From Candidatus Hermodarchaeota archaeon (GTDB lineage Archaea > Asgardarchaeota > Heimdallarchaeia > Hodarchaeales > Hodarchaeaceae), in assembly GCA_048886185.1 (NCBI GenBank), contig JBHLKY010000004.1, forward strand, positions 202,576-234,575: 32,000 nucleotides of DNA, read 5' to 3'. The notes beneath the pieces are model-generated. The model did not search any database, was not told the origin of the DNA, and saw only the letters and a program-made list of their open reading frames with translations. This document shows, in pieces, positions 1 through 32,000 of the stretch. The first letter of the stretch is position 1; each line of letters opens with the position of its first letter. The translations under genes and the position numbers were made by a program.

Positions 1-126
1 CTAGTATCTGGGTTATTATGTGTTAGTATTGGAGTATTAATTATTTTATTTAAATCTGGGCCTTTTAAAATTCATTCCATAATTAACATGCTGATTTTCA
101 GGTTTAGAAATTTCGTGATTACCTGA
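1..126 (+). CDS. 3' end of a membrane-anchored protein, truncated at the window edge (not in ORF track)
   Basis: Frame 1 is open for 41 codons (LVSGLLCVSIGVLIILFKSGPFK...FVIT). It has a hydrophobic TM-like stretch, and its TGA at 124-126 overlaps the next ATG (TGATG), typical of translational coupling. Confidence 0.55.
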   Translation, partial: LVSGLLCVSIGVLIILFKSGPFKIHSIINMLIFRFRNFVIT

Positions 127-767
127 TGGTGATAATTTTGATTGAAAAAACAATTGATCGAATTAAAAGAACCCTGCCTGAAGTTGAACATGTTGTCATG
201 TTTTATAACGATGGCACCGTGTTTCACAGTACATTTGAACACAAAGTAAATATACCAAAATTAGGAGAAAATATCTCTGAAACATTAGCTTCTCTGAAAA
301 AGATATATCAAATCTGTAACTTTGATTTAGAAAGTTATAACAAACTTGTATTTGAAACAACGGACGTCAATGTTATTATTCTAAGACTTGGGGAGAATAG
401 TAACCTTGCATTGTTTTTTAGGAAAAGGAGAGGAGAACTCAGAATTCAATCTATTCGTCAGTATATTGAGAGAGCTGAAGAATTATTAGATGTTGATAGA
501 GAGGAACTTGTTGAACAGAAGCTTGAAACAAAAGAAAGCCAATTACAGGAGTTGAAACTACAATTTGGGTCTCATCAATATAAATTAATAACACTTCAAG
601 AATATCTAAACGAAATTAAAGAGGAAGAGAAAGAAAAACAGTTATCTAAGGAGATAGAAAAAACAACTAGAGAGATTTTGAGAATTAAAGAAGAAATTGA
701 TAAAAAGATAGCTGAAATCAATGATGTAAAAGTAGAACTTAACCCAGAAGATTCATCAAGGACATAG
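126..767 (+). CDS. Roadblock/LC7-like domain protein with C-terminal coiled coil
   Basis: The N-terminal ~110 aa show a roadblock-like helix/strand pattern (VEHVVMFYNDGTVFHST...KLVFETTDVNVIILRLGENSNLALFF). The C-terminal half is E/K/Q/L-rich and heptad-like. Confidence 0.6.
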   Translation: MVIILIEKTIDRIKRTLPEVEHVVMFYNDGTVFHSTFEHKVNIPKLGENISETLASLKKIYQICNFDLESYNKLVFETTDVNVIILRLGENSNLALFFRKRRGELRIQSIRQYIERAEELLDVDREELVEQKLETKESQLQELKLQFGSHQYKLITLQEYLNEIKEEEKEKQLSKEIEKTTREILRIKEEIDKKIAEINDVKVELNPEDSSRT

Positions 768-780
768 TCATCTTTTTTCT

Positions 781-2748
781 TCAGGATAAGTTAGATCGTA
801 TTTTTTCAAAATAATCCAACGATTCAGGATTTGATAGCGCGCCACGATTTGTAACTGGTTTACCATGGAGAATATTAGTGACAGCAATTTCGACTTTCTT
901 CATGGAAAAAGTATATGGAATGTCAGGTGTTTCTAAAATTATAGCTGGGACATGTCTCGGAGACGTTTTCTCACGTAATACTTTCCTTATCCGATTTGTT
1001 AACTCTTCTGTTAATTTAAAACCAGGAGTAAGTTTTACAAATAGAATGACCCTTTGATCTCCTTTCCAGTTCTGGCCTATCGCCAGGCTATCTGTTATTT
1101 CATGAAACGCCTCAACAACGTTATATATTTCGGATGTACCGATTCTCACTCCTGAAGGTTTTAGAATTGCATCAGAACGGCCATACATTGTAAGTCCCCC
1201 TGTTTCACTGTGAAGTGCGCAGAAATCACCATGTCTCCACACATTTTTTCCAGCGGGTTGATAGAAATCAAAGTAAGCTTGCTTGTATCGTTTATTATCT
1301 GGATCATCCCAAAAGTATAGAGGCATACTCGGAGAAGGGGTTTCACACACAAGCTCCGCCTGCTGATCCCGCACAGGATTACCTGCTTCATCATAGGCTT
1401 CAATTTTCATTCCTAAGGCCCGTACTTGAATTTGGCCAGCATATACAGGTAGGATAGCACAACCCCCTGCGAAAATTGCATTTATATCAGAACCACCTGT
1501 AATTGAATTGAAATGTAAATCTTTCTTAATTTCTTTGTATAGCCATTCATTCACTTCAGCCGATATAGGTGAAGCTGTCTGAGAGATTATCCGTAATGAG
1601 GATAAATCGAAATCTTTTCTGGGTTGTACTCCTAAGCCACTGAGATAGTGAAGATAACTTGCACTGGTACCAAAAATTGTTATTTTTTCCTCCTGAATTA
1701 ATCTCCACATTGCTCCCCAATCAGGATATAGAGGATTTCCATCGTAAAGAACAATGGTCGCGCCAGTTGCTAAACAGCTAACTAACCAGTTCCACATCAT
1801 CCAACTTGGGGATGTAATATAGGTAATTACATCATCTCTTTTCAAATCAGTATGAAGCACAGTATCTCTAAGCTGGGTTATAAGAACTCCTCCAGTACTC
1901 TGCACCATACATTTAGGTTTTCCTGTCGTTCCTGATGAAAACATAATATACCCAGGGTGTGTGAAAGGTAATTGTTCGAATTGCATTTTGGGATGTTCAT
2001 CAGAAGATAAAAAATCTTTAAAATAGATTGAATTAGGAATATCATTGATTTCAGGTCTTTTTTCCACATATGAGGCAATGATGACTTTTTCAACAGATGG
2101 AAGTCCTCTTACTACTTCTTCAACGTTTTTCAAAGTTGGAAAAGCTCTTCCTTTGTAAAAATATCCATCTCCAGCAAAGAGAATCTTTGGTTTAATTTGT
2201 CCTAAGCGATTCAATACTGCTGTTGGGCCTAATTCAGCTCCACAAGCTGCCCAAGTTGTCCCTATACTTGTAGCCGCAAGCATTGCAACTACAGTTTCTA
2301 TTAAATTGGGCATATACGCTGCAACATTATCCCCAGAAACAACGCCAAATTCTCTTAATGTCTTCGCCAATCGGCTTACTTGGTTATTGAGCTCAGCGTA
2401 GGTCAAAACAGATCGAGTTTGCATTTCTCCCTTAAAAATAAACGCGATATGGTCATCTTTAAACTTTAAAAGATTCTCTGCAAAATTAAGTCGTGCGCCA
2501 TCAAACCATTTCAAGTCAAAAAAAGTATTCAAATTGTCTACGACTTTTGTATAACTTTGAGAGGAAATTATACCTCCAAAATCCCACATTGTAGCCCAAA
2601 AATCTTGAATGTTCTCAATCGACCAGCTATATAGTTGCGAATAAGAACTAATTTTCTGTTTATATTTTTCATTTACAAAGTTAATAAACTGGGTAATATT
2701 CGCGTGTTTTAACCACTCTTTAGAGGGTCTCCAAAGTAGTTTTCCCAA
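781..2748 (-). CDS. Acetoacetate--CoA ligase (AACS family, ANL superfamily)
   Basis: AMP-binding motif YIMFSSGTTGKPKC, plus WFDGARLNFAENLL, WMMWNWLVS, GRSDAILKPSGVRIGTSEIY and KKVEIAV. TTG start with GAGG 8 nt upstream. Confidence 0.92.
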   Translation of the reverse strand: MGKLLWRPSKEWLKHANITQFINFVNEKYKQKISSYSQLYSWSIENIQDFWATMWDFGGIISSQSYTKVVDNLNTFFDLKWFDGARLNFAENLLKFKDDHIAFIFKGEMQTRSVLTYAELNNQVSRLAKTLREFGVVSGDNVAAYMPNLIETVVAMLAATSIGTTWAACGAELGPTAVLNRLGQIKPKILFAGDGYFYKGRAFPTLKNVEEVVRGLPSVEKVIIASYVEKRPEINDIPNSIYFKDFLSSDEHPKMQFEQLPFTHPGYIMFSSGTTGKPKCMVQSTGGVLITQLRDTVLHTDLKRDDVITYITSPSWMMWNWLVSCLATGATIVLYDGNPLYPDWGAMWRLIQEEKITIFGTSASYLHYLSGLGVQPRKDFDLSSLRIISQTASPISAEVNEWLYKEIKKDLHFNSITGGSDINAIFAGGCAILPVYAGQIQVRALGMKIEAYDEAGNPVRDQQAELVCETPSPSMPLYFWDDPDNKRYKQAYFDFYQPAGKNVWRHGDFCALHSETGGLTMYGRSDAILKPSGVRIGTSEIYNVVEAFHEITDSLAIGQNWKGDQRVILFVKLTPGFKLTEELTNRIRKVLREKTSPRHVPAIILETPDIPYTFSMKKVEIAVTNILHGKPVTNRGALSNPESLDYFEKIRSNLS

Positions 2749-2805
2749 ATTTTTTTCCTCAAATTTAAGAAATTTATAGAAAAAAGAAGTTTGGAGATAT
2801 TGATG

Positions 2806-3471
2806 TCATATACTCCGTTTTAAGATTTTAATCCATTCATAAACTGGTTCACATAGCTTTTTGATTCGTTCTTTCTCAGGAGTCATGGGAGATGGACGCC
2901 AGCTTGGCTCTGGTTCAAACCAAAAATCAATAAGGTTACCAACTCGCTTCTTCTTAGTAAACTTAATAATAACTGGCATATCTGTTTCAACATGCCATGG
3001 TTCCTCTATTTTTAATATATTCGCAATAGCAGTCTTACTTTCTCCAACAAGAACGTAAGCTAAAACAAAAGGTAGTTTCTTTAACGCGCTCTTGGCTGCA
3101 AAACCACAGATGGTGAAAGTATGTAGAATTCCTGAATGAGGCATTTCAACCCACTCTGTTATTTCAAGTTTACACTCAAGATTCCAACAGTTAACACGGG
3201 GGGGAAAAGTAATATCCCCACATTTTGGGCATCTGGTTCCAAGTAATTTTCCTTCAAGTAATCCTTTAGCATATGGGCTCAAGGCACCCAATCGGAATGT
3301 GTATAACATATCATAGTATATTTGTTGTTCTATCCAGTCAGTACCCCCTGCTGTACCTGCTCGAACATTCTGCCAGACCCATCCTTGTTCAGGTATTAAC
3401 TCATTTATTTTAGACCATTTTTGCCAATTGAAATCTTTATTGTTTGGAGTTTGATGTAAATTCTTTTTCAT
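2806..3471 (-). CDS. DUF35 family Zn-ribbon/OB-fold protein (thiolase partner)
   Basis: GKLLGTRCPKCGDITFPPRVNCWNLEC Zn ribbon followed by an OB-fold-like region (GILHTFT...LPFVLAYV). Lies directly downstream of the thiolase-like gene. Confidence 0.88.
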   Translation of the reverse strand: MKKNLHQTPNNKDFNWQKWSKINELIPEQGWVWQNVRAGTAGGTDWIEQQIYYDMLYTFRLGALSPYAKGLLEGKLLGTRCPKCGDITFPPRVNCWNLECKLEITEWVEMPHSGILHTFTICGFAAKSALKKLPFVLAYVLVGESKTAIANILKIEEPWHVETDMPVIIKFTKKKRVGNLIDFWFEPEPSWRPSPMTPEKERIKKLCEPVYEWIKILKRSI

Positions 3472-3482
3472 CTAATATTACC

Positions 3483-4754
3483 TCACGCTCTCTTTAGGAT
3501 GAAATTGCTAATGGATGTGCCTGTTCCTGCATGAGAATTGACTAAACCAACTTCAGCATCTTTGACTTCATTTTCTGTTGATCTGTGTTCCCTTGGAATC
3601 AAACCTCCAAGTTGATAATAACACTCAATGGTAGACATCAATCCAGTTGCACCAACTGGATGGCCATATCCAATAAGTCCACCACCAGGATTTGTAGGAA
3701 TTTCGCCTTCCATCATAGGCATTCTATCCTGAATGAATTGTTTGGGAGTAACTGACTCACACCATCCAAGAGCATTATATATTTGGAATTCAGAGGTTGA
3801 AAATGCATCATGGACTTCTGCTACATCCAAGTACTTATAGGAATCCTTCCATTCAATTCCAGCCATTTTGAATGCGATTTCTGCGGAATGACGACATGCA
3901 GCAAACTCGCCTAACCCAGGATAGCCCTCTCCATATCTTTCTGTCCATCCTGGAAACGCATAACGATCACCTGCACGAATAGTACAAGAGGATAATCCAG
4001 CACCAGTAATCTCGACGTAGTGATCTGGTGAATATTGTTTAGCGAACTGTTCGTTACACACCAAGACCGTAGCAGCTCCCTCAGACATGAAACAACAATC
4101 CCACTTCTTTAATGGATATGAAATTAGTCGACTATTCATGACATCATCCACAGTCATTTTTTTCTCTCCAAGTTTCCTGAAATGTTGTGCCTTTTCACCA
4201 GTCGCTGCGGCGTTATTCTTATTTTTAACCGCTATTTCAGCAAAATCCTCTTCTGTCAGTCCATACTTTTCCATAAATACTCTTGCTAGCCCTGCATAGT
4301 AATTTGTATAGTTTGCTCCGAGCATTGCTTCATACCTAGTATCTGACGCAATCGCTATGAATTCTGATCCTTTGCTCTGTGAAACTGATCCCATTAATTC
4401 ATACCCAATTACAGGAACAATGTCTGCAAGTCCCGCTCGTACGAGAGCATAAGCTGCATACAGAGCTGATCCACCAGTATTACCCCCATTATCAATCCGA
4501 AAATGAGGAACTCCAACTAGGCCCAGATGGTCATGCAATATCCAATAGCTAGTAAGTTGGTGGGCAAAATGCACACTGAAATGACTGTAAACCACCATTC
4601 CGTGTTCCCTTACATCTTTCAGATGAAATTCAGGAACATCAGTATATAATTGACGTATACAATTCGCTACCATCTCTTCGATTTGGAGATTTAAGGGGTA
4701 ATCGAAGGGTGTGGTAGTCCCTCCTGCGATATACACCTTTTGTTGTTCTGGCAT
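3483..4754 (-). CDS. SCP2-type thiolase-fold protein lacking the canonical acetyl-acceptor cysteine
   Basis: Motifs DCCFMSEGAA, AEVHDAF, NPGGGLIGYGHPVGATG. The usual ExxCASG site reads DNGGNTGG. Confidence 0.85.
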   Translation of the reverse strand: MPEQQKVYIAGGTTTPFDYPLNLQIEEMVANCIRQLYTDVPEFHLKDVREHGMVVYSHFSVHFAHQLTSYWILHDHLGLVGVPHFRIDNGGNTGGSALYAAYALVRAGLADIVPVIGYELMGSVSQSKGSEFIAIASDTRYEAMLGANYTNYYAGLARVFMEKYGLTEEDFAEIAVKNKNNAAATGEKAQHFRKLGEKKMTVDDVMNSRLISYPLKKWDCCFMSEGAATVLVCNEQFAKQYSPDHYVEITGAGLSSCTIRAGDRYAFPGWTERYGEGYPGLGEFAACRHSAEIAFKMAGIEWKDSYKYLDVAEVHDAFSTSEFQIYNALGWCESVTPKQFIQDRMPMMEGEIPTNPGGGLIGYGHPVGATGLMSTIECYYQLGGLIPREHRSTENEVKDAEVGLVNSHAGTGTSISNFILKRA

Positions 4755-5035
4755 GACTTATTCACTTATTTTTATTTAACTGAATTTTTCATAGGTTATA
4801 TTAAAGTCATAAATCAAAAAATTTCCACCTGCCTTAAAGCTCTTCTATTTAAAAAATCCTCCTTATGTGGCATTAATCTTTCAAGATATATTTATAATGT
4901 GATTAAATTGAAAGAAAGCACACATGTCTTATTTAATTGATGAAGCTATTAAAGTATCCAAAAACAGGATATGTCGTACTAATAATCTAGTTATTAGATG
5001 AAGTTATAACAGGACTAATTGTTGTAGAGATTGAA

Positions 5036-6574
5036 ATGCAATACATCTTAGCTATAGATAGTGGATCTACTGGGATAAAAGCTGTCCTAGTTAATAAAAA
5101 AGGAGAGATTATTGCCCGTGAGTATGAGCAAATAACACATCTCCGTCCAAAAGTAGGGTGGATTGAACATGATCCTATCGATCTTTGGCAATCATTGTTA
5201 ACTGTTGTCAATCGTCTTTTTCAAGTTTCTAATCTATCTCCAGAAGATATTGCGGCAATTGGTATCACTAATCAGCGAGCAAGCTTCACAATGTGGGAAA
5301 AAGATACTGGTAAACCAGTAATTAACTTTATTAACTGGGCCGATGTTCGTGCAGCAGATACATGTAAATTAATGAATAATAATAAAAAGTGGCGCCTCTT
5401 AAAGAAAATCTCTTGGATTCTTAGTAAAATCACGCGGAATACCATGCTCACTGCAACTTCAATGCTTGATTTTACCACAGATCATGTCACAGTACGCTTA
5501 TGTTGGGTATTAGACAATATCGAAGACCTATATGAGAGATGTAAGAGGGGAGAAATAGCATTTGGCACAATAGATACTTGGTTCATTTACAAGTTAACAG
5601 GAGGAAAAATCCACGCTTCTGATTATAGTAATGCAGCAACAGGGCTCTTAAATCCTTTTCAATTGAAATGGAATAAAATCATCTTAAAAATCTTCAAAAT
5701 TCCAGAGAAAATTCTTCCTAACCTTAAAGATTCAATTGGTGATTACGGAACCACGGATTTTTCCTTATTTCAGGGAGCTGAGATTCCAATTCGTGCTGCT
5801 TGTGGTGATCAACAAGCTTCGCTTTTTGGTCAATGTTGTTTTCATTCTGGAGATGTTAAGATTTCTCAAGGTTCAGGAAGTTTTGTTGATATGAATGTGG
5901 GAGAAAAAGGAAAACTTTCAAAGCGAGGATTATTTCCTCTTATTGCTTGGGTGATTAACGGGAATCCAACATATATGCTTGAAGGATTTGTAGCTACGGC
6001 TGGAACTCTTATTGATTGGCTTGATCAAGGTATAGGTTTAAGTGATACACCTCAAGTGTTGAATGAATATGCTTCTCAATGTTCTGATACAGAAGGAGTG
6101 ATCTTTATTCCAACTCCATCAGGCATTCGCTTCCCCTACTTCTCTCCAAACGCGCGAGGTGCAATTTTAGGATTATCTTTGAATACACACCGTAAACATG
6201 TAGCTCGTGCAGTATTTGAAGGAATCTCTCTTCGACTTGTTGATATACTTGAAGGACTAGAACAAGATACAAAGATTCCGATTCGTTCAATTAAAACTGA
6301 CGGTGGAGTGTCCAAATCAGACATTTTATTGCAGTGTCTTGCTGATTTTGCAAACTTAGAAGTCAAACGTTCTCCAGAACTAGATATGACTGCAACTGGT
6401 ATTGCGTTTTTAGCAGGACTAAGTGTTTCTTACTGGCAAGACATTGATGAATTACAGCAAATTTATGCTAGTCTGAAACCTACAATATTTCGGCCTCAAA
6501 TGGATTCTAGTATTCGTCAAGCTAAGATTTATAGTTGGAAACAAGCTTTAAAGGTAATTTTAACCGTTAAATGA
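5036..6574 (+). CDS. FGGY carbohydrate kinase, glycerol kinase 5 (GK5)-like
   Basis: Motifs LAIDSGSTG, GITNQRASF, FGTIDTW, GDQQASLFGQCCF and DGGVSKSD. An amphipathic insertion follows WADVRA (KKWRLLKKISWILSKITRNTMLTATSMLDFT), which I recall from eukaryotic GK5. Confidence 0.85.
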   Translation: MQYILAIDSGSTGIKAVLVNKKGEIIAREYEQITHLRPKVGWIEHDPIDLWQSLLTVVNRLFQVSNLSPEDIAAIGITNQRASFTMWEKDTGKPVINFINWADVRAADTCKLMNNNKKWRLLKKISWILSKITRNTMLTATSMLDFTTDHVTVRLCWVLDNIEDLYERCKRGEIAFGTIDTWFIYKLTGGKIHASDYSNAATGLLNPFQLKWNKIILKIFKIPEKILPNLKDSIGDYGTTDFSLFQGAEIPIRAACGDQQASLFGQCCFHSGDVKISQGSGSFVDMNVGEKGKLSKRGLFPLIAWVINGNPTYMLEGFVATAGTLIDWLDQGIGLSDTPQVLNEYASQCSDTEGVIFIPTPSGIRFPYFSPNARGAILGLSLNTHRKHVARAVFEGISLRLVDILEGLEQDTKIPIRSIKTDGGVSKSDILLQCLADFANLEVKRSPELDMTATGIAFLAGLSVSYWQDIDELQQIYASLKPTIFRPQMDSSIRQAKIYSWKQALKVILTVK

Positions 6575-6580
6575 ATAATA

Positions 6581-8893
6581 ATGACTTCCAATTCTCTTAA
6601 TGAACTAACACAGATCCTACCTTACTTCATATCATCTGTACAAGAATCTATACTTGATCAAATTATCAGAATAGGCCGACGACAGCTCACAGATTTAGAT
6701 GGGAAAAAATACCAAGCTGGAACTCATCATGTTTTGGAAAGATTTTTCAACCAAACAAAAAAGCCTCTAGGTCCTTCCTCTATTAAAAAGGTGAGAAGTA
6801 AAGTTGTATTGTATTCAACTTTAAATTATTTAGCCAAGTTAATTCTTTCTAAATATATGAAAATTAATGAAAAATCATCTAAATATAAGTTAAATCTTCC
6901 AAATACAGATTTTGATTATTTTTATCCCTCTAAAAAAGTGAAAACAGATATCTCTGGTACTCTTACGAAGTATAATATTAAGAAACTGAATATTTATCAA
7001 ATTGGAATCTTATATCAGGAAATTCTAAAATTATGTCAACTTCAACAAACTCTAGGAGCATTTTATACTCCTAAAGAAACAGTAGATTATATGGTATCAA
7101 AGCTTGATCTTTCATCTAATCCAATTATTATTGATCCTGCCTGCGGAAATGGACAATTTCTAGAAGGTTGCATAAGCGAAGTCAAAAGAAGCCTGAGAAA
7201 TGAGGGTTACTCAGACTTAGATGCAACAAAGAAAGCTATCTCTCATATTTGGGGAATTGATGTTGATCCTTTTGCGGTACTTCTTTCTACTCTTAGAATA
7301 TTTTTCTTAAGCGGCGAATATTATGTGCAATGGAAATCTAACGTGTTCAATTTTGATACTCTTGACTTGAAGAACTGGATTCACTTTTTAAATGGTCAAA
7401 ACTTCGATTGTATCATAGGGAATCCTCCCTACGGAAGAAAATCTCCATCATATCTTAAAAATATATACAAACAAATATATCATGACCTTGCCAGCGTTTA
7501 TGGTTACAAATTGGGGGCAAACGATCTCTACACGTTATTTTTGGCCAATGCAATTCATAACGTAAAGAATAATGGAACTATTTGTTTTATTCTTAGTGAT
7601 ACTTTTCTTTCCTTGAAATCGCATACGATTCTCAGACGTTTGATTTTAGATACTTGTAAGATCAATGAAATATTGCTTGCTCCCATTGACCTATTTAGGC
7701 CGATGACGACATCACGAACCTGTATTATAACTTTAACCAAACGATTGTGTGAGAAAGGATACAGTGTTTCATCAAGAGAAAATAACCAACAGAATAAAAG
7801 TCACTGTGATTGCGATAGTTGTAGTAATCGTAAAACTAATAAAATAAAATTAATCGATCGGCTGAAAACTCAAAATGAGTATTTTAAACCTCCAAAAAAG
7901 AAGGTAAAATTTATTAATCAAGAAGAATATGAATGGGTAAAGGGTACTCCCTTTTGGGTAAATGTTGATTTAAACTTCATTCAAATAATGCGATTGTGTA
8001 ATTCTATAAACCCTAATAATGTTAAGAATGGATGGAAATATGAAGAATTAAGGGAGCACATTATTGGAGGTGAGGGATTATCCACTGGTGACAATTATGG
8101 ACATCTTGTTATTATAAAAGGATCAAAACTTTGGGAGGACTTACATAACCGTGGTAGTATTAAGCTTGACAAATATCGGATTTTGGGCAAGGATAAAATT
8201 ATTGATTTGTCCATTGTAAATAAAGAGATACTAGAACATTATAGGTTAAATGGTATTAACGGAGATAAATTTCTTGTGCCCTTTGAAAGAGGATCATATT
8301 ATCCATATTGGGGGTCTGAAGGATGGTATATCGATTGGAGTCCTGATTCAGTAAAGCTAATAAAAACTCGTGCACGAGATTCAAAAGGAAGACAGTCTGT
8401 TTTTAGAAATCCTGATCTTTATTTTAGAAGGGGAATCACAACTAATGCCCACCACGGGGTAATAAAAGCAACTCTGGTTGAATATGCAATTGTAGCTGGG
8501 AATAGCAATTTATTTTATGGTTCAACATTAGAAACAGAGTTTGTTTTGGGTTATTTAAATTCTAAACTAGCAAGTTACTTTTTAGGAAAAATAATTAATA
8601 CCACTCTTGGTGGTATGAGTGGTCATGCTACTCCAGAGGATTTTAAGCGTCTACCAGTTCGTATACCTGAGAAAGAGGATATGAGTAATTTTTTCAATCA
8701 ATTAAAGAATCAAGTAATTGAAAAGGTGAAAGAAATCATAAATTTATTAAAAAAACAGCCTAAAGCAGATTTTTCTAAAAAGCAAGAGGAAATAGATGAA
8801 TTAATTTTTGATTGGTTTGACCTTGACGAAACTGAAAAAAACGACGTAAATAATTATTTAAATCAATCAAATTACGAGAAAAAGCACTATTAA
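6581..8893 (+). CDS. N6-adenine DNA methyltransferase (gamma order, Eco57I/PglX-like TRD), no adjacent nuclease
   Basis: Motif X GAFYTP, motif I IIDPACGNGQFL, motif IV IGNPPYG (7421-7432). C-terminal TRD with GLSTGDN, PFERG..YWG..WYIDW and RNPDLYFRRGIT. Confidence 0.85.
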   Translation: MTSNSLNELTQILPYFISSVQESILDQIIRIGRRQLTDLDGKKYQAGTHHVLERFFNQTKKPLGPSSIKKVRSKVVLYSTLNYLAKLILSKYMKINEKSSKYKLNLPNTDFDYFYPSKKVKTDISGTLTKYNIKKLNIYQIGILYQEILKLCQLQQTLGAFYTPKETVDYMVSKLDLSSNPIIIDPACGNGQFLEGCISEVKRSLRNEGYSDLDATKKAISHIWGIDVDPFAVLLSTLRIFFLSGEYYVQWKSNVFNFDTLDLKNWIHFLNGQNFDCIIGNPPYGRKSPSYLKNIYKQIYHDLASVYGYKLGANDLYTLFLANAIHNVKNNGTICFILSDTFLSLKSHTILRRLILDTCKINEILLAPIDLFRPMTTSRTCIITLTKRLCEKGYSVSSRENNQQNKSHCDCDSCSNRKTNKIKLIDRLKTQNEYFKPPKKKVKFINQEEYEWVKGTPFWVNVDLNFIQIMRLCNSINPNNVKNGWKYEELREHIIGGEGLSTGDNYGHLVIIKGSKLWEDLHNRGSIKLDKYRILGKDKIIDLSIVNKEILEHYRLNGINGDKFLVPFERGSYYPYWGSEGWYIDWSPDSVKLIKTRARDSKGRQSVFRNPDLYFRRGITTNAHHGVIKATLVEYAIVAGNSNLFYGSTLETEFVLGYLNSKLASYFLGKIINTTLGGMSGHATPEDFKRLPVRIPEKEDMSNFFNQLKNQVIEKVKEIINLLKKQPKADFSKKQEEIDELIFDWFDLDETEKNDVNNYLNQSNYEKKHY

Positions 8894-8945
8894 AGCGATC
8901 TATTTTATACCAGAAATTTTCAATTAACCTAGTCTTGGGAAAGAA

Positions 8946-9893
8946 ATGGTTATGGAAGTAAAAACACGGATTAAGGATTATATGGACTTATTTCGGTTTT
9001 CACTTGGCATCTTAAGTTCCATTACGGTCTTGGTTGCAGGTTTTATCATCTTTGTGTTAAGAGGTGAGGAGCCAGATTTTATTATATTTTTATTTAACAA
9101 TGGAGTAATTAATATCCAGGGAATAAGCTTAGGATTACTTGCTACATTACTCCTTGCGTCAGCTATTGAAGCTATCAATGATGTTTTTGATGTAGAAACA
9201 GACATAGCAAATAAAAGATTTGACCGTCCAATAGCTCGTGGTGCCTTTTCTAGAAATTTTGTATTAGGTTTGTGTATTGTACTCTTTTCCCTTTCAATCT
9301 TTCTCTCCATGACTCTAGTATTATTCTTTAACGTTACAGTGTTCTTAGTATTCGCTACCATATTTTGTGTGATCATAGGGATTGGATATAACTATATTAA
9401 AAAATATGGATTGTTTGGTAACATGTGGGTTTCTATAGGGTACGTTGCCCCATTATTCATTGGATTTTTCCTCTTGAAGCCTCAAAATGATCTGATTATC
9501 CTAAATTGCATCTTAATGTTAGTAGCAACTTTCTTTTTAGCAACTGGTAGAGAGATTATAAAAGATATTCAGGATTTTGAGGGAGATAGAGTTTCCAATT
9601 TAAACTCATTAGCTGTCAAACTTGGACCAGAAAAGGCGGGAGTTATGGCAGCAGGGCTCTTTATTGTTGCTGTGATTAGTGTTTCACTAGCAGGAGTGTT
9701 TATTTATAGGAATTTCATTTTTTGGATATTTATTGTTGGCCTAATCATTTTACTTGGAGTCACTTCTATTACGATTTTCACAGAATCTCCTGCATCAGGT
9801 GGGAAGAAAGCTCGGAAGTATACTAGGTGGTCTTTATGGTGGGCTTTAGCGGCGTTTTTTTTTGGTGTCTTTTTCATTCCAGGGATTGAGTAA
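8946..9893 (+). CDS. UbiA-family prenyltransferase, most likely digeranylgeranylglyceryl phosphate synthase (DGGGPS)
   Basis: Asp-rich motifs AINDVFDVETDIANKRFDRPIARG and GREIIKDIQDFEGD, with ~8-9 hydrophobic segments. Confidence 0.85.
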   Translation: MVMEVKTRIKDYMDLFRFSLGILSSITVLVAGFIIFVLRGEEPDFIIFLFNNGVINIQGISLGLLATLLLASAIEAINDVFDVETDIANKRFDRPIARGAFSRNFVLGLCIVLFSLSIFLSMTLVLFFNVTVFLVFATIFCVIIGIGYNYIKKYGLFGNMWVSIGYVAPLFIGFFLLKPQNDLIILNCILMLVATFFLATGREIIKDIQDFEGDRVSNLNSLAVKLGPEKAGVMAAGLFIVAVISVSLAGVFIYRNFIFWIFIVGLIILLGVTSITIFTESPASGGKKARKYTRWSLWWALAAFFFGVFFIPGIE

Positions 9894-9917
9894 AATATGG
9901 AAATAAAGGTGTAGAAT

Positions 9918-11351
9918 ATGTTAAATGAAATCGATAAGCCTGCTCTTAGAAAAAACTCTGAAACTAAAATTCATAATCAAGATTTGCTTTATCCCTTTGC
10001 AATTTTATTGTTCATTTTATCTTTCTCTGATCTAACTGGTTATTTAACCATTCTCACATTTTTTTCTCTACCTATTCTTGAAATCCTAGAAGAATTCTTG
10101 AGAATTGGCTCCACTGAATCAATGAATATATTTGTCAATCTATTGATCAATCTAGCTGCCCAGATGGGTTCTATCGTGATATTTCTCTTCCTTTATAAAA
10201 AGAAGAAAGTCGAACCAGAGGAGAAACGAATGCCTTCTGGTTCTCATCTAATAACTATTTTCCTACTTTACTCAATTTTGTCTACATTTTCGTTTGGAAT
10301 AGCAATCGTTGCAATAGCTCTTGAGGAGTATGGTATTTCCTTTAAGAGTCCATATGAGGTGTTCCAACCAACTTTGGAGTTATTAGGGATACCTATTTTT
10401 TATGTGTTATTTTTTAGTTTTTACATTGTAGGAGCTTCTGTAAGCGAAGAACTAGCTTTTCGGAGAACATTAATACCATTTTTGGAACGACGTGGTCTTG
10501 GAACTTTTTGGGCTCTTCTAATTTCTAGCCTACTCTTTTCTCTGATGCACTCTCCCCAGGATATTCTATTTGGTTCCATCGGATATACTTTTATTCACTT
10601 TTTTGGCACATTTGCAGGAGGTTTAGCGCTTGGATTTCTTTATATGCGTACAAGGAATATTGTTTGGCCCATTATTCTTCATGGATTAAATAATGGGGTA
10701 GCAGCCATAGCACAGATTGCATTAGTGAGGTGGGAGCAGTTAGGGGATTTTTCCCTTTTCATGGTGTATTCAGTCTGGTTTTTCACTGCATTGGCGGTGG
10801 GTACAGCCACGATAGTTTACCTAATTATTCAAATGATAAGATCTAGAAGTTCTCCTTATCCTCCTGTTTGGTTTCGTCTTTTTAAAGATGTTAACGTTCG
10901 TCCTTCCCGTCTTCTTCCGATTAGCTACATTGCTTTAGGCTTTATAGGTATAACTAGTGGTATCCCCCTTATTTTTACCCTTTTTTTCGACTTACTTGAT
11001 GATTCGAGCATGGGATTTCTCATTCTACAATATACTATTGAAGCAGGATTAATGGTTTTATTAATTGCAGTAGTTGCATTTTTCGTTTTTAAGAAAGCTA
11101 GTCCTTTGGAAGAACCTGATTGGGTTTCAAATCTGACTCTTTCTCATACAATAGTTCCAAGCTATCCTCTAGATTATCCTACTCCTGGAGGTTTTGCCCA
11201 GAATTTCTGTGGTTCATGTGGACGTGAGATTGTTCCTAACACTCAATTTTGTGTATATTGTGGTGAGAAGATGTCTGGTACGTGCGTTTCATGTGGAAAG
11301 GAAATTATAGCGAATGCAGAATATTGTGTTTATTGTGGAATGAAAATTTAA
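9918..11351 (+). CDS. CPBP (Abi/CAAX protease type II) intramembrane metalloprotease with C-terminal double zinc ribbon
   Basis: Motifs SEELAFRR, FSLMH and HGLNN, many TM segments, and a C-terminal CGSC..CVYC / CVSC..CVYC. Confidence 0.85.
   Translation: MLNEIDKPALRKNSETKIHNQDLLYPFAILLFILSFSDLTGYLTILTFFSLPILEILEEFLRIGSTESMNIFVNLLINLAAQMGSIVIFLFLYKKKKVEPEEKRMPSGSHLITIFLLYSILSTFSFGIAIVAIALEEYGISFKSPYEVFQPTLELLGIPIFYVLFFSFYIVGASVSEELAFRRTLIPFLERRGLGTFWALLISSLLFSLMHSPQDILFGSIGYTFIHFFGTFAGGLALGFLYMRTRNIVWPIILHGLNNGVAAIAQIALVRWEQLGDFSLFMVYSVWFFTALAVGTATIVYLIIQMIRSRSSPYPPVWFRLFKDVNVRPSRLLPISYIALGFIGITSGIPLIFTLFFDLLDDSSMGFLILQYTIEAGLMVLLIAVVAFFVFKKASPLEEPDWVSNLTLSHTIVPSYPLDYPTPGGFAQNFCGSCGREIVPNTQFCVYCGEKMSGTCVSCGKEIIANAEYCVYCGMKI
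11208..11348 (+). repeat. Tandem zinc-ribbon duplication (2 units of ~24 aa) at the protease C-terminus
   Basis: CGSCGREIVPNTQFCVYCGEKM versus CVSCGKEIIANAEYCVYCGMKI. Confidence 0.8.
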
Positions 11352-11387
11352 AATTCTTTGCCAACCACTTCTGATATAGATCCTCTA

Positions 11388-11876
11388 TTAAGGCGTTTTA
11401 TAACCAATCGTCCGAAGGAATTTCTTCCTTTCTTCAATATCTTTGTCATTTTCAATTCCTTTCGGAGAAAAACCATCAATTACACCTAGAATACCGCGAC
11501 CTTGGTCTGATTCGGCGACGATCACTTCTATAGGGTTAGATGTGGCACAAAAAATCGAAACAACTTCAGAAACGGTCTGAATGCGCTTTAATACGTTGAC
11601 AGGAAAAGCATTTTTCAGATAAATAATGAAAGAATGTCCTACTCCTATCCTGAAAGCCATATCAGAAGCGGTTTTCTCAAGCTCTAGATCATTTCCCGAA
11701 TGTCTTACAAGACAAGGCCCTGAGGCTTCACAAAAACCTAATCCAAACTTGATGACCGTAGAAGCCTCAGATAAAGCCTCATAGAGATCTTCCACTGTTT
11801 TGATAAAGTGACTTTGACCCAAAATTACATTTGTGCCTTCTGGTATCTTAATTTTTATGGATTCTAGATTTATCAT
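11388..11876 (-). CDS. DUF355 family adenosine-specific kinase-like protein
   Basis: GQSHFIKTVEDLYEAL, FCEASGPCLVRHSGND, IFCATSNP and QGRGILGVIDG are characteristic of the family. SD AGGTG upstream. Confidence 0.85.
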   Translation of the reverse strand: MINLESIKIKIPEGTNVILGQSHFIKTVEDLYEALSEASTVIKFGLGFCEASGPCLVRHSGNDLELEKTASDMAFRIGVGHSFIIYLKNAFPVNVLKRIQTVSEVVSIFCATSNPIEVIVAESDQGRGILGVIDGFSPKGIENDKDIEERKKFLRTIGYKTP

Positions 11877-12149
11877 GTCTTACACCTATTTGTGATGATT
11901 CCTTACTCCTCTATTTGAATCCTTGTAAGAATTTCATACTAATACATTGATTAAACATCCTGTTCTAATTCATAAACACACTGATCTAATTTGTAAAACA
12001 GATTGCATTAAAATATAGGTTTTTAATCGATTAAATATCTAAATTTGCATGATTTTCTGAATTATATTTTAATCATAAAGGTGTGAAAAATTATTTTTCG
12101 GGGAATTACTAGAGTAACCATTTTTTTTAGAAAAGAATTCCCATTTCTT

Positions 12150-13658
12150 TTGTTTTTTTCTTTTCTCATGATTTGTAATCTCATGTCTGTAGGGTATATT
12201 CTGCAAAATTCAAGTATTGAGGAAAATAATTGGGAAATACCCTACGTAACCCATTTTTGGCAAGGTTGTAACACAACATTCACTCTTTCTTGGGATGATG
12301 TCCGTTTATCTGATGTTAAGGTGGCTCCAATCGATAAGAAGTACGGAATCTCCCACACTATATTCGCACCATCGTATCGAAGCTATCCAAATAAGTCATT
12401 TTGGAGGTATACTTTTTTACTTGATGAACTTTTCCAAGGATACGATGTTCAGTCACATTGCGGAGAACATGTACATCTCTCACGTATTGACTTGGAAGAA
12501 CAAGAAAAACTAATAAAATGGGGTAAAACAGGAATTGAAGAATTATTTGATTTCACACCAATTGTATTTGCTTATCCTTATGGTGATATAGGAGGCAAAC
12601 AATATGTACTGGAATATTTTGAATTAGGACGAACTACTTCAGGCTCAGGAACAGAATGGCCACCAACGAATTGGCACTTAGAAGGCACAACAATATCAGG
12701 TCAAGGTATTAATGATGGGAATCTCCATTTAATACCTGGAATTATGAAAAATATTTATCGGAGTCCTGGTTATCAAGTGTTTAAAGGATATGGACATACT
12801 AATGACCTTGGAAAAACTTATGGGTTAACTGATTTTGATAGATACGAAGAAGTATTAAGACAAATTGCGAACTGGCCAGATGTGTGGTACACTTCATGGG
12901 GAGAATTAGTTGCATATGAAAAAACAAAGGATCATGTAAAATTTTCAGATGTACAAATTGATAGTAATAAAGTCAGATTTACTGTTTCGACACCAAATAT
13001 AGATACTAATGTTTATAAAGTGCCAATAACGATAGCAATAGTAATCCCGAAATCTTGGGATAATCCGTTTCCTCAGATTGATAGGAAATATTCCTCTCAA
13101 TACTCTTTAAAGCATTTTTCTGATTCGATTGAGTTATATTTAGATGTTACACCAATAAAAAAATCACAAACTGTAACTATTTGGCGGAATGCGCCGATTA
13201 GTGACTATTACCCTCCTAAAATTCATAATTTTCAAATTGAAACTAAAACAATTACTCAAGATTGGGATTCACAAACTCCTAAAACTTCAAAATATACATT
13301 TATGCGATTTGATGTGATAGATGAGTTATCAAACGTGTACCAAGTAAATACAACGGTTTATTTAAAAAATGGAGCAAAATTTACATTTTCTGATATAAAA
13401 AATCCCATATTTTGGAAAAACTCAACATATGGTCGGGTGTTATGGGATTCTACAATCGTAAATACCGATATACCACAAATTGAGAAAGAAGATGTGCTAT
13501 ACACATCTATTACAGCTCAAGATGCTTTTGGAAATACTCTTCACTGCACAATTTATCCTTTTGGGTGGCGAATGGAGAGGATTACCCTTGGAAACCAAGT
13601 ATTACTCCATTTGCCTGACAAACAACCGTCATCAACAAATCGAATATCTCTTATATGA
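12150..13658 (+). CDS. Secreted polysaccharide deacetylase (NodB/CE4-like) with C-terminal beta-rich domains
   Basis: CE4-like motifs TLSWDD, HCGEH and FAYPYG, and a hydrophobic N-terminus. The start codon is uncertain: the frame is open from 12087. Confidence 0.7.
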   Translation: MFFSFLMICNLMSVGYILQNSSIEENNWEIPYVTHFWQGCNTTFTLSWDDVRLSDVKVAPIDKKYGISHTIFAPSYRSYPNKSFWRYTFLLDELFQGYDVQSHCGEHVHLSRIDLEEQEKLIKWGKTGIEELFDFTPIVFAYPYGDIGGKQYVLEYFELGRTTSGSGTEWPPTNWHLEGTTISGQGINDGNLHLIPGIMKNIYRSPGYQVFKGYGHTNDLGKTYGLTDFDRYEEVLRQIANWPDVWYTSWGELVAYEKTKDHVKFSDVQIDSNKVRFTVSTPNIDTNVYKVPITIAIVIPKSWDNPFPQIDRKYSSQYSLKHFSDSIELYLDVTPIKKSQTVTIWRNAPISDYYPPKIHNFQIETKTITQDWDSQTPKTSKYTFMRFDVIDELSNVYQVNTTVYLKNGAKFTFSDIKNPIFWKNSTYGRVLWDSTIVNTDIPQIEKEDVLYTSITAQDAFGNTLHCTIYPFGWRMERITLGNQVLLHLPDKQPSSTNRISLI

Positions 13659-13829
13659 TCAATTGAAACCTAGGGTAAAATGATACAATTGTTGTAGTCG
13701 ATGAAATATTTCGTTCTAGATTACATTTTTATAGCTAGTCCCTCAGTTACAACAAAACTTACGATAATTCTCTACAATTTAGAATAACCTGTTTATATTA
13801 ATTAAGGAGAGTTATTTAGGCGGGTTTTA

Positions 13830-15935
13830 TTGATGTTTAAAAAAAGAATCACGCTTATATTAAGTATTATGGTTTTTTCATTATCAATACTCTCAGTTTT
13901 TAACCTAAGAATCGGATTATCAGCTCTAGATAATGACTTTATTAATTCTAAAGATGTGAATATCTCTATTGCTAAAAATGCTACAGGAGTCAGCTCTCAT
14001 TGTGTTCTTGAATTTACTGTGGAACTTACAAATACGTTGTCTGAATCAGTCCATGACATCACGGGATATGCTTCTCAAGAATCCGCATACATTGAGTTAT
14101 TTCCTTCTACCGAGTTTAATTTTCAAACAATAGAGCCAGGTGCGTCAGTTGAGTTTTCTGTCTTCGCTCGGGTTATAGAAGAAACAACTACTACAGCAGT
14201 TGATGTTTTGCTTATTATTGATGCTAGTGGCTCAATGGGTGCAGAAATAACCTCGGTTCAGCAAAAGCTGACAGAGTTAACAGATACATTGTCATCTGAA
14301 ATTCCAGAGTTAAGAATGGGAGTAATTGTTTATGGATGGGATAAGTATTCTGAAAATCCAATGTCTCAAACAAATAACCAACTTCAATTTACAAACAATT
14401 TTGCTGCTGTAAGAACCTTCATTAATTCTTTATACGCATCAGGAGGATGGGAACCTTGGGGTGCTGCTCTTTATCTTGCTAACACTTGGGAATGGCGACC
14501 AACTGCTCAAAAATTAATTATTATGGTTGGAGATGAGGATTGTGATCCAAGTAATGTTGTGGGAGATTCTGATGGCGATGGTTATTATAATGGCAGCGAA
14601 TTGTTAGATGCTGTGACCGACTTGAGAGAAAAAGGAGTTGTTATTAACACTGTAGTGACTGACGGTCCTGATGCAAATGTTGAGAACCAATTCGGCTGGA
14701 TTTCAGCATACTCTGGAGGTGAGTCGGTTTTTCTTCCTGAACTAGAGCAACAGGGTATAGATTTACCAACATTGATCCAAGAATGGACAATTGAAATGAG
14801 TCGTGAATATAGAAAAGAATTGAATATTACTGTTACCTGGCGTGATGGGGAAGGAACTTACTATCGTAACACAAAAACAGAAGGATTCTGGTTAGATTTT
14901 GCTTTCCCATCAATTATAATATCTGAAAAAGTTACTGCTACAGGAATTGCTAGTTTTTCGGTCGAGATATTAGCGGAAGTTGTTGACTTTTCGCCAATTA
15001 GCTATGTTACTCTTTATCATACTGCCTATGGATCGTGGGGGGTTGCTTATATGACTCCTATCCCAGATAGTTCATATTATCTTACTGAACTCCTTAATGT
15101 CCCTGGACAACACAATTTGACATATTATATTGAAGCCTCTGACATTCTTAGGAATGTTGGATCAACATCTGAGCAATGGTTCATTGTCGAACCTACTCGT
15201 GTAGTAGTTGGAGAGCAAAATACCATCTTTGTCGAGTCAGGTGAGCAGATCTTTTCTTCTTTCACACCTGAAATCTTAGAGAATTATTATCTTATTTTAA
15301 GTGGGGAAGAGCAGATTGATTCTATTGAGGTAAGTATAACCTACGTTGGCAGCGCAGAACCTTTTTACAAGGATTATTCTTCAACTCATTTTCAGAACGT
15401 GTCTGATACTGTCTTTCGGAAAATATTCACTTTTTCTTTGACCACTGACCCCCTTTCCCTGAATATGACAATCCCACTTGATTTGGACGACTTTACTTTT
15501 TCTTATGTCTGGATTAAACTAATTGAGGTTACTGGTGAAAATTACAATGGAAAAATGACAGAAAAAATTCGTGTTCAAGGTCTTGAATGGTTGGCTTCTA
15601 ATGAATCATACTTTATCGTTGATTACAACGCTTCTTCACCTCTTGTTGTTTATGGTGAGGTTTATTCTACTGATTGGTTATATATAGGTCATTTCTCTGT
15701 CATTGATGAATTTTTCATTTCTGAAAATGCAACTTATTATGTAATAATATGGGCAATAATAAGAGAGGGAGAATATGGGATATCCTTAACAACGGAAGCT
15801 CCAGATGTCACTGATTCGTATTATGCAGCAGAAGGAGCGTATCTCTGGGATGGTTCACCAATAGCAGCAGTGATGTTAACTTTTCTTTCATTAGTCGGTA
15901 TTTCAATTATTGTTCGAAGACCTTATCAAAAATAG
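13830..15935 (+). CDS. Membrane-anchored von Willebrand factor A (VWA) surface protein
   Basis: Signal peptide (KKRITLILSIMVFSLSIL), MIDAS motif DVLLIIDASGSMG, GGWEPWG..VGDE, Ig-like flanking regions, and a C-terminal TM with RR tail. Confidence 0.85.
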   Translation: MMFKKRITLILSIMVFSLSILSVFNLRIGLSALDNDFINSKDVNISIAKNATGVSSHCVLEFTVELTNTLSESVHDITGYASQESAYIELFPSTEFNFQTIEPGASVEFSVFARVIEETTTTAVDVLLIIDASGSMGAEITSVQQKLTELTDTLSSEIPELRMGVIVYGWDKYSENPMSQTNNQLQFTNNFAAVRTFINSLYASGGWEPWGAALYLANTWEWRPTAQKLIIMVGDEDCDPSNVVGDSDGDGYYNGSELLDAVTDLREKGVVINTVVTDGPDANVENQFGWISAYSGGESVFLPELEQQGIDLPTLIQEWTIEMSREYRKELNITVTWRDGEGTYYRNTKTEGFWLDFAFPSIIISEKVTATGIASFSVEILAEVVDFSPISYVTLYHTAYGSWGVAYMTPIPDSSYYLTELLNVPGQHNLTYYIEASDILRNVGSTSEQWFIVEPTRVVVGEQNTIFVESGEQIFSSFTPEILENYYLILSGEEQIDSIEVSITYVGSAEPFYKDYSSTHFQNVSDTVFRKIFTFSLTTDPLSLNMTIPLDLDDFTFSYVWIKLIEVTGENYNGKMTEKIRVQGLEWLASNESYFIVDYNASSPLVVYGEVYSTDWLYIGHFSVIDEFFISENATYYVIIWAIIREGEYGISLTTEAPDVTDSYYAAEGAYLWDGSPIAAVMLTFLSLVGISIIVRRPYQK

Positions 15936-15964
15936 AAAATATGAATTGTCATATCAAAAGAAAC

Positions 15965-18376
15965 CTAGAATTTTGGTTTTTTCTCTTTTCTATCTAGCTC
16001 TCTAGCTGGTTGTTCTTCTCCTAATTCCTGAGCCATTTGAGATGGCTTAATATCCTTAATTATGCTGGAGGTGACACTAGATTGGTCTGGTAATATATAT
16101 CCACAAAGTGGACATCTTGATTGCCTGGATAACTCTTTTACTGTGCTAAAATCTAATTTACACGCTGAACACGTGAACGGAAAAATTACTAGATCACCAG
16201 AACAGTTTGGACATCCTGTTCTCCCCACTTTCCGTAAGTCAACGTAATCATTTACACAGATGTATCTTTGACATTGAGAACATTGGAAATAATTGACTTC
16301 AACAATTTCACTCATACAAATCTGGCAAGTACTGCCTTGAGGAGGAATTGGTTCCAACAACAACATTTGTGAGCGCATAATTACAGTTTTGCCAGATAAT
16401 TGCTGATTAGTAAGTTGCCTTTTTACAATTTGAGGAATATCAAGGGATGCTTTGTCAAACGTTTTCGTTAAAAGATTAATTGGAATTGCTTTGCCCATTT
16501 TTAGATCTAGGATCCATGAATTAGCTTCAGGTTGTGGAAATATGTTTCTTCGCATATTTGTTGTTACTACCTTAAGTTTGGATCGGATTGGATCCCTATA
16601 TTTGATTACTCCGAAAGAACTTACTCCTATGATGATTATTGCGATGATAGACAAAATGATAACAATAGATGGATTTGAGTTTTGGTCTAGCGGGTTCGTT
16701 CCCCATTGTTTTTCTATTCCATCAGACCATCCATCTCTATCAGTATCAGAGTTACGGGGATTGGTGCCAATCTGATATTCATCGACATTTGATAGACCAT
16801 CTTCATCTGGGTCATCAGAAGAATCATCAATTCCAATTATGAAGCCATAACGATATTCAAAGATGTTAGGAAGTCCATCATTGTCAAGATCATAGTAAGC
16901 ATCATCATCCAATCCAGCCAATAATCCATTCTGATATTCATATAGATTAGGCATGTCATCACCATCAGTATCCTCTGCAGCATCATTTATCCCTACAAGT
17001 AATCCATTTTCGTACTCATAAAGATTTGGTATCCCATCTTGGTCTAGATCATCTGCAGCGTCATTGAACGTTCCATTAAGCTGATTAAAAAACTCGTAAT
17101 CATCAGGTATCAGATCACCATCTGTATCTTTCAGTTGAGGATTGGTGCCGAATTTATACTCCAAATAATTTTCTAAGGCATCACCATCAGGATCTCCTGA
17201 TCGATCACTGGAATCGCCAGGATTTAAATTATATAAGCGTTCCCACCAATCAGGAATATTGTCCGAGTCAATATCGGTAATATTCCATAGTTTAATGGAT
17301 CTATCAACAGAGCTAGAAGCCAATATTTGTCCTGTTAAATCGTATACTAAATATAAAATTGAAGCAGAATGAGCAGTCAGGTTTCCTAAAAGTTCTCCTG
17401 TAGTCACATCCCAGATTTTAATAGTGTTATCATAAGATCCAGAAGCCAACGTTTTACCATCTGGATTAAATGCTACAGCACGAACTAAATCATTATGACC
17501 AATGTAAGTATGTATCAAATCACCTGTAGGGACATCCCAAATATTAATGAGCTGGTCATAGGAACCAGAGGCTAATTTTTTTCCATCAGGACTGAATGCT
17601 AGAGATACCACGTTATCAGTGTGATTCTCTAAACTCTTGATAATATTCCCTGTTGTCAAATTCCAGAGTATAATTGAATTATCATAAGATCCCGATGCTA
17701 ATATTTGATCATCAGGACTGAATGCCACGGTTCGAACACTGTCAGTGTGGCCTGTTAAGTTAAGAAATACTTCGTTGTCTGACATGTTCCAAAGCTTAAT
17801 GGTGTTATCTTTTGAACCTGAAGCTAAATATTCTCCATTAGAACTAAAATCCACACTCCAAACCGCAGACGTATGTTCTGATAGATTAGCAATTATCCCT
17901 CCAGTGCTAGTATTCCATAATAGGACAGTATTGTCAAAAGAAGCAGATGCTAGAATCTGTCCTCTTGGATGAAACGCTATAGAATAAACAGAGTCAACAT
18001 GACCGATTAAGTCACGGATAAATTCCCCAGTTGAAATATTCCAAAGTTTTATTAAATTATCAGAAGAAGCTGAAGCAATAAGTTGATTATCTGAGCTAAT
18101 AGATAATCCCCAAACTTCAGAAGTATGACCTGTAAGGTTCCATAGGAGAGTGTTTGTTTCATTTATCCTTACAGAGGGGGAAATTCTATTGAATCTTCTA
18201 TCAGAACAAGGCAATAAGGAGTGATCGATGCAAGAATTCTGGTTTGATTCGATTAAGAAAATACCAATCAGGCTTACTAAGAATCCTGTTAGTATAATTC
18301 CTAGGAATTTTCGCTGGATAATCACATAAATCACCATAAAATTTGATTTGAAATAGGAAAAGGATGATTCATACAA
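15965..18376 (-). CDS. Single-pass membrane protein: signal/TM, 7 WD40 repeats, Asp-rich Ca-binding repeats, TM, cytoplasmic RING-like and zinc-ribbon domains
   Basis: Seven GH..WN/WD repeats, eight DxDxDG-type repeats, TM IVIILSIIAIIIIGVSSFGVI, then CQIC-x11-CSQC-x4-CVND-x11-CPNC and CSAC..CPLC. The true start is probably ATG 18337 or GTG 18325. Confidence 0.85.
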   Translation of the reverse strand: MYESSFSYFKSNFMVIYVIIQRKFLGIILTGFLVSLIGIFLIESNQNSCIDHSLLPCSDRRFNRISPSVRINETNTLLWNLTGHTSEVWGLSISSDNQLIASASSDNLIKLWNISTGEFIRDLIGHVDSVYSIAFHPRGQILASASFDNTVLLWNTSTGGIIANLSEHTSAVWSVDFSSNGEYLASGSKDNTIKLWNMSDNEVFLNLTGHTDSVRTVAFSPDDQILASGSYDNSIILWNLTTGNIIKSLENHTDNVVSLAFSPDGKKLASGSYDQLINIWDVPTGDLIHTYIGHNDLVRAVAFNPDGKTLASGSYDNTIKIWDVTTGELLGNLTAHSASILYLVYDLTGQILASSSVDRSIKLWNITDIDSDNIPDWWERLYNLNPGDSSDRSGDPDGDALENYLEYKFGTNPQLKDTDGDLIPDDYEFFNQLNGTFNDAADDLDQDGIPNLYEYENGLLVGINDAAEDTDGDDMPNLYEYQNGLLAGLDDDAYYDLDNDGLPNIFEYRYGFIIGIDDSSDDPDEDGLSNVDEYQIGTNPRNSDTDRDGWSDGIEKQWGTNPLDQNSNPSIVIILSIIAIIIIGVSSFGVIKYRDPIRSKLKVVTTNMRRNIFPQPEANSWILDLKMGKAIPINLLTKTFDKASLDIPQIVKRQLTNQQLSGKTVIMRSQMLLLEPIPPQGSTCQICMSEIVEVNYFQCSQCQRYICVNDYVDLRKVGRTGCPNCSGDLVIFPFTCSACKLDFSTVKELSRQSRCPLCGYILPDQSSVTSSIIKDIKPSQMAQELGEEQPARELDRKEKKPKF
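16684..17275 (-). repeat. Eight thrombospondin type-3-like Asp-rich repeats
   Basis: DIDSDNIPDWWE, DPDGDALENYLE, DTDGDLIPDDYE, DLDQDGIPNLYE, DTDGDDMPNLYE, DLDNDGLPNIFE, DPDEDGLSNVDE, DTDRDGWSDGIE. Confidence 0.8.
17277..18150 (-). repeat. Seven WD40 repeats (~42 aa / 126 nt period), one complete beta-propeller
   Basis: Recurrent L.GH...V.S.AFSPDG..LASGS.D.TI.LW. pattern, with DNA-level similarity between units (e.g. tcataagatcc...catcaggactgaatgc). Confidence 0.9.
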
Positions 18377-18784
18377 CTACTTCCCTATTATGGGTGAATT
18401 CTAAGATCGTGAATAAATGAGTAGTTACAGGTGATAGAACTTCACCTCCTAAAAAAATTTAGTGGGATGCAATAAAAGGATTTCAATGTTTGATTGTTTC
18501 ATTAAATATTGAATAAACCTTTTTTGCTTAATTAGCTCCAATTTTTTTATACATTTAAGAATAGATTAAGGTTTTCCTTAAATTTTACTTTGTCACCAGT
18601 CATAACCTGCCATATAGCATATTTTATTCTTGACTAAGATGTCTAAACGTACAGAATAAAGGCACATTTAGCTACAAAATTACTGTTATAGGATTCAAGA
18701 AGATATAAACAATTCATTCATCAAAAGCCTCCCTACCTGAATCTATCAGATCAAGGTCTGTAACTACGATTGGTGGCAAACTAA

Positions 18785-20089
18785 GTGAGTGAGAAGTTAA
18801 AACAGAACAATAAAAAATCAGGTTTCCTTCCTTTTAGGTATCCAGATTTCGGAAAGCTACTTACAGGACAATTAGTGTCAAATATTGGCTCTCAATTTTC
18901 TTATATTGCAATTCTGTTTCTTGTTTATGATTTAACAGGAGAAATTTACGCCATGGCATTATTATCAATAGCTCAAGCAATTCCAATGATTTTGATTGGG
19001 CCCTGGGCTGGTGTAGTCGTTGATAAGGTTGACCGGAAATATGCAATGGCTTTTGCAGATATAGGACAAGCTTGCGCCATTATAATTATCCCTTTCACGA
19101 CAAGTTTACCTGATAATGTTCGTCTTTGGTGGATTGTAGGAATAGCGTTTTGTAACGCATCTTTTGCTAGATTCTTTTATCCTGCGCGAGGCGCCTCAAT
19201 TCCCAAGTTAGTTGAGGATAACAAGGATCTTCTTTCAGCAAATTCATACAGCGCTGGCACATATCAAACGTCAGCTCTCATTGGCCCACTGTTTGCCGGG
19301 ATTATTATCGGTGTCTTTGGCTATGAAATACCGTTTTTCATTGATTCTCTTTCATTTCTCTTTTCTGCTGTTTGTATATTGCTAATAAGAAAATCTTTGA
19401 AAGCTACGCATACATCAACAAAGAAACCATTTGAAGATCTTAAAATAGGGGGTAATTACATTATTAATTTTTTACCCCTCCTCTATCTGTTAATTGTTTT
19501 TTCAGGATTAATGTTTGCAGGAGGAGCATCAATGATCTTGATAGTTCCTTACTTAGAAATTGAATTCATGCTTGGGGAAGGGATTCGTGAATTTATTTTT
19601 GGATTAATGACTTCCTTTTCAGCAGTAATAGGAATAATAATTGCAGTTATGCTATCAAGAAAAACTCAGATCTCTAAACCAGTTACTCTAATATCAATAA
19701 CGAATGTTTTAGCGGGTATTATACTAATTATTTTTGGTGCTGCTCCAAACATCTGGATAGTTGGCCTAGCATGGATTGGATTTGGGGCAATCGAGGTTTT
19801 TATTGGAATTCCATTACAAACTATTGCTCAAGAAACTGTTCCCGACATGTTACGGGGTAAGATTTTCTCTTTTATTAACCTCTCAATCACTGTGTCCCAA
19901 ATCGCTGGGATGGGCTTAGTTAGCATTATCGCAAGTACAAGAATTGGAATCAGGGGGAGTCTAATATTAAATGGTATACTTTTATGTATTTTTTTCATAT
20001 TTGGAATAATAGTATTAAGAAGGAAGCAATTAGAATATTTAGTATCACAAAGAAGGATTGAACTAAGACAACCTTCCATCATACAATGA
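18785..20089 (+). CDS. MFS transporter (DHA3/macrolide efflux-like)
   Basis: Motif A variant GPWAGVVVDKVDRK, ~12 TM segments, QETVPDMLRGKIFS. GTG start. Confidence 0.88.
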   Translation: MSEKLKQNNKKSGFLPFRYPDFGKLLTGQLVSNIGSQFSYIAILFLVYDLTGEIYAMALLSIAQAIPMILIGPWAGVVVDKVDRKYAMAFADIGQACAIIIIPFTTSLPDNVRLWWIVGIAFCNASFARFFYPARGASIPKLVEDNKDLLSANSYSAGTYQTSALIGPLFAGIIIGVFGYEIPFFIDSLSFLFSAVCILLIRKSLKATHTSTKKPFEDLKIGGNYIINFLPLLYLLIVFSGLMFAGGASMILIVPYLEIEFMLGEGIREFIFGLMTSFSAVIGIIIAVMLSRKTQISKPVTLISITNVLAGIILIIFGAAPNIWIVGLAWIGFGAIEVFIGIPLQTIAQETVPDMLRGKIFSFINLSITVSQIAGMGLVSIIASTRIGIRGSLILNGILLCIFFIFGIIVLRRKQLEYLVSQRRIELRQPSIIQ

Positions 20090-20092
20090 AAT

Positions 20093-21691
20093 CTAGTCTT
20101 CTAGGGGATTATTAATCGATGGTGTTATTATCTTAGCATATTCTTTGACTTTCGCTTCTTCGCTGGTTTCTTTCAAGACTAAAACATACTCTAAACAGCC
20201 TCGTGCACGTTCTCGTCGTTGGATCATGTCATCTAGATTACTGGTAATGTCAAGGTGAATTACTACATCTGCTTCCCCCAAGTTCAAACCACGGCCACCA
20301 ACAGGAGTAAAGATCAGAACATTCACATCTTCCTGTTGAAATTGTTCAAGGATTATTCGTCTTGTGTCTTCAGGAGTTTTTCCAGATAAATATTTGACAC
20401 CTGGAAATCCTAATGCTCTAGTAAGGAGCATATTCGTCTGTTCTCCAAGAGCCAAATAACGTGTAAATAGTAAAATTTTTGCTCCTCGAATTAAGTGTTC
20501 ATGAATTAGTTCAATGGCTGTATCGACTTTGGGATTAATCAATCCACGGATGGTTGTCTCATCTGGTTTATCAAAACGAGGTAGTTCAGAACGATATGAA
20601 ATCAGTGATGAACTTGCTTCGATGACGTTTTGAAAAGCCTCTTGGTTTTCATCAATCTTTATATATTTCAAAAACTCCCCTGGAGTTGAATCAAGAAGAA
20701 GAAGTCTCGCATGGGTAAGCTTGAAGAGAAGTGAGAAAGCATTCACCAGTTGTTCACGAGAATCGTTATCATTTACATTATATTTACCAATGCGAATGGG
20801 AAAAGAAGCTTGTGTGTCTTTTAATCTATCAAGGGCTCCTCCGTAAGACAGTTTGATGATATCCAAACGGTTTAATTGTGGATCAAGAAGTTCTTGAATT
20901 GTAGTAATTGGTTTGGTTAAAAGGTTCGATATTAATCTGTCTATATTTTTGTAATCTTCACGTTCTATCTCACGAAACTGTGTAATTGTTTCATAAGGAG
21001 CTAATTCAGGTCGTTGCATGAGATGTGTCCCTTCACCGAGGATTTTGATAATTGCCTGGGCGCGATATTGGTCTCTTGTTCCTGTCATTCCTAAGACTGG
21101 AAAATCACCAACTTTTACACGCACCTGAAAGAATTCTTCAAAAAACTTACTTAGGCGGAATCCAGTCATGGATCGTGCAAGTAAGTCAGTTGCTTCATCA
21201 ATAACACATAATTGGACTGATTGTAAGATATCGATATTTCGACGGGATTTAATTTGAAATCGATCATTCATAAGAGCAGTTATAGGTGAAAAAATAACAT
21301 CTGATACACTGTACATTTTCTCTTTCTGAGTTAAGCTTAATCCCATGCTACTAGTTTTGGGATCGAATAGATAACCCAATTTATCGACAAAACCAAATTC
21401 TTTTGCCATTTCCAAAGCTTGACGACACCGTAAGGCTGCTGCTTCTCTTGCAGAGGTGAAAATAAACTTTGCTTTAGGATCCCTCTTTTTTAAAGTTAAA
21501 AAGACTAAAAGAGCAATAATCGTTTTCCCTGTACCATAAGGATAGTTTAATAATGAAGAATTTGGTAGTTTAGTAATTATTTCTTGTGTCGCAGCAAGCT
21601 GATAATCTCGTTGTTCAATTGTAAGGCCATTAAGATGTTCTTTCATATTTAGGTTGAAATTCATTTTACCAAACTCTATAAACTTGTACAA
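20093..21691 (-). CDS. Superfamily 2 helicase, Hef/FANCM-like core with divergent motifs and no nuclease domain
   Basis: Q motif RDYQ, Walker A YPYGTGKT, Walker B VIDEATD, motif III GMTGT, helical insertion between RecA lobes, motif V GGRGLNL, motif VI IQRRERARG. Confidence 0.75.
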   Translation of the reverse strand: MYKFIEFGKMNFNLNMKEHLNGLTIEQRDYQLAATQEIITKLPNSSLLNYPYGTGKTIIALLVFLTLKKRDPKAKFIFTSAREAAALRCRQALEMAKEFGFVDKLGYLFDPKTSSMGLSLTQKEKMYSVSDVIFSPITALMNDRFQIKSRRNIDILQSVQLCVIDEATDLLARSMTGFRLSKFFEEFFQVRVKVGDFPVLGMTGTRDQYRAQAIIKILGEGTHLMQRPELAPYETITQFREIEREDYKNIDRLISNLLTKPITTIQELLDPQLNRLDIIKLSYGGALDRLKDTQASFPIRIGKYNVNDNDSREQLVNAFSLLFKLTHARLLLLDSTPGEFLKYIKIDENQEAFQNVIEASSSLISYRSELPRFDKPDETTIRGLINPKVDTAIELIHEHLIRGAKILLFTRYLALGEQTNMLLTRALGFPGVKYLSGKTPEDTRRIILEQFQQEDVNVLIFTPVGGRGLNLGEADVVIHLDITSNLDDMIQRRERARGCLEYVLVLKETSEEAKVKEYAKIITPSINNPLED

Positions 21692-21758
21692 AGAACACTC
21701 TTTTTAAAAGCTACATTTCTAAAACAAGAATCAAATAATGTAAAAAGAGATGTAGACC

Positions 21759-22262
21759 TTGGAAGAATTAATCACTACATTTAGATCACGTCGTCTAGGA
21801 ATATTATTCATTTTAAAAATGGTTCCACTAGATTTATGGGATTGGAAACCGAATCCCTCTATGAGGAGTACTGCCGAATTAGGTAATCATCTGGCTTGTA
21901 GCCCTCTTGGTATTCTTGAGCTGCTCCGAGGGAATATCTCGAATGAGGAAAAATATAATGATTTGGAGAAAAATAATATGCCAATTAATGCTCAAGGATT
22001 AACACATTTGTATGACCAAAGTTTAAGCAAATTACTTTCTTATCTCCAAGAGCATCTAGAGAATGCGCGAACCGAAAATATCCGTTTTTTTTATCAGGAT
22101 CATGACACGTCAATGTATAAGGAGGCTTTCGATGAAATTGGGCATGAGTGGTTTCATTTGGGCCAATTGTACACCTATCTAAGACAGAATGGTATTCCAA
22201 TTGATATGGGCGCTTATTATGGGTACAAAGACCCAGATCCTAACCTCCCTCCAAATAAGTAA
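21759..22262 (+). CDS. DinB/YfiT family protein
   Basis: WKPNPSMRSTAELGNHL and HEWFHLGQLYTYLRQNG (His triad pattern). Confidence 0.85.
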   Translation: MEELITTFRSRRLGILFILKMVPLDLWDWKPNPSMRSTAELGNHLACSPLGILELLRGNISNEEKYNDLEKNNMPINAQGLTHLYDQSLSKLLSYLQEHLENARTENIRFFYQDHDTSMYKEAFDEIGHEWFHLGQLYTYLRQNGIPIDMGAYYGYKDPDPNLPPNK

Positions 22263-22316
22263 TAATTCCATCTTATCTATATGGGAATGAAAGGAATTTT
22301 TTTCGGTTAAGTTATT

Positions 22317-22345
22317 GAATCTTGGGTTATGCCTTACCCAGATTT
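22317..22345. terminator. Imperfect hairpin between the convergent DinB and longin genes
   Basis: aatct(t)gggt-tatgcctt-acccagatt inverted repeat with one bulge, near T-rich runs. Confidence 0.3.
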
Positions 22346-22781
22346 AATAAATGCTTGAAATCACTTTTCCTTCTATCAGAGGATGCTTTAATTCAACTAA
22401 ACCACTAGTTTGAAGGATATTGTCCAGAGATGATCTAAAATCTTTAAATAAAGAAGGTTCAACAATTTTCTGGTTGAGATACTCTTGATACTGTTGAATA
22501 AATTTGCTATAAATTCTCCTCATAGTTGTAAATAATTTTCGTTTGGAGATTTGTTTCTCAGATGTTACTAGAGCGAGAACTATTGTTTCTCTCGATTCAT
22601 AAAAGATGGAATGGTGTTCCATACGAATTTCATTAATTTTCTCACCAATCATATTCTTGGCAAAACTAGAAATAGCTGCCAAGAATCCACTAAAAAGGTC
22701 AACATCATCGGATTCATCCCCATAAGAGCGTGAGAGTAAGCATAGTCCTGATTCATGAATTATGAAAACTTTCCGAATCAT
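22344..22781 (-). CDS. Longin-like (profilin/longin fold) small protein of Asgard type
   Basis: MIRKVFIIHESGLCLLSRSY..DVDLFSGFLAAISSFAKNM..KINEIRME..IFYE..LALVT..KFIQQY follows the typical Asgard longin pattern. Confidence 0.72.
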   Translation of the reverse strand: MIRKVFIIHESGLCLLSRSYGDESDDVDLFSGFLAAISSFAKNMIGEKINEIRMEHHSIFYESRETIVLALVTSEKQISKRKLFTTMRRIYSKFIQQYQEYLNQKIVEPSLFKDFRSSLDNILQTSGLVELKHPLIEGKVISSIY

Positions 22782-23104
22782 AAAGGGGCACTTTCCTTAT
22801 ACGAGAAGGGTGACTTAAACATCAATTCATTTGAAAATTTTAATCCTTCTGTCCCATAAATTTTAAGAATGGCTTCATTATCATTGATAAGTTCAAGGTA
22901 AAATTGAGTGTTGGTCAGTTCGTAAAGAGCGACAAGAAATGTTTTAAGAATTTCCTGAAACTGATAAATCGTCTGTGAGAAAAAACAATGCAATCCATCC
23001 TCTCGAATCTCATAATCCTGAAAAAAAGTAGGGGAAAATAGCGCTATCATGAGAGCAGCGTTTAGCTGAGTGTCTGGAGTCTGGAGGATAGTTGTTTTTA
23101 CCAT
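22778..23104 (-). CDS. Hypothetical protein, translationally coupled to the longin gene
   Basis: 108-aa ORF whose stop overlaps the longin start (ATGA at 22778-22781). No recognisable family. Confidence 0.65.
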   Translation of the reverse strand: MVKTTILQTPDTQLNAALMIALFSPTFFQDYEIREDGLHCFFSQTIYQFQEILKTFLVALYELTNTQFYLELINDNEAILKIYGTEGLKFSNELMFKSPFSYKESAPL

Positions 23105-23124
23105 TTTTTTTACCTTTGTTATGG

Positions 23125-23147
23125 AAAAAAAGGGGATATCATCCCCT
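23125..23147 (-). terminator. Hairpin plus T7 run immediately after the small peptide gene
   Basis: The minus strand reads AGGGGAT-GAT-ATCCCCT then TTTTTT: a perfect 7-bp stem starting 8 nt after the TAA. Confidence 0.6.
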
Positions 23148-23155
23148 ATATATTG

Positions 23156-23308
23156 TTAGGGGGTAGGGGGTGTTGTTGTTGGGTCAGTTAAGCCTGTTGA
23201 TATCCCTAAAAGGAAGATAGCTAAGACAATGATTAAAGGAACCATTTTAAGGATGATTACTTTAATTGATCTATGATTTTCCAGTTTACTACGGAGTCTA
23301 TTTAACAT
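23156..23308 (-). CDS. Unannotated 50-aa small protein: signal-peptide/TM-like body with Thr/Pro-rich C-terminal tail
   Basis: Translation MLNRLRSKLENHRSIKVIILKMVPLIIVLAIFLLGISTGLTDPTTTPPTP*. GAGGAG SD 7 nt upstream of the ATG and a terminator-like hairpin right after the stop. Confidence 0.75.
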   Translation of the reverse strand: MLNRLRSKLENHRSIKVIILKMVPLIIVLAIFLLGISTGLTDPTTTPPTP

Positions 23309-23315
23309 TGATTTT

Positions 23316-23321
23316 CTCCTC
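23316..23321 (-). promoter_or_regulatory. Shine-Dalgarno site of the small peptide gene
   Basis: GAGGAG on the minus strand (plus ctcctc), followed by a 7-nt spacer to the ATG at 23308. Confidence 0.65.
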
Positions 23322-23456
23322 TATTGCTTGGGAAAAGAAAACAACACAAGAACCTATATTTAGAAATATTAATGAAGTAAATAGAAAGAAAAAAAATCAT
23401 AAAATGATGCCATTTTTGCTATGAGATTTCTTATTAAGATATAGGGAAGTCTGATC

Positions 23457-24899
23457 ATGAAGTTATTAGAGGACGAACATTCTGATTTGATTAGTCTAAA
23501 ACTGCCTGTGAACTTTATCGATGATTTTATAGAATATTGGGAGAATATCAAAAGAATTGTGAAACCTGAAGGGAAACCTCCCATTTCGTGGAAAAAATGG
23601 AATTTAATATCTAAAAAGTACTTAGAAATTTTAACAATTCCATTTTATAACAAATGGGAGCATTTAAGGATAATGTCACAGATTAAAGCATATATCAAGG
23701 CTTTCGCCTCAATCACACTTCATTTTAAGGGAGGAGCTATCTTACTACCTAAGCAGATAATTCTTTATGAAATAATGAGACCTGATAACACTCTAATTTC
23801 AAGTTTAAAAGTGAATCCTTCGAAAAAGTCATTTGAAAGGATTTTAGATTCTCTCTGCGTTGATCTAAACATTCGATTGATAAAAAGTGATGTTCAAATC
23901 ATTCAAAAACTGACACAGCCTGGATTCTCAAAATCATTAGATCGGTTTCCTAAATTAAAAGAATTGGCATATGGCATAAGACGAGATGTCAGAACAGTAT
24001 CGAGTCGTTTAGATTATTTAATTCAACTCCGAGTATTAAGTTTGATTTACTTAGTTGATATGGCTCGGATTGGATATCAAACAGTTCTATTATTTCATAA
24101 CATTGGAAGATCACAAATCCCGAAAGAATTTCATCCCTACATTGTGATGCTTTTTCCTTTACCTGATGGTAGCTTTCCAACAATCATGCAATATCCATTC
24201 AAAGATATTCGAATCTATAAAAAACTCTTAGATTTCTTTAATCCAGAAGATAAATTGGTTTTGAAGAACCAGTATCGTGGGTGGAATTTTGCAGGATTGA
24301 AGCAAAATCAAGACGAAAGATGGAAATTATTACCCCCAATTCTCCAAGATGGTGGAGGTTGGAATATGAGATTAATAATTGGAGAAACAGGTATCGAATT
24401 TAACCTAGATCCACATTACGATCCCTTCTTATTATCTCCTAGACAAGGACAACTTCTTGGTTTAATTCATAAACTTTCCACAATGGAGGAGGAGTTTCTT
24501 TCCAAACAGCTAGGCGTGGGTCGGGCTTATATCACACAAGATGCAAAGGAGCTTCTGAGAAATCAAGTCATTTTTCGTTTTCCTATATTTTCAAACCTTG
24601 GTCTTGGAGCGTGGATATACTTTTACATTCAAGGTATAACATCTAGAGGTCTAATGAATGTTCTTGAGCATTTGAAATTTTTTCCATATGTAAACATATT
24701 TTATAATCGAAATTCAGGATCACTAGTGGGCCGAGTTAATGTCCCACCTGCATGGACAAATGTATTCATTTATCGCTTAACATCTCTCCCTGAAAGTTAT
24801 CCAGGGTGTTCTTTTTCATATTATATAGGCCCTGATGCCTATGCTCCTTGGGCTTTTGATATTTTAGGAACATTCAACTGGACAAACCTTCCTCAATAG
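23457..24899 (+). CDS. Tandem Lrp/AsnC-like winged-helix transcriptional regulator with an extra N-terminal domain
   Basis: HTH 1: DVQIIQKL..PKLKELAYGIRRDVRTVSSRLDYL..VL..VDMARIGY. HTH 2: LSPRQGQLLGLI..EEFLSKQLGVGRAYITQDAKELLRNQVI..SNLGL. Each is followed by a RAM-like alpha/beta region. Confidence 0.7.
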   Translation: MKLLEDEHSDLISLKLPVNFIDDFIEYWENIKRIVKPEGKPPISWKKWNLISKKYLEILTIPFYNKWEHLRIMSQIKAYIKAFASITLHFKGGAILLPKQIILYEIMRPDNTLISSLKVNPSKKSFERILDSLCVDLNIRLIKSDVQIIQKLTQPGFSKSLDRFPKLKELAYGIRRDVRTVSSRLDYLIQLRVLSLIYLVDMARIGYQTVLLFHNIGRSQIPKEFHPYIVMLFPLPDGSFPTIMQYPFKDIRIYKKLLDFFNPEDKLVLKNQYRGWNFAGLKQNQDERWKLLPPILQDGGGWNMRLIIGETGIEFNLDPHYDPFLLSPRQGQLLGLIHKLSTMEEEFLSKQLGVGRAYITQDAKELLRNQVIFRFPIFSNLGLGAWIYFYIQGITSRGLMNVLEHLKFFPYVNIFYNRNSGSLVGRVNVPPAWTNVFIYRLTSLPESYPGCSFSYYIGPDAYAPWAFDILGTFNWTNLPQ

Positions 24900-25049
24900 A
24901 ATACAGTCAATCAAGGTTCATTTTTCACTTTAAAGGTCTCTTAAATAATCATACTTATAGCTTTATAATTTCAGAGTAAATTTTGATTTTAAATTAATCT
25001 TTTTTAATTAAGCCCCGATAATACCTTGTATGCTTAACATTTCAGAGAA

Positions 25050-25994
25050 ATGGATATGATCAACGAAGAAATAATAGGAATATTGTTCGCTCTTCTTGCT
25101 GCAATATGTTGGGGCCTTGGAGCGTCATTGTATAAAGCGGTGATAAAATCTGAGCACTCACTTTTTCTAACTATTGTCATTCGAGGTTCAATTGCTGTTC
25201 CTTTCATTGCTTTTGTAACCTTTTTTGTTAATGGTTTTACTTCTCTTGTTATCTTACTTTCTCCCGAATTACTACCAATTCTTTTTTTTTCAAGCATTTT
25301 TGTAGGATTTGGTGATTTATGGTTTTTTGGTTCGCTTCAACGTATTGATATTACTAAAGCCATGCCTGTTGCTTCGATGTACCCTCTATTCACAGCAATT
25401 CTACTAGTAATCTTTGGACTAGAGATGATTTCTTATTTTGTTATTATTGGAATAATTATATTAATAGCTGGTCTAGGTTTCTTAGCGCAAGAATACAATT
25501 CTCAAACAACCTCGGTAACACGAGAAGATCTAAAAGCGGGATTAGCGCTAGCAGTTTTAGCTGCAATTTTTTGGAGCTTAGGAATATACACCTTGAGGAT
25601 AATTCTGGATTTCCCAGAGGTTGATGTTTATTCGCTTGCAACAGTTCGGTTCGGACTTTTATCTTTCCTTTTTGTCATTTTATGGAGTATAAACACAGTT
25701 TATCGGTACCAAAAGGGGATTGAAGATCCAGCATCCCTCTCTCAGATGTCTAAAAAGATTAGTGTTGTATTAGGTCTAGGTGGTATATTTTCTTGGGGAA
25801 TTGGTGCTATAAGTTTTTTTTCATCAATTGAATTGATTGGAGCAGCTCGGGCTACACCAATATCCTCTGTTAATCCTCTTATCTCAGTAATTATTGGAAT
25901 TTTCTTTCTTAAGGAAAAGCTGTCTCGGTTTCAAGCCATTGGTATTCTATTGATCATTTTTGGATCGATTTTCATATCAATCCAACAGATTTAG
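25050..25994 (+). CDS. DMT/EamA family transporter
   Basis: Two EamA repeats, ~10 TM segments; ALLAAICWG, IGAARATPISSVNPLISVIIGIFFLKEK. Confidence 0.9.
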   Translation: MDMINEEIIGILFALLAAICWGLGASLYKAVIKSEHSLFLTIVIRGSIAVPFIAFVTFFVNGFTSLVILLSPELLPILFFSSIFVGFGDLWFFGSLQRIDITKAMPVASMYPLFTAILLVIFGLEMISYFVIIGIIILIAGLGFLAQEYNSQTTSVTREDLKAGLALAVLAAIFWSLGIYTLRIILDFPEVDVYSLATVRFGLLSFLFVILWSINTVYRYQKGIEDPASLSQMSKKISVVLGLGGIFSWGIGAISFFSSIELIGAARATPISSVNPLISVIIGIFFLKEKLSRFQAIGILLIIFGSIFISIQQI

Positions 25995-26093
25995 AGATTA
26001 CCTCCTTCTATGTGTAAAGAAGTATATGTAGTTGTGGTATTAATTTTTACACAAAGATTTTTTTTATAATATGGAGAAATAATTTCTGTAATG

Positions 26094-26736
26094 TTAGTAG
26101 GACAATAGTTTATTGCCAACAGAAGTCAATCTTTGTCCTAATATGAGTGCATCTTTGGTAACAATGGGATCATTCTTAATAGAATGAAATTTAATTTTTT
26201 GCTTTCCTTCTTCCACGGTAGCATTATTGTTATCATTGGAAAAGGTGCATTTAACCATGGATGGCCTACTCCACCGACAATTATCATTCCATGTCCTAAT
26301 GGAAATTTATTAAAGAATAAATCACGCTTTCTTGTCCTCCTACTCGTAATCCCGAAAAAGCAATTGCAGAAAAAAATTTTCCGCTCTATAGCTGGTCGGG
26401 CATTTTATTGTCTCTTGAACGATCCAAAATATTCTTTAGAATTCCTGGTGGGCCAGTCCAATAGGAGGGAGAGGCGATGATCAATCCTTGTTGATCTATG
26501 ATTAGTTGGTCTAATTTGGGGTAATCATCTTGTTTATCTAAAGGACAAAGCTTAGTTATACAAACTTCACAACCATTACATTTAATTATATCAAAATCGA
26601 CGAGATTTCCAAATTATATCTCAGGCCCTGCTTCCTCCGCGTTATCTAACATTATTTTTAGTAGTGTGTACGTGTTAGATTTTTCCACTGACTTTTTAGG
26701 AGAACAATTTATTCCAAGGAGTTTGAATGGTAATAT
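26094..26736 (-). pseudogene. Disrupted iron-sulfur flavoprotein (Isf / flavodoxin-like NADPH-dependent FMN reductase)
   Basis: Reads LPFKLLGINCSPKK..SNTYTLL..CNGCEVCITKLC..GLIIASPSYWTGPPGILKNILDRS..SGKFFSAIAFSGLRVGGQESVI..LGHGMIIVG..DALILGQRL. In-frame TAA at 26614-26616, TAG at 26386-26388, frameshifts near 26300 and ~26230, and no ATG start. Confidence 0.85.
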
Positions 26737-26762
26737 CTTTTCCTCTGATGCGAATTTGAATG

Positions 26763-27869
26763 TTATAGATTCCTCGTCTGACCAAAACTATTGAAAGCTT
26801 TCAAGAAAAATAACGCACTGGCAAAGGAGGTGTATACTAATGCATGCGTTGTTTCTTCTTTTATTGAATAAATTTCATTAAAATGTTCAATAATTGCTTG
26901 TTTACTGTATTTTAGGAAAGTTTCATTTGCAGGAACATTTACTTTGTGATAATTTTTAATTGTCCAGTTGTGAATTTTACTGTAAAGTTCAGGTTCAAAA
27001 ATTTTAAGTACATCCCAAGCAATTGTCATCCAATTTGTGCCAACATTACCTTTACCAAGATAATCTTTTGGAAAATCGGAAGCAATAATATCTAGTGGTG
27101 TTCCAGTTATTCCATGTTGAGCAATTTTTACACCCATTGGTTTAAGGGCCGCTCCAATTCTTTTTGTTAGCTCAATGTCAATTCCAACCTGCGGTAATGG
27201 ATTCCCATGTTGATCATACTGAAATCCATGAACTGAACCATTAGCAATAGCCAAGAATTGGGGATATATGCCATTTTCTTTTAAAGCTTCTAAGAATGTT
27301 GATGCCTCATTTACTGTTGTTTTTACTAATCCTGTTTTTGGATCTTCTTTTCCAATTTCACCTACTTCTACTTCTAAACCAAAATTCTTATGGCCTAATT
27401 TGTCTTCTATAAAATGAGTAACTTCAGTTGTCGCTTCAATATTCATTGCTAAATGTTCTCTGTCATTAACGCCAGCTGGATCGTACATAAAGCTTGCATC
27501 AATAGCAAAGGACGTATAACCAGCTTCGATCTGAGCTGTTATTAGTTCTTTAACCCCTGGCATATCATCCATTTTTCCTATCTTAATATGGTCTCCATGA
27601 ATAATATAATAAGGGTATTGAATCCTAGTAGCGGCCTCATTAACAAATTTTGCATATTTATCAGGAGTTAAACCTGTATACCCTCCTTTGAGATCAGATT
27701 CAGATTTAGCTAATTCAAAAATGATAGGGGATTGTGTATCCTTAGCTGCTCGAAGAATACCTTCAACCACACCCCAAGCTATTCGAGTGTTGCATGCCAT
27801 TATAATACAATCCCTTTTGAAGAGCTTATCATAAAAAGGTTTTCCCCACATTGGTTTATAATTATTCAT
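26763..27869 (-). CDS. fba: Class II (metal-dependent) fructose-bisphosphate aldolase
   Basis: IHGDH, FAIDAS, GLEVEVGEIG, ANGSVHG, AQHGITG, KGNVGT. Confidence 0.88.
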   Translation of the reverse strand: MNNYKPMWGKPFYDKLFKRDCIIMACNTRIAWGVVEGILRAAKDTQSPIIFELAKSESDLKGGYTGLTPDKYAKFVNEAATRIQYPYYIIHGDHIKIGKMDDMPGVKELITAQIEAGYTSFAIDASFMYDPAGVNDREHLAMNIEATTEVTHFIEDKLGHKNFGLEVEVGEIGKEDPKTGLVKTTVNEASTFLEALKENGIYPQFLAIANGSVHGFQYDQHGNPLPQVGIDIELTKRIGAALKPMGVKIAQHGITGTPLDIIASDFPKDYLGKGNVGTNWMTIAWDVLKIFEPELYSKIHNWTIKNYHKVNVPANETFLKYSKQAIIEHFNEIYSIKEETTHALVYTSFASALFFLKAFNSFGQTRNL

Positions 27870-27992
27870 GATTCGTAAACCTCAATACATTGTTTCTGCA
27901 TGAGTTTTGTGCTGAAAAAGTATTTTTCCACTAATTATTTCTTCCCAATAATTTTATTGAAATAATCGATGCATATGATAAAAGTGTGGTGA

Positions 27993-28718
27993 ATGAGATT
28001 GGAATTGACAGATCTCTCTCTAGATATTTATCTAATACGTCATGCTGATGCCCCTGCTGGTTTTCCAAACCATTGGAGTTCCTTATCGACTCCCCTTAGT
28101 CAAATTGGTATAAAACAAGCTAAAAATTTAGCTGAACAGCTCAAAAATCACTCTTTTGATGCAATCTTTACAAGCCCTTTTACACGAGCTAAACAAACTG
28201 CAGAAATCATTGCTGATATTTGTGAACAAGTAGAAATTCAAGAACAGAATTGGCTGGCCGAAATAGATGTGGGAGAGTGGGCTGGACGTCTTAAAAGTGG
28301 AATTAATCACAAAATTTCTTCTACTGTAAAAGAGTTTTTACGAAAGGGATATAAGGAAAGAGGGCCTCTTGTTTCAGGATTACTATCCATCGATAAAAAA
28401 TTTTCATTCCCTTCAGGTGAAAGTCTCGAAAATTTTTGGAATCGTGTTACTAAGGGTTTTAATGAGACTTTGAACCAGTTTAGGGGTCTCTCAAGTAAGA
28501 ATCTTTGTTTTATTGGTCATGGAGGTTCATTTTCAGTTATTGTTTTGAATTTAATTAACAAATCCTTCAAAGACGACAATTTTCCCGTTTTCATGTTTAA
28601 TAAAGCTGACTTGACTCTCATCCGTATAAAAAATAGACAGGTCTTCTTCTTACAGATAAATCCTTTCAGATGTCCTCCAAAGGAGGTTATTTCTGTTTCT
28701 AACGGGAAGTTAGATTAA
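27993..28718 (+). CDS. Histidine phosphatase family (phosphoglycerate mutase-like) protein
   Basis: YLIRHADA, FTSPFTRAKQTA, LAEIDVGEWAG, GESLENF, IGHGG. Confidence 0.88.
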   Translation: MRLELTDLSLDIYLIRHADAPAGFPNHWSSLSTPLSQIGIKQAKNLAEQLKNHSFDAIFTSPFTRAKQTAEIIADICEQVEIQEQNWLAEIDVGEWAGRLKSGINHKISSTVKEFLRKGYKERGPLVSGLLSIDKKFSFPSGESLENFWNRVTKGFNETLNQFRGLSSKNLCFIGHGGSFSVIVLNLINKSFKDDNFPVFMFNKADLTLIRIKNRQVFFLQINPFRCPPKEVISVSNGKLD

Positions 28719-28722
28719 TTTA

Positions 28723-29418
28723 TCAAATATACATTATTAGAATCAAAAAAAATATCCATGTCAACAGTCTGATAATGTCAATTTTTCTAAAATTTACAGT
28801 ACGATAATGAGAACGTTTCTGAATTTCGAATCCTCTGAAATAAAGAGATTGTGCTAAAAATTCAGACCTGTAAAGAACAGAGGCCACAAAAATTGAGAGT
28901 ATTTTTGGTAACCATCGAAGAAAGAAGCCTCTAATTTCACCACGGAGAGTAAGTGTTTCAAAAGTTTCCTCTGCATCTTTGGCCACACGAGGAACCATAG
29001 TTAATGCAAGCGCAGGTAAAAGAGCCCATTTGGGGGGAAATTTACATTTTTCTAAGATTCGTGTTAGATCGGAAGGATTTGTGACTGCAAAGAAAAAAGA
29101 ACAGGAAAAAGCTCCAATTAATAATCGTAATATTATAAGAAATGCTCGTATTAATCCTCCAAAAATAAAAGATAATATCCCAAGAAAAATTAGCAACGGA
29201 ATTATAGCACGAAACAGACTTAGAGTATCGTGAAGATTGTTATAAAGCATATTTTCTAATACTACTAAAAAAAATAGAAGAACTAAAATTGATATATCGT
29301 TCACTATTAATATCATAAATTGAAGACCTAAAATCAACATTCCAACTAATGGATGCACATGTACAGCATCAGGATGAAACAGAAAACCTTGGTATACTCG
29401 TCGAAGCATGAATGCCAT
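28723..29418 (-). CDS. ecfT: ECF transporter transmembrane T component
   Basis: Hydrophobic N-half, TNPSDL, ALTMVPRV and two XRG coupling motifs (TLRG, YFRG). Overlaps the upstream ATPase gene. Confidence 0.8.
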   Translation of the reverse strand: MAFMLRRVYQGFLFHPDAVHVHPLVGMLILGLQFMILIVNDISILVLLFFLVVLENMLYNNLHDTLSLFRAIIPLLIFLGILSFIFGGLIRAFLIILRLLIGAFSCSFFFAVTNPSDLTRILEKCKFPPKWALLPALALTMVPRVAKDAEETFETLTLRGEIRGFFLRWLPKILSIFVASVLYRSEFLAQSLYFRGFEIQKRSHYRTVNFRKIDIIRLLTWIFFLILIMYI

Positions 29419-30206
29419 TAAAAAACCTTACCATCTATTAAAAACTGATTAAATTCTCCTGATGTAAGACTATGAGGAATTTTTTTTCCTGTTTTTTCTT
29501 CCAAAAAAGTTATTAACCGTACAATTTGATTTGGTATTAATTCAGTATTTTTTTCAAGTTTAAACAAAATTTCTTGGGGTGTACCTTGGAGAAATGGAGA
29601 TCCGTTTTGAATTATGAGTAATTCATCAAGTTTTGGAAAGATTCGTGCATCATTGGTTGAGACAATCACTAGTTTCCTTTGTTGTTTTGCTTGACTAAGG
29701 AGTTGAAAAAGTAAATTTCTTCCTCTAAAATCAAGTCCAATTGTTGGCTCATCTATGAGTAATAATCTGCTTGGTATTTGAAATGCAATGAATAATGCAA
29801 TTAATCTACGTTGTCCTTCACTTAAATGATAGAGTTTTTTATCAGCTATAGAGTTTAGACTATATTTATCTAATAGAGCATTCACAATCTTTTGTTCATT
29901 GATAATACGACTCAGATCCTTTTTTGGGGTAGGACCTATTAAGAAAAGTCTTGCGTTCTCTGGAACATATGTGATTTTTCCTTTCTGCTTGAATTTTTTG
30001 ATCTCTCCTTGATCGAGCAGAATACTTCCATGGTTTGGAGTTAAATTACCAGTCAGAAGTCTAAGAAGAGTTGTTTTACCACTCCCATTTTTACCTAATA
30101 GCCCAATTGATCCAGCTTGATCCTTTTGCCAGCTGAAGGAATTAAGAATGTATTTTTTTGTGCCTGGATAACGAAATGAAAGATCTTTTATGGAAATTAT
30201 AGCCAT
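29418..30206 (-). CDS. ecfA: ECF transporter ATPase (degenerate copy)
   Basis: Walker A GKNGSGKTT, signature LSEGQRR, Walker B LLIDEPT. The Q-loop reads VPEN and the H-loop reads STND. Confidence 0.82.
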   Translation of the reverse strand: MAIISIKDLSFRYPGTKKYILNSFSWQKDQAGSIGLLGKNGSGKTTLLRLLTGNLTPNHGSILLDQGEIKKFKQKGKITYVPENARLFLIGPTPKKDLSRIINEQKIVNALLDKYSLNSIADKKLYHLSEGQRRLIALFIAFQIPSRLLLIDEPTIGLDFRGRNLLFQLLSQAKQQRKLVIVSTNDARIFPKLDELLIIQNGSPFLQGTPQEILFKLEKNTELIPNQIVRLITFLEEKTGKKIPHSLTSGEFNQFLIDGKVF

Positions 30207-30249
30207 TAATATCCCAAAAGTGATTCTATCATGCTTTTTTTACAATTCT

Positions 30250-31068
30250 TCAGTAGATTTCAAAGAATTTCTTTAGAAATTGGTCTGATGCCTCGTTTAA
30301 AGACAAAAATTGATTAGCCCTGCCGTTCCAATTCAATTCTGAAACTTCAGGCAAGTCAACATGCTTTATCATTTCTATGAGTGATCGTGGTTCGCCATCA
30401 CCGATTAATCGGCCATTTTCAAGAATTAACACGCGATCTGCTAAAGGTAATAAGTAATCTAAACGATGTTCAAAAGCAAGTACAAGATGACCCTGTTGCT
30501 TTAATTTATACAAGATATTAGCTAATATAATTTCACTCTTAGGATCAATCCGAGCCATTGGTTCGTCTAAAATTAATAGTGGAGGTTGGGGTGCTAGAGC
30601 AGCTGCTAAGGCTACTCTTTGTAACTCCCCTGAACTTAATTCGGTCATCAATCTATATTGAAGATGAGTAATTTCTAGTTGTTCGAATACTGCTTGAATT
30701 CGCTCTTGGATCGTATCAGGGGGAAAAGCTAAATTCTCAAGAACAAAAGCGACCTCTTCCTCAACCAACATACTTGTAATAAAGTCTGCTGGATACTGAG
30801 GAACATAACCCACTTTTTGAACAATATCCTTTCTAGCTAGTTCACTGACTGTTACACCTTGAATTCTAATTTTCCCTAGAACCTCTGCTTTAACGAACGT
30901 GGGGATTAATCCTAAGATTGATTGAGCAAGCGTGCTTTTTCCACACCCGCTAGTACCTGCTACAATAATTAATTCTTCTCTAGAAATGGAGAGATTAATA
31001 TCTTTCAGAGCTTGGATGGATGAATCCTGATATCTTACGGAAAATTTACTGATCTCTAATAATGGCAA
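30250..31068 (-). CDS. ecfA: ECF transporter ATPase
   Basis: Walker A GTSGCGKST, Q-loop VPQYP, signature LSSGELQR, Walker B LILDEP, H-loop FEHR. TTG start. Confidence 0.88.
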   Translation of the reverse strand: MPLLEISKFSVRYQDSSIQALKDINLSISREELIIVAGTSGCGKSTLAQSILGLIPTFVKAEVLGKIRIQGVTVSELARKDIVQKVGYVPQYPADFITSMLVEEEVAFVLENLAFPPDTIQERIQAVFEQLEITHLQYRLMTELSSGELQRVALAAALAPQPPLLILDEPMARIDPKSEIILANILYKLKQQGHLVLAFEHRLDYLLPLADRVLILENGRLIGDGEPRSLIEMIKHVDLPEVSELNWNGRANQFLSLNEASDQFLKKFFEIY

Positions 31069-31146
31069 TTCTCATATAACTCCATTTTATTTAATTGAAA
31101 GTGAAGAGAGGGAGAGGAGTTTATTTAGACTTCATCATAGGACGTC

Positions 31147-31995
31147 TTAAGATATTCTTCCACGCTTTAAACCAAGTTCTCTTAGGTTATAATAAATTGG
31201 AACTGCTATAACAATTCCAAACACTACTTGTGCTATGTTAAAGGGGACTTCACTCAATGCTCCTCCAAATGGTACACTTAAGACAAAAATTTCATACAAA
31301 AAATATCCTACTACAATGATTGGTCCAGCTAAAAGACAAGATAAAACCATTCGACCTTTCTCACCCATTTTAAGTTCCACAACCCAAATTATTAAGATTA
31401 AAAGCAGAACAACGAATAGGATAAGAATTCCAGGAATCTCATATGGTAATTCCTGCTGAGTAACGCCAAATGGAAGCCAAAAATGGAAGTCAAATATGCC
31501 AGGGAGTTCAAAAACCAATTCTTGTTTATCTCCTAAGCTAAAACCAAAAATAATAAAAGCTCCTTGGATTATAGATGAACCTTCAATATCTTCGCTCAAG
31601 AGTGGGTTCAACAAAGCTCTTTGTAACCATGGGGTAGTAACAAACACAGCAAAGCTGACTAGAAAGAGAGAAATCAATGAAAGGACTAAATATCTTACTT
31701 TTTGATCGATTTCTTTTCCTCTATGATAAATAAATCCAACAGTGAACCCTTCCATTCCTTTAAATATCAAAGTTCCTGGAGCAAAGATCCCATATCCGAG
31801 TACCATGTCAGCCATTGCAGCTCCAACTCCTCCAGCCAGTGCACCAACTATAGGACCACCAACTAACGCAGCAAGATAAATAAATGCCTCACCTATATTA
31901 AAGAATCCTGTAGAAGATACTAATGCTATGTAAAACAATGAAGTTGAAAGAAAAACCATTGAAATGAATGCTGCAGCCATGGCAATCTCTCTCAT
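31147..31995 (-). CDS. ECF transporter S component with a large internal insertion; start may lie at or beyond the window edge
   Basis: REIAMAAAF, GFFNIGEAFIYLAALVGGPIVGALAGGVG..DMVLGY..APGTLIFKG.EG and EVPFNIAQ. The frame stays open to the end of the window. Confidence 0.8.
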   Translation of the reverse strand: MREIAMAAAFISMVFLSTSLFYIALVSSTGFFNIGEAFIYLAALVGGPIVGALAGGVGAAMADMVLGYGIFAPGTLIFKGMEGFTVGFIYHRGKEIDQKVRYLVLSLISLFLVSFAVFVTTPWLQRALLNPLLSEDIEGSSIIQGAFIIFGFSLGDKQELVFELPGIFDFHFWLPFGVTQQELPYEIPGILILFVVLLLILIIWVVELKMGEKGRMVLSCLLAGPIIVVGYFLYEIFVLSVPFGGALSEVPFNIAQVVFGIVIAVPIYYNLRELGLKRGRIS

Positions 31996-32000
31996 GGTCA

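Follow-up and report, generated by a model that had tools for sequence, protein, structure and literature searches.

A candidate three-gene cassette of Hodarchaeales built around a small membrane or secretory protein and a fused double Lrp-type protein

A small gene divergent from a 480-residue protein

The window analysed here, 32,000 nucleotides of a Hodarchaeales genome, carries on its reverse strand an open reading frame of 50 codons (23156..23308) for a 50-residue protein that we call PEP. A Shine-Dalgarno-like GAGGAG (CTCCTC on the plus strand, 23316..23321) lies 7 nt before its ATG, and an intergenic region of 148 bp (23309..23456) separates it from a divergent forward-strand gene (23457..24899) encoding a protein of 480 amino acids, here REG. 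Directly downstream of PEP on the same strand is o108 (22778..23104), a protein of 108 amino acids that folds as alpha-beta-beta-alpha-beta-beta and belongs to no known family, and then a gene for a longin-like protein of 145 amino acids (22344..22781, reverse strand), with 4 nt shared between its start and the o108 stop and with a Pfam Longin match that is weak (E 5e-4, below cut-off). On the other side REG is followed by an EamA-family (DMT) transporter gene (25050..25994, forward strand; Pfam EamA E 2e-30). The small frame with its ribosome-binding site, the divergent spacer and the transporter had all been described in the original prediction, made from the DNA letters of the window, and are confirmed here. 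That prediction also took the small gene to be hidden; this does not hold, since several of its homologues are already annotated as ‘hypothetical protein’ in public MAGs, and the other half of the claim, that the 50-codon frame is a real gene, stands on the comparative evidence given below.

An alignment of seven orthologous spacers revealed two conserved blocks between PEP and REG (about 23359-23384 and 23412-23429) that are connected by the inverted repeat TATTTAGAAAT/ATTTCTTATTA and are candidate promoter or operator elements. On the other flank, between PEP and o108, a terminator-like hairpin with seven Ts behind it, which the original prediction had also assigned to PEP, begins 8 nt past the PEP stop codon (23124..23147, reverse strand); its GC-rich stem of 7 bp, AGGGGAT/ATCCCCT, closes a loop of 3 nt at 23131-23147. 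Alternative pairings are available nearby, namely a perfect inverted repeat of 9 nt (23133-23141 with 23198-23206) and CCCCTA/TAGGGG. A run of T7 to T10 follows PEP at 5 of the 7 closest loci (the window’s own and 4 of the 6 closest orthologues). The hairpin and T7 would probably allow partial read-through into o108. The T-run could also end transcription ahead of that gene.

Such elements bring to mind a cis-acting leader ORF, in which ribosome pausing on proline-rich codons by the hairpin and T-run would set transcription or translation into o108. Many PEP members do end in runs of proline at the very C-terminus, the longest of six or seven residues, in a position that would fit such a role together with the nearby hairpin and its alternative pairings. 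We nevertheless consider a leader function very improbable: the window’s own tail has no run beyond PP, the hairpin is not conserved at five related loci (L008, L013 and L016-L018), several cassettes have PEP and o108 only 30-35 nt apart or overlapping and lack the hairpin altogether, and selection acts on the whole PEP protein.

The layout of PEP is that of a 21-residue basic N-region (net charge +5), an LK-x-x-P motif, a hydrophobic core of about 16 residues, a stretch of small residues (I-S-T-G) and the tail LTDPTTTPPTP. We aligned 24 members of the family and found the same architecture in 48 distinct members, in which the N-region spans 20 residues at the median and carries a net charge of +4, the C-terminal side has a net charge of -1 and the strictly hydrophobic core a median of 15 residues. 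Length, net charge and motifs of the N-region are kept family-wide, with no column near-invariant. Some members have K, R or Q six residues ahead of the conserved Gly, which cuts the hydrophobic span to about 13 residues. The core ends 11-20 residues ahead of the stop codon, and in most of the 48 members it is followed by S, T or A at -3 and G at -1, matching the -3/-1 site of signal peptidase. The tails are of low complexity and rich in P, G, S and A in all groups, and they differ between paralogue groups. Among close orthologues the tail does not exceed the rest of the protein in variability; the comparison of the window with L008 gives 8/11 identical residues in the tail and 14/21 in the N-region.

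Six independent close pairs showed purifying selection on PEP (pooled pS 0.42 vs pN 0.185, Fisher p 5.5e-12) that spans the entire protein, N-region and hydrophobic core included. Shine-Dalgarno sites of the GGAGG or GGTG type stand at equal spacing in most relatives, four orthologues with TTG starts among them. When a PEP profile built without the host genome was run against the 19,274 small ORFs of that genome, the top three were exactly the ORFs beside its three REG paralogues (E 3e-15, 1e-14 and 6e-9), the next best standing at 0.018. Searches of Pfam, NCBIfam and PADLOC returned no match above cut-off for PEP, o108 or REG, and the shortness of PEP together with this lack of a family annotation might suggest that the frame stands open by chance in AT-rich spacer DNA. 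Purifying selection, the conserved ribosome-binding site, the architecture common to 48 relatives and the strict co-occurrence with REG refute that reading, whose probability we regard as negligible; judged by sequence comparison, the 50-codon ORF is a real gene.

The double Lrp-type protein and its linked genes

The AlphaFold2 model of REG (pLDDT 88), together with profile and Foldseek searches, divides the protein into an N-terminal helical domain (residues ~1-135) and two Lrp/AsnC-like modules (~140-275 and ~325-460), in each of which a predicted winged helix-turn-helix (wHTH) is followed by a RAM domain. The best PDB match found by Foldseek is the fused tandem-Lrp protein NirDL (E 4e-8), followed by single Lrp/AsnC regulators; many Lrp/AsnC structures match with a probability of 1.0 over about 147 amino acids, and single DNA-binding Lrp regulators fit each half. 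A REG family profile matched the Lrp protein PH0140 (E 1.6e-5, positions 327-418) and, weakly, FL11 (136-260), and relatives of REG in the Atlas carry HTH_24/HTH_AsnC. Among the Pfam families HTH_AsnC-type, HTH_24 and AsnC_trans_reg none reached its curated cut-off with REG, for which Pfam gave only a weak hit to HVO_A0114 (E 0.024) and NCBIfam no match. The extra N-terminal domain is conserved and contains the invariant aromatic residues F20, F24 and W28. The fold and profile data thus support a fused tandem Lrp/AsnC protein with an additional N-terminal domain, as the original prediction had supposed in calling the protein a tandem Lrp-like regulator. NirDL, the best structural match, is an enzyme and not a regulator.

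A relative of PEP was found within about 0.5 kb of 28 of the 29 testable REG homologues (those with enough flanking DNA; 23-69% identical), mostly in divergent orientation. These neighbours are 44-56 residues long depending on the likely start, are preceded by a Shine-Dalgarno site and have a hydrophobic core between a basic N-region and a variable tail rich in D, P, T and G, so that the recurrence that had been proposed as a check on the pairing was borne out. The second proposed check, co-variation of peptide and regulator, gave a Mantel r of 0.63 (0/2000 permutations): the two proteins have diverged together. In tandem REG arrays, 11 REG genes are accompanied by 4 PEP genes.

The original prediction did not mention o108, a third conserved partner. 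It follows PEP at 10/10 orthologous loci and also in paralogues of about 30% identity (L020, L022, L023, L029, L030, L033 and L034), and the PEP-o108 pair stays together even where it lies downstream of REG, in L024 (with a gene overlap of 7 nt) and L031. Weak o108-like genes occur near the majority of the most distant copies checked (E 1e-3 to 2e-5, one at 0.056), and were not found at three of those copies, L002, L025 and L049. Sequence linkage thus indicates that the PEP gene is most tightly tied to o108, a cytoplasmic-type protein, and not to REG. Because o108 follows PEP in orthologues and paralogues, even downstream of REG, and has weak relatives near the majority of the most distant copies checked, we describe PEP, o108 and REG as a three-gene cassette, which on comparative grounds has been duplicated and has diverged as a unit. 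Gene order shared inside a single genus may exaggerate functional linkage, and it is the paralogues that carry this argument. Searches with o108 itself gave no significant structural or family match (the best were Foldseek at E 0.019, the ArgR C-domain at a VIA Z of 5.0 and Atlas TM values of at most 0.50). A LAGLIDADG-like identity was considered for it from language-model features (0.88, short of the 0.9 mark) and weak WhiA-N and E-DreI rows; sequence profiles were unsupportive and we treat it as a lead only.

Other neighbours are less constant. The longin-like gene follows o108 at 4/10 orthologous loci and in L022 and L023, presumably as the third gene of a PEP operon in those cassettes, by which the three-gene unit is often extended. 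The EamA gene follows REG only in the four closest orthologues and other neighbours stand beside the REG paralogues, which assigns the transporter to local synteny outside the paralogous cassettes. In the distant cassette L050 the order is PEP, a gene of 123 amino acids, an Arf-like GTPase and an Arf/RagA-like GTPase; the GTPase genes are absent from the window’s cassette and from most others. Full-length REG was present in 20/20 genomes of the genus in 1-11 copies per genome, with weaker, part-length matches in 2/2 genomes of the sister family; a search of 278 further Asgard genomes gave none, which limits the full-length protein to Hodarchaeales within the Asgard set covered. We also weighed a mobile element or defence island and set it aside: PADLOC gave no match, and the window’s copy keeps stable synteny across the genus.

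From the NirDL match one might conclude that REG is no transcription factor at all but a structural or enzymatic tandem-Lrp-fold protein like NirDL/AhbAB, forming a membrane complex with o108 and PEP. The extra N-terminal domain with its invariant aromatic residues would accord with this, as would the longin-like gene behind o108 here and in several cassettes and the two GTPase genes of L050. Such a complex might be tied to the longin-like and Arf/Rag-like products of some cassettes. On the other side, the structural agreement with NirDL is modest (TM-scores 0.35 and 0.50, rmsd 13 Å) and DNA-binding Lrps match each half of REG; the genes examined beside REG (EamA, o108, longin-like, DinB and helicase) included none recognised as belonging to the haem pathway; most cassettes lack the GTPase genes; and autoregulated transcription factors typically stand divergent across a conserved spacer, as REG does. 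We therefore hold a non-regulatory REG to be improbable.

Export, topology and possible role of PEP

With its positive n-region, median 15-residue core and small residues at -3 and -1, PEP has the layout of a putative Sec class I signal peptide, the N-region being atypically long and basic. Removal of a signal peptide would account for the core and small residues no less well than permanent anchoring in the membrane. PEP also has the predicted topology by which tail-anchored proteins are defined, a single hydrophobic segment less than about 30 residues from the C-terminus with a net charge of +4 on its N-terminal side and -1 on its C-terminal side. Other routes and classes were tried and rejected. 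Export by Tat was dropped because the twin arginine is missing (KR, KK or TR variants only, RR in one paralogue) and no TatC was found in the 96%-complete host genome, in which the control searches were positive. A class III, type IV pilin-like signal does not fit, as L-K-[MIL]-[VIL]-P precedes the core with no G or A at -1. An arrest peptide that senses force, of the SecM/MifM type, seems unlikely too: with the stop only 11-20 residues beyond it, the hydrophobic segment would not yet have left the ribosome tunnel when translation terminates. A RiPP precursor was discarded because modifying enzyme genes are absent from every cassette examined.

The reading that we favour, with a probability of about 0.5, is that PEP is a small membrane or secretory protein of N-in/C-out orientation, co-transcribed with o108 and controlled by the divergent REG. 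PEP would enter the membrane with its basic N-region in the cytoplasm and its short, acidic Pro/Gly-rich tail outside, and would be the first gene of a small PEP-o108 operon that here runs on into the longin-like gene. REG would most likely bind the conserved AT-rich blocks of the 148-bp spacer and so control both the PEP operon and itself, and would perceive a small ligand through its fused RAM domains. At the membrane PEP may then work with o108 as a partner or sensor held there by a signal anchor or tail anchor. We infer DNA binding by REG from its fold; co-transcription, topology and physical contact among the three proteins are likewise proposed. Complex prediction for REG and PEP, both entered as alignments, gave 0.01, 0.35 and 0.02 in separate runs and says nothing either way.

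The original prediction had placed the pair close to the bacterial RRNPP systems. Under such a scheme PEP would be exported by Sec and cut after the small-x-Gly site, and the resulting Pro-rich peptide of 11-17 residues would be re-imported via Opp-type transporters and bound by REG. In the window’s group the released peptide would read [ILVM]-A/T-D-P-...-P-P. The scheme is consistent with the family-wide n-h-c layout and its small -3/-1 residues before the conserved Gly, with the shortened hydrophobic span of those members that have K, R or Q at -6, and with the adjacency of PEP to a predicted ligand-binding-type regulator in 28/29 cases, as well as with tails that differ between paralogue groups while REG and PEP co-diverge. 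The genome has more than 20 genes for OppA-family binding proteins (33 PF00496 matches), so the capacity for peptide import exists, and the T-run after PEP would permit an abundant short transcript. Against it, the 20-residue basic N-region is constant in length, charge and motifs and much exceeds the n-region of ordinary Sec signals; the tightest partner of PEP is o108 and not REG; tandem arrays hold 11 REG and 4 PEP genes; and the tails are of low complexity everywhere, showing no extra variability between close orthologues. Moreover, we know of no Lrp-type RAM domain that binds an oligopeptide. Taken together these points make RRNPP-like signalling unlikely. Of the earlier analogy the adjacent small ORF with its n-h-c layout survives; membership among the RRNPP systems does not, TPR repeats being absent from the receptor. 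The wider proposal, that the cassette serves archaeal cell-cell peptide signalling on a fused Lrp receptor, with paralogous cassettes as separate channels and o108 as a processing or relay factor, appears to us rather unlikely.

Relation to known systems

The RRNPP(A) pairs of Bacillota and phages (Rap/Phr, NprR/NprX, PlcR/PapR, PrgX, Rgg/SHP and AimR/AimP) share with the cassette a regulator beside an ORF of about 50 amino acids with a signal-like N-terminus and a short variable tail, and in both settings the peptide/regulator pair duplicates and diverges together. They differ in that REG is a tandem wHTH+RAM protein with no TPR repeats among its structure or profile matches, that PEP has a basic N-region of 20 residues, that o108 is coupled to the pair, and that the host is an archaeon, in which secretion and sensing of PEP are putative. 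With Lrp/AsnC regulators such as FL11, LrpA and PH0140, each half of REG shares the wHTH and the beta-alpha-beta-beta-alpha-beta RAM fold, and the gene is divergent from its presumed target, as is typical of them; the fused tandem arrangement resembles that of the siroheme decarboxylases NirDL/AhbAB. Unlike those regulators REG adds a conserved N-terminal domain of about 135 residues, falls below Pfam thresholds, and turned up at full length in Hodarchaeales only, with 1-11 copies per genome. We know of no Lrp that has a small membrane peptide as its partner.

Recent phylogenies place Hodarchaeales nearest to eukaryotes among the archaea, and their ways of sensing the environment have been little described. 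The present work defines in them a cassette of three uncharacterised genes, in which the gene for a fused double Lrp is joined by two genes for small proteins, one of alpha/beta type and one either membrane-bound or secreted. The cassette occurs in every searched genome of the genus, with up to 11 copies of the regulator and with some copies beside longin-like and Arf/Rag-like GTPase genes. Our literature searches returned no description of a PEP/o108/REG module and no archaeal peptide pheromone system. If PEP were a signal, the cassette would be a peptide pheromone system in an archaeon, of which we know no earlier description; if PEP were a membrane partner, the cassette would tie an Lrp-type regulator to the membrane in a manner that is new. 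In either case annotators gain a small gene family prone to being overlooked, and experimenters a compact module that can be tested.

For a membrane partner the nearest parallels may be PspB/PspC with PspA-PspF and the membrane anti-sigma factors, where a short, single-span protein with a cytoplasmic N-terminus is encoded beside a regulator and a small cytoplasmic partner, as is predicted for PEP. PEP differs from them in having no sequence or fold relation to either, and its contact with REG or o108 is putative. Archaeal Sec-beta, too, has about 50 residues, a cytoplasmic basic N-terminal part and a hydrophobic segment within 10-20 residues of the C-terminus, all of which PEP matches in its predicted topology; PEP is not homologous to it and is set apart by a shorter core (median 15 residues), the signal-peptidase-like stretch and the Pro-rich tail.

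A small gene divergent from a regulator-like gene

The 50-aa ORF PEP (23156..23308, minus strand) is divergent from REG (23457..24899), a 480-aa regulator-like ORF, and the two are separated by a spacer of 148 bp. PEP consists of a basic N-region of 21 residues, L-K-M-V-P, a hydrophobic core of about 16 residues, I-S-T-G and the tail LTDPTTTPPTP. GAGGAG is located 7 nt upstream of its ATG, and a 7-bp hairpin (23131-23147) followed by T7 begins 8 nt past its stop. An EamA transporter gene comes after REG; every element listed in the original prediction (ORFs, Shine-Dalgarno site, hairpin, spacer and EamA) was thus found in the window. We also observed a perfect 9-nt inverted repeat, GGGATATCA/TGATATCCC, at 23133-23141 and 23198-23206 (56 nt apart), in which one arm of the terminator-like hairpin is complementary to a stretch inside the PEP coding sequence. 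If formed, this duplex would be an alternative that competes with the hairpin.

The window's genome (4.84 Mb, 96% complete) carries three REG paralogues, each with a similarly built ORF of 50-53 aa 135-148 bp upstream on the opposite strand. In a survey of 83 genomes of the class, a divergent ORF of the same layout (44-56 aa by likely start) was present upstream of 25 of the 28 REG homologues with enough upstream DNA. Two of the three exceptions (L024 and L031) have PEP just downstream of REG instead, and PEP was also present at a further locus, L027. Overall the predicted recurrence of a small ORF beside REG homologues held at 28 of 29 testable loci, L021 being the only one at which no PEP was found. 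In most loci an SD-like GGAGG or GGTG lies 7-9 nt ahead of the start, including four close orthologues that start with TTG; in these (L008, L009, L010 and L011) the TTG follows a strong GGAGGA/GGAGGT site, and such genes could be overlooked by gene finders that favour ATG starts. Substitution rates in six independent close pairs were pS 0.42 vs pN 0.185 (Fisher p 5.5e-12), a sign of purifying selection. A PEP profile compiled without sequences of the window's genome, when searched against the complete set of 19,274 ORFs of 35-95 aa from that genome, ranked the three REG-adjacent ORFs at the top (E 3e-15, 1e-14 and 6e-9; next match 0.018). On these comparative grounds PEP is a gene, and a chance ORF is scarcely credible. 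The gene had been called hidden, and it is easily missed but not always so, since a public protein search returned 23 relatives, every one in a Heimdall or Hodarchaeales assembly, either unnamed or labelled "hypothetical protein", and without a Pfam family.

A tandem Lrp-like protein of restricted range

Pfam and NCBIfam gave nothing above threshold for REG. A profile of 18 REG family members matched the archaeal Lrp PH0140 (E 1.6e-5, positions 327-418) and many Lrp, AsnC and MarR chains, with FL11 matched weakly at positions 136-260. The AlphaFold model, which is confident (pLDDT 88), begins with a helical N-terminal domain and continues with two units of wHTH plus beta-alpha-beta-beta-alpha-beta. 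In the PDB it most closely matches NirDL (E 4e-8), an enzyme with a fused tandem Lrp fold, followed by single Lrp/AsnC regulators on each half, and its Atlas neighbours are archaeal proteins of 365-717 aa (most about 365-490 aa) with HTH_24 and HTH_AsnC domains. The profile and structure matches therefore bear out the proposed tandem Lrp-like nature of REG, and we infer that it binds DNA.

Each of the 20 genomes of the genus has at least one full-length REG relative, and both sister-family genomes yielded weaker matches over part of the length. A search of 278 further Asgard genomes turned up matches to single Lrp modules only and no such relative; among 1.8 billion library proteins, the more distant profile matches again carried Heimdall or Hodarchaeales labels, except one deposited as Thorarchaeota. 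Genomes hold 1 to 11 copies, often as tandem arrays in which only some members have their own PEP gene beside them (4 PEP genes for 11 REG). Arrays of 3-4 paralogues per 11-17 kb were seen at L047 (G062 C14), L048 (G052 C234) and L049 (G052 C126). The anticipated co-variation of PEP and REG was also observed: their distances correlate (Mantel r 0.63, 0 of 2000 permutations), which shows that duplication and divergence affected the cassette as a whole and is no demonstration of protein contact.

A third partner, o108

The 108-aa ORF o108 (22778..23104, minus strand) starts 51 nt beyond the PEP stop. Its end overlaps by 4 nt the start of a 145-aa longin-like ORF (22344..22781; weak Longin and Fuz_longin_1 matches under the Pfam cut-off), and the two are therefore probably translationally coupled. 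o108 follows PEP in 10 of 10 orthologous loci, which taken alone may reflect no more than synteny, given that the helicase and DinB genes are likewise conserved in that region. In seven loci whose REG is only about 27-33% identical to the window's (L020, L022, L023, L029, L030, L033 and L034), an o108 homologue begins 30-50 nt past PEP. At L024 and L031 the PEP-o108 pair sits 3' of REG, relocated as a unit, with a 7-nt overlap of the two genes at L024. Among the most distant copies checked, at 23-26% identity, a weakly o108-like gene could be found close by in the majority (E 1e-3 to 2e-5, one 0.056), located after PEP or after REG; L002, L025 and L049 yielded none. The paralogue evidence, including the relocated pairs, argues that PEP-o108 is the tightest unit, with REG attached in variable orientation.

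o108 has a predicted alpha-beta-beta-alpha-beta-beta fold (pLDDT 81), for which structural and family searches gave no significant match. The alignment shows a nearly invariant Asp where helix 1 ends. Weak LAGLIDADG-like and WhiA-N leads came from Atlas features (0.88) and from Foldseek and VIA rows below significance; sequence support for them was not found.

Some cassettes have a longin-like gene after o108. A distant one (L050:1-2874, contig of P0075) comprises REG and, divergently on one strand, a 51-aa PEP, a 123-aa gene and two GTPase-like genes (a 295-aa Arf-like GTPase and a 465-aa Arf/Gtr1_RagA-like protein), which hints at a link to small-GTPase systems. At L052 (845-2387 and 4604-5819) a unit occurs twice beside REG paralogues: a 44-45-aa PEP-like ORF without basic N-region, then proteins of about 130 aa and about 116-131 aa. 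It looks like a more derived form. Cassettes of the most distant group share another conserved gene (about 127-158 aa; motif resembling ...DRALLLLSFKDT...REGIVYVP...), seen at L046:3832-4215 and L035:512-988, and may therefore exceed three genes.

Membrane protein or secreted peptide

Median lengths across 48 distinct PEP members are 20 aa for the N-region, which is net +4, and 15 aa for the strictly hydrophobic core; small residues follow the core, with S/T/A-x-G in most, and then a P/G/S/T-rich tail of net charge -1. The short core, a -3/-1 pattern suited to signal peptidase and, in some members, K, R or Q six residues ahead of the Gly fit a cleavable Sec signal. A mere export signal, however, ill suits the coupling to o108 and the long N-region, whose length, charge and motifs (R-x-R-L, K-P-x-K, L-K-x-x-P) are kept. 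We favour, at a probability of about 0.5, a joint reading in which PEP would be a small membrane or secretory protein with N-in/C-out topology, expressed from one operon with o108, and the divergent fused-Lrp REG would control this operon via conserved spacer blocks. A membrane complex with no regulatory function is improbable, and a leader-ORF role for PEP is more improbable still. Tat export was rejected (no twin arginine, no TatC), as was a pilin-type signal.

The original prediction of a secreted peptide and regulator as a signalling pair corresponds to a working model similar to the bacterial RRNPP systems. We consider it unlikely, though the foremost alternative to control of a PEP-o108 operon by REG. 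In close orthologues the PEP tail is no more variable than the remaining protein, a comparison that gives no support to diversifying "pheromone" selection and does not refute it. The cassette resembles RRNPP in gene layout only, and we place it outside that group because the TPR repeats that define it were not found. No prior description of a PEP/o108/REG module was found in the literature searched, and we regard the cassette as a lineage-restricted, new take on the theme of a regulator paired with a neighbouring small peptide or membrane protein. The window's genome has a much expanded set of OppA-family (PF00496) substrate-binding genes (33 matches), located at G000 C2:75778-87840 and about 20 other places, with some six of them arrayed in tandem on contig C2; with more than 20 such genes peptide import is therefore possible, which is only a precondition for peptide sensing.
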